Shown here in pieces: positions 1 to 64,000 of a stretch of DNA of 64,000 nt. Positions within the stretch are counted from its first letter, which is position 1; every line of letters starts with the position of its first letter. Where the stretch lies: assembly GCF_003018235.1 (NCBI RefSeq), contig NZ_CP027437.1. One strand, written 5' to 3'. Origin of the DNA: Escherichia coli. Lineage in GTDB: Bacteria; Pseudomonadota; Gammaproteobacteria; Enterobacterales; Enterobacteriaceae. The notes below the pieces were generated by a model. The model did not search any database. It was given only the letters and a program-made list of their open reading frames with translations, and was not told where the DNA came from. Made by a program: the position numbers and the translations under genes.

Positions 1-1332
1 GCGGCATTTTTTAACTTTTTTGGCGTATTGCTAGGCGGACTTAGCGTTGCCTATGCCATTGTCCATATGTTGCCAACCGATTTGTTGCTGAATATGGGGT
101 CAACTCACGGCCTGGCGATGGTCTTTTCCATGCTGCTGGCGGCGATTATCTGGAACCTGGGAACGTGGTTCTTTGGTTTACCGGCCTCCAGTTCGCATAC
201 CTTGATTGGTGCGATTATCGGCATCGGTTTAACCAACGCGCTGTTAACCGGCTCATCGGTGATGGATGCGTTAAACCTGCGTGAAGTGACCAAAATTTTC
301 TCCTCGCTGATTGTTTCCCCTATCGTCGGCCTGGTCATTGCGGGAGGCCTGATATTCCTGCTGCGCCGCTACTGGAGCGGGACGAAAAAGCGTGACCGTA
401 TTCACCGCATTCCGGAAGATCGCAAAAAGAAAAAAGGCAAACGTAAGCCACCATTCTGGACGCGTATTGCGCTGATTGTTTCCGCTGCGGGCGTGGCGTT
501 TTCGCACGGCGCGAACGACGGGCAGAAAGGGATCGGCCTGGTGATGCTGGTACTGGTGGGGATTGCCCCTGCTGGTTTCGTCGTCAATATGAATGCGTCC
601 GGCTATGAAATTACCCGTACCCGCGATGCCGTCACCAACTTTGAACACTATCTGCAACAGCATCCTGAACTGCCGCAGAAGTTGATTGCGATGGAACCTC
701 CATTGCCTGCGGCATCGACTGATGGCACGCAAGTAACGGAGTTTCACTGTCATCCGGCAAATACCTTTGATGCGATTGCGCGCGTTAAAACGATGCTGCC
801 AGGCAATATGGAAAGTTACGAGCCGTTAAGCGTGAGTCAGCGCAGCCAGCTGCGCCGCATTATGCTGTGCATCTCTGATACCTCCGCGAAGCTGGCGAAA
901 CTGCCAGGCGTCAGTAAAGAAGACCAGAACCTGCTGAAAAAACTGCGCAGCGATATGTTAAGCACCATTGAGTACGCTCCGGTGTGGATCATCATGGCAG
1001 TAGCTCTGGCGCTCGGCATTGGCACCATGATTGGCTGGCGTCGTGTAGCGATGACCATCGGTGAGAAGATTGGTAAGCGCGGCATGACGTATGCGCAAGG
1101 CATGGCGGCACAAATGACGGCGGCAGTGTCTATCGGCCTTGCCAGTTATATTGGGATGCCCGTCTCCACAACACACGTCCTCTCGTCTGCGGTAGCAGGG
1201 ACGATGGTGGTGGACGGCGGTGGGTTACAGCGTAAAACGGTAACCAGCATCCTGATGGCGTGGGTGTTTACTTTACCGGCGGCGATTTTTCTTTCTGGTG
1301 GGTTGTACTGGATAGCATTGCAGTTGATTTAA
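1..1332 (+). CDS. pitB: Low-affinity inorganic phosphate transporter PitB; 5' end lies outside the window
   Basis: ORF 28..1332 is in frame with position 1 and matches the C-terminal ~430 aa of the PiT-family phosphate permease (paired PiT repeats, lysine-rich cytoplasmic loop). Called pitB rather than pitA from the adjacent yghT/yghS/yghR. Confidence 0.85.
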
Positions 1333-1341
1333 TCTTCCTGA

Positions 1342-1378
1342 AAATGCCCGGTCCTGGCGATCGGGCATTTCCATTTTT
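1342..1378. terminator. Hairpin with flanking T-run between convergent pitB and yghT; likely bidirectional intrinsic terminator
   Basis: Inverted repeat aatgcccg / cgggcatt at 1343-1350 and 1362-1369, followed by ccatttttg. Confidence 0.6.
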
Positions 1379-1380
1379 GA

Positions 1381-2073
1381 CTAGTGATACCCACGCGCGG
1401 TCATAAAATCCGTAATCGCTTTTTCTGCATCAACCAGTACCTTTTCCAGTGGCTGATTGGCGTCGATATCAACCAGTTGTGCACCACCAAAGGTTAACTG
1501 TGGCGTTATGGCTATCTTTCTTGCCAGCGATTCCCTTTTGTGGTCAGGCTTACGCGCGCAGGCCACGTCTAGATCGACATTGAGTTTGATGACCAGATCA
1601 GGTTTATGGCTCGCCATCCAGTGAAACGCTTTACGTTCCTGGCTTGCCAGCCATGAGACAAAACGACCACCTTCAATGTTAGGTGGGAACACTGTACCAT
1701 CGTAAGCGCCAGGAATTTGGTCCTGAGGATAACGGTCGGTTAGAACAATTAACCCGCGACGACGACAGGCAAGCATATGACGAAAGCGCAGTAAGCGACG
1801 GGCGACAAACGCTGTAATTACCAGCGCCGGAACAGGGCCAGGCAATTTTTTTGCTGTTTTCACCTGATTTCGTTCAATTGTTTTATGTAAGGATTTTCCC
1901 ATCAACGGTAATTTTGTCACTGCACGACCGACATTTCCGGCCTGTTTTCCTAAATGAACTCTTTCGGCTGCACCATATTTTTCGACAACGGTAATGAGAT
2001 GTTCACACACCGTTGACTTGCCTGAACCATCGCTACCAATAACGGCAATTAATGGAGGTGTTATTGACTGCAT
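1381..2073 (-). CDS. yghT: P-loop NTPase, kinase-like (YghT family)
   Basis: 230-aa ORF with Walker [14 protein letters not shown] and a downstream LTDRYP motif resembling the DRY/DRH motif of thymidylate/nucleoside-kinase-fold enzymes; paralogous to the next two genes. Confidence 0.8.
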
Positions 2074-2246
2074 GAATATATCCTTTAATTTAAATATCCA
2101 TTAAAAATATTTATTTGGTTAATATGTTTTTATGAAAGCGTAATTCAGGTCAATGTCACAATTAACCATTGTCACAATAAGGTTGAACGGATATTCTGAG
2201 CACGGACCACGTAATATTCAATACATTATTTGCTGCCGGGTTTTTC

Positions 2247-2960
2247 GTGAATCAACGTAATATGTCAATAATTAATTCCACGCCAGTGCGTGTTATTGCC
2301 ATTGTAGGATGTGATGGTTCAGGTAAATCGACCCTCACGGCAAGCCTGGTAAATGAACTGGCAGCAAGAATGCCAACAGAACACATTTATCTCGGGCAAT
2401 CGTCCGGGCGAATTGGCGAATGGATTTCACAGCTCCCTGTTATTGGCGCACCTTTTGGGCGTTATTTGCGAAGTAAAGCGGCACATGTGCACGAAAAGCC
2501 CTCAGCACCGCCTGGCAATATTACTGCGCTGGTTATCTATCTGCTTTCCTGCTGGCGGGCGTACAAGTTTCGCAAAATGTTGTGTAAAAGCCAGCAAGGC
2601 TATCTGCTCATCACCGACCGCTACCCGCAGGTTGAAGTGCCGGGTTTTCGCTTTGATGGCCCGCAATTGGCAAAAACCACGGGCGGTAACGGTTGGATAA
2701 AAATGTTAAGGCAGCGCGAGCTGAAGCTGTACCAATGGATGGCGTCTTATTTGCCCGTATTGTTGATTCGTCTTGGCATTGATGAACAAACCGCGTTTGC
2801 GCGTAAACCTGACCACCAACTGGCAGCGTTACAGGAAAAAATCGCCGTTACGCCGCAACTGACATTCAATGGCGCAAAGATCCTTGAACTGGATGGTCGG
2901 CAACCAGCCGATGAAATTATGCAAGCGTCACTACGCGCAATTCACGCCGCGCTTTCCTGA
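2247..2960 (+). CDS. yghS: P-loop NTPase, kinase-like (YghS family)
   Basis: 237-aa ORF with Walker A IAIVGCDGSGKST and ITDRYPQ motif; clear paralog of yghT and yghR; no ABC signature (LSGGQ). Confidence 0.8.
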   Translation: MNQRNMSIINSTPVRVIAIVGCDGSGKSTLTASLVNELAARMPTEHIYLGQSSGRIGEWISQLPVIGAPFGRYLRSKAAHVHEKPSAPPGNITALVIYLLSCWRAYKFRKMLCKSQQGYLLITDRYPQVEVPGFRFDGPQLAKTTGGNGWIKMLRQRELKLYQWMASYLPVLLIRLGIDEQTAFARKPDHQLAALQEKIAVTPQLTFNGAKILELDGRQPADEIMQASLRAIHAALS

Positions 2961-2991
2961 TCACCAAAATGGATAGGGGATGATTTAACGA

Positions 2992-3748
2992 ATGGATGCA
3001 CTACAAACACAAACTGTTAAGAGTACAACCGCGCCGCAGCCCAACTACATTCCGGGGCTGATTGCGGTGGTCGGGTGTGATGGCACCGGTAAATCCACGC
3101 TGACCACCGACCTGGTGAAATCGCTGCAACAACACTGGCAAACCGAGCGGCGCTATCTGGGGCTGCTCTCCGGCGAAGACGGCGACAAAATCAAACGATT
3201 GCCGTTGGTTGGCGTCTGGCTGGAACGGCGGCTGGCGGCCAAATCCTCGAAAACCCAAAGCATGAAAACCAAATTTCCAGCGCTATGGGCGGCGGTGATT
3301 ATGTACTGCTTCTCGCTGCGAAGAATGGCGAATCTACGCAAGGTTCAGCGACTGGCGCAAAGTGGCGTTCTGGTGGTCAGCGATCGCTTCCCGCAGGCTG
3401 AAATTTCGGGCTTTTATTATGACGGACCGGGGATCGGCGTCGAACGTGCGACCGGGAAAATCAGCATGTTTCTGGCGCAGCGCGAACGGCGTTTATACCA
3501 ACAAATGGCGCTACCGTCCTGAATTAATCATTCGCCTGGGCATTGATATTGATACTGCCATCTCCCGCAAGCCTGACCATGACTATGCCGAGCTGCAGGA
3601 CAAAATCGGCGTCATGTCGACGATTGGCTATAACGGCACAAAAATTCTTGAGATTGATTCCAGAGCGCCTTACAGCGAGGTGCTGGAACAGGCACAGAAG
3701 GCGGTTTCTCTGGTTGCCATCGTTTCTGACCGCCGAAGTTTAACTTAA
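2992..3748 (+). pseudogene. yghR: P-loop NTPase paralog YghR, apparently frameshifted
   Basis: Paralog homology runs in frame 1 (ORF 2992..3522, Walker A IAVVGCDGTGKST, VSDRFPQ) and then continues in another frame (ORF 3362..3748, RPELIIRLGIDIDTAISRKPDH aligning with yghS LPVLLIRLGIDEQTAFARKPDH). The 757-nt span is not a multiple of 3. Confidence 0.55.
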
Positions 3749-3793
3749 GGCAGGCGGGATACTTTTTACTATCAACGATAAGGTCAGGCTGAA

Positions 3794-5143
3794 TTGGCGG
3801 GTTTTAACATCAAACATTGGTTTGCAGATGGCGCGTTTCGCACCATTATTCGCAATAGCGCCTGGTTAGGCTCCAGTAATGTCGTGAGCGCCTTGCTGGG
3901 TCTGTTGGCGCTCTCGTGTGCCGGTAAAGGGATGACGCCCGCCATGTTTGGCGTACTGGTGATTGTGCAATCGTACGCCAAGTCGATCAGCGATTTTATT
4001 AAGTTTCAGACATGGCAGCTGGTGGTTCAGTACGGAACGCCAGCCTTGACCAACAATAATCCGCAGCAATTTCGCAATGTTGTCTCATTTTCCTTCTCGC
4101 TGGATATCGTCAGCGGCGCGGTGGCGATTGTCGGCGGCATTGCCTTACTGCCATTCCTTTCCCATTCATTAGGTCTGGATGACCAAAGCTTTTGGCTGGC
4201 GGCGCTCTATTGCACGCTCATTCCTTCAATGGCTTCCTCCACGCCGACCGGCATTCTGCGTGCGGTAGATCGCTTTGATTTGATTGCTGTACAGCAGGCG
4301 ACGAAACCTTTTCTGCGCGCAGCGGGGAGCGTCGTAGCCTGGTATTTTGACTTTGGTTTTGCGGGTTTTGTTATTGCCTGGTACGTGTCGAATCTGGTTG
4401 GCGGCACCATGTACTGGTGGTTTGCCGCGCGCGAATTACGCCGCAGAAATATCCATAACACCTTCAAATTGAATCTGTTTGAGTCTGCCCGACACATTAA
4501 AGGCGCGTGGAGTTTTGTCTGGTCAACCAACATTGCCCACTCCATCTGGTCGGCACGTAACTCGTGCAGCACAGTGCTGGTGGGGATCGTGTTAGGACCC
4601 GCTGCCGCCGGGTTATTTAAAATCGCCATGACATTCTTCGACGCCGCCGGAACGCCAGCGGGTTTACTGGGTAAAAGTTTTTACCCAGAGGTGATGCGTT
4701 TAGATCCGCGCACCACCAGACCGTGGTTGTTAGGCGTGAAGTCCGGTTTACTGGCGGGCGGAATCGGTATTCTGGTGGCGCTCGCGGTGTTGATCGTCGG
4801 CAAGCCGCTCATTTCGCTGGTGTTTGGCGTTAAGTATCTCGAAGCGTATGACCTGATTCAGGTGATGCTGGGCGCAATTGTGATTTCGATGCTGGGCTTC
4901 CCACAGGAGTCATTGCTATTGATGGCGGGAAAACAGCGCGCTTTTCTCGTGGCGCAAACCATCGCCTCAATCGGCTACATCGTATTGCTGTTCATGTTCT
5001 GTCATCTGTTTGGCGTGCTGGGGGCTGCATTTGCTTACTTCGCTGGGCAATGTCTGGATGTGGTGTTCTCGCTAATTCCAACCTTAAAGGCATTTTTTCA
5101 GCGCCATTCCTTGCTTTATAACGCAGCCGGAGAGAAATCCTGA
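3794..5143 (+). CDS. yghQ: Polytopic inner-membrane protein, MOP-superfamily flippase-like (YghQ); true start uncertain
   Basis: 449-aa ORF with many hydrophobic segments; I recall YghQ being annotated as a putative polysaccharide/lipid flippase. K-12 protein is shorter by my recollection, so an internal start is possible. Confidence 0.7.
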   Translation: MAGFNIKHWFADGAFRTIIRNSAWLGSSNVVSALLGLLALSCAGKGMTPAMFGVLVIVQSYAKSISDFIKFQTWQLVVQYGTPALTNNNPQQFRNVVSFSFSLDIVSGAVAIVGGIALLPFLSHSLGLDDQSFWLAALYCTLIPSMASSTPTGILRAVDRFDLIAVQQATKPFLRAAGSVVAWYFDFGFAGFVIAWYVSNLVGGTMYWWFAARELRRRNIHNTFKLNLFESARHIKGAWSFVWSTNIAHSIWSARNSCSTVLVGIVLGPAAAGLFKIAMTFFDAAGTPAGLLGKSFYPEVMRLDPRTTRPWLLGVKSGLLAGGIGILVALAVLIVGKPLISLVFGVKYLEAYDLIQVMLGAIVISMLGFPQESLLLMAGKQRAFLVAQTIASIGYIVLLFMFCHLFGVLGAAFAYFAGQCLDVVFSLIPTLKAFFQRHSLLYNAAGEKS

Positions 5144-5967
5144 TGATGAGAAAATATTTCCCGCTTGAGGCTAGCGAGCGTCTATTTGTTGCGATTGAAG
5201 AAGATGATGTCGTTGATGCACAGGTCAGTTTGCCGCCGACTATCGCACTAAGTTGTACCACCGAAATCATCCATGATAATTACGCGTTATGCCTGAAATT
5301 CTGGCTGGATGGTGTTAATCGTCAGGAGCTACTGCGTTTAATCCGCAAACAGGCGAAAGGCGATGAGCTGACGACAGACGAGCGCAAAAAGTATAAATAC
5401 ATGCGAGCGCGCTACAAGCATCTGCGCTTTGCGCAACGGCTGTATTTAAAGAAGCATCAGGCCGGATTTTTATTCGGCAAAACGACCGTTTTTTTGGGGC
5501 GTTTTCAGGACGGCTTTCGTAACGGTAAGAAAAATATTGTGTCGTATTACGGCAACCTGTTACGGGTTTATTTAAGCTCTCCGGTCTGGTCGTTGGTGAA
5601 CTATTCATTACGCCATAGCCAGTTAGAAAGCGTAAGCGGTTTTATTGCCTATCGGCAAAAGCAAATGCATACCCTGAAAGAGATAATTGCCAAACCGCGA
5701 CTAACTGGCAGGGAATTTCATGATGTGCGAAAAATCATCAGCCAGCAGGTTTCTTATTACGACACCCTAAGATCGCTTGATCCTGAAAATAAAGAGGCGT
5801 TACAGATTTCCCGCTTCCTCGCCGCCATTAATGGCCTGATGGGGGATAAACACGACGACATGGTGGCGGATGATATGGAAAACCGCCAGTCGTATGATGC
5901 ACCGGTGGCGCTGGATAGCGATATTCGCCAGCGCTTAGAGCTGCTGATTTCGCGTTTTCCGCTATAA
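5143..5967 (+). CDS. Hypothetical basic protein, 274 aa, function unknown
   Basis: ORF start overlaps the yghQ stop (TGATG), indicating translational coupling; no motif I recognise. Confidence 0.55.
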   Translation: MMRKYFPLEASERLFVAIEEDDVVDAQVSLPPTIALSCTTEIIHDNYALCLKFWLDGVNRQELLRLIRKQAKGDELTTDERKKYKYMRARYKHLRFAQRLYLKKHQAGFLFGKTTVFLGRFQDGFRNGKKNIVSYYGNLLRVYLSSPVWSLVNYSLRHSQLESVSGFIAYRQKQMHTLKEIIAKPRLTGREFHDVRKIISQQVSYYDTLRSLDPENKEALQISRFLAAINGLMGDKHDDMVADDMENRQSYDAPVALDSDIRQRLELLISRFPL

Positions 5968-5975
5968 CCGGAGCA

Positions 5976-6539
5976 ATGATGTCATCTCGTTTGATTATTG
6001 CGCTGATTATCATGCTCTTAGCCCCGGGTGTGCAGGCACACAATTTCGTCACTGGCAAAACGGTTACCCCTGTTTATATCCAGGAAGGCGGCGAGCTGCT
6101 TCTGAATAGCGACGACGAAATTCACTACCAAAAGTGGAACAGCACACAGCTGGCGGGAAAAGTTCGCATTATTCAGTATATCGCCGGGCGTAAGTCGGCG
6201 AAGAAAAAGAACTCACTGTTAATTAAAGCGGTTGAAGCGGCAAACTTTCCGCAGGATCGTTTTCAGCCCACCACCATTGTGAACACCGATGATGCCATTT
6301 TTGGTACTGGCTATTTTGTCGTTGGCAAAATCGAAAAAAATAAACGCCGCTATCCGTGGGCGCAATTCGTTATTGACGGCAATGGACAGGGACGCGTTGC
6401 CTGGCGGTTGCCGGAGCAGAGTTCAACCATTCTGGTGCTGAATAAAGCCGGGCAAATTCAGTGGGCAAAGGACGGCAGCCTGACGCCGGAAGAGGTAGAA
6501 CATGTCATTGCGCTGGCGCAGAAACTGATCAATGAATAA
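5976..6539 (+). CDS. Secreted/periplasmic YtfJ-family protein
   Basis: 187-aa ORF with N-terminal signal peptide (MMSSRLIIALIIMLLAPGVQA then HNF). Blocks TTIVNTDDAI and WAKDGSLTPEEV match my memory of E. coli YtfJ. Confidence 0.6.
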   Translation: MMSSRLIIALIIMLLAPGVQAHNFVTGKTVTPVYIQEGGELLLNSDDEIHYQKWNSTQLAGKVRIIQYIAGRKSAKKKNSLLIKAVEAANFPQDRFQPTTIVNTDDAIFGTGYFVVGKIEKNKRRYPWAQFVIDGNGQGRVAWRLPEQSSTILVLNKAGQIQWAKDGSLTPEEVEHVIALAQKLINE

Positions 6540-6569
6540 AAAATTCAAAGGATTGAGGGCGTTAGTGAG

Positions 6570-7640
6570 ATGAAGCTGGTTGAACACTACATCATGCGTG
6601 GTACGCGCCGTCTGGTGCTGATTATCGTCGGTTTTCTGATCTTTATTTTCGCCAGCTACTCCGCACAGCGTTATCTGACCGAAGCGGCAAATGGGACATT
6701 AGCTCTTGATGTTGTGCTGGATATTGTTTTCTACAAGGTGCTGATTGCACTGGAGATGTTGTTACCTGTTGGACTGTATGTGTCAGTTGGCGTGACGCTA
6801 GGGCAGATGTATACCGACTCGGAAATTACCGCTATTTCTGCGGCGGGGGGCAGTCCGGGACGCTTGTACAAAGCCGTTCTTTATCTGGCGATACCGCTAA
6901 GTATTTTTGTCACCCTTCTGTCGATGTATGGTCGTCCGTGGGCTTATGCGCAGATTTATCAACTGGAGCAACAGTCACAGTCGGAGCTGGATGTTCGCCA
7001 GTTGCGGGCAAAGAAATTTAACACTAACGATAACGGACGAATGATCCTTTCGCAGACGGTTGATCAGGATAATAATCGCCTGACTGACGCGCTGATTTAT
7101 ACTTCTACTGCCAATCGAACCCGCATTTTCCGCGCCCGTTCGGTTGATGTGGTTGACCCATCACCTGAGAAACCGACCGTTATGTTGCATAACGGGACCG
7201 CCTATCTTCTCGATCATCAGGGGCGTGACGACAACGAACAGATCTACCGTAATCTGCAATTACATCTGAATCCGCTGGATCAAAGCCCTAACGTCAAACG
7301 CAAAGCAAAATCGGTCACGGAGCTGGCGCGCTCCGCCTTTCCTGCCGATCATGCCGAACTGCAATGGCGACAAAGCCGTGGCCTGACAGCATTGTTGATG
7401 GCGCTGCTGGCCATTTCATTAAGTCGGGTAAAACCGCGGCAAGGGCGATTTTCAACGTTATTGCCACTGACGTTGCTGTTTATTGCCATTTTTTATGGCG
7501 GCGACGTCTGCCGTACGCTGGTGGCTAACGGCGCGATTCCCCTCATTCCTGGTTTGTGGTTAGTACCCGGACTCATGCTAATGGGCCTGCTGATGCTGGT
7601 CGCACGCGACTTCTCATTGCTGCAGAAATTTTCCCGATGA
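6570..7640 (+). CDS. LptF/LptG-family (YjgP/YjgQ) permease, first of a pair
   Basis: 356-aa ORF with N-terminal TM helices, an LGQMYTDSEITAISAAG block resembling LptF LGKLYTESEIT, a central soluble domain and C-terminal TM helices. Confidence 0.7.
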   Translation: MKLVEHYIMRGTRRLVLIIVGFLIFIFASYSAQRYLTEAANGTLALDVVLDIVFYKVLIALEMLLPVGLYVSVGVTLGQMYTDSEITAISAAGGSPGRLYKAVLYLAIPLSIFVTLLSMYGRPWAYAQIYQLEQQSQSELDVRQLRAKKFNTNDNGRMILSQTVDQDNNRLTDALIYTSTANRTRIFRARSVDVVDPSPEKPTVMLHNGTAYLLDHQGRDDNEQIYRNLQLHLNPLDQSPNVKRKAKSVTELARSAFPADHAELQWRQSRGLTALLMALLAISLSRVKPRQGRFSTLLPLTLLFIAIFYGGDVCRTLVANGAIPLIPGLWLVPGLMLMGLLMLVARDFSLLQKFSR

Positions 7641-8716
7641 ATGTTTTCAGTCGCTATTTAATCCGTCATCTCTTTCTCGGTTTTGCCGCCGCCGCAGGGC
7701 TATTGCTGCCGCTTTTTACCACCTTCAACCTGATTAACGAACTGGATGATGTCAGCCCGGGCGGTTATCGCTGGACTCAGGCGGTGCTGGTGGTGCTGAT
7801 GACCTTACCGCGTACACTGGTCGAACTTTCGCCGTTTATCGCATTATTGGGAGGGATTGTTGGCCTGGGGCAGTTATCGAAAAACAGTGAGCTTACCGCC
7901 ATTCGCAGCACGGGGTTTTCTATCTTCCGTATTGCACTAGTGGCGCTGGTTGCCGGGATATTGTGGACTGTTTCGTTAGGCGCGATAGATGAGTGGGTGG
8001 CGTCGCCATTGCAGCAACAGGCGCTGCAAATCAAATCGACTGCCACCGCGTTGGGGGAGGACGATGACATTACCGGCAATATGCTTTGGGCCAGGCGCGG
8101 TAATGAATTTGTGACGGTGAAATCGCTGAACGAGCAGGGCCAGCCTGTGGGCGTGGAGATATTTCATTATCGCGACGATCTCTCGCTCGAATCCTACATT
8201 TTTGCACGCAGTGCCTCCATTGAAGACGACAAAACATGGATCCTGCATGGTGTGAATCATAAAAAATGGTTGAATGGCAAGGAAACGCTGGAAACATCAG
8301 ATAATCTTGCCTGGCAATCGGCCTTCACCAGTATGAATCTTGAAGAGTTATCGATGCCGGGAAATACTTTTTCTGTCCGTCAACTTAATCATTACATCCA
8401 TTATTTGCAGGAAACTGGGCAACCCAGCAGCGAATACCGCCTTGCACTGTGGGAAAAACTGGGACAACCCATCCTGACCCTGGCGATGATTTTGCTGGCT
8501 GTGCCGTTTACCTTTAGTGCCCCGCGTTCGCCTGGGATGGGTAGCCGTCTCGCTGTAGGCGTCATCGTGGGCTTACTTACCTGGATCAGCTATCAAATCA
8601 TGGTCAATCTGGGATTGCTATTTGCGTTGAGCGCACCTGTTACCGCGCTCGGTTTACCGGTAGCGTTTGTGCTGGTGGCGTTGAGCCTGGTGTATTGGTA
8701 TGACAGACAACATTAA
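7637..8716 (+). CDS. LptF/LptG-family (YjgP/YjgQ) permease, second of a pair
   Basis: Start MNVFSRYLIRH overlaps the upstream stop (ATGA at 7637-7640); SELTAIRSTGFS block resembles LptG SELVVMQASGF; same TM - periplasmic domain - TM layout. Confidence 0.7.
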   Translation: MNVFSRYLIRHLFLGFAAAAGLLLPLFTTFNLINELDDVSPGGYRWTQAVLVVLMTLPRTLVELSPFIALLGGIVGLGQLSKNSELTAIRSTGFSIFRIALVALVAGILWTVSLGAIDEWVASPLQQQALQIKSTATALGEDDDITGNMLWARRGNEFVTVKSLNEQGQPVGVEIFHYRDDLSLESYIFARSASIEDDKTWILHGVNHKKWLNGKETLETSDNLAWQSAFTSMNLEELSMPGNTFSVRQLNHYIHYLQETGQPSSEYRLALWEKLGQPILTLAMILLAVPFTFSAPRSPGMGSRLAVGVIVGLLTWISYQIMVNLGLLFALSAPVTALGLPVAFVLVALSLVYWYDRQH

Positions 8717-8717
8717 A

Positions 8718-8744
8718 CCCGCCGTGGCGCAACACCACAGCGGG
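8718..8744. terminator. Hairpin in the 35-bp gap between the convergent permease and Spt-like genes; possible bidirectional terminator
   Basis: cccgccgtgg (8718-8727) and ccacagcggg (8735-8744) form an imperfect inverted repeat with one mismatch. Confidence 0.4.
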
Positions 8745-8750
8745 CTCACA

Positions 8751-9923
8751 TTACTGCTTCAGAGTAGCGAACGCTTGAATGATGGCATCAATTTGCTCAC
8801 GACTGTGGGCAGCGTTTACGCTACAGCGCAGCAGCGTGATGCCTGCAGGCGCGGCAGGTGGCAGGATAAGATTCACATAAACGCCCAGCGAAATAAGCTC
8901 GCGCCAGATGCGTAAACCTTCCTCTTTCGAACCGATTATTACTGGCACTACCGGGCTAATATGTGAACTTAACTCATAATCCAGTTTTTGCAGACCGTCA
9001 TACAGATGGTTGGCATTATCCATCAGCTTTTGCCGCAACTCTGGTTGTGAGACAATGGTTCTTAACGACGAGCGCACGGTCGCAATGCAGGACGGAGAAG
9101 GAGAGGCGGTAAAAATATACGGGCGGCTGCCGTAGCGCAACACTTCCATCGCTTCCGAACCGACAGCAAAACCGCCAATCGAGGCCAGGCTTTTACTGAA
9201 GGTACCAACGATAATATCCACATCATCTTCAACGCCAACGGCTTCAGCCAGTCCGCGCCCCGTTGCGCCTAACACGCCAAACGAATGCGCTTCATCGACA
9301 ATCAAATAACCACCGAGACGACGTTTGATATCAACAATTTCCGCCAGCGGCGCAACGTCACCGAGCATACTGTAGATGCCTTCAACGATGATAATCGCCT
9401 CTTTTGCCCGTTCACCGAGGCGAACCATGCGCCGTTCCAGATCTTTAGCATCGTTATGGCGGAAACGAATAATTTCCGCGCCACCGAGAGAACAGGCGTC
9501 ATAAATACTGGCGTGGCTGTCGGCATCCAGTAACACCACGGCGTTATGGTCGGCAAGTGCGCTGATGACGCCTAAATTAGCGGTATAACCGGTTGAAAAA
9601 ACGATAGCGGTAGGGCGATTAAAAAACTCGGCGATCTCTTTCTCTAACGCCAGATGCGGCGCATAACTGCCGTTTGCCATACGAGAACCGGTGGTGCCGG
9701 TGCCTTGGGCCGCTAACGCTGCCTGACCTTCGGCGATGGCATCATGATTAAAGGTTAAACCGAGATAATTATTGGTCCCGGCCAGAATCACTTTTTTATT
9801 GCCGATCCGACCTTCGGTGGCGGAATACACTTCATCAATACAGGTGCCAAACGGTGTTAACCCGTTGTCACTAAATTGCAGTCGCTCGCCAGCAAGGCGC
9901 GCATATTTATCGTATAGCCCCAT
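8751..9923 (-). CDS. PLP-dependent alpha-oxoamine synthase, serine-palmitoyltransferase-like (Spt/Kbl/BioF family)
   Basis: 390-aa ORF with the PLP-lysine motif GTFSKSLASIGGF and DEAHSFG, as in serine palmitoyltransferase and 8-amino-7-oxononanoate synthase. Confidence 0.8.
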   Translation of the reverse strand: MGLYDKYARLAGERLQFSDNGLTPFGTCIDEVYSATEGRIGNKKVILAGTNNYLGLTFNHDAIAEGQAALAAQGTGTTGSRMANGSYAPHLALEKEIAEFFNRPTAIVFSTGYTANLGVISALADHNAVVLLDADSHASIYDACSLGGAEIIRFRHNDAKDLERRMVRLGERAKEAIIIVEGIYSMLGDVAPLAEIVDIKRRLGGYLIVDEAHSFGVLGATGRGLAEAVGVEDDVDIIVGTFSKSLASIGGFAVGSEAMEVLRYGSRPYIFTASPSPSCIATVRSSLRTIVSQPELRQKLMDNANHLYDGLQKLDYELSSHISPVVPVIIGSKEEGLRIWRELISLGVYVNLILPPAAPAGITLLRCSVNAAHSREQIDAIIQAFATLKQ

Positions 9924-10171
9924 TATTTATTCTCCAGCCATGGAAGTAGTGTTTCCATTAATTGCGCAGGGGTTTTGACATCCAGCAGAATATTAATAGG
10001 AATGGAAATATCGAATCTGTCTTCCAGCATCATTAAGAGATCCATCACTTTGATCGACTCCAGGCCAAGATCGTTGACGAGATCGCTGTCGGGCTTAATT
10101 TCCACACCGTTTTCGACCAAATCCTGTAAACAGGAAAGGATGTAATCCATTACTATTTCACGATTTACCAT
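9923..10171 (-). CDS. Acyl carrier protein
   Basis: 82-aa acidic ORF with phosphopantetheine-attachment motif DLGLESIKVMDL; its stop overlaps the Spt start (TAATG). Confidence 0.75.
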   Translation of the reverse strand: MVNREIVMDYILSCLQDLVENGVEIKPDSDLVNDLGLESIKVMDLLMMLEDRFDISIPINILLDVKTPAQLMETLLPWLENK

Positions 10172-10202
10172 AGAAACGTTAACACACCTTTAAACAAGAC
10201 AA

Positions 10203-11117
10203 TCAAAATAGCCCGTTGCGTAATGCGTGTTCCAGGCTAATCCCGGGAAACCAATTAATATCTTCAGAAATACGGTTATTACTTGCCGACCAGTCGGCAT
10301 GAGTTAATTCACGGATTTTCGAACGAGTCAGCATCGGTTCTTTACCCGCCAGACGGCTCAACGCGGTACTGATATCCGCAAGGCAGGTGAGTAGCGGCAG
10401 AGGAATACCGACCATCCGCACGGAACCGCAACGGGCGTCGGCGGCAAGCTGTCTTACGCGTTGCCAGTCATAGCCTCCGGCGACGCCATCGCATAATTCA
10501 TAGGTTTGCGTCTGTACAGTTTCGGCGCTTAACCACTGACCCACTGCTTGCGCAAAATCGGTGACGTGAAGAAAAGAGAGCTGTGTCTCTGGCGTGCCAA
10601 GTCGTGGCAGCAGGCCGCGCAGCATCCAGTCAAACAGCGGTTTTAACTCTTTATCGCCGGGACCATACACGGCTGTCGGGCGAAAAACGCCCAGCGTAAT
10701 TTCATCAGCCATTGCAGTCAGCCGTTGTTCGGCGACGTGTTTGGAATTTGCGTACCAGGAGAGTTCGGGATGGCGCGCCGCCAGCGAAGAGATAAACAGA
10801 AAACGTTGGCAAAAGCCGCTCTCTTTTGCCGCTTGCATCAGGCGCAGGCTGCCGTCAACGTTACAGCGGGTAAAAATCTCTTCTTTGTGTCCGCGCACTT
10901 GTCCGGCGCAATGGACCACCGCGCTGGCTCCGGCAACCAGTTCGCTAAGCGAATGTGTATCTTCCAGCGAACCGCGCACCCAGATGAGATTATCATTGAC
11001 GTGAGCGCGGGCAGTACGCGTCAATGCGCGAACGTGAAAGCCGCGGGCGAGCAGGTTATCGATAATATATTTACCGATAAACCCGGTAGCGCCCGTCACC
11101 GCGACAGTTTGATTCAT
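10203..11117 (-). CDS. NAD(P)-dependent epimerase/dehydratase-family (extended SDR) reductase, CerR-like
   Basis: 304-aa ORF with N-terminal Rossmann motif VTGATGFIG and catalytic YxxxK (YANSK). Confidence 0.75.
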   Translation of the reverse strand: MNQTVAVTGATGFIGKYIIDNLLARGFHVRALTRTARAHVNDNLIWVRGSLEDTHSLSELVAGASAVVHCAGQVRGHKEEIFTRCNVDGSLRLMQAAKESGFCQRFLFISSLAARHPELSWYANSKHVAEQRLTAMADEITLGVFRPTAVYGPGDKELKPLFDWMLRGLLPRLGTPETQLSFLHVTDFAQAVGQWLSAETVQTQTYELCDGVAGGYDWQRVRQLAADARCGSVRMVGIPLPLLTCLADISTALSRLAGKEPMLTRSKIRELTHADWSASNNRISEDINWFPGISLEHALRNGLF

Positions 11118-12823
11118 GCCAGGGATTCCTGCACATGAAGGCTTGCAGCATAACGTTTTTTCGCTTCCGCACGGGCAGGCTTGCCGGAGGACGTTCGGGG
11201 AATACTGTGGGGCGGCAACAGATCGATAGCCGCTGTTACGCCAAATTCGCTTTGGATCCGTGCTACCAGTGCGTGGATAAGCTGCCCACGACGTTCTTCG
11301 TCGCTGATCCTACACTGGATCTGCAGAATGATTTTTTCCTGGGCGGTAACAAAAGCAATCGCATCGCCAGAATGAATTTCCGGTTCCTGTTCCGCAATAT
11401 ATTCAATATCCTGCGGCCAGATATTACGGCCACGAATAATAATCAGATCTTTAATGCGTCCGGTGACATACAGATAACCGTCCAGCAGATAACCGAGGTC
11501 GCCGGTGTCTAACCAGCCCGTCGCGGCAATCTCGTCTTGTGAAATCTGGTCGCCAAAGTAACCGCTCATCAGGCTAGGGCCGGAGATGCAAATATGGCCT
11601 ACCACACGTTCCGCGACAGGTATACCTGCTTCATTGCGGATTTCAATGCCATGTTCCGGCAACGCTTTACCGCAGTTGACGAAAGTCGATACGGCGCGTG
11701 TTTCAGCATCCGGCGCGACGGCTTTGCCCTGATATTCGAGGATGTCGCGATCCACTTCGTTAACCACAACCCCGGAAGCTTCATCAGAGAAGCTGACAGC
11801 CAGCGCATTTTCTGCCAGTCCGTAGCACGGCATGAAAGTTTTATCGTCAAAGTTGACCTGACGGAAACATTCAGCGAATTGATGGAGTTGTTCTGCGGAG
11901 ATGGGTTCTGCACCAATACCAGCGACGCGCCAGCAGGAAAGATCCAGTTCAGCGAGATCTTTTTCATTCACGCGGCGCTGGCACAATTCATAGCCAAACG
12001 GCGGCGCAACGGAAACGGTGCCGCGATTTTTACTGATCAATTTAAGCCATTGCAGAGGACGCATGGCAAAATCCTGAGTGCGCAAATAATCTACTGAAAG
12101 CTGCGTGGCGACGGGGGGCAGGAGAAAGCCGACCAGTCCCATATCATGGTAGAAAGGCAGCCAGGAGACGCAGCGGTCGCCAGGGCGTAATTTAATGCCA
12201 TCGTGGCTTATAGCACGTAGATTAGCCATCACTTCGCGATGGGTGATAATGACGCCACGGGGAAAACGGGTGCTGCCGGAGGTGTACTGGAGGTAGGCGA
12301 TATCGTTCGGAACTGGACGCTGGAGCGCAACATCGGCTTCCGGTAATGCCTTAAACCAGGCGTGGCTTAAAACATGTAATTCGGGGTTGTTATGCGTAGC
12401 GGCATTGACCAGTGGCAACCACTCATCACCAGTGATAATGGCTGCGGGCTGGCAACTTGCCAGTAAACCCTGCAGTTTGGCGCTCCAGGAATCCCGCTGA
12501 CCGACGCCCATTGGAATCGCCAACGGGACGGCGACTAAGCCGGCATACTGGCAGGAAAAAAAAGCCTCTACGAACCCGCTACTGGTTTCGGCAATCAGCG
12601 CCACGCGATCGCCTTTTTTCAGGTTCAGCGATAACAACCGCTTCGCACCAGCTTCGGCACGCGCTTTTAACGTCTGATATTCCAGTTGATCTTCAAGTTG
12701 GCAACGTCTGTCATAAAAATTCATTCCGGCGCTACTCAGAGCGGCGTAGTCCAAAGCATCAACCAGCGTTGGAAAATCGGCATAGCGCATAGGTAGGGAA
12801 TGCGTAAAGATTTTATTAGACAT
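11114..12823 (-). CDS. Fatty-acyl-AMP ligase / acyl-ACP synthetase (AMP-binding superfamily)
   Basis: Adenylation motifs YTSGSTRFPRGV and TGDLGY...GRIKDLIIIRGRNI; stop overlaps the reductase start (ATGA). Start taken at the ATG for MSNKIF; the ORF track extends to 12850 on a TTG. Confidence 0.8.
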   Translation of the reverse strand: MSNKIFTHSLPMRYADFPTLVDALDYAALSSAGMNFYDRRCQLEDQLEYQTLKARAEAGAKRLLSLNLKKGDRVALIAETSSGFVEAFFSCQYAGLVAVPLAIPMGVGQRDSWSAKLQGLLASCQPAAIITGDEWLPLVNAATHNNPELHVLSHAWFKALPEADVALQRPVPNDIAYLQYTSGSTRFPRGVIITHREVMANLRAISHDGIKLRPGDRCVSWLPFYHDMGLVGFLLPPVATQLSVDYLRTQDFAMRPLQWLKLISKNRGTVSVAPPFGYELCQRRVNEKDLAELDLSCWRVAGIGAEPISAEQLHQFAECFRQVNFDDKTFMPCYGLAENALAVSFSDEASGVVVNEVDRDILEYQGKAVAPDAETRAVSTFVNCGKALPEHGIEIRNEAGIPVAERVVGHICISGPSLMSGYFGDQISQDEIAATGWLDTGDLGYLLDGYLYVTGRIKDLIIIRGRNIWPQDIEYIAEQEPEIHSGDAIAFVTAQEKIILQIQCRISDEERRGQLIHALVARIQSEFGVTAAIDLLPPHSIPRTSSGKPARAEAKKRYAASLHVQESLA

Positions 12824-13194
12824 ATACACCACGAAAAAATTGGATATCAAAAATAAAATGACAATAATGCGGTGGATTATATAGGCATAAAAGATAAATG
12901 AGATAGTATTTTCATCAGTGTGAAAATGAACATTGATTTAAATAATGAGTTTGAGTTTTTTTGTTTTTATTGTGAATGATATTTAATTTATGAATGTATT
13001 AAGAAGAAGCCTTGTCCGGTCGCCTTAAATCGACAAAAGGCATTGTGGCGCTTCTGTGTAGTCTCTGACCTTATCGTAATCATTAATAAATGCTATTTAT
13101 TCGTCGTTTGTATTCATTGGGTTGATTATTAAGGTGCCGTTCGTTGCTGTTGCAACCTGTTTGTCACCGTTAATTATTTGTTACCCACAGAACT
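12824..13194. promoter_or_regulatory. AT-rich divergent control region between the lipid operon (-) and yghO (+)
   Basis: ~370 bp of visibly AT-rich non-coding DNA with A/T tracts between two divergently oriented starts; typical of divergent promoters and H-NS-bound regions. No specific site identified. Confidence 0.45.
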
Positions 13195-14337
13195 ATGGAA
13201 TGCGATCTGCTGATGATTAAAATTGAAAAAGTAATTAATAAAAATGACCTTAAGGCATTTATCGCTTTTCCGTCATCACTTTATCCCGACGATCCAAACT
13301 GGATACCCCCTTTATTCATTGAACGCAACGAGCATTTGTCTGCGAAAAATCCGGGGACGGACCATATCATCTGGCAGGCGTGGGTGGCAAAAAAAGCCGG
13401 GCAGATAGTTGGGCGAATTACCGCGCAAATCGATACCTTGCACCGTGAGCGTTACGGTGAAGATACCGGTCATTTCGGCATGATTGACGCCATTGATGAT
13501 CCGCAGGTTTTTGCCGCGTTGTTTGGCGCAGCGGAAGCGTGGTTGAAGTCACAAGGAGCAAGTAAGATCAGCGGGCCTTTCAGCCTGAATATCAATCAGG
13601 AAAGCGGATTACTGATTGAAGGTTTCGATACACCACCCTGTGCGATGATGCCGCACGGTAAACCGTGGTATGCCGCGCATATTGAACAATTGGGTTATCA
13701 CAAAGGCATTGATTTACTGGCGTGGTGGATGCAGCGAACCGATCTCACTTTCTCTCCGGCGCTAAAAAAACTGATGGATCAGGTGCGTAAGAAGGTGACC
13801 ATTCGCTGCATCAATCGCCAGCGGTTTGCCGAAGAGATGCAGATCCTGCGTGAGATTTTCAACTCTGGCTGGCAGCACAACTGGGGATTTGTGCCGTTTA
13901 CCGAACATGAATTCGCGACCATGGGCGATCAACTTAAATATCTGGTGCCGGACGATATGATCTACATCGCTGAGATTGATTCTGCACCCTGCGCGTTTAT
14001 TGTCGGCTTGCCAAACATCAACGAGGCGATTGCCGATCTGAACGGATCGCTCTTTCCCTTCGGCTGGGCAAAATTGCTGTGGCGTTTAAAAGTCAGCGGT
14101 GTGCGAACTGCGCGAGTACCGCTGATGGGCGTGCGGGACGAGTATCAGTTTAGCCGCATCGGCCCGGTGATTGCGCTGTTATTGATTGAAGCCTTACGCG
14201 ATCCGTTTGCCCGCCGGAAGATCGATGCGCTGGAAATGTCATGGATCCTCGAAACCAATACAGGCATGAATAACATGCTGGAACGCATTGGGGCGGAGCC
14301 GTACAAGCGTTACCGATTGTATGAAAAGCAGATTTAA
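13195..14337 (+). CDS. yghO: YghO, candidate N-acyltransferase (possibly GNAT-like), intact here
   Basis: 380-aa ORF next to glcC, which is where yghO sits in E. coli. The acyltransferase assignment is from recollection of annotation and context, not from a motif I can verify. Start could be M7 (MIKIEKV). Confidence 0.65.
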   Translation: MECDLLMIKIEKVINKNDLKAFIAFPSSLYPDDPNWIPPLFIERNEHLSAKNPGTDHIIWQAWVAKKAGQIVGRITAQIDTLHRERYGEDTGHFGMIDAIDDPQVFAALFGAAEAWLKSQGASKISGPFSLNINQESGLLIEGFDTPPCAMMPHGKPWYAAHIEQLGYHKGIDLLAWWMQRTDLTFSPALKKLMDQVRKKVTIRCINRQRFAEEMQILREIFNSGWQHNWGFVPFTEHEFATMGDQLKYLVPDDMIYIAEIDSAPCAFIVGLPNINEAIADLNGSLFPFGWAKLLWRLKVSGVRTARVPLMGVRDEYQFSRIGPVIALLLIEALRDPFARRKIDALEMSWILETNTGMNNMLERIGAEPYKRYRLYEKQI

Positions 14338-14343
14338 TACCAG

Positions 14344-15108
14344 CTAACTCTGGTTCATCTCCAGCGGCACCGCCGAGCGAATCAAATGGTGGCCTTCCAG
14401 CTCGATATCGTGGAGATTCTTTTTCACGGTCCGCACATGATCGCGTGCTGCGCGCTGGGCGACGTGCGGCAGCCGCTGCAACACCGCGTTGTAGATCCGC
14501 GCATGCTGGCGATCGATCTGCTTTTTTTGCTGTGGTCGATGGTAGAGATTATTTACGCTGGCAAACACTGAATTAAACATCAGGTCGGTCAATGATTGCA
14601 GTGTAAACACCAACACCTGATTGTGAGAAGCCTGACAAATGGCGAGATGGAAAGCGTGATCCAACTGCGCATGTTCGATCAGCGAAATCTCTTTGTTGTT
14701 CTCACTGGCGGCGAGCATTTTTTCATAACAGCGGGTTATCACAACAAAATCAGCCTGCGTTCCCAGCGTTGCCGCCAGCCTTGCCGATTCGCCCTCCAGC
14801 AATGCGCGAACGTCGAGCAGATCATACAGCGTTCGCGGCTGCGTACTGAACAGATGGATCAGCGGGCTGGTGTCCTGCACCCGATTAAGCCGTGCGACAC
14901 GAGAATCGCGACCCTGCGCCGTTTCAATAATCCCGCGCCCGCGCAGCACGGTCAGCCCTTCACGCAGTGCGGAGCGTGAGAAGCCGAGCTTTTCACACAG
15001 TCGACGTTCCGAGGGAAGCGGCTGACCGACCTTCAGTACGCCGTCGATAATTAACCGTTCGATACTCTCTGCAACCACTTCGCAAATAGGGCGACGTTCA
15101 TCTTTCAT
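14344..15108 (-). CDS. glcC: GntR-family transcriptional activator of the glycolate operon
   Basis: 254 aa from MKDERRPICEVVAES; N-terminal GntR-type HTH; divergent from glcD. Confidence 0.9.
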   Translation of the reverse strand: MKDERRPICEVVAESIERLIIDGVLKVGQPLPSERRLCEKLGFSRSALREGLTVLRGRGIIETAQGRDSRVARLNRVQDTSPLIHLFSTQPRTLYDLLDVRALLEGESARLAATLGTQADFVVITRCYEKMLAASENNKEISLIEHAQLDHAFHLAICQASHNQVLVFTLQSLTDLMFNSVFASVNNLYHRPQQKKQIDRQHARIYNAVLQRLPHVAQRAARDHVRTVKKNLHDIELEGHHLIRSAVPLEMNQS

Positions 15109-15358
15109 TCCCGGACCTCGTGCACAGGTAGGACCAATTTTTCTGTTCTTGACTCGCAAAACACGCACATCACGTAAGTGATTATGTTACATCAATTTAA
15201 CATTAAGTTAACCAAGACAAGGTCACAGAGCTGGAAAAAAAATGGTCTGACCGGTAGCTAAAGAGATAGACGAAAACGAAAAGCCCGCTTAATAACTGTT
15301 CACAGAAGCAGCGCGCAAAAATCAGCTGCCACACAACACAACAAAGCGAAGCCTACTC
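15109..15358. promoter_or_regulatory. glcC-glcD divergent promoter region
   Basis: 250-bp intergenic region between divergent starts; the known architecture of the glc locus. Individual binding sites not mapped. Confidence 0.5.
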
Positions 15359-16858
15359 ATGAGCATCTTGTACGAAGAGCGTCTTGATGGCGCTTTACCC
15401 GATGTCGACCGCACATCGGTACTGATGGCACTGCGTGAGCATGTCCCTGGACTGGAGATCCTGCATACCGATGAGGAGATCATTCCTTACGAGTGTGACG
15501 GGTTGAGCGCGTATCGCACGCGTCCATTACTGGTTGTTCTGCCTAAGCAAATGGAACAGGTGACAGCGATTCTGGCTGTTTGTCACCGCCTGCGTGTACC
15601 GGTGGTGACCCGTGGTGCAGGCACCGGGCTTTCTGGTGGCGCGCTGCCGCTGGAAAAAGGTGTGTTGTTGGTGATGGCGCGCTTTAAAGAGATCCTCGAC
15701 ATTAACCCCGTTGGTCGCCGCGCGCGCGCGCAGCCGGGCGTGCGTAACCTGGCGATCTCCCAGGCCGTTGCGCCGCATAATCTCTATTACGCGCCGGATC
15801 CTTCCTCACAAATCGCCTGTTCAATTGGCGGCAATGTGGCGGAAAATGCCGGTGGCGTCCACTGCCTGAAATATGGTCTGACCGTACATAACCTGCTGAA
15901 AATTGAAGTGCAAACGCTGGACGGCGAGGCGCTGACGCTGGGATCGGACGCGCTGGATTCGCCTGGTTTTGACCTGCTGGCGCTGTTCACCGGATCGGAA
16001 GGTATGCTCGGCGTGACCACCGAAGTAACGGTGAAGCTGTTGCCGAAGCCGCCCGTGGCGCGGGTTCTGTTAGCCAGCTTTGACTCGGTAGAAAAAGCCG
16101 GACTTGCAGTTGGTGACATCATCGCCAATGGCATTATCCCCGGCGGGCTGGAGATGATGGATAACCTGTCGATCCGCGCGGCGGAAGATTTTATTCATGC
16201 CGGTTATCCCGTCGACGCCGAAGCGATTTTGTTATGCGAGCTGGACGGCGTGGAGTCTGACGTACAGGAAGACTGCGAGCGGGTTAACGACATCTTGTTA
16301 AAAGCGGGCGCGACTGACGTCCGTCTGGCACAGGACGAAGCAGAGCGCGTACGTTTCTGGGCCGGTCGCAAAAATGCGTTCCCTGCGGTAGGACGAATCT
16401 CCCCGGATTACTACTGCATGGATGGCACCATCCCGCGCCGTGCCCTGCCTGGCGTACTGGAAGGCATTGCCCGTTTATCGCAGCAATATGATTTACGTGT
16501 TGCTAACGTCTTTCATGCCGGAGACGGCAACATGCACCCGTTAATCCTTTTCGATGCCAACGAACCCGGTGAATTTGCCCGCGCGGAAGAGCTGGGCGGG
16601 AAGATCCTCGAACTCTGCGTTGAAGTTGGCGGCAGCATCAGTGGGGAACATGGCATCGGGCGAGAAAAAATCAATCAAATGTGCGCCCAGTTCAACAGCG
16701 ATGAAATCACGACCTTCCATGCGGTCAAGGCGGCGTTTGACCCCGATGGTTTGCTGAACCCTGGGAAAAACATTCCCACGCTACACCGCTGTGCTGAATT
16801 TGGTGCCATGCATGTGCATCACGGTCATTTACCTTTCCCTGAACTGGAGCGTTTCTGA
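15359..16858 (+). CDS. glcD: Glycolate oxidase FAD-binding subunit
   Basis: 499-aa ORF, FAD-binding PCMH-type oxidase; first gene of the glcDEFGBA order. Confidence 0.9.
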   Translation: MSILYEERLDGALPDVDRTSVLMALREHVPGLEILHTDEEIIPYECDGLSAYRTRPLLVVLPKQMEQVTAILAVCHRLRVPVVTRGAGTGLSGGALPLEKGVLLVMARFKEILDINPVGRRARAQPGVRNLAISQAVAPHNLYYAPDPSSQIACSIGGNVAENAGGVHCLKYGLTVHNLLKIEVQTLDGEALTLGSDALDSPGFDLLALFTGSEGMLGVTTEVTVKLLPKPPVARVLLASFDSVEKAGLAVGDIIANGIIPGGLEMMDNLSIRAAEDFIHAGYPVDAEAILLCELDGVESDVQEDCERVNDILLKAGATDVRLAQDEAERVRFWAGRKNAFPAVGRISPDYYCMDGTIPRRALPGVLEGIARLSQQYDLRVANVFHAGDGNMHPLILFDANEPGEFARAEELGGKILELCVEVGGSISGEHGIGREKINQMCAQFNSDEITTFHAVKAAFDPDGLLNPGKNIPTLHRCAEFGAMHVHHGHLPFPELERF

Positions 16859-17910
16859 TGCTACGCGAGTGTGATTACAGCCAGGCGCTGCTGGAGCAGG
16901 TGAATCAGGCGATTAGCGATAAAACGCCGCTGGTGATTCAGGGCAGCAATAGCAAAGCCTTTTTAGGTCGTCCTGTCACCGGGCAAACGCTGGATGTGCG
17001 TTGTCATCGCGGCATTGTTAATTACGACCCGACCGAGCTGGTGATAACCGCTCGTGCCGGAACGCCGCTGGTGGCGATTGAAGCGGCGCTGGAGAGCGCC
17101 GGGCAAATGCTCCCCTGCGAGCCGCCACATTATGGTGAAGAAGCCACCTGGGGCGGGATGGTCGCCTGCGGGCTGGCGGGGCCGCGTCGCCCGTGGAGCG
17201 GTTCGATCCGCGATTTTGTCCTCGGCACGCGCATCATTACCGGCACTGGAAAACATCTGCGTTTTGGTGGCGAAGTGATGAAAAACGTTGCTGGATACGA
17301 CCTCTCACGGTTAATGGCCGGAAGCTACGGTTGTCTGGGTGTGCTCACTGAAATCTCGATGAAAGTGTTACCGCTACCACGCGCCACCCTGAGTCTGCGT
17401 CGGGAAATCAGCCTGCAAGAAGCCATGAATGAAATCGCCCAGTGGCAACTCCAACCATTACCCATTAGTGGCTTATGTTACTTCGACAATGCGTTGTGGA
17501 TCCGCCTTGAGGGCGGCGAAGGATCGGTAAAAGCAGCGCGTGAACTGCTGGGGGGCGAAGAGGTTGCGGGTCAGTTCTGGCAGCAATTGCGTGAACAACA
17601 ACTGTCGTTCTTCTCGTTACCAGGTACCTTATGGCGCATTTCCTTACCCAGCGATGCGCCGATGATAGTTTTACCCGGCGAGCAACTGATCGACTGGGGC
17701 GGGGCGCTACGCTGGCTGAAATCGACAGCCGAGGACAATCAAATCCATCGCATCGCCCGCAACGCTGGCGGTCATGCGACCCGCTTTAGTGCCGGAGATG
17801 GTGGTTTTGCCCCGCTACCGGCTCCTTTATTCCGCTATCACCAGCAGCTTAAACAGCAGCTCGACCCTTGCGGCGTGTTTAATCCCGGTCGCATGTACGC
17901 GGAGCTTTAA
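16858..17910 (+). CDS. glcE: Glycolate oxidase FAD-binding subunit GlcE
   Basis: 350-aa ORF, start overlaps the glcD stop; position in the operon. Confidence 0.9.
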   Translation: MLRECDYSQALLEQVNQAISDKTPLVIQGSNSKAFLGRPVTGQTLDVRCHRGIVNYDPTELVITARAGTPLVAIEAALESAGQMLPCEPPHYGEEATWGGMVACGLAGPRRPWSGSIRDFVLGTRIITGTGKHLRFGGEVMKNVAGYDLSRLMAGSYGCLGVLTEISMKVLPLPRATLSLRREISLQEAMNEIAQWQLQPLPISGLCYFDNALWIRLEGGEGSVKAARELLGGEEVAGQFWQQLREQQLSFFSLPGTLWRISLPSDAPMIVLPGEQLIDWGGALRWLKSTAEDNQIHRIARNAGGHATRFSAGDGGFAPLPAPLFRYHQQLKQQLDPCGVFNPGRMYAEL

Positions 17911-17920
17911 GGAGCAGGCT

Positions 17921-19144
17921 ATGCAAACCCAATTAACCGAAGAGATGCGGCAGAACGCGCGGGCGCTGGAAGCCGACAGCATCCTGCGCGCCTGTGTTCA
18001 CTGCGGATTTTGTACCGCAACCTGCCCAACCTATCAGCTTCTGGGCGATGAACTGGACGGGCCGCGCGGGCGCATCTATCTGATTAAACAGGTGCTGGAA
18101 GGCAACGAAGTCACGCTTAAAACACAGGAGCATCTCGATCGCTGTCTCACTTGCCGCAATTGTGAAACCACCTGTCCTTCTGGTGTGCGCTATCACAATT
18201 TGCTGGATATCGGGCGTGATATTGTCGAGCAGAAAGTGAAACGCCCACTGCCGGAGCGAATGCTGCGCGAAGGATTGCGCCAGGTAGTGCCGCGTCCGGC
18301 GGTCTTCCGTGCGCTGACGCAGGTAGGGCTGGTGCTGCGACCGTTTTTACCGGAACAGGTCAGAGCAAAACTGCCTGCTGAAACCGTGAAAGCTAAACCG
18401 CGTCCACCGCTGCGCCATAAGCGTCGGGTTTTAATGCTGGAAGGCTGCGCCCAGCCTACGCTTTCGCCCAACACCAACGCGGCAACTGCGCGAGTGCTGG
18501 ATCGTCTGGGGATCAGCGTCATGCCAGCTAACGAAGCAGGCTGTTGTGGCGCGGTGGACTATCATCTTAATGCGCAAGAGAAAGGGTTAGCGCGGGCGCG
18601 CAATAATATTGATGCCTGGTGGCCCGCGATTGAAGCAGGTGCCGAGGCAATTTTGCAAACCGCCAGCGGTTGCGGCGCGTTCGTTAAAGAGTATGGGCAG
18701 ATGCTGAAAAACGATGCGTTGTATGCCGATAAAGCGCGTCAGGTCAGTGAACTGGCGGTCGATTTAGTCGAACTTCTGCGCAAGGAACCGCTGGAAAAAC
18801 TGGCAATTCGCGGCGATAAAAAACTGGCCTTCCACTGCCCGTGTACCCTGCAACATGCGCAAAAGCTGAACGGCGAAGTGGAAAAAGTGTTACTTCGTCT
18901 TGGATTTACCTTAACGGACGTTCCCGACAGCCATCTGTGCTGCGGTTCAGCGGGAACATATGCGTTAACGCATCCCGATCTGGCACGCCAGCTGCGGGAT
19001 AACAAAATGAATGCGCTGGAAAGCGGCAAACCGGAAATGATCGTCACCGCCAACATTGGTTGCCAGACGCAGCTGGCGAGCGCCGGTCGTACCTCTGTGC
19101 GTCACTGGATTGAAATTGTAGAACAAGCCCTTGAAAAGGAATAA
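17921..19144 (+). CDS. glcF: Glycolate oxidase iron-sulfur subunit
   Basis: 407 aa from MQTQLTEEMRQ; two CxxCxxCxxxCP ferredoxin-type cysteine clusters. Confidence 0.9.
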   Translation: MQTQLTEEMRQNARALEADSILRACVHCGFCTATCPTYQLLGDELDGPRGRIYLIKQVLEGNEVTLKTQEHLDRCLTCRNCETTCPSGVRYHNLLDIGRDIVEQKVKRPLPERMLREGLRQVVPRPAVFRALTQVGLVLRPFLPEQVRAKLPAETVKAKPRPPLRHKRRVLMLEGCAQPTLSPNTNAATARVLDRLGISVMPANEAGCCGAVDYHLNAQEKGLARARNNIDAWWPAIEAGAEAILQTASGCGAFVKEYGQMLKNDALYADKARQVSELAVDLVELLRKEPLEKLAIRGDKKLAFHCPCTLQHAQKLNGEVEKVLLRLGFTLTDVPDSHLCCGSAGTYALTHPDLARQLRDNKMNALESGKPEMIVTANIGCQTQLASAGRTSVRHWIEIVEQALEKE

Positions 19145-19148
19145 CAAA

Positions 19149-19553
19149 ATGAAAACTAAAGTCATTCTTAGCCAGCAAATGGCGAGTGCAATTATTGCCG
19201 CAGGTCAGGAAGAGGCGCAGAAAAATAACTGGTCTGTTTCCATTGCTGTTGCCGATGACGGCGGTCATCTGCTGGCGTTAAGTCGCATGGACGATTGCGC
19301 GCCGATTGCGGCTTACATCTCCCAGGAGAAAGCGCGTACCGCCGCGCTGGGGCGTCGTGAAACTAAGGGCTATGAAGAGATGGTGAACAACGGACGTACC
19401 GCGTTCGTGACTGCGCCGTTATTAACGTCGCTGGAAGGCGGCGTACCGGTTGTTGTGGATGGGCAAATTATTGGTGCCGTGGGCGTTTCTGGTTTAACCG
19501 GAGTACAGGATGCGCAGGTCGCGAAAGCGGCAGCAGCGGTGTTGGCGAAATAA
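19149..19553 (+). CDS. glcG: GlcG (DUF336-family) protein
   Basis: 134 aa from MKTKVILSQQ; operon position between glcF and glcB. Confidence 0.85.
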   Translation: MKTKVILSQQMASAIIAAGQEEAQKNNWSVSIAVADDGGHLLALSRMDDCAPIAAYISQEKARTAALGRRETKGYEEMVNNGRTAFVTAPLLTSLEGGVPVVVDGQIIGAVGVSGLTGVQDAQVAKAAAAVLAK

Positions 19554-19574
19554 GCGAAAACGAGGAGATAAACA

Positions 19575-21746
19575 ATGAGTCAAACCATAACCCAGGGCCG
19601 TTTACGCATTGACGCCAATTTTAAACGTTTTGTGGATGAAGAAGTTTTACCGGGAACAGGGCTGGACGCTGCGGCGTTCTGGCGCAATTTTGATGAGATC
19701 GTTCACGATCTGGCACCAGAAAATCGTCAGTTGCTGGCAGAACGCGATCGCATTCAGGCGGCGCTTGATGAGTGGCATCGCAGCAATCCGGGGCCGGTAA
19801 AAGATAAAGCGGCCTATAAATCTTTCCTGCGTGAACTGGGCTATCTCGTGCCGCAGCCTGACCACGTTACGGTGGAAACCACGGGCATCGACAGCGAAAT
19901 CACCAGTCAGGCGGGGCCACAGCTGGTGGTTCCGGCAATGAATGCCCGCTACGCGCTGAACGCGGCGAACGCTCGCTGGGGCTCACTGTACGATGCGTTA
20001 TACGGCAGCGACATCATCCCGCAGGAAGGGGCGATGGTCAGCGGCTACGATCCGCAGCGCGGTGAGCAGGTTATCGCCTGGGTTCGGCGTTTCCTCGATG
20101 AATCTCTACCGCTGGAAAACGGCAGCTATCAGGATGTCGTGGCGTTTAAGGTGGTCGACAAACAATTACGTATCCAGTTGAAAAATGGTAAAGAAACCAC
20201 GTTACGTACCCCGGCACAGTTTGTCGGTTATCGTGGCGATGCTGCTGCGCCGACCTGCATTTTGCTGAAAAATAACGGCCTGCATATTGAGCTACAAATC
20301 GATGCCAACGGGCGGATTGGTAAAGACGATCCGGCGCATATCAACGACGTAATCGTCGAAGCTGCCATCAGTACCATTCTCGACTGCGAAGATTCGGTCG
20401 CTGCGGTTGATGCGGAAGATAAAATCCTGCTGTACCGCAACCTTCTGGGCCTGATGCAGGGGACTCTGCAAGAGAAAATGGAGAAAAACGGTCGGCAAAT
20501 CGTGCGTAAACTGAATGACGATCGTCAGTACACCGCCGCCGATGGCTCTGAAATTTCTCTGCACGGACGCTCGTTGCTGTTTATCCGCAACGTGGGTCAT
20601 TTGATGACCATTCCTGTGATTTGGGACAGCGAAGGCAATGAAATCCCGGAAGGCATTCTTGATGGCGTCATGACTGGCGCGATTGCCCTCTATGATTTAA
20701 AAGTGCAGAAAAACTCGCGCACTGGCAGCGTCTATATTGTGAAACCGAAAATGCACGGTCCGCAGGAAGTGGCGTTCGCCAACAAACTGTTTACCCGCGT
20801 TGAGACAATGCTCGGCATGGCGCCGAATACCCTGAAAATGGGCATAATGGATGAAGAACGCCGGACCTCGCTGAACTTGCGTAGCTGTATCGCTCAGGCG
20901 CGCAACCGCGTGGCGTTCATCAATACCGGTTTCCTCGACCGTACCGGCGATGAAATGCATTCGGTGATGGAAGCGGGCCCGATGCTGCGTAAAAACCAGA
21001 TGAAATCGACGCCGTGGATCAAAGCCTACGAGCGTAATAACGTGCTTTCCGGTCTGTTCTGTGGGCTGCGTGGCAAAGCGCAAATCGGTAAAGGCATGTG
21101 GGCAATGCCGGATCTGATGGCAGACATGTACAGCCAGAAGGGCGACCAACTGCGTGCCGGGGCAAACACGGCCTGGGTTCCGTCGCCAACTGCCGCTACG
21201 CTCCATGCGCTGCACTACCACCAAACCAACGTACAGAGCGTGCAGGCCAACATTGCCCAGAGCGAGTTCAATGCTGAATTTGAACCGCTGCTGGACGATC
21301 TGCTGACTATTCCGGTGGCTGAAAACGCTAACTGGTCGGTGGAAGAGATCCAACAAGAGCTGGATAACAACGTGCAGGGGATTCTGGGGTACGTGGTGCG
21401 TTGGGTGGAGCAGGGGATTGGTTGTTCAAAAGTGCCGGATATTCACAACGTGGCGCTGATGGAAGACCGCGCAACGCTGCGCATCTCCAGCCAGCATATC
21501 GCCAACTGGTTACGTCACGGTATTCTGACCAAAGAACAGGTGCAGGCGTCGCTGGAGAATATGGCGAAAGTGGTTGATCAGCAAAACGCTGGCGATCCGG
21601 CTTATCGTCCGATGGCGGGGAATTTCGCTAACTCGTGTGCTTTTAAAGCTGCCAGCGATTTAATCTTCCTCGGCGTGAAACAGCCAAACGGCTATACCGA
21701 ACCGCTATTACACGCCTGGCGTTTACGCGAAAAAGAAAGTCATTAA
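19575..21746 (+). CDS. glcB: Malate synthase G
   Basis: 723-aa ORF beginning [13 protein letters not shown], matching monomeric malate synthase G. Confidence 0.9.
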
Positions 21747-22100
21747 TAGCGTCAAAAAAGCCCCGGCAAGTTTTATTGTCGGGGCTATGATAGTAACTGC
21801 GGTAGTACATTTATCCCGGAAATAACCGGAGCGATTATCAGGGTTTAACAATATTAAATACCCGTAGCGCATTACTAGCGGGCCTAAAACAACAATATGG
21901 ACATCTTAACGATATTCTGCGCCTGCGTGTGCGGAACAGAAACCCTTACCCGATATACTTGTTATGCCAGAGGTAGCAATTGCGTTAGCAGCGTACTGTT
22001 GCTGTAAAGTATAACTCCTATATTTTACAGTTCAGTCCTCTTTTGCTTATTACAACCTTAAGTATATCAAGCATATAAAGATAATAAGAGACTGAACAAT

Positions 22101-23783
22101 ATGGTTACCTGGACCCAAATGTATATGCCGATGGGAGGACTGGGGCTATCCGCTCTGGTCGCCCTGATCCCGATAATATTCTTCTTCGTTGCACTCGCGG
22201 TATTACGTCTGAAAGGACATGTCGCCGGAGCAATAACCCTTATATTATCTATTCTGATTGCGATATTCGCCTTTAAAATGCCAATTGATATGGCATTTGC
22301 TGCTGCGGGCTATGGCTTTATTTATGGTTTATGGCCTATTGCGTGGATTATTGTCGCGGCGGTATTCCTGTATAAATTAACCGTTGCCAGCGGCCAGTTC
22401 GATATTATCCGCAGCTCGGTTATCTCCATCACCGACGATCAGCGTTTGCAGGTGTTACTGATTGGTTTCTCCTTTGGCGCGTTGCTGGAAGGGGCGGCTG
22501 GCTTTGGTGCGCCGGTGGCGATTACCGGTGCGCTGCTGGTGGGCCTGGGCTTCAAACCGTTATACGCGGCGGGGCTGTGTCTGATTGCCAACACTGCGCC
22601 GGTGGCGTTTGGTGCGTTGGGCGTGCCGATTCTGGTCGCCGGTCAGGTAACGGGAATCGATCCGTTCCACATTGGCGCAATGGCGGGACGTCAGTTACCG
22701 TTCCTGTCGGTTCTTGTGCCGTTCTGGCTGGTAGCAATGATGGACGGCTGGAAAGGGGTGAAAGAGACGTGGCCAGCGGCGCTGGTTGCTGGGGGAAGCT
22801 TCGCTGTCACGCAGTTCTTTACCTCTAACTATATTGGTCCGGAACTGCCGGATATTACTTCGGCGCTGGTGAGTATCGTCTCACTCGCTTTATTCCTTAA
22901 AGTCTGGCGGCCGAAAAATACCGAAACGGCAATCAGCATGGGACAATCCGCAGGTGCGATGGTGGTGAATAAACCATCTTCTGGCGGTCCCGTGCCTTCA
23001 GAATATAGTCTGGGGCAAATCATTCGTGCGTGGTCACCGTTTTTAATCTTAACGGTGCTGGTCACCATCTGGACCATGAAGCCGTTTAAAGCGTTATTTG
23101 CTCCGGGCGGCGCGTTTTATTCACTGGTGATTAATTTCCAGATCCCTCATTTGCATCAACAAGTGTTGAAAGCGGCACCCATTGTCGCCCAACCAACGCC
23201 AATGGATGCGGTGTTTAAATTCGACCCTCTCTCGGCTGGCGGCACCGCTATTTTTATTGCGGCGATTATCTCTATCTTCATCCTCGGCGTGGGCATCAAG
23301 AAAGGGATTGGCGTCTTTGCCGAAACGCTAATTAGTCTGAAGTGGCCGATATTGTCGATTGGCATGGTGCTGGCGTTCGCCTTCGTCACCAACTATTCCG
23401 GCATGTCCACCACGCTGGCGCTGGTACTGGCAGGTACAGGCGTGATGTTCCCGTTTTTCTCACCGTTTCTCGGCTGGCTGGGCGTATTCCTTACCGGCTC
23501 GGACACTTCTTCAAACGCCCTGTTTGGTTCACTGCAATCGACCACGGCGCAGCAAATCAACGTCTCTGACACTCTGCTGGTGGCAGCAAATACCAGCGGC
23601 GGCGTAACTGGCAAGATGATCTCCCCGCAATCTATCGCCGTGGCCTGTGCCGCGACGGGCATGGTGGGCCGGGAATCTGAACTGTTCCGCTACACCGTGA
23701 AGCACAGTCTGATTTTTGCCAGCGTTATCGGCATTATCACGCTGTTGCAGGCGTATGTGTTTACTGGGATGTTAGTCTCGTAA
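22101..23783 (+). CDS. glcA: Glycolate/lactate:H+ permease (LctP family)
   Basis: 560-aa polytopic membrane ORF following glcB. Confidence 0.9.
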
Positions 23784-23792
23784 ATCAATAAT

Positions 23793-23828
23793 GCCGGATG
23801 ATCGTTAATATCATCCGGCTTCATTTAC
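23793..23828 (+). terminator. Rho-independent terminator after glcA
   Basis: Perfect 10-bp inverted repeat gccggatgat / atcatccggc (23793-23802, 23810-23819) with 7-nt loop, then a T-rich tract. Confidence 0.7.
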
Positions 23829-24267
23829 ATTATTCTGTCTTATTAATTGAAAATTATTTCTCGCTTTATTATCCATGCGGCAATAATGTTTTGTGTTTAG
23901 ATAACCTGCTAAATAATTAAGATCGTGAGAACATCTATTTTTTATCACGCGAAACAAGTCTGTACTAATTATGTTCGCTTGATGAGCAAACACCGTTCTA
24001 TCTGTTGCTTTTGCAATCTTAATCGTTAAAACTACCAACGAATTTATATAGTTACGTTGTGAAAAGTTGTTAATTTTTTGTTTAATGAAATTTCGTAAAA
24101 ATCACCAGCCAGACATCGAATAGGGGTTATTCTTATAAATTTCACCTGCTTTGCTATCAATGATGCCGTTTTATTAAGAATGGAGGAAGTTATTAGAGAA
24201 GATAAAGCATAAAACTATTTCTCCCAGTTACGAATTTTTTAACATTGTTTTGTCACTTGCGTTATTA
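23829..24267. promoter_or_regulatory. AT-rich upstream region of sslE/yghJ; probable promoter of the sslE-pppA-yghG-gsp transcription unit
   Basis: ~440 bp of AT-rich non-coding DNA upstream of the first gene of a co-directional, closely packed cluster. This operon is reported to be H-NS silenced. Confidence 0.45.
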
Positions 24268-27200
24268 ATGAATAAGAAATTTAAATATAAGAAATCGCTT
24301 TTAGCGGCTATTTTGAGCGCAACCCTGTTAGCCGGTTGTGATGGCGGTGGTTCCGGATCTTCCTCCGATACGCCGCCTGTAGATTCTGGAACAGGGTCTT
24401 TGCCGGAAGTGAAACCTGATCCAACACCAAACCCGGAGCCGACGCCTGAGCCAACGCCGGACCCAGAACCTACGCCGGAACCGACACCTGATCCTGAGCC
24501 AACACCAGAACCGGAGCCAGAACCTGTTCCTACGAAAACGGGTTATCTGACCCTGGGCGGAAGCCAGCGGATAACTGGTGCTACTTGTAATGGTGAATCC
24601 AGCGATGGCTTTACCTTTACGCCAGGCGACAAAGTCACCTGTGTGGCAGGGAACAACACGACAATTGCTACCTTCGACACCCAGTCAGAAGCTGCGCGTA
24701 GCCTGCGTGCGGTTGAAAAAGTGTCGTTTAGTCTTGAGGATGCGCAAGAACTGGCGGCTTCCGATGACAAGAAAAGCAATGCGGTTTCGCTGGTAACGTC
24801 CAGTAACAGCTGTCCGGCGAATACAGAACAGGTTTGCCTGTCGTTCTCCTCTGTGATCGAGAGTAAACGTTTCGACTCACTGTATAAGCAAATCGATCTG
24901 GCACCGGAAGAGTTCAAAAAGCTGGTCAATGAAGAGGTGGAAAACAATGCTGCGACCGATAAAGCGCCATCCACTCATACCTCACCGGTTGTGCCTGTCA
25001 CCACGCCGGGAACAAAACCGGATCTGAACGCTTCCTTCGTGTCGGCTAACGCGGAACAGTTTTATCAGTATCAACCTTCGGAAATCATTCTCTCCGAAGG
25101 CCGACTGGTCGATAGCCAGGGATATGGTGTTGCTGGCGTCAACTACTACACCAATTCAGGCCGTGGCGTGACAGGGGAAAATGGTGAATTTTCCTTTAGC
25201 TGGGGCGAAACCATCTCCTTTGGTATCGATACCTTTGAACTGGGTTCAGTGCGCGGCAATAAGTCGACCATTGCGCTGACTGAACTGGGTGATGAAGTTC
25301 GCGGGGCGAATATTGATCAGCTTATTCATCGCTATTCGACGACCGGGCAAAATAATACCCGTGTTGTTCCGGACGATGTACGCAAGGTCTTTGCCGAATA
25401 TCCCAACGTGATCAACGAGATTATCAATCTCTCGTTATCCAACGGTGCGACGCTGGATGAAGGTGAGCAAGTTGTTAATCTGCCAAACGAATTTATTGAG
25501 CAGTTTAAGACGGGTCAAGCCAAAGAGATCGATACCGCGATTTGTGCGAAAACCGACGGTTGTAACGAGGCTCGCTGGTTCTCGCTGACGACGCGCAATG
25601 TTAATGACGGCCAGATTCAGGGCGTTATCAACAAGCTGTGGGGCGTGGATACGAACTACAAATCTGTCAGCAAGTTCCATGTATTCCATGACTCTACCAA
25701 CTTCTATGGCAGCACGGGTAATGCGCGCGGTCAGGCGGTGGTGAATATCTCCAACGCGGCCTTCCCGATTCTGATGGCGCGTAATGATAAAAACTACTGG
25801 CTGGCGTTTGGCGAAAAACGCGCCTGGGATAAAAACGAGCTGGCGTACATTACGGAAGCGCCTTCTCTTGTTGAGCCGGAAAACGTTACGCGCGATACCG
25901 CCACCTTCAACCTGCCGTTTATCTCGTTGGGGCAAGTCGGCGATGGCAAGCTGATGGTTATCGGTAACCCGCACTACAACAGCATTTTGCGTTGTCCGAA
26001 CGGTTACAGTTGGAACGGAGGCGTTAATAAAGACGGGCAGTGTACGCTCAGCGGTGATTCAGATGACATGAAGAACTTCATGGAGAACGTGCTGCGCTAT
26101 CTGTCAAATGATCGCTGGTTGCCGGATGCAAAATCCAATATGACCGTAGGCACCAACCTGGATACTGTCTATTTCAAACGTCATGGTCAGGTTACAGGAA
26201 ACAGCGCTGAGTTCGGCTTCCATCCGGATTTTGCGGGTATCTCCGTTGAGCATTTAAGTAGCTATGGCGATCTCGACCCGCAGGAAATGCCGCTGCTGAT
26301 CCTCAACGGCTTTGAGTATGTGACTCAGGTGGGGGGCGATCCTTATGCAATCCCGCTGCGTGCAGATACCAGCAAACCGAAGCTGACTCAGCAGGATGTG
26401 ACCGATCTGATCGCCTATCTGAACAAAGGTGGATCGGTGCTGATCATGGAAAACGTGATGAGCAATCTTAAGGAAGAGAGCGCGTCTGGTTTTGTGCGTC
26501 TGTTGGATGCTGCAGGTCTGTCAATGGCACTGAACAAGTCGGTGGTGAATAACGATCCTCAAGGGTATCCGAACCGCGTTCGTCAGCAGCGCGCAACGGG
26601 CATTTGGGTCTATGAACGTTATCCTGCCGTAGACGGTGCGCTGCCGTACACCATCGATAGTAAGACAGGGGAAGTTAAGTGGAAATATCAGGTAGAAAAC
26701 AAACCTGATGACAAACCGAAGCTGGAAGTTGCCAGCTGGCTGGAAGATGTAGATGGCAAACAGGAAACGCGTTATGCCTTTATTGATGAGGCCGATCATA
26801 AAACAGAGGATTCTCTGAAGGCTGCGAAGGAGAAAATTTTCGCGGCGTTCCCGGGGCTGAAAGAGTGTACTAATCAGGCATATCACTACGAGGTCAACTG
26901 TCTGGAATATCGTCCTGGCACGGGGGTTCCGGTTACTGGTGGCATGTATGTTCCACAGTATACGCAACTAAGCCTTAACGCCGACACGGCAAAAGCGATG
27001 GTGCAGGCTGCGGATTTAGGCACCAACATTCAGCGTCTGTATCAGCATGAGCTCTACTTCCGGACCAATGGTCGCAAAGGTGAGCGTCTGAGCAGCGTCG
27101 ATCTGGAACGTCTGTACCAGAACATGTCGGTCTGGCTGTGGAACGATACGAGCTATCGTTATGAAGAAGGCAAAAATGACGAGCTGGGCTTTAAAACGTT

Positions 27201-28830
27201 CACCGAGTTCCTGAACTGCTATACCAACGATGCCTATACCGATGGCACACAGTGCTCCGCAGATCTGAAAAAATCGCTGGTCGATAACAACATGATCTAC
27301 GGTGACGGTAGCAGCAAAGCGGGCATGATGAACCCGAGCTATCCACTCAACTATATGGAAAAACCGCTGACGCGCCTGATGCTGGGCCGTTCCTGGTGGG
27401 ATCTGAACATTAAGGTTGATGTGGAGAAGTACCCAGGAGCGGTATCTGTAGGGGGAGAAGAGGTTACTGAAACCATCAGCCTGTACTCGAATCCGACCAA
27501 ATGGTTTGCAGGTAACATGCAGTCAACTGGCCTGTGGGCACCGGCTCAGAAAGAGGTCACCATTAAGTCCAATGCGAACGTTCCTGTGACCGTCACCGTG
27601 GCGCTGGCTGACGACCTGACCGGAAGAGAGAAGCATGAAGTCGCGCTGAACCGTCCGCCAAGAGTAACCAAAACGTACTCTCTGGACGCTAGCGGTACGG
27701 TGAAGTTCAAGGTGCCTTACGGTGGCCTGATTTATATCAAGGGCAATAGCTCTACCAATGAATCTGCCAGCTTCATCTTTACTGGCGTGGTAAAAGCACC
27801 GTTCTATAAAGACGGCGCATGGAAAAACGATCTGAACTCACCGGCTCCGCTGGGTGAGCTGGAATCAGACGCTTTCGTCTATACCACACCGAAGAAGAAC
27901 CTGAATGCCAGCAATTACACGGGCGGACTGGAGCAATTCGCTAACGATCTGGATACCTTTGCCAGCTCGATGAATGACTTCTACGGTCGTAATGATGAAG
28001 ACGGTAAGCACCGGATGTTTACCTATAAAAACTTGACGGGCCACAAGCATCGTTTCACCAACGATGTGCAGATCTCCATCGGTGATGCGCACTCGGGTTA
28101 TCCGGTAATGAACAGCAGCTTCTCGACGAACAGCACCACGCTGCCGACGACGCCGCTGAACGACTGGCTGATCTGGCACGAAGTTGGTCACAACGCCGCC
28201 GAAACGCCGCTGACTGTTCCTGGCGCAACTGAAGTAGCGAACAACGTGCTGGCGCTGTACATGCAGGATCGCTATCTCGGCAAGATGAACCGTGTCGCTG
28301 ACGATATTACTGTCGCGCCGGAATATCTGGAGGAGAGCAACGGTCAGGCATGGGCGCGCGGCGGTGCGGGTGACCGTCTGCTGATGTACGCGCAGCTGAA
28401 GGAGTGGGCAGAGAAAAACTTTGATATCAAACAGTGGTATCCAGAAGGCTCTCTGCCAGAGTTCTACAGCGAGCGTGAAGGGATGAAAGGCTGGAACCTG
28501 TTCCAGTTGATGCACCGTAAAGCGCGCGGCGATGAGGTTGGCAATAACAAGTTCGGCAGTAAGAACTACTGTGCTGAATCTAACGGTAACGCTGCCGACA
28601 CGCTGATGCTGTGTGCCTCCTGGGTCGCCCAGACGGATCTTTCGGAGTTCTTTAAGAAATGGAATCCGGGCGCGAATGCTTACCAGTTGCCGGGAGCGAC
28701 GGAGATGAGCTTCGAAGGCGGTGTGAGCCAGTCGGCTTACAACACGCTCGCGTCACTCGATCTGCCGAAACCGAAGCAAGGGCCGGAAACCATTAATAAG
28801 GTTACCGAATATTCGATGCCTGCTGAATAA
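24268..28830 (+). CDS. sslE: SslE/YghJ secreted lipoprotein, M60-like zinc metalloprotease (mucinase)
   Basis: 1520 aa from MNKKFKYKK; lipobox LLAGC; proline-rich PEPTPD repeats; zinc motif HEVGH at 28177-28191. Confidence 0.9.
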   Translation: MNKKFKYKKSLLAAILSATLLAGCDGGGSGSSSDTPPVDSGTGSLPEVKPDPTPNPEPTPEPTPDPEPTPEPTPDPEPTPEPEPEPVPTKTGYLTLGGSQRITGATCNGESSDGFTFTPGDKVTCVAGNNTTIATFDTQSEAARSLRAVEKVSFSLEDAQELAASDDKKSNAVSLVTSSNSCPANTEQVCLSFSSVIESKRFDSLYKQIDLAPEEFKKLVNEEVENNAATDKAPSTHTSPVVPVTTPGTKPDLNASFVSANAEQFYQYQPSEIILSEGRLVDSQGYGVAGVNYYTNSGRGVTGENGEFSFSWGETISFGIDTFELGSVRGNKSTIALTELGDEVRGANIDQLIHRYSTTGQNNTRVVPDDVRKVFAEYPNVINEIINLSLSNGATLDEGEQVVNLPNEFIEQFKTGQAKEIDTAICAKTDGCNEARWFSLTTRNVNDGQIQGVINKLWGVDTNYKSVSKFHVFHDSTNFYGSTGNARGQAVVNISNAAFPILMARNDKNYWLAFGEKRAWDKNELAYITEAPSLVEPENVTRDTATFNLPFISLGQVGDGKLMVIGNPHYNSILRCPNGYSWNGGVNKDGQCTLSGDSDDMKNFMENVLRYLSNDRWLPDAKSNMTVGTNLDTVYFKRHGQVTGNSAEFGFHPDFAGISVEHLSSYGDLDPQEMPLLILNGFEYVTQVGGDPYAIPLRADTSKPKLTQQDVTDLIAYLNKGGSVLIMENVMSNLKEESASGFVRLLDAAGLSMALNKSVVNNDPQGYPNRVRQQRATGIWVYERYPAVDGALPYTIDSKTGEVKWKYQVENKPDDKPKLEVASWLEDVDGKQETRYAFIDEADHKTEDSLKAAKEKIFAAFPGLKECTNQAYHYEVNCLEYRPGTGVPVTGGMYVPQYTQLSLNADTAKAMVQAADLGTNIQRLYQHELYFRTNGRKGERLSSVDLERLYQNMSVWLWNDTSYRYEEGKNDELGFKTFTEFLNCYTNDAYTDGTQCSADLKKSLVDNNMIYGDGSSKAGMMNPSYPLNYMEKPLTRLMLGRSWWDLNIKVDVEKYPGAVSVGGEEVTETISLYSNPTKWFAGNMQSTGLWAPAQKEVTIKSNANVPVTVTVALADDLTGREKHEVALNRPPRVTKTYSLDASGTVKFKVPYGGLIYIKGNSSTNESASFIFTGVVKAPFYKDGAWKNDLNSPAPLGELESDAFVYTTPKKNLNASNYTGGLEQFANDLDTFASSMNDFYGRNDEDGKHRMFTYKNLTGHKHRFTNDVQISIGDAHSGYPVMNSSFSTNSTTLPTTPLNDWLIWHEVGHNAAETPLTVPGATEVANNVLALYMQDRYLGKMNRVADDITVAPEYLEESNGQAWARGGAGDRLLMYAQLKEWAEKNFDIKQWYPEGSLPEFYSEREGMKGWNLFQLMHRKARGDEVGNNKFGSKNYCAESNGNAADTLMLCASWVAQTDLSEFFKKWNPGANAYQLPGATEMSFEGGVSQSAYNTLASLDLPKPKQGPETINKVTEYSMPAE
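24409..24525 (+). repeat. In-frame tandem repeat encoding a proline-rich PEPTP(D/E) linker in SslE
   Basis: Repeated ccngaacc(n)acnccn units encoding PDPTPNPEPTPEPTPDPEPTPEPTPDPEPTPEPEPEP. Confidence 0.7.
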
Positions 28831-28831
28831 C

Positions 28832-28962
28832 CCGGATAAGGCGCTCGCGCCGCATCCGGCATGAAATAAGGCGCATCGGGTCAACACATATGCCCGATGC
28901 GCCAGCTTATCGGGCCTGGAGGAAAGCCGTATGGCATACACCTGCAGGCCCGCATCCGGCAA
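28832..28962. repeat. Cluster of REP (repetitive extragenic palindromic) elements
   Basis: Canonical REP-type palindromes (ccggataaggcgctcgcgccgcatccgg, gcgcatcggg...cccgatgcgc, gcccgcatccggcaag) between sslE and pppA. Confidence 0.8.
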
Positions 28963-28985
28963 GTTAGAACAAATAACCTTTAACC

Positions 28986-29795
28986 ATGTTTTTTGATGTT
29001 TTTCAGCAATACCCCGCGGCGATGCCCGTCCTGGCTACCGTCGGAGGATTGATTATCGGCAGTTTTTTGAATGTGGTGATTTGGCGTTACCCCATCATGC
29101 TGCGCCAACAAATGGCGGAGTTTCACGGTGAAATGCCGAGTACGCAGTCAAAAATAAGCCTGGCGCTGCCACGCTCGCACTGTCCGCATTGCCAGCAGAC
29201 TATCCGCGTTCGTGACAATATTCCGCTGCTCTCCTGGCTGATGCTCAAAGGGCGCTGCCGCGACTGTCAGGCGAAAATCAGCAAGCGTTATCCGCTGGTG
29301 GAGTTATTGACGGCACTCGCTTTTTTGCTGGCGAGCCTGGTGTGGCCGGAAAGTGGATGGGGGCTGGCGGTGATGATATTATCCGCCTGGCTGATTGCCG
29401 CGAGTGTCATCGACCTCGATAACCAATGGCTGCCCGATGTCTTTACTCAGGGCGTATTGTGGACGGGGCTGATTGCGGCATGGGCGCAACAGAGTCCGTT
29501 AACACTACAAGATGCAGTCACCGGCGTCCTGGTGGGGTTTATCACTTTTTACTCTCTGCGCTGGATAGCCGGAATAGTTCTGCGTAAAGAAGCATTAGGC
29601 ATGGGCGATGTATTATTGTTCGCTGCGTTAGGTAGTTGGGTGGGGCCGTTGTCGCTGCCCAATGTTGCTTTAATCGCCTCATGCTGCGGCCTGATATATG
29701 CCGTTATTACAAAAAGAGGATCAACCACACTGCCTTTTGGACCGTGTTTAAGTCTGGGCGGTATAGCAACACTTTATCTACAGGCATTGTTTTAA
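28986..29795 (+). CDS. pppA: Prepilin peptidase (leader peptidase/N-methyltransferase)
   Basis: 269-aa polytopic ORF with the cytoplasmic tetracysteine motif CPHC...CRDC typical of PilD/GspO. Confidence 0.85.
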
Positions 29796-29860
29796 TGATA
29801 ACCACGTCATTATCAAAGTGACATTTTAACTCTTATTAATAACCTTAGAGATTATTTACC

Positions 29861-40974: not shown

Positions 40975-41079
40975 AACGGGGCGCATTAAACCTGATTCGC
41001 CTCGTCTCGTCAATCAAATTTCTTCAATTTACTGCAGACTGCACAATCTATCATCACTTTGCCGCTATTGCACGCATTG

Positions 41080-41808
41080 TCAGGCAAACCAGGCGGTCCA
41101 GGCGGCGGAAAGCGGCATTGCCAGAAGGAGTGCTGGAAGCATGTTGACCACCGGGAACATTTTAATGCCACAGATGCGTAATCCGGTTGCCAGCAGCAAT
41201 AAACCGCCTACGGCGCTGAAGTCTGCCATCATCGACGGTGTGGTCAGCGGTAATATCAACGCGGCAGCCCACGCTAGCGTTAGCTGGATGATCAGTAATG
41301 GGATACTAATTACCGACACCGCAATACCCAACGAGCAGGCGAAGATCATCGCCGTAAAGAAATCGAGAAATGACTTGGCGATTAAAATACTCGGATCGCC
41401 GGTCATCCCTTCGTTCATCGCCCCGAAGATCCCGGTGCCGCTGGCGCAAAACAGGACAATAATCGCGACATAATTCTGAATAAAAGATTCATGCGCTGGC
41501 TTCTTACGTGAGTGGCGAAACAGATTTTGTGCTTTGGTGACCGCGGTATTGACGCCTTTTTCCAGCAGACAAATTTCGCCGATTAATGCACCGAGTAAGG
41601 TTGCTAAAACCATCGCCGGAAGGTTGGCGCATTTCACCACCAGTAAAATACCAATCCCCAGCGATGCCAGACCAAAAATTGATGTCATGGAGACGCGGAT
41701 ACGTTCCGGTAAGCGTTGGCTAAGGAGTGCACCGAGAACGCCACCCAGTAATACTGCACTTGCGTTGATAAAAGGACCGATGACCACAAGAGTTCCTGTT
41801 AGCTGCAT
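41080..41808 (-). CDS. yqgA: DUF554-family inner-membrane protein YqgA
   Basis: 242-aa hydrophobic ORF next to pheV, matching the K-12 neighbourhood; K-12 protein is slightly shorter by my recollection. Confidence 0.8.
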
Positions 41809-42185
41809 TGTCTGATTTTCTTATTATGACCGTTTGGCACCTTCGATGGCTTGTTTGTTCGCAAAGTCCTGGCTTGCACGCTCTGGTGAAAGGTGCCATG
41901 ATTGCGCGAATTTTCTCCTCTCTGTACGGAGTTTGCCCGATGCACGCCACCTCCTTACATTCTCTCGCTTATCGCCGTTTCGCGCGAAACTCTTCTCTTT
42001 TCATGCTACTGCTCATGCGGTGAAGTTAACGCACGCTCACTGCAGGACAACAGTAAAATCAGAGCGTTTCTGCTTTTACTGATGTCTGGCGGTCGGAGCT
42101 GGTGACCAGTTTGACCCATATCTCGTGGGGCAGGGTTTTTCACCTTGTCCGGTATTCTTACTTCCCCGAAACGGGTTTTGCGCTT

Positions 42186-44321
42186 ATGAAATCAATGAAT
42201 ATTGCCGCCAGTAGTGAACTGGTATCCCGACTTTCTACTCATCGCCGCGTGGTGGCGTTGGGAGATACTGATTTTACTGACGTCGCGGCAGTCGTCATTA
42301 CCGCTGCGGATAGTCGCAGTGGCATTCTTGCGTTGCTTAAGCGCACCGGTTTTCATCTACCGGTGTTTTTGTATTCCGAACATGTTGTTGAATTACCTGC
42401 GGGCGTTACGGCGGTAATCAACGGCAACGAGCAGCAGTGGCTGGAGCTGGAATCCGCAGCCTGTCAGTATGAAGAGAATTTGCTGCCACCGTTTTATGAC
42501 ACGCTGACGCAGTACGTTGAGATGGGCAACAGCACTTTTGCTTGCCCTGGGCATCAACATGGTGCGTTCTTTAAAAAGCATCCTGCCGGACGCCATTTTT
42601 ACGATTTCTTTGGTGAGAACGTCTTTCGCACCGATATGTGTAACGCTGACGTAAAATTGGGCGATCTGCTTATTCATGAAGGATCGGCGAAGGATGCGCA
42701 GAAATTCGCAGCCAAAGTCTTTCATGCCGATAAAACCTATTTTGTCCTGAACGGCACATCGGCAGCGAATAAAGTGGTGACGAATGCGCTGTTAACGCGT
42801 GGCGATCTGGTGCTCTTCGACCGTAACAACCATAAGTCGAATCATCACGGCGCGCTGATTCAGGCGGGGGCGACGCCGGTCTATCTGGAAGCTTCACGTA
42901 ACCCGTTTGGTTTCATTGGCGGTATTGATGCGCACTGTTTTAATGAAGAGTATCTGCGCCAGCAAATTCGCGACGTTGCGCCAGAAAAAGCTGAGTTGCC
43001 GCGCCCGTTTCGCCTGGCGATTATTCAGCTGGGAACCTATGACGGCACTGTCTATAACGCCCGCCAGGTGATCGATACCGTTGGGCATCTGTGTGATTAC
43101 ATTCTGTTTGATTCCGCGTGGGTCGGTTACGAACAGTTTATCCCGATGATGGCGGATAGCTCGCCGCTGCTGTTAGAACTTAACGAAAACGATCCGGGGA
43201 TCTTTGTGACCCAGTCAGTGCACAAACAGCAGGCGGGATTCTCACAGACGTCGCAGATCCATAAAAAAGATAACCATATCCGCGGACAGGCGCGTTTTTG
43301 CCCGCATAAGCGGTTGAATAATGCCTTTATGCTCCATGCTTCTACCAGCCCGTTCTATCCGCTGTTTGCCGCGCTGGACGTTAACGCCAAAATTCATGAA
43401 GGAGAGAGTGGGCGTCGGCTGTGGGCTGAGTGTGTTGAGATAGGGATTGAAGCGCGCAAGGCTATTCTTGCGCACTGTAAGCTGTTCCGCCCGTTTATCC
43501 CGCCCGTTGTTGATGGCAAATTGTGGCAGGATTATCCGACATCAGTGTTAGCCAGCGACCGCCGTTTTTTCAGTTTTGAGCCGGGGGCGAAGTGGCACGG
43601 CTTTGAAGGATATGCCGCGGATCAGTATTTTGTTGATCCGTGCAAGCTGTTACTCACTACACCAGGTATTAATGCCGAAACTGGCGAATATAGCGACTTT
43701 GGCGTTCCGGCGACGATTCTGGCGCACTATCTGCGTGAGAACGGCATTGTGCCGGAGAAGTGCGATCTCAACTCCATTCTGTTCTTATTAACTCCGGCGG
43801 AAAGCCACGAGAAGCTGGCGCAACTGGTGGCGATGCTGGCGCAGTTTGAACAGCATATTGAGGATGACTCGCCGCTGGCTGAGGTGTTGCCGAGCGTTTA
43901 TAACAAATATCCGGTGCGCTATCGCGACTACACCCTGCGCCAGTTGTGTCAGGAGATGCACGATCTGTATGTCAGTTTCGACGTCAAAGACCTACAAAAA
44001 GCGATGTTCCGCCAGCAGAGTTTCCCGTCAGTGGTGATGAACCCCCAGGATGCACATAGTGCTTATATTCGTGGTGAAGTGGAGTTGGTGCGGATTCGTG
44101 ATGCCGAAGGGCGAATTGCGGCAGAAGGGGCGTTGCCTTATCCACCAGGCGTGCTTTGCGTGGTACCCGGAGAAGTCTGGGGTGGGGCGGTTCAACGTTA
44201 TTTCCTTGCGCTGGAAGAAGGGGTGAATTTGTTGCCGGGATTTTCGCCGGAGCTGCAAGGTGTCTATAGCGAAACCGATGCAGATGGCATGAAACGATTG
44301 TACGGTTATGTGTTGAAGTAA
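42186..44321 (+). CDS. speC: Ornithine decarboxylase, constitutive
   Basis: 711 aa from MKSMNIAASSELVS; large PLP-dependent Orn/Lys/Arg decarboxylase fold. Confidence 0.9.
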   Translation: MKSMNIAASSELVSRLSTHRRVVALGDTDFTDVAAVVITAADSRSGILALLKRTGFHLPVFLYSEHVVELPAGVTAVINGNEQQWLELESAACQYEENLLPPFYDTLTQYVEMGNSTFACPGHQHGAFFKKHPAGRHFYDFFGENVFRTDMCNADVKLGDLLIHEGSAKDAQKFAAKVFHADKTYFVLNGTSAANKVVTNALLTRGDLVLFDRNNHKSNHHGALIQAGATPVYLEASRNPFGFIGGIDAHCFNEEYLRQQIRDVAPEKAELPRPFRLAIIQLGTYDGTVYNARQVIDTVGHLCDYILFDSAWVGYEQFIPMMADSSPLLLELNENDPGIFVTQSVHKQQAGFSQTSQIHKKDNHIRGQARFCPHKRLNNAFMLHASTSPFYPLFAALDVNAKIHEGESGRRLWAECVEIGIEARKAILAHCKLFRPFIPPVVDGKLWQDYPTSVLASDRRFFSFEPGAKWHGFEGYAADQYFVDPCKLLLTTPGINAETGEYSDFGVPATILAHYLRENGIVPEKCDLNSILFLLTPAESHEKLAQLVAMLAQFEQHIEDDSPLAEVLPSVYNKYPVRYRDYTLRQLCQEMHDLYVSFDVKDLQKAMFRQQSFPSVVMNPQDAHSAYIRGEVELVRIRDAEGRIAAEGALPYPPGVLCVVPGEVWGGAVQRYFLALEEGVNLLPGFSPELQGVYSETDADGMKRLYGYVLK

Positions 44322-44323
44322 GA

Positions 44324-44360
44324 AAAAAACGGGTCACCTTCTGGCGACCCGTTTTTCTTT
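44324..44360. terminator. Bidirectional terminator between convergent speC and nupG
   Basis: aaacgggtc / gacccgttt inverted repeat flanked by A-run upstream and tttttcttt downstream. Confidence 0.7.
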
Positions 44361-44366
44361 GCGTAA

Positions 44367-45623
44367 TTAGTGGCTCACCGTCTGTGTACCTGTCGGGACA
44401 CGAACGTGTTTATATTTGAACATCGCCATGAACGCGAAGGCCAGAACCACGGAGTAACCAGCGAAAATCAACCATACGGTCTGCCAGTCGGTAATGCCGT
44501 TTTGGGTGTACATCTCAACAACTTTACCGCTCACGATGCCGCCAAGGATACAGCCGAAGCCGTTAGTCATCATCAGGAACATCCCCTGCGCACTGGCGCG
44601 AATTGCCGGGCTAACTTCTTTTTCGACAAACACCGAACCAGAGATGTTGAAGAAGTCGAATGCGCAACCGTAAACGATCATCGACAGTACCAGCAGTACA
44701 GTACCGAACGGAGTCGGGTCGCCGTAAGCAAACAGCGCAAAACGCAGGATCCACGCCACAATACTGATCATCATTACGTTCTTAATACCGTAGCGGCTTA
44801 AGAAGAACGGGATAGTCAGAATGAACAGGGTTTCAGAGATCTGCGAAATCGACATGATGATTGACGCATGCTGCACAATAAAGCTGCTGGCAAACATCGG
44901 ATCTTTGTCGAAGCTGTGCAGGAAGGTGTTACCGAACATGTTGGTAATCTGCAGTTCCGCGCCCAGCAGCATTGAGAAGATGAAGAAGATTGCCATACGC
45001 TTGTTTTTAAACAGCGCGAATGCATCGAGGCCCAGCAGGGTTGTCCAGCTTTGATTCGCTTGCTGTTTAGCAACCGGAATGTGCGGCAGAGTCAGGGTAA
45101 ACAGAACCAGAATGGCGGAAAGTGCTGCGCCAATATACAGCTGCATGTGGCTTAATTCGAAGCCAGACAGGCTCACCACCCACATTGCCATGATAAAGCC
45201 GATGGTGCCCCAGATACGGATTGGCGGGAAGTCAGTAACGATATCCATCCCGGCATTTTGCAGGCGATAGTAAGAGATGGTGTTGATTAACCCAAGCGTT
45301 GGCATATAAGCAAACGAGTTAATCAATATCACAAGGAACATCGCTTCCGGCGTCGTGACCTGTGCCGCCATGAACAGCGTGATAGCGCCAATGGTGTGGC
45401 AAATGGCATAGACCCATTTCGCACTTAACCATTTGTCGGCCACAATCCCCAGCAGCGCAGGCATAAAGACCGCGGCGATACCCAGTGAACTATAAACTGC
45501 GCCAATAGAAGCACCGTCAAACTTCAGGGTAACAAACATATAGGAGCCGAGGGTCGTCAGCCAACTTCCCCACAGACAGAACTGCAGAAAAGAGAGGATT
45601 TTCAGCTGCAGCTTAAGATTCAT
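44367..45623 (-). CDS. nupG: Nucleoside:H+ symporter
   Basis: 418 aa from MNLKLQLKILSF; 12-TM MFS-like transporter. Confidence 0.9.
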   Translation of the reverse strand: MNLKLQLKILSFLQFCLWGSWLTTLGSYMFVTLKFDGASIGAVYSSLGIAAVFMPALLGIVADKWLSAKWVYAICHTIGAITLFMAAQVTTPEAMFLVILINSFAYMPTLGLINTISYYRLQNAGMDIVTDFPPIRIWGTIGFIMAMWVVSLSGFELSHMQLYIGAALSAILVLFTLTLPHIPVAKQQANQSWTTLLGLDAFALFKNKRMAIFFIFSMLLGAELQITNMFGNTFLHSFDKDPMFASSFIVQHASIIMSISQISETLFILTIPFFLSRYGIKNVMMISIVAWILRFALFAYGDPTPFGTVLLVLSMIVYGCAFDFFNISGSVFVEKEVSPAIRASAQGMFLMMTNGFGCILGGIVSGKVVEMYTQNGITDWQTVWLIFAGYSVVLAFAFMAMFKYKHVRVPTGTQTVSH

Positions 45624-45824
45624 GTTAATTTCCTCACATCGTGATGCGGATGAGTGTTTGAAAAAGCACATTTGACCGTGCGAGATGATGGGATTCTATC
45701 AACTTCGCGGACTGGTTTTTTGTTACCTGTGGCAAATAATTGCAAACATTCCCAATTTGCAAAACGAAATTGTGATGTGAATAACATTTTTGCCCCTGAG
45801 CATCGTCAGGGGCGGTTAGTGGAA

Positions 45825-46931
<1,107 letters not shown>

Positions 46932-46968
46932 TTATGCAAGTTGCCGGAGGCGTGCTCCGGCACTGTTT

Positions 46969-47247
<279 letters not shown>

Positions 47248-47271
47248 TCATCCTCTTTATCGACTCACGCG

Positions 47272-48324
47272 CTAAACCGGCGCGCCAGTGCGTAACTGCT
47301 GTAACAAACGCTCCACGGGAGCCGCCAGGCCAACTGACGGCGGTTGCGCTAAGTTATACCAGAGCGCATTGCCTTCATCCATGCAGCCGGTGAATGACGA
47401 CACGGGAAGCCACATAGGCACAATATCTAAGTGGAAATGGCTGAAGGTATGCCGAAACGCGGTCAGCTGCGTCAAGTTATCGGCAGAAATCTGTCGTTGC
47501 GCCAGCCACTGCCGCAAACTTTCTTCATCGGCAAACTGCGGGAAACAGTATAAACCGCCCCACAATCCGCTCGGCGGACGCTGCGCCAGCAATACTTCAT
47601 CTTCGTGCTGTAACAGCAAAAAGTAGCCGGTGCGCTCTGGCAGCGTCTGTTTCGGTTTTTTGCCCGGATAAAGCGACCAGCTATTGTTGGCGGCGGCAAT
47701 ACATCCGTTTTGTAGCGGACAGAGCGAACATTTCGGCTTAGAGCGCGTACAAATCATCGCGCCCAAATCCATCATCGCCTGATTAAACCGTTCCACGCCA
47801 ACCGCGGGCGTCACCTGCTCGCTCAAACTCCATAGTTTATTCTCGACCTCTTTTTTCCCAGGCCAGCCGCTTACAGCATAGCAGCGCGCCAGCACCCGTT
47901 TGACGTTACCGTCGAGAATCGGAAAGTGCTTACCCAGAGAAAGCGAGAGAATCGCGCCTGCGGTGGAACGCCCGACGCCCGGTAACGCCGCGACTTCTTC
48001 AAAGGTTTCCGGGAATTTACCGCCGTGTAAGGTCGCCACTTGTTGTGCCGCTTTATGCAGATTGCGCGCGCGGGCGTAATAGCCAAGCCCGGTCCACAAG
48101 TGGAGAACTTCGTCGAGCGGCGCATTGGCGAGATCGGTCACCGTTGGGAAGCGCGCCATAAAACGTTCAAAATAGGGGATAACGGTCGCAACCTGAGTTT
48201 GTTGCAACATCACTTCTGAGAGCCATACTTTGTAGGGCGTCTTGTCAATTTGCCAGGGCAGCGTTTTCCGCCCGTATTTATCGTACCAGTCCAGAACCTG
48301 GGCTGAAAATTGCGACGCTTGCAT
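47272..48324 (-). CDS. mutY: Adenine DNA glycosylase
   Basis: 350 aa from [25 protein letters not shown]; HhH-GPD and C-terminal 4Fe-4S cysteines. Confidence 0.9.
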
Positions 48325-48484
48325 GGTCACCGAATTCACTGTTGTTGGGGGCAAGATTGCAGCACAGCGACGGCAGGGTGTAAACCGGAACTTTCCGCAG
48401 CCACGGCCTTATCATGCTTGCATCCGGCAACTAACTTTGGATAATGCCCGTTTTCAGAACACTTTCACAAGCGACTAAATCTTT

Positions 48485-49204
48485 ATGAAAAACGACGTCA
48501 TCTCACCGGAATTTGATGAAAACGGCCGCCCACTGCGCCGTATCCGTAGTTTTGTGCGCCGCCAGGGGCGACTGACCAAAGGCCAGGAACATGCGCTGGA
48601 AAACTACTGGCCGGTGATGGGCGTTGAGTTCAGCGAAGATATGCTGGATTTCCCTGCGCTTTTTGGCCGTGAAGCGCCGGTGACGCTTGAGATTGGTTTC
48701 GGCATGGGGGCGTCGCTGGTGGCAATGGCTAAAGATCGCCCCGAGCAGGACTTCCTCGGCATTGAAGTGCATTCACCGGGCGTTGGTGCGTGCCTGGCTT
48801 CTGCGCATGAAGAGGGCTTAAGCAACCTGCGCGTGATGTGTCACGATGCGGTTGAAGTGCTGCATAAAATGATTCCTGACAATTCATTGCGCATGGTGCA
48901 GCTCTTTTTCCCTGACCCGTGGCACAAAGCGCGCCATAATAAACGCCGTATCGTTCAGGTGCCGTTTGCCGAACTGGTAAAAAGCAAACTGCAACTGGGG
49001 GGCGTATTCCATATGGCGACCGACTGGGAACCTTATGCGGAACATATGCTTGAAGTGATGTCTTCTATTGACGGTTATAAAAACCTGTCAGAGAGCAATG
49101 ATTACGTACCGCGTCCGGCATCACGTCCGGTGACGAAATTTGAACAACGTGGTCATCGTCTTGGTCACGGAGTATGGGACTTAATGTTCGAGAGGGTGAA
49201 ATAA
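48485..49204 (+). CDS. trmB: tRNA (guanine46-N7)-methyltransferase
   Basis: 239-aa ORF with SAM-MTase motif LEIGFGMG; divergent from mutY. Confidence 0.9.
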
Positions 49205-49530
49205 TGGCAAAGAACCGTAGCCGTCGTCTGCGTAAAAAAATGCACATCGACGAATTCCAGGAATTAGGATTTTCGGTGGCATGGCGATTCCCGGAAGGTA
49301 TATCGGAAGAACAGATTGATAAAACCGTTGATGACTTTATTAACGAGGTTATCGAACCGAACAAACTGGCCTTTGACGGCAGCGGTTATCTGGCCTGGGA
49401 AGGTCTGATCTGCATGCAGGAAATCGGCAAATGCACCGAAGAACATCAGGCGATTGTGCGTAAGTGGCTGGAAGAGCGCAAACTGGGCGAGGTACGCACC
49501 AGCGAACTTTTCGACGTTTGGTGGGACTAA
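49204..49530 (+). CDS. yggL: DUF469 protein YggL
   Basis: 108 aa from [18 protein letters not shown]; start adjacent to the trmB stop. Confidence 0.85.
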   Translation: MAKNRSRRLRKKMHIDEFQELGFSVAWRFPEGISEEQIDKTVDDFINEVIEPNKLAFDGSGYLAWEGLICMQEIGKCTEEHQAIVRKWLEERKLGEVRTSELFDVWWD

Positions 49531-49561
49531 GAAAACATACGGGCGATGACAAATGCAAAAC

Positions 49562-49642
<81 letters not shown>

Positions 49643-49713
49643 TGGATGACATGTACTTTGTTATCAATCTGGGGCCAGCAAATGCTGGCCTGATTTGTTC
49701 TTGAGGGAAGACT

Positions 49714-50433
49714 ATGATGCGCAAAATGCTGCTGGCGGCAGCACTTTCAGTGACGGCAATGACCGCTCACGCCGACTACCAGTGCAGCGTCACGCCGCGT
49801 GACGATGTGATTGTCAGCCCGCAAACCGTGCAGGTGAAGGGCGAAAACGGCAATCTGGTGATCACGCCAGACGGCAACGTGATGTATAACGGTAAGCAAT
49901 ATTCCCTGAATGCCGCCCAGCGCGAGCAGGCGAAGGATTATCAGGCTGAACTGCGTAGCACCCTGCCGTGGATTGATGAAGGCGCGAAAAGCCGCGTCGA
50001 AAAAGCCCGTATTGCGCTGGATAAAATTATCGTTCAGGAGATGGGCGAAAGCAGCAAAATGCGCAGCCGTCTGACCAAACTTGATGCGCAGCTGAAAGAG
50101 CAGATGAACCGCATTATCGAAACGCGCAGCGATGGCCTGACGTTCCACTATAAAGCCATTGATCAGGTTCGCGCCGAAGGCCAGCAATTAGTGAATCAGG
50201 CAATGGGCGGAATTTTACAGGACAGCATTAATGAAATGGGCGCGAAAGCGGTGCTGAAAAGCGGTGGTAACCCATTACAGAATGTGCTGGGAAGCCTGGG
50301 CGGTCTGCAATCCTCAATCCAAACCGAATGGAAAAAGCAGGAAAAAGATTTCCAGCAGTTTGGCAAAGATGTTTGTAGCCGCGTTGTGACTCTGGAAGAT
50401 AGTCGCAAAGCCCTGGTCGGGAATTTAAAATAA
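49714..50433 (+). CDS. yggN: DUF2884 periplasmic protein YggN
   Basis: 239-aa ORF with signal peptide (MMRKMLLAAALSVTAMTAHA). Confidence 0.85.
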   Translation: MMRKMLLAAALSVTAMTAHADYQCSVTPRDDVIVSPQTVQVKGENGNLVITPDGNVMYNGKQYSLNAAQREQAKDYQAELRSTLPWIDEGAKSRVEKARIALDKIIVQEMGESSKMRSRLTKLDAQLKEQMNRIIETRSDGLTFHYKAIDQVRAEGQQLVNQAMGGILQDSINEMGAKAVLKSGGNPLQNVLGSLGGLQSSIQTEWKKQEKDFQQFGKDVCSRVVTLEDSRKALVGNLK

Positions 50434-50537
50434 TCCTCTATTTTAAGACGGCATAATACTTTTTTATGCCGTTTAATTCTTCGTTTTGTTACCTGCCTCT
50501 AACTTTGTAGATCTCCAAAATATATTCACGTTGTAAA

Positions 50538-50551
50538 TTGTTTAACGTCAA
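50538..50551 (+). promoter_or_regulatory. Candidate FNR-type site in the ansB promoter
   Basis: TTGTT-TAAC-GTCAA matches the FNR consensus TTGAT-N4-ATCAA at 8 of 10 positions, ~55 bp upstream of the ansB start. ansB is known to be anaerobically induced via FNR and CRP. Confidence 0.4.
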
Positions 50552-50608
50552 ATTTCCCATACAAAGCTAAGGGATAATGCGTAGCGTTCACGTAACTGGA
50601 GGAATGAA

Positions 50609-51655
50609 ATGGAGTTTTTCAAAAAGACGGCACTTGCCGCACTGGTTATGGGTTTTAGTGGTGCAGCATTGGCATTACCCAATATCACCATTTTAGCAAC
50701 CGGCGGGACCATTGCCGGTGGTGGTGACTCCGCAACCAAATCTAACTACACAGCGGGTAAAGTTGGCGTAGAAAATCTGGTTAATGCGGTGCCGCAACTG
50801 AAGGACATTGCGAACGTTAAAGGCGAGCAGGTAGTGAATATCGGCTCCCAGGACATGAACGATAATGTCTGGCTGACACTGGCGAAAAAAATTAACACCG
50901 ACTGCGATAAAACCGACGGCTTCGTCATTACCCACGGTACCGACACGATGGAAGAAACCGCTTACTTCCTCGACCTGACGGTGAAATGCGACAAACCGGT
51001 GGTGATGGTCGGCGCAATGCGCCCGTCCACGTCCATGAGCGCAGACGGTCCATTCAACCTGTATAACGCGGTAGTGACCGCAGCTGATAAAGCCTCCGCT
51101 AATCGTGGCGTGCTGGTGGTGATGAACGACACCGTACTGGACGGTCGCGATGTCACCAAAACCAACACCACCGACGTAGCGACCTTCAAGTCTGTTAACT
51201 ACGGTCCTCTGGGTTACATTCACAACGGTAAGATTGACTACCAACGTACCCCGGCACGTAAGCATACCAGCGACACGCCGTTCGATGTCTCTAAGCTGAA
51301 TGAACTGCCGAAAGTCGGCATCGTTTATAACTACGCTAACGCATCCGATCTTCCGGCTAAAGCACTGGTAGATGCGGGCTATGATGGCATCGTCAGCGCT
51401 GGTGTGGGTAACGGTAACCTGTATAAATCCGTGTTCGACACTCTGGCGACCGCCGCGAAAAACGGCACTGCAGTCGTGCGTTCTTCCCGCGTACCGACGG
51501 GCGCTACCACTCAGGATGCTGAAGTGGATGATGCGAAATACGGCTTCGTCGCCTCTGGCACGCTGAACCCGCAAAAAGCGCGCGTTCTGCTGCAGCTTGC
51601 TCTGACGCAAACCAAAGATCCGCAGCAGATCCAGCAGATCTTCAATCAGTACTAA
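50609..51655 (+). CDS. ansB: Periplasmic L-asparaginase II
   Basis: 348-aa ORF with signal peptide and catalytic N-terminal motif ILATGGTIAG. Confidence 0.9.
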   Translation: MEFFKKTALAALVMGFSGAALALPNITILATGGTIAGGGDSATKSNYTAGKVGVENLVNAVPQLKDIANVKGEQVVNIGSQDMNDNVWLTLAKKINTDCDKTDGFVITHGTDTMEETAYFLDLTVKCDKPVVMVGAMRPSTSMSADGPFNLYNAVVTAADKASANRGVLVVMNDTVLDGRDVTKTNTTDVATFKSVNYGPLGYIHNGKIDYQRTPARKHTSDTPFDVSKLNELPKVGIVYNYANASDLPAKALVDAGYDGIVSAGVGNGNLYKSVFDTLATAAKNGTAVVRSSRVPTGATTQDAEVDDAKYGFVASGTLNPQKARVLLQLALTQTKDPQQIQQIFNQY

Positions 51656-51662
51656 TCACCTC

Positions 51663-51688
51663 GCCCCGGTATCGTGCCGGGGCTTTTC
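51663..51688 (+). terminator. Rho-independent terminator after ansB
   Basis: gccccgg / ccggggc stem followed by ttttcac. Confidence 0.7.
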
Positions 51689-51770
51689 ACTTCAGACTTA
51701 CGTCCATTGCCAATTTTCATTACCCTGATGATAATAACCGGAATAAATTATTCCTCGTGAGGGTTTTCGG

Positions 51771-52778
51771 GTGAAAAAGCAATGGATTGTTGGCACGGCG
51801 CTGCTTATGTTGATGACTGGTAATGTCTGGGCAGATGGCGAACCGCCAACTGAAAATATCTTAAAAGATCAATTCAAAAAGCAGTATCACGGCATTCTCA
51901 AGCTTGATGCCATCAGCTTAAAAAATCTTGATGCTAAGGGTAATCAGGCCACCTGGTCAGCGGAAGGCGATGTCTCTTCCAGTGACGATCTCTATACCTG
52001 GGTCGGTCAGTTGGCAGATTACGAACTGCTCGAACAGACCTGGACGAAAGATAAACCGGTAAAATTCTCGGCGATGTTAACCAGTAAAGGAACGCCCGCG
52101 TCTGGCTGGTCGGTGAACTTTTACTCTTTTCAGGCGGCAGCCAGCGATCGTGGACGGGTGGTCGACGATATCAAAACGAATAATAAATATCTGATCGTGA
52201 ATAGCGAAGATTTCAATTATCGCTTTAGTCAGCTTGAATCAGCGTTGAATAACCAGAAGAACTCGATTCCTGCGCTGGAAAAGGAAGTGAAAGCGCTTGA
52301 TAAGCAAATGGTGGCGGCGCAGAAAGCAGCGGATGCATATTGGGGAAAAGATGCAAACGGTAAGCAAATGACCCGCGAAGACGCCTTTAAAAAAATTCAC
52401 CAACAGCGTGATGAGTTTAATAAACAGAACGATAGCGAGGCGTTCGCGGTTAAATATGACAAAGAGGTTTATCAACCGGCGATTGCGGCATGTCATAAAC
52501 AGAGTGCAGATTGTTATGAAGTGCCGATTCAGCAGAAGCGAGATTTCGATATCAACGAACAACGGCGACAGACTTTTCTGCAATCACAAAAACTTAGCCG
52601 TAAATTGCAGGATGACTGGATAACGCTCGAAAAAGGGCAATATCCGTTAACGATGAAAGTTTCAGAAATAAACAGTAAAAAAGTCGCGATTTTGATGAAA
52701 ATTGACGATATCAATCAGGCTAATGAACGCTGGAAAAAAGATACCGAACAACTGCGGCGCAATGGGGTGATTAAGTAA
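51771..52778 (+). CDS. yggM: DUF1202-family protein YggM
   Basis: 335-aa ORF with signal peptide; position after ansB. Confidence 0.8.
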   Translation: MKKQWIVGTALLMLMTGNVWADGEPPTENILKDQFKKQYHGILKLDAISLKNLDAKGNQATWSAEGDVSSSDDLYTWVGQLADYELLEQTWTKDKPVKFSAMLTSKGTPASGWSVNFYSFQAAASDRGRVVDDIKTNNKYLIVNSEDFNYRFSQLESALNNQKNSIPALEKEVKALDKQMVAAQKAADAYWGKDANGKQMTREDAFKKIHQQRDEFNKQNDSEAFAVKYDKEVYQPAIAACHKQSADCYEVPIQQKRDFDINEQRRQTFLQSQKLSRKLQDDWITLEKGQYPLTMKVSEINSKKVAILMKIDDINQANERWKKDTEQLRRNGVIK

Positions 52779-52796
52779 CTCATGTTAAGTGCCTTT

Positions 52797-52836
52797 GCCG
52801 GATAATATAAAAAGTTATCCGGCAAATTATTTTTTA
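52797..52836. terminator. Bidirectional terminator between yggM and the TRAP operon
   Basis: Perfect 9-bp inverted repeat gccggataa / ttatccggc followed by aaattatttttt. Confidence 0.65.

Positions 52837-64000: not shown

What the first reader, a model, noticed from the sequence alone, without database searches (positions are those of the whole stretch)
24409..24525. Proline-rich tandem repeat at the SslE N-terminus
Repeated PEPTPD-type units are encoded by near-identical short DNA repeats just after the lipobox. Such repeats can vary in copy number by slippage, changing linker length of this surface-exposed or secreted mucinase and possibly its antigenicity.
Basis: seen in the sequence. Interest (0 to 1): 0.35.

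Follow-up and report, generated by a model that had tools for sequence, protein, structure and literature searches.

The report
Proline-rich spacer of the SslE lipoprotein
This is the already described flexible, proline-rich spacer that separates the lipid anchor of the E. coli mucinase SslE from its folded body; its length varies a little between strains through small in-frame deletions or duplications, but it is not a fast-switching repeat.

Summary
The repeat is real. Window 24415-24531 encodes a perfect Pro-X alternation of 39 residues (P50-P88) in sslE (CDS 24268-28830). It is unique in the window and absent from shuffles. The gene is SslE/YghJ (NCBIfam 3489 bits) and sits upstream of the gspO-S-C..M type II secretion operon.

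The DNA copies are not near-identical: the 30-nt period matches 75%, the longest exact repeat is 11 nt, and two identical PEPTPDPEPT units differ at all ten wobble positions. The repeat also starts 25 residues after the lipobox Cys24, behind a Gly/Ser-rich segment.

The slippage idea is partly supported. About 4,090 complete E. coli genomes carry the region. About 84% have the window's length and about 13% (545 records) have -6 nt. About 1.4% have -12 nt and 32 records have +6 nt. Rare alleles have -18, -54 or -60 nt. Every indel is in frame and flanked by 3-11 nt of microhomology. The alleles are clonally stable, so this is not a contingency locus.

AlphaFold gives no structure before residue 90. 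Distant SslE/AcfD homologues all carry Pro-rich acidic linkers of different sequence and length. The literature already calls it a "flexible linker" and a "poly proline-rich domain" recognised by antibodies. The finding is ordinary and already known.

The parts
24268..28830 (+). sslE (yghJ) coding sequence, 1520 aa lipoprotein M60 metalloprotease / mucinase
   Evidence: Translation. NCBIfam NF037973 at 3489 bits against cutoff 3000. Pfam DUF4092, M60-like_N and Peptidase_M60. Matches full-length PDB chain 23px_A, 'Putative lipoprotein AcfD homolog'.
24268..24339 (+). Lipoprotein signal peptide with lipobox LLAGC; Cys24 (24337-24339) is the lipidated residue and is followed by Asp25
   Evidence: Read directly from the translation. 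Cys24 is invariant across 18 family members.
24340..24414 (+). Gly/Ser-rich flexible segment (DGGGSGSSSDTPPVDSGTGSL) plus PEVK, lying between the lipid anchor and the Pro-X repeat
   Evidence: Translation. AlphaFold pLDDT is 28-48 with no secondary structure.
24415..24531 (+). (Pro-X)19-Pro repeat, residues 50-88, X = E/T/D/N/V; net charge -11; four 10-aa units in register
   Evidence: TRF. Periodic CCN pattern unique in the window. Codon table of the units. No secondary structure in AlphaFold.
24436..24458 (+). Best DNA tandem pair (GAGCCGACGCC / GAGCCAACGCC, period 12, 90% match); one unit (PEPT) is lost in the -12 nt alleles
   Evidence: TRF row 2. Alignments of L007 and L009. Microhomology ACGCC.
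24499..24507 (+). CCAACACCA: site of the common -6 nt allele (loss of CCAACA = Pro-Thr between two CCA codons)
   Evidence: L005 and L012 against the window. 545 records at >=99% identity to that allele.
24454..24479 (+). Two ACGCCGGA 8-mers 18 nt apart; the -18 nt allele (strain MB50) deletes one period
   Evidence: L014.
24463..24525 (+). Two CCAGAACCT 9-mers 54 nt apart; the -54 nt (-18 aa) allele of six UPEC-type strains deletes the interval
   Evidence: L011. 7 records with the exact allele. Coordinates.
24487..24497 (+). CCTGATCCTGA: the 6-nt unit CCTGAT is duplicated in the +6 nt (+Pro-Asp) allele
   Evidence: L010. 32 records at >=99% identity.
24538..24558 (+). Start of the first folded domain (TGYLTLG...), the conserved right-hand boundary of the linker
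   Evidence: First AlphaFold strand is E90-96, with pLDDT about 90 from residue 91. The family model NF037974 starts at residue 106. TKTGYL is conserved in all alleles and in the plasmid copies.
27784..28662 (+). Peptidase M60 catalytic domain (HEVGH at residue 1304)
   Evidence: Pfam PF13402, residues 1173-1465. Motif position.
28986..40750 (+). Type II secretion operon gspO (prepilin peptidase), gspS (pilotin), gspC-gspM, which exports SslE
   Evidence: Pfam hits to A24 peptidase, T2SSS_2, T2SSC, Secretin, T2SSE, T2SSF, T2SSG, T2SSK, T2SSL and T2SSM. Operon order as described in bioRxiv 10.64898/2026.05.07.723501.

Best explanation
The segment encodes a non-globular, acidic (Pro-X)n spacer. 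Together with the preceding Gly/Ser-rich stretch it forms a tether of about 65 residues between the triacylated Cys24 and the first folded domain of SslE, which starts at residue ~90.

Shown here:
- The gene is SslE.
- The segment has no predicted structure.
- A Pro-rich acidic linker of variable length and sequence is present in every family member examined.
- Natural in-frame deletions of up to 20 of the 39 residues leave the reading frame intact.

Inferred:
- The alternating prolines and eleven acidic side chains keep the chain extended. At about 0.3 nm per residue the repeat would span about 12 nm.
- This would hold the 160 kDa enzyme away from the membrane or LPS surface and leave it free to reach the secretin and, later, mucin.
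- Only the composition and an approximate length would be under selection.

Because the peptide is repetitive, the DNA contains many short direct repeats of 3-11 nt. Occasional slipped-strand or microhomology-mediated events then produce in-frame length alleles, which are inherited clonally or moved by recombination. Balanced use of synonymous codons keeps the DNA copies dissimilar and the rate of such events low.
For: Identity and context.

Repeat reality.

No fold: AlphaFold on an 18-sequence alignment shows no secondary structure in residues 1-89 (pLDDT 28-68). The first strand is at 90-96 with pLDDT about 90.

Family-wide feature: homologues at 34-56% identity carry 28-59 aa linkers with 16-34% Pro and 12-25% Asp+Glu, but with unrelated motifs. 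Plasmid-borne sslE copies from E. coli, E. albertii and E. marmotae keep the strict Pro-X alternation at 25, 33, 37 and 47 residues.

Length alleles and their junction microhomologies.

Frequencies:
- -6 nt: 545 records.
- -12 nt: 40 records of one sequence type and 8 of another, plus a few intermediates.
- +6 nt: 32 records.
- -54 nt: 7 records.
- Three systematic samples give 13% for -6 nt.

Codon scrambling: Pro codons in the linker are CCT 7, CCA 7, CCG 6, against CCG 43 of 66 in the rest of the gene (Fisher p=0.009). Same-codon pairs are about half the expected number.

Literature: PMC8881592 labels the region 'L: flexible linker' / 'disordered region' and removes it for structural work. 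PMC10637626 calls residues 44-90 'a poly proline-rich domain' that appears as an undefined tube in the AlphaFold model.
Against: No experiment or computation here shows that spacing is the function, or that length matters. Whether the shortened alleles (-18 or -20 aa) still give surface-exposed, secreted, active SslE is unknown.

AlphaFold pLDDT rises to 57-68 over residues 61-89, so some local order (a polyproline-II-like rod) is possible but was not demonstrated.

The codon-scrambling signal is modest. Most single-lag p values are 0.03-0.1, and it is not significant when the linker's own codon frequencies are permuted, apart from a weak low-tail tendency at lag 12. It could be a by-product of age and of the loss of identical copies.

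The census uses BLAST identity bands and samples rather than extraction of every allele, so rare alleles may be missed.
Confidence: 0.8

Rival explanations
1. Contingency locus: the repeat is a hypermutable simple-sequence tract that changes copy number rapidly by slippage, giving fast variation of linker length and antigenicity.
For: Length polymorphism exists, and every indel junction has microhomology. The -12 nt change occurs on at least two sequence backgrounds. One strain has a 1-nt deletion in a C-run that frameshifts the gene.
Against: - The DNA units are only 67-90% identical and the longest exact repeat is 11 nt.
- All but one change are multiples of 3, so there is no on/off switching.
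- About 84% of roughly 4,090 genomes share one length.
- 545 records carry the same -6 nt allele at >=99% identity.
- Length differences inside ST131 and between BL21 derivatives come with many linked SNPs or an identical K-12 protein, which means allele replacement.
Confidence: 0.04
2. Mucin-like glycosylated stalk or immunodominant region: the Thr residues in the Pro-rich context are O-glycosylated. The segment would then act mainly as a glycan-bearing, antibody-attracting (possibly decoy) epitope. This is not exclusive of a spacer role.
For: Secreted YghJ carries 54 O-glycosylated residues by BEMAP (PMC8417355). Rabbits immunised with glycosylated YghJ strongly enrich proline-rich motifs of residues 44-90, while non-glycosylated antigen gives weak and different patterns (PMC10637626). 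The linker has six or seven Thr residues flanked by Pro.
Against: No glycosite was mapped inside residues 25-90. The first glycopeptide listed starts at residue 91. The only tryptic peptide covering the repeat (residues 50-90, 41 aa, very acidic) was probably not observable, so the data are silent on this point. Distant homologues have linkers with few Ser/Thr residues (7-13% in several), so glycosylation cannot be the family-wide reason for the linker.
Confidence: 0.2
3. [quoted passage not shown]
For: SslE is found both surface-associated and secreted (title and abstract of PMC5012682). The boundaries LPEVKP and PEPEPVPTKTGYL are conserved in all Escherichia alleles, including the plasmid copies. 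Peptides identified from secreted YghJ begin at residue 91.
Against: The sequence is not conserved in the wider family, and only the composition is shared. Natural alleles lack up to half of it. Pro-X repeats are poor protease substrates (general knowledge). No direct data exist.
Confidence: 0.08
4. Chance low-complexity sequence or assembly artefact with no biological meaning.
For: None beyond the general unreliability of repeats in assemblies.
Against: The identical 493-nt sequence occurs in an independent complete genome (H1, 100%). The same region is present in about 4,090 complete genomes. The Pro-X pattern never occurs in shuffles. The feature is conserved across species.
Confidence: 0.01

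Closest known systems
SslE 'L' flexible linker (Corsini et al. 2022, PMC8881592), also called the 'poly proline-rich domain, aa 44-90' of YghJ (PMC10637626)
   Same: It is the same segment of the same protein. It lies between the lipidation motif and the NT region, is described as disordered or flexible, is removed for structural work, and is recognised by antibodies.
   Different: Nothing structural differs. The papers read here do not describe the length alleles, their frequencies, the junction microhomologies or the synonymous-codon scrambling.
TonB proline-rich spacer ((Glu-Pro)n-(Lys-Pro)n) and similar Pro-X hinges of envelope proteins (own knowledge)
   Same: Alternating Pro-X dipeptides (SslE ends in PEPEPEPVP) form an extended, non-globular connector between a membrane anchor and a functional domain. 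Shortening is tolerated.
   Different: There is no basic Lys-Pro half and no homology. SslE's spacer is anchored by lipid rather than by a transmembrane helix, and after secretion it ends up outside the cell.
N-terminal tethers of surface lipoproteins and of the type II-secreted lipoprotein pullulanase PulA (own knowledge)
   Same: A low-complexity Gly/Ser/Pro-rich stretch follows the lipidated Cys of a large enzyme exported by a type II system. Asp is at position +2 in the Escherichia protein, as in PulA.
   Different: The sequence motif differs (the PulA region is collagen-like Gly-X-Pro, recalled from memory). Asp+2 is absent from the distant SslE/AcfD homologues examined.
Trypanosome procyclin EP repeats (Pfam PF05887 Trypan_PARP) and staphylococcal Ser-Asp repeat adhesins (NF033845 ClfB)
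   Same: Acidic dipeptide repeats form an extended stalk on a lipid- or wall-anchored surface protein. Weak profile hits cover residues 40-88, and weak DNA hits to Sdr genes appear on plasmids.
   Different: The scores are far below the family cutoffs (32 against 100 bits; 27 against 999 bits). The resemblance is compositional only, with no homology.
Phase-variable simple-sequence contingency loci (for example in Neisseria and Haemophilus surface protein genes; own knowledge)
   Same: Repeat-mediated length change in a gene for a surface antigen.
   Different: The units are imperfect, the changes are in frame and rare, the alleles are clonally stable, and there is no on/off switching.

Membership tests
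SslE (NCBIfam NF037973, lipoprotein metalloprotease SslE) | Full-length match above the curated cutoff | tested here: met
   3489.4 bits against cutoff 3000, residues 1-1520 on profile 1-1519.
SslE (NCBIfam NF037973, lipoprotein metalloprotease SslE) | Lipoprotein signal peptide with a lipobox Cys | tested here: met
   LLAGC with Cys24. Cys24 is invariant in the 18-sequence family alignment.
SslE (NCBIfam NF037973, lipoprotein metalloprotease SslE) | C-terminal M60 zinc-metalloprotease domain with HEXXH | tested here: met
   PF13402 with E=1.9e-36 over residues 1173-1465. HEVGH at residue 1304.
SslE (NCBIfam NF037973, lipoprotein metalloprotease SslE) | Located directly upstream of the dedicated gspO-S-C..M type II secretion operon | tested here: met
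   Ten downstream ORFs hit T2SS Pfam families. glcA lies upstream, as in other E. coli genomes.
Flexible / extended Pro-rich spacer (tether) between anchor and domain | No globular fold in the segment | tested here: met
   AlphaFold shows no secondary structure in residues 1-89, with pLDDT 28-68. The fold starts at residue 90. The literature agrees.
Flexible / extended Pro-rich spacer (tether) between anchor and domain | Composition conserved but sequence and length not conserved among homologues | tested here: met
   Linkers are 28-59 aa with 16-34% Pro and carry different motifs. Escherichia plasmid copies have 25-47 aa.
Flexible / extended Pro-rich spacer (tether) between anchor and domain | Function tolerates length change | tested here: inconclusive
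   Intact ORFs with -18 and -20 aa exist in clinical strains, but their SslE function was not measured.
Flexible / extended Pro-rich spacer (tether) between anchor and domain | Extended (polyproline-II) conformation that provides physical stand-off | not testable with these tools
   Needs SAXS, NMR, CD or single-molecule measurement of the full-length lipoprotein.
Contingency (phase-variable) simple-sequence repeat | Tract of identical tandem DNA units | tested here: not met
   Best tract is 1.9 copies at 90%. The 30-nt period matches 75%. The longest exact repeat is 11 nt.
Contingency (phase-variable) simple-sequence repeat | Copy-number change switches expression on/off (a frame shift or a change in promoter spacing) | tested here: not met
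   Seven length classes are all multiples of 3. The single frameshift is a 1-nt loss in a C3 run in one strain.
Contingency (phase-variable) simple-sequence repeat | High variability among closely related isolates | tested here: not met
   545 records share one -6 nt allele at >=99% identity. All sampled K-12 derivatives have the same length. The BL21 discrepancy is explained by a K-12 allele. The test is indirect, because no within-clone phylogeny was built.
Trypan_PARP (Pfam PF05887) / MSCRAMM ClfB (NF033845) | Score above the curated cutoff | tested here: not met
   32.2 against 100 bits and 27.1 against 999 bits. These are low-complexity matches only.
O-glycosylated Pro/Thr-rich (mucin-like) linker | Mapped O-glycans on the linker Ser/Thr residues | not testable with these tools
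   The published BEMAP map begins at residue 91. Glycosylation-dependent antibody recognition of residues 44-90 is suggestive only.

The most novel reading that the evidence does not exclude
The even, position-alternating use of synonymous Pro, Glu, Thr and Asp codons could be maintained, by selection or by continual purging of identical copies, to stabilise a spacer that would otherwise be slippage-prone. The remaining length alleles would then have functional consequences. In particular, the -18/-20 aa forms in UPEC/APEC-type strains and the -2 aa form fixed in Nissle, BL21 and part of ST131 might shift the balance between surface-tethered and released SslE. They might also change the glycan-dependent antibody recognition of a vaccine candidate antigen.
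Probability: 0.12. Interest if true: 0.35.

Novelty: already known. Interest (0 to 1): 0.12.

Why it matters
SslE/YghJ is a broadly conserved E. coli vaccine candidate and mucinase. Knowing that its N-terminal proline-rich region comes in a few discrete length alleles is useful bookkeeping for antigen design and for serology with linker peptides. The modal length is found in about 84% of genomes, -2 aa in about 13%, and rarer forms go down to -20 aa. The same information helps interpret sslE typing. It does not change the understanding of the protein, since the segment is already treated as a disposable flexible linker. The wobble-scrambled coding of identical peptide units is a small, tidy example of how repetitive proteins can be encoded by non-repetitive DNA.

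Tried and rejected
1. The N-terminal protein search returned only truncated or frameshifted fragments (44 hits). These showed the same three linker lengths and nothing new. It was not useful as a census.

2. I considered reading allele lengths from BLAST identity bands with a single query. I rejected this because SNP-rich backgrounds (L008/L009 type) overlap the bands of indel alleles. I used allele-specific queries (>=99% band) plus record spans in systematic 'spread' samples instead.

3. The +3 and -3 nt length classes in the first search looked like repeat variation. They map outside the linker, to a Gly-Asp insertion at residue 105 and an Asn deletion at residue 129.

4. The BL21(DE3) versus BL21-RIPL length difference looked like within-lineage slippage. 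BL21-RIPL in fact encodes the K-12 protein WP_001034469.1, so this is allele replacement.

5. The deletion in L011 first appeared to be 60 nt. The span arithmetic and the junction analysis give 54 nt.

6. The profile hits to procyclin (PARP) and ClfB, and the PDB hits to circumsporozoite protein, PR20 and others, are compositional and far below the cutoffs.

7. The promoter/terminator scan around the 5' end found nothing relevant to the repeat.

8. The codon-permutation null showed no excess DNA-level repeat identity at any lag. The idea that the units are recent DNA duplications was therefore dropped.

9. SNP diversity in the repeat (0.039 per site) is not higher than in the flanking coding sequence. 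It is not a substitution hot spot.
Full report
**What is at the coordinates**

The window carries an ORF at 24268-28830 (+), with ATG at 24268 and a product of 1520 aa. It matches NCBIfam NF037973 'lipoprotein metalloprotease SslE' end to end at 3489 bits, against a cutoff of 3000. It has the Pfam domains DUF4092, M60-like_N and Peptidase_M60. It also matches the full-length PDB chain 23px_A, 'Putative lipoprotein AcfD homolog', which is the K-12 allele. Upstream lies glcA. Downstream lie gspO, gspS and gspC-M of the dedicated type II secretion system, as described for sslE in bioRxiv 10.64898/2026.05.07.723501.

**Anatomy of the N-terminus**

| Residues | Window coordinates | Feature |
|---|---|---|
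| 1-24 | 24268-24339 | Signal peptide ending in the lipobox LLAGC; Cys24 at 24337-24339 |
| 25 | 24340-24342 | Asp at position +2 |
| 25-45 | 24340-24402 | Gly/Ser-rich stretch DGGGSGSSSDTPPVDSGTGSL |
| 46-49 | 24403-24414 | PEVK |
| 50-88 | 24415-24531 | Strict Pro-X alternation of 39 residues |
| 89 onward | 24532 onward | TKTGYLTLGG, leading into the first folded domain |

In a 10-residue register the repeat reads PDPTPNPEPT / PEPTPDPEPT / PEPTPDPEPT / PEPEPEPVP.

**Is the repeat real, and is the DNA repeat 'near-identical'?**

Tandem Repeats Finder reports three overlapping descriptions:
- period 30, 2.5 copies, 75% match;
- period 12, 1.9 copies, 90% match (24436-24458);
- period 18, 2.7 copies, 70% match.

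A CCNNNN periodic pattern of ten units matches only here in the 64 kb window. It gives 11 overlapping hits and none in 100 dinucleotide-preserving shuffles. The peptide repeat is far beyond chance.

The DNA copies are not near-identical.
- The longest exact direct repeat is 11 nt.
- Identity at lag 12 is 0.58 and at lag 30 is 0.70.
- Both values are lower than expected if the same peptide were encoded with the gene's own codon usage. The null values are 0.653±0.030 and 0.758±0.032, with P(null>=observed) of 0.997 and 0.98.
- Proline codons in the linker are CCT 7, CCA 7 and CCG 6. The rest of sslE uses CCG for 43 of 66 prolines (Fisher p=0.009).
- The two identical PEPTPDPEPT units differ at all ten third positions. 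Same-codon pairs at repeat lags are about half the expected number in the window allele and in other alleles. In allele L008 the count at lag 10 is 1 of 22 against 10 expected.

When the linker's own codons are permuted, no lag shows excess identity and only lag 12 tends towards the low tail (P(null>=obs) 0.97). The effect is therefore mainly one of balanced codon choice. The repetition is kept at the protein level, and the DNA is degenerate.

**Does copy number vary between sslE alleles?**

The 5' 493 nt of sslE is found in 4,091 of 5,426 complete E. coli genomes.

Record spans in a systematic sample showed total length classes of +3, 0, -3, -9 and -15 nt. I fetched one representative of each class and aligned them. 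The ±3 nt changes lie outside the linker, at a Gly-Asp insertion at residue 105 and an Asn deletion at residue 129. The -9 and -15 classes contain linker deletions of 6 nt and 12 nt. A query restricted to the linker and its flanks (24337-24564) also revealed +6 nt and much shorter alleles. Further representatives were fetched and analysed.

| Length class | Event | Flanking microhomology | Where found | Count |
|---|---|---|---|---|
| 0 nt (39 residues) | modal length | n/a | window, K-12 and most others | about 84% |
| -6 nt | loss of CCAACA (Pro-Thr) | CCA (3 nt) | part of ST131, a Nissle derivative, BL21(DE3) | 545 records at >=99% identity to this allele |
| -12 nt | loss of one PEPT unit of the 12-nt tandem pair | ACGCC (5 nt) | ATCC 8739 and others | 40 records of one sequence type, 8 of a divergent type, a few intermediates |
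| +6 nt | duplication of CCTGAT (Pro-Asp) | 11 nt of repeat context | strain ERP001 and others | 32 records |
| -18 nt | deletion of one 18-nt period | ACGCCGGA (8 nt) | strain MB50 | 1 seen |
| -54 nt | deletion of one 54-nt interval | CCAGAACCT (9 nt) | six UPEC-type strains | 7 records |
| -60 nt | deletion of one 60-nt interval | GAGCCGACACC (11 nt) | APEC BEN2908 | 1 seen |

The 13% figure for -6 nt is matched by three systematic samples: 7 of 59, 8 of 59 and 8 of 58 rows. One strain has a 1-nt loss in a C3 run that frameshifts the gene and is annotated as a pseudogene.

All other changes are in frame, and every junction shows microhomology. This is the signature of slipped-strand mispairing or short-homology deletion.

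**The variation is not fast**

- About 84% of genomes share the modal length.
- The main variant is a fixed allele shared at >=99% identity by hundreds of genomes.
- All sampled K-12 derivatives are identical in length.
- The two apparent within-lineage differences are allele replacements. ST131 strains with and without the -6 nt change differ at many linked sites across the 493 nt (99.2% against 94.9% identity to the window).
- BL21-RIPL encodes exactly the K-12 protein WP_001034469.1, whereas BL21(DE3) has the -6 nt allele. That is consistent with introgressed K-12 DNA, possibly carried with endA. The endA link is my own knowledge and was not tested.
- SNP diversity in the repeat (0.039) is no higher than in the flanking coding sequence.

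Three defining features of a contingency locus were tested and not met: identical units, on/off switching, and variability among close relatives.

**What the segment is physically**

AlphaFold2 on residues 1-330 with an 18-sequence family alignment gives no secondary structure before residue 90. pLDDT is 28-48 for residues 1-60 and 57-68 for residues 61-89. The first strand is at residues 90-96, and pLDDT is about 90 from residue 91. The family-level NCBIfam model starts only at residue 106.

A search of 1.84 billion representative proteins with residues 90-700 found full-length SslE/AcfD-family lipoproteins at 34-56% identity. Each has a linker of 28-59 residues between its lipobox Cys and the first conserved domain. 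These linkers contain 16-34% Pro and 12-25% Asp+Glu, but they carry unrelated motifs such as PPIEPPVEPPLPPEE, PPIEIPPDIPPPIEIPPDIPPP and IPEIPPNVPSIPIVPIEPI.

Plasmid-borne sslE copies keep the strict Pro-X alternation and the boundaries LP(E/D)VKP and PEPEPVPTKTGYL, with 37, 33, 47 and 25 residues. They come from E. coli and E. albertii IncF plasmids and from E. marmotae and E. coli rep_cluster_2313 plasmids. The 25-residue form is the 47-residue form minus 22 residues.

Conserved composition and position, together with free sequence and length, is the pattern expected of a spacer.

**Most likely mechanism**

*Shown:* the segment is a non-globular, acidic Pro-X tract between the lipid anchor and the folded body of a type II-secreted lipoprotein, and its length can change in nature without breaking the reading frame.

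*Inferred:* the alternating prolines and 11 acidic residues keep it extended, at roughly 12 nm for the repeat and up to about 20 nm for residues 25-89. This would let the 160 kDa enzyme stand clear of the membrane or LPS, so selection acts on composition and approximate length only. The many 3-11 nt direct repeats that a repetitive peptide imposes on its DNA occasionally cause in-frame indels. Diverse synonymous codons keep that rate low. Whether the codon diversity is selected, or simply what survives after identical copies delete, is open.

**Rival explanations**

- *Glycosylated stalk or immunodominant epitope.* This is not exclusive of the spacer role and has indirect literature support. 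Secreted YghJ has 54 mapped O-glycosites (PMC8417355). Rabbits immunised with glycosylated YghJ strongly enrich proline-rich motifs from residues 44-90 (PMC10637626). The glycosite map starts at residue 91, and the linker lies in a 41-residue tryptic peptide that was probably invisible to the method. Several distant homologues also have few Ser/Thr residues in their linkers.
- *Secretion signal or cleavage site.* This is unsupported by conservation outside Escherichia.
- *Artefact.* This is excluded by the identical sequence in independent genomes.

**Comparison with what is known**

The segment is already described. Corsini et al. [quoted passage not shown] PMC10637626 calls residues 44-90 'a poly proline-rich domain' that appears as an undefined tube in the AlphaFold model.

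In function it resembles the TonB Glu-Pro/Lys-Pro spacer and the N-terminal tethers of surface lipoproteins such as pullulanase. Those comparisons rest on my own knowledge. The profile hits to procyclin EP repeats and ClfB Ser-Asp repeats are far below their cutoffs and are compositional only.

What I could not find in the papers read is the list of length alleles with frequencies, the junction microhomologies and the wobble scrambling. These are minor additions.

**Verdict**

The peptide repeat is real, but the DNA repeats are not near-identical and do not lie immediately after the lipobox.
Length polymorphism by slippage-type events exists, but it is limited and clonally stable, and its functional effect is untested.
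- The feature is already known and ordinary.
- Interest is 0.12.

Noticed in passing
Proteins P0134 and P0135 (homologous to window 24268-24600): The protein library holds SslE N-termini in which every Pro, Ser and Thr reads as Phe, Leu, Met or Ile (for example LEVKFDLILNLELMFELML). This is the pattern expected from C-to-T converted reads (bisulfite-like or damaged DNA) that were assembled and translated, so it is an artefact in the public data.
   Followed up: no
L012 (BL21(DE3)) versus L013 (BL21-RIPL); window 24268-24760 equivalent: BL21-RIPL encodes the K-12 SslE protein WP_001034469.1, whereas BL21(DE3) has a different allele with the -6 nt linker. That BL21 derivative therefore carries K-12 DNA at this locus, possibly co-transduced with endA. 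The endA explanation is from memory and was not tested.
   Followed up: partly
L017-L020 (plasmid loci): Complete sslE genes sit on plasmids: IncFIA/FIB/FIC conjugative plasmids of E. coli and E. albertii, and rep_cluster_2313 plasmids of E. marmotae and E. coli. Five places on plasmids were also counted among the complete E. coli genomes.
   Followed up: partly
L016 (strain NRZ14408; equivalent to window 24430-24436, AACCCGG): A 1-nt deletion in a C3 run inside the linker frameshifts sslE, and RefSeq annotates the gene as a frameshifted pseudogene. The same change is in record LT599825. Whether it is real or a sequencing error was not resolved.
   Followed up: partly
Hit H236, strain H3 (NZ_CP010167.1): The match to the sslE 5' region ends early and abuts an IS21-family transposase gene (istA). 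This suggests an insertion-sequence disruption of sslE in that strain.
   Followed up: no
Window 24268-24760, as query against complete E. coli genomes: 1,335 of 5,426 complete E. coli genomes (25%) have no match to the sslE 5' end, so the gene is common but not universal.
   Followed up: no
Window 24580-24582 and 24652-24654 (residues 105 and 129): There are two further 3-nt indel polymorphisms just downstream of the linker: a Gly-Asp-Ile versus Gly-Ala change with one extra residue at position 105, and Asn-Asn versus Asn at position 129. They separate the major sslE allele groups and account for most of the length differences in the first BLAST table.
   Followed up: yes
Window 24340-24342 (Asp25): Asp follows the lipidated Cys. 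In E. coli this is the classical inner-membrane retention (Lol-avoidance) residue and is also found in the type II-secreted lipoprotein PulA (own knowledge). Distant SslE/AcfD homologues have Gly, Phe, Leu, Ile, His, Lys or Asn at this position instead.
   Followed up: partly
Window 23793-23819: A perfect 10-bp GC-rich hairpin (GCCGGATGAT...ATCATCCGGC) lies just after glcA and scores as terminator-like on both strands. It resembles a REP-type element or a bidirectional terminator between glcA and sslE.
   Followed up: no

Follow-up and report, generated by a model that had tools for sequence, protein, structure and literature searches.

The predicted FNR operator of the ansB promoter in an Escherichia coli strain, compared with related Enterobacteriaceae

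The ansB promoter of E. coli K-12 has reportedly been studied by Jennings and Beacham (1990 and 1993) and by Scott, Busby and Beacham (1995). Jennings and Beacham (1993) are said to have carried out a mutational analysis and to have placed FNR at -41.5 and CRP at -91.5, and the published mapping reportedly includes a second FNR-like sequence near -74.5 that is of little importance. The Salmonella ansB promoter is said to owe its activation to a pair of CRP dimers rather than to FNR (reports attributed to Jennings, Scott and Beacham in 1993 and to Scott and coworkers in 1995), with CRP reportedly acting at the proximal dyad.

Co-activation of ansB by FNR and CRP is also described in the genome-wide literature (PMC3688515). 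The gene was classed as "Activated" by FNR in two of three transcriptome data sets, and its aerobic/anaerobic expression ratio was 0.107 (Myers 2013, Tables S8, S10 and S12; PMC3688515). In the same source the FNR site lies at -41.5 ± 4 in 19 of 23 directly FNR-activated promoters. No FNR ChIP-seq peak was found upstream of ansB in glucose minimal medium, which the authors blame on the growth conditions, and ansB was placed among the FNR-dependent operons without a peak (PMC3688515). It is also a known CRP target that was not recovered by genomic SELEX (Shimada et al. 2011). For Salmonella ansB, crp alone is tabulated as a regulator (PMC11000858).

We studied a window of 64,000 nucleotides from E. 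coli (NCBI RefSeq assembly GCF_003018235.1, contig NZ_CP027437.1), in which an initial annotation had noted an FNR-like site upstream of ansB. Our best explanation, to which we assign a probability of roughly 0.93, is that FNR activates the E. coli ansB promoter from a class II operator at positions 50538-50551. The sequence, the matrix score, the geometry relative to the conserved -10 element, the conservation and the identity with K-12 come from this analysis; the binding of FNR and CRP, the exact transcription start and the co-dependence come from the literature or are inferred. The feature is ordinary and intact in this strain and is almost certainly already known.

Layout of the ansB control region

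The elements of the region are listed below in order along the window, with distances counted from the inferred transcription start.

50446-50474, plus strand: strong intrinsic terminator of yggN, 11 pairs followed by a T-run (terminator scan)
50487-50502, no strand assigned: distal CRP-like site TGTTACCTGCCTCTAA (TGTTA-CCTGCC-TCTAA), centre 50494.5, about -91.5
50505-50518, no strand assigned: second FNR-like dyad TTGTAGATCTCCAA (TTGTA-GATC-TCCAA), about -74.5, probably not functional
50538-50551, no strand assigned: predicted FNR-binding dyad, class II, about -41.5, overlapping the -35 region
50573-50578, plus strand: -10 hexamer GATAAT of the ansB promoter, without a recognizable -35
50585-50586, plus strand: inferred transcription start, from the position of the -10; 5' UTR of about 23-24 nt
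50596-50600, plus strand: Shine-Dalgarno sequence GGAGG, 8 nt before the ATG, read from the sequence
50609-51655, plus strand: ansB, periplasmic L-asparaginase II, 348-aa precursor (ORF list and annotation)

Read on the plus strand, 50538-50551 is TTGTTTAACGTCAA, or TTGTT-TAAC-GTCAA, with its dyad centre at 50544.5, and the letters agree exactly with those given in the initial annotation. A pattern search for TTGTT-N4-GTCAA returned this single occurrence across the 64-kb window. The distance of about 55 bp from the start of ansB was roughly right, there being 57 nt between the 3' end of the motif and the ATG at 50609; the centre of the motif lies 64.5 nt upstream of the ATG. The gene had been correctly named as ansB: it is annotated as L-asparaginase 2 in matching genomes, and 346 of the 348 residues of its product are identical to those of the K-12 protein. 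The description of the site as FNR-like is borne out by the two half-site cores, both of the FNR type (TTGT and TCAA), and by the position of the centre near -41.5 from the inferred start. The claim that the regulatory region is intact also stands, in that the CRP-like partner, the -10 element, the Shine-Dalgarno sequence and the upstream terminator are all in place. The distal CRP-like site at 50487-50502 was left unmentioned in that annotation, which had pointed out only the FNR site.

The hexamer GATAAT is the only sequence between the dyad and the ATG that matches TATAAT at five or more of six positions. With a start at 50585-50586, the centre of the dyad falls at -40.5 to -41.5 and that of the distal block at -90.5 to -91.5; a start at 50586 gives -41.5 and -91.5 exactly, and it reproduces the reported position of -74.5 as well. 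Counted from the inferred start, the dyad would thus be centred about 41.5 (±1) bp upstream, which is the position of a class II FNR site. We take 50538-50551 to be the FNR site mapped in K-12, on the basis of the reported coordinates and the exact geometric fit.

The centres of the distal CRP-like block and the FNR dyad are exactly 50 bp apart, the CRP-like block being the upstream one. A scan for CRP sites had also been proposed. The distal block agrees with the consensus for CRP at 7 of 10 positions; taken alone this is at chance level, with 192 such matches in the window where 212 are expected. Our putative assignment of 50487-50502 to CRP draws on the literature.

The yggN terminator insulates ansB, which therefore needs its own promoter. 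A consensus promoter scan of the interval from yggN to ansB gave no complete sigma-70 promoter; an activator would thus be needed, as expected for an activator-dependent promoter. The transcription start supplements of Kim 2012 contain no entry for ansB. We rejected the second dyad at 50505-50518 as a functional site, given its score of -10.8 bits on the FNR matrix described below and its lack of conservation: columns 50507, 50512 and 50516 vary within Escherichia, and the change at 50507 destroys the TTG core.

Under the FNR operator reading, the oxygen sensor FNR, as a [4Fe-4S] dimer, would bind TTGTT-N4-GTCAA in the absence of oxygen, about 41.5 bp upstream of the start, where it would overlap and replace the missing -35 element and contact RNA polymerase. 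At a distance of 50 bp, or about five helical turns, on the upstream side, cAMP-CRP would occupy a weak site near -91.5, and the two proteins would jointly recruit RNA polymerase, so that full transcription of the asparaginase II gene would need both anaerobiosis and the absence of glucose. Because the FNR site is a weak match, the promoter would also need cAMP-CRP upstream. The weakness of both sites fits their reported co-dependence, and it fits their escape from genomic assays of single factors, in which FNR was tested in glucose medium and CRP with naked DNA. The view of the site as consistent with the known anaerobic induction of asparaginase II is supported, with the qualification that the site alone does not account for induction, co-dependence on CRP having been described for this promoter.

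Like canonical class II FNR promoters such as those of narG, nirB, dmsA, nrfA and ydfZ, the ansB promoter has a site of the form TTGx / TCAA, which would be centred near -41.5, and no usable -35 element. It differs from them in that its site is at the weak end, in that no ChIP peak was found in glucose medium, and in its reported reliance on CRP bound upstream.

Strength of the FNR match

Judged by mismatch count, the bare motif is at chance level. There are 36 matches to TTGAT-N4-ATCAA with at most two mismatches in the window, compared with 32 ± 6 expected, and 12 of 100 shuffles contained one or more copies of the exact motif TTGTT-N4-GTCAA. The ansB motif matches the FNR consensus at 8 of 10 positions; in its left half-site a T stands where TTGA has the important A.

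For a finer measure we used a symmetrized FNR matrix made from the 63 ChIP-seq-bound sites of Myers 2013 (Table S6; PMC3688515), in which 5 of the 126 half-sites also have T at that position of the TTGA. The matrix scan that the initial annotation had proposed favours its assignment: the ansB motif scores 12.65 bits, ranking third among 63,987 window positions (p = 1.75e-5 per position). At that score, chance would supply 1.1 sites per 64 kb but about 0.003 in the 175-bp intergenic region upstream of ansB, where no other FNR position has a positive score. The 63 bound sites score from 11.95 to 21.55 bits with a median of 15.5, which puts the ansB site within their range and near the bottom; 4 of the 63 are as low. 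It is not listed in the genome matrix scan of Myers 2013, which used a stricter cut-off of ln p <= -10.75 (PMC3688515).

The two best matches to the matrix in the window are at 27727-27740 and 52886-52899 (14.3 and 14.2 bits). The first lies inside a 1526-aa ORF (24250-28830) and the second inside the ORF of a TRAP permease; both are intragenic, and we took them as chance matches. They show that good FNR-like sequences arise by chance.

From its sequence, the ansB motif is a weak but plausible FNR site that must earn its credibility from context, and the significance of the site comes from its position and conservation and not from the motif alone.

Comparison of ansB upstream regions in three genera

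Searching with a degenerate DNA pattern that encodes a conserved AnsB peptide, we found 20 loci, 17 of which had alignable upstream regions, and the aligned set consisted of 18 sequences from Escherichia, Citrobacter and Salmonella. The Escherichia sequences include those of E. albertii, E. whittamii, two cryptic-clade genomes and a same-clade "E. coli". TTGTTTAACGTCAA is unchanged in the six Escherichia lineages, while its flanks vary. Among these lineages 21 of 133 columns vary, all of them outside the 36 columns that make up the FNR site, the CRP-like site and the -10 element (hypergeometric P = 7e-4). For the 14 bp of the FNR site alone, conservation within Escherichia is not significant (P = 0.08). 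All 18 aligned sequences share, without change, the ATAAT of the -10 element and the CTGGAG of the Shine-Dalgarno sequence.

Escherichia sp. E1V33 and "E. coli" SCPM-O-B-8794 both have a 1-nt insertion at 50502/50503, giving a spacing of 51 bp between the distal and proximal centres in place of 50 bp.

The ansB promoters of Salmonella and Citrobacter share the architecture and the spacing of the E. coli promoter, with no indels. Three blocks occur at fixed spacing in the three genera: TTTTG.TA...CTCTAA, the proximal dyad and ATAAT. In the distal block the half-site sequences TTTTG.TA and CTCTAA are conserved in all three genera and the central bases are variable. The stem of the yggN terminator retains its pairing in Citrobacter and Salmonella through compensatory substitutions. 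In ten Citrobacter genomes the arms of the proximal dyad are fixed around a hypervariable central N4 (ACTC, TGGC, TGCC, TTGC, CAAT and ATGC), and such a variable center between fixed arms is the pattern that dimer binding would be expected to leave.

The arms themselves differ among the genera, being TTGTT/GTCAA in Escherichia, TTGGA/GTCAC in Citrobacter and TCGTA/(G/A)TCAC in Salmonella. The right half of the proximal dyad in Salmonella and Citrobacter is thus of the CRP type, unlike the TCAA of Escherichia. On the FNR matrix the proximal dyad scores 12.65 bits in Escherichia as against -9.4 to +0.1 in Citrobacter and Salmonella, so that a good FNR-type site at this position is specific to Escherichia among the genera compared, in agreement with the reported activation of Salmonella ansB by CRP and not FNR. 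The proximal activator site could conceivably have been re-specified within the Enterobacteriaceae, from one kind to the other between the FNR-type site of Escherichia and the CRP-type right half of Citrobacter and Salmonella, although we regard this as a tentative and rather unlikely proposal. If true, it would be a compact natural case of regulatory rewiring through a few base changes. The contrast between E. coli and Salmonella ansB was reportedly already published in 1993-1995, so that only the wider phylogenetic picture would be new.

These comparisons bear directly on whether the proximal dyad in E. coli could itself be a CRP site, with anaerobic control coming from elsewhere. CRP and FNR recognize related dyads, and the outer bases of the core discriminate between them, being T...A for FNR (TTGA / TCAA) as against GTGA / TCAC for CRP. 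In Escherichia both of these bases are of the FNR type, and the core TTGT...TCAA matches FNR at 7 of 8 positions and CRP at 5 of 8. A CRP site is made more credible by the TCAC(A), a perfect CRP right half-site, that occupies the same position in Citrobacter and Salmonella, and by the missing FNR ChIP peak at ansB. Set against this are the matrix score, far above the 0.1 bits or less of the other genera, the FNR-dependence of ansB in two of three transcriptomes and the naming of FNR as a co-activator in the literature, and we consider it very unlikely that the Escherichia dyad is a CRP site.

A second alternative is that the motif is a functionless chance match and that the FNR-dependence of ansB is indirect or acts through another site, such as TTGTAGATCTCCAA at 50505-50518. 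The chance frequency of two-mismatch matches, the expectation of about one site at this matrix score per 64 kb and the two better-scoring intragenic matches are all consistent with this, as are the lack of a ChIP peak and the placement of ansB in the Myers category of FNR-dependent operons without one. A chance match would, however, have to be the one FNR position with a positive score in the 175 bp of the promoter region, lie where a class II site should be relative to the single conserved -10 element and exactly five helical turns from the conserved distal block, and remain invariant across Escherichia species while its flanks vary. The other site named, moreover, has the negative score given above and a TTG core that is not conserved. 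We therefore give this alternative very little weight. That the dyad is bound by another regulator or is part of an RNA or structural element is more improbable still, as nothing speaks positively for it, no Rfam match was found in 50300-50750 at E <= 1, the motif is upstream of the inferred start and so would not be transcribed, and the dyad arms pair at only 3 bp.

This case illustrates that motif matching alone is insufficient for calling weak, co-dependent activator sites. The FNR site and the CRP-like site are both chance-level matches to their consensus sequences, yet they can be recognized by geometry and phylogenetic footprinting.

Variation among E. coli genomes

The gene order mutY / trmB-yggL-yggN-ansB-yggM is the same in this strain as in K-12. 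A comparison with the K-12 promoter had been suggested along with the matrix scans, and it found the proximal dyad, the distal block, the -10 element and the Shine-Dalgarno sequence to be identical at the same locus. The 175-bp upstream region differs from that of K-12 MG1655 only at 50564 (A here, G in K-12), which is outside the motif. The other differences from K-12 are V49A and T285N in AnsB (precursor numbering) and a TRAP transporter cluster downstream of yggM in this strain. The textbook control region of ansB is thus preserved in an E. coli strain other than K-12, a result of little import beyond annotation. With the control region intact, anaerobic growth without glucose should induce asparaginase II in this strain as it does in K-12.

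Of 5426 complete E. coli genomes, all but one (5425) contain the ansB upstream region. The 31-mer containing the FNR site (50530-50560) is exact in 5179 of the 5426, a spacer control (50503-50533) in 5209 and the 31-mer of the CRP-like segment (50479-50509) in 5405, so that at the population level the FNR-site 31-mer is conserved no better than the spacer control. The motif itself was directly confirmed as exact in 5343 of the 5425 genomes (at least 98.5%), leaving 82 others. For about 71 of these 82 (1.3% of the 5425), the arithmetic of the counts implies one SNP within 50533-50551. Cryptic-clade flank haplotypes were tried for the 82 and gave no match. We also scanned metagenome contigs using the flanks as anchors, with the motif and 5 bp of its left flank left free, and found the exact motif in 62 of 62.

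The variants that were sampled all lie outside the 14 bp: 50529T, 50531G, 50552T (143 genomes), 50555C (21 genomes), 50561G (the CFT073 type) and 50564G. The A/G polymorphism at 50564 is in the spacer between the -35 and -10 regions, at about -22, and G is present in 20 of the 62 metagenomic E. coli contigs. The flank polymorphisms 50552T and 50564 A/G, which segregate in E. coli, might tune the proximal activator site.

In strain 23CRST024 the ansB upstream region aligns only from window position 50491 onward, and there are two matching places in the record. This suggests an insertion or rearrangement that would break the CRP-like site. Of the 5433 matches to 50434-50608 in complete E. coli assemblies, two fall on sequence records with a plasmid classification.

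The TRAP transporter cluster (52834-55669, minus strand) consists of three ORFs of 433, 170 and 328 aa between yggM and hemW, and its annotation in matching genomes includes a large permease and a substrate-binding protein. In K-12 and in strain 503025, hemW directly follows yggM without the TRAP cluster. Coverage of at least 80% of 52779-60000 was found in only 1463 of the 5426 complete E. coli genomes.
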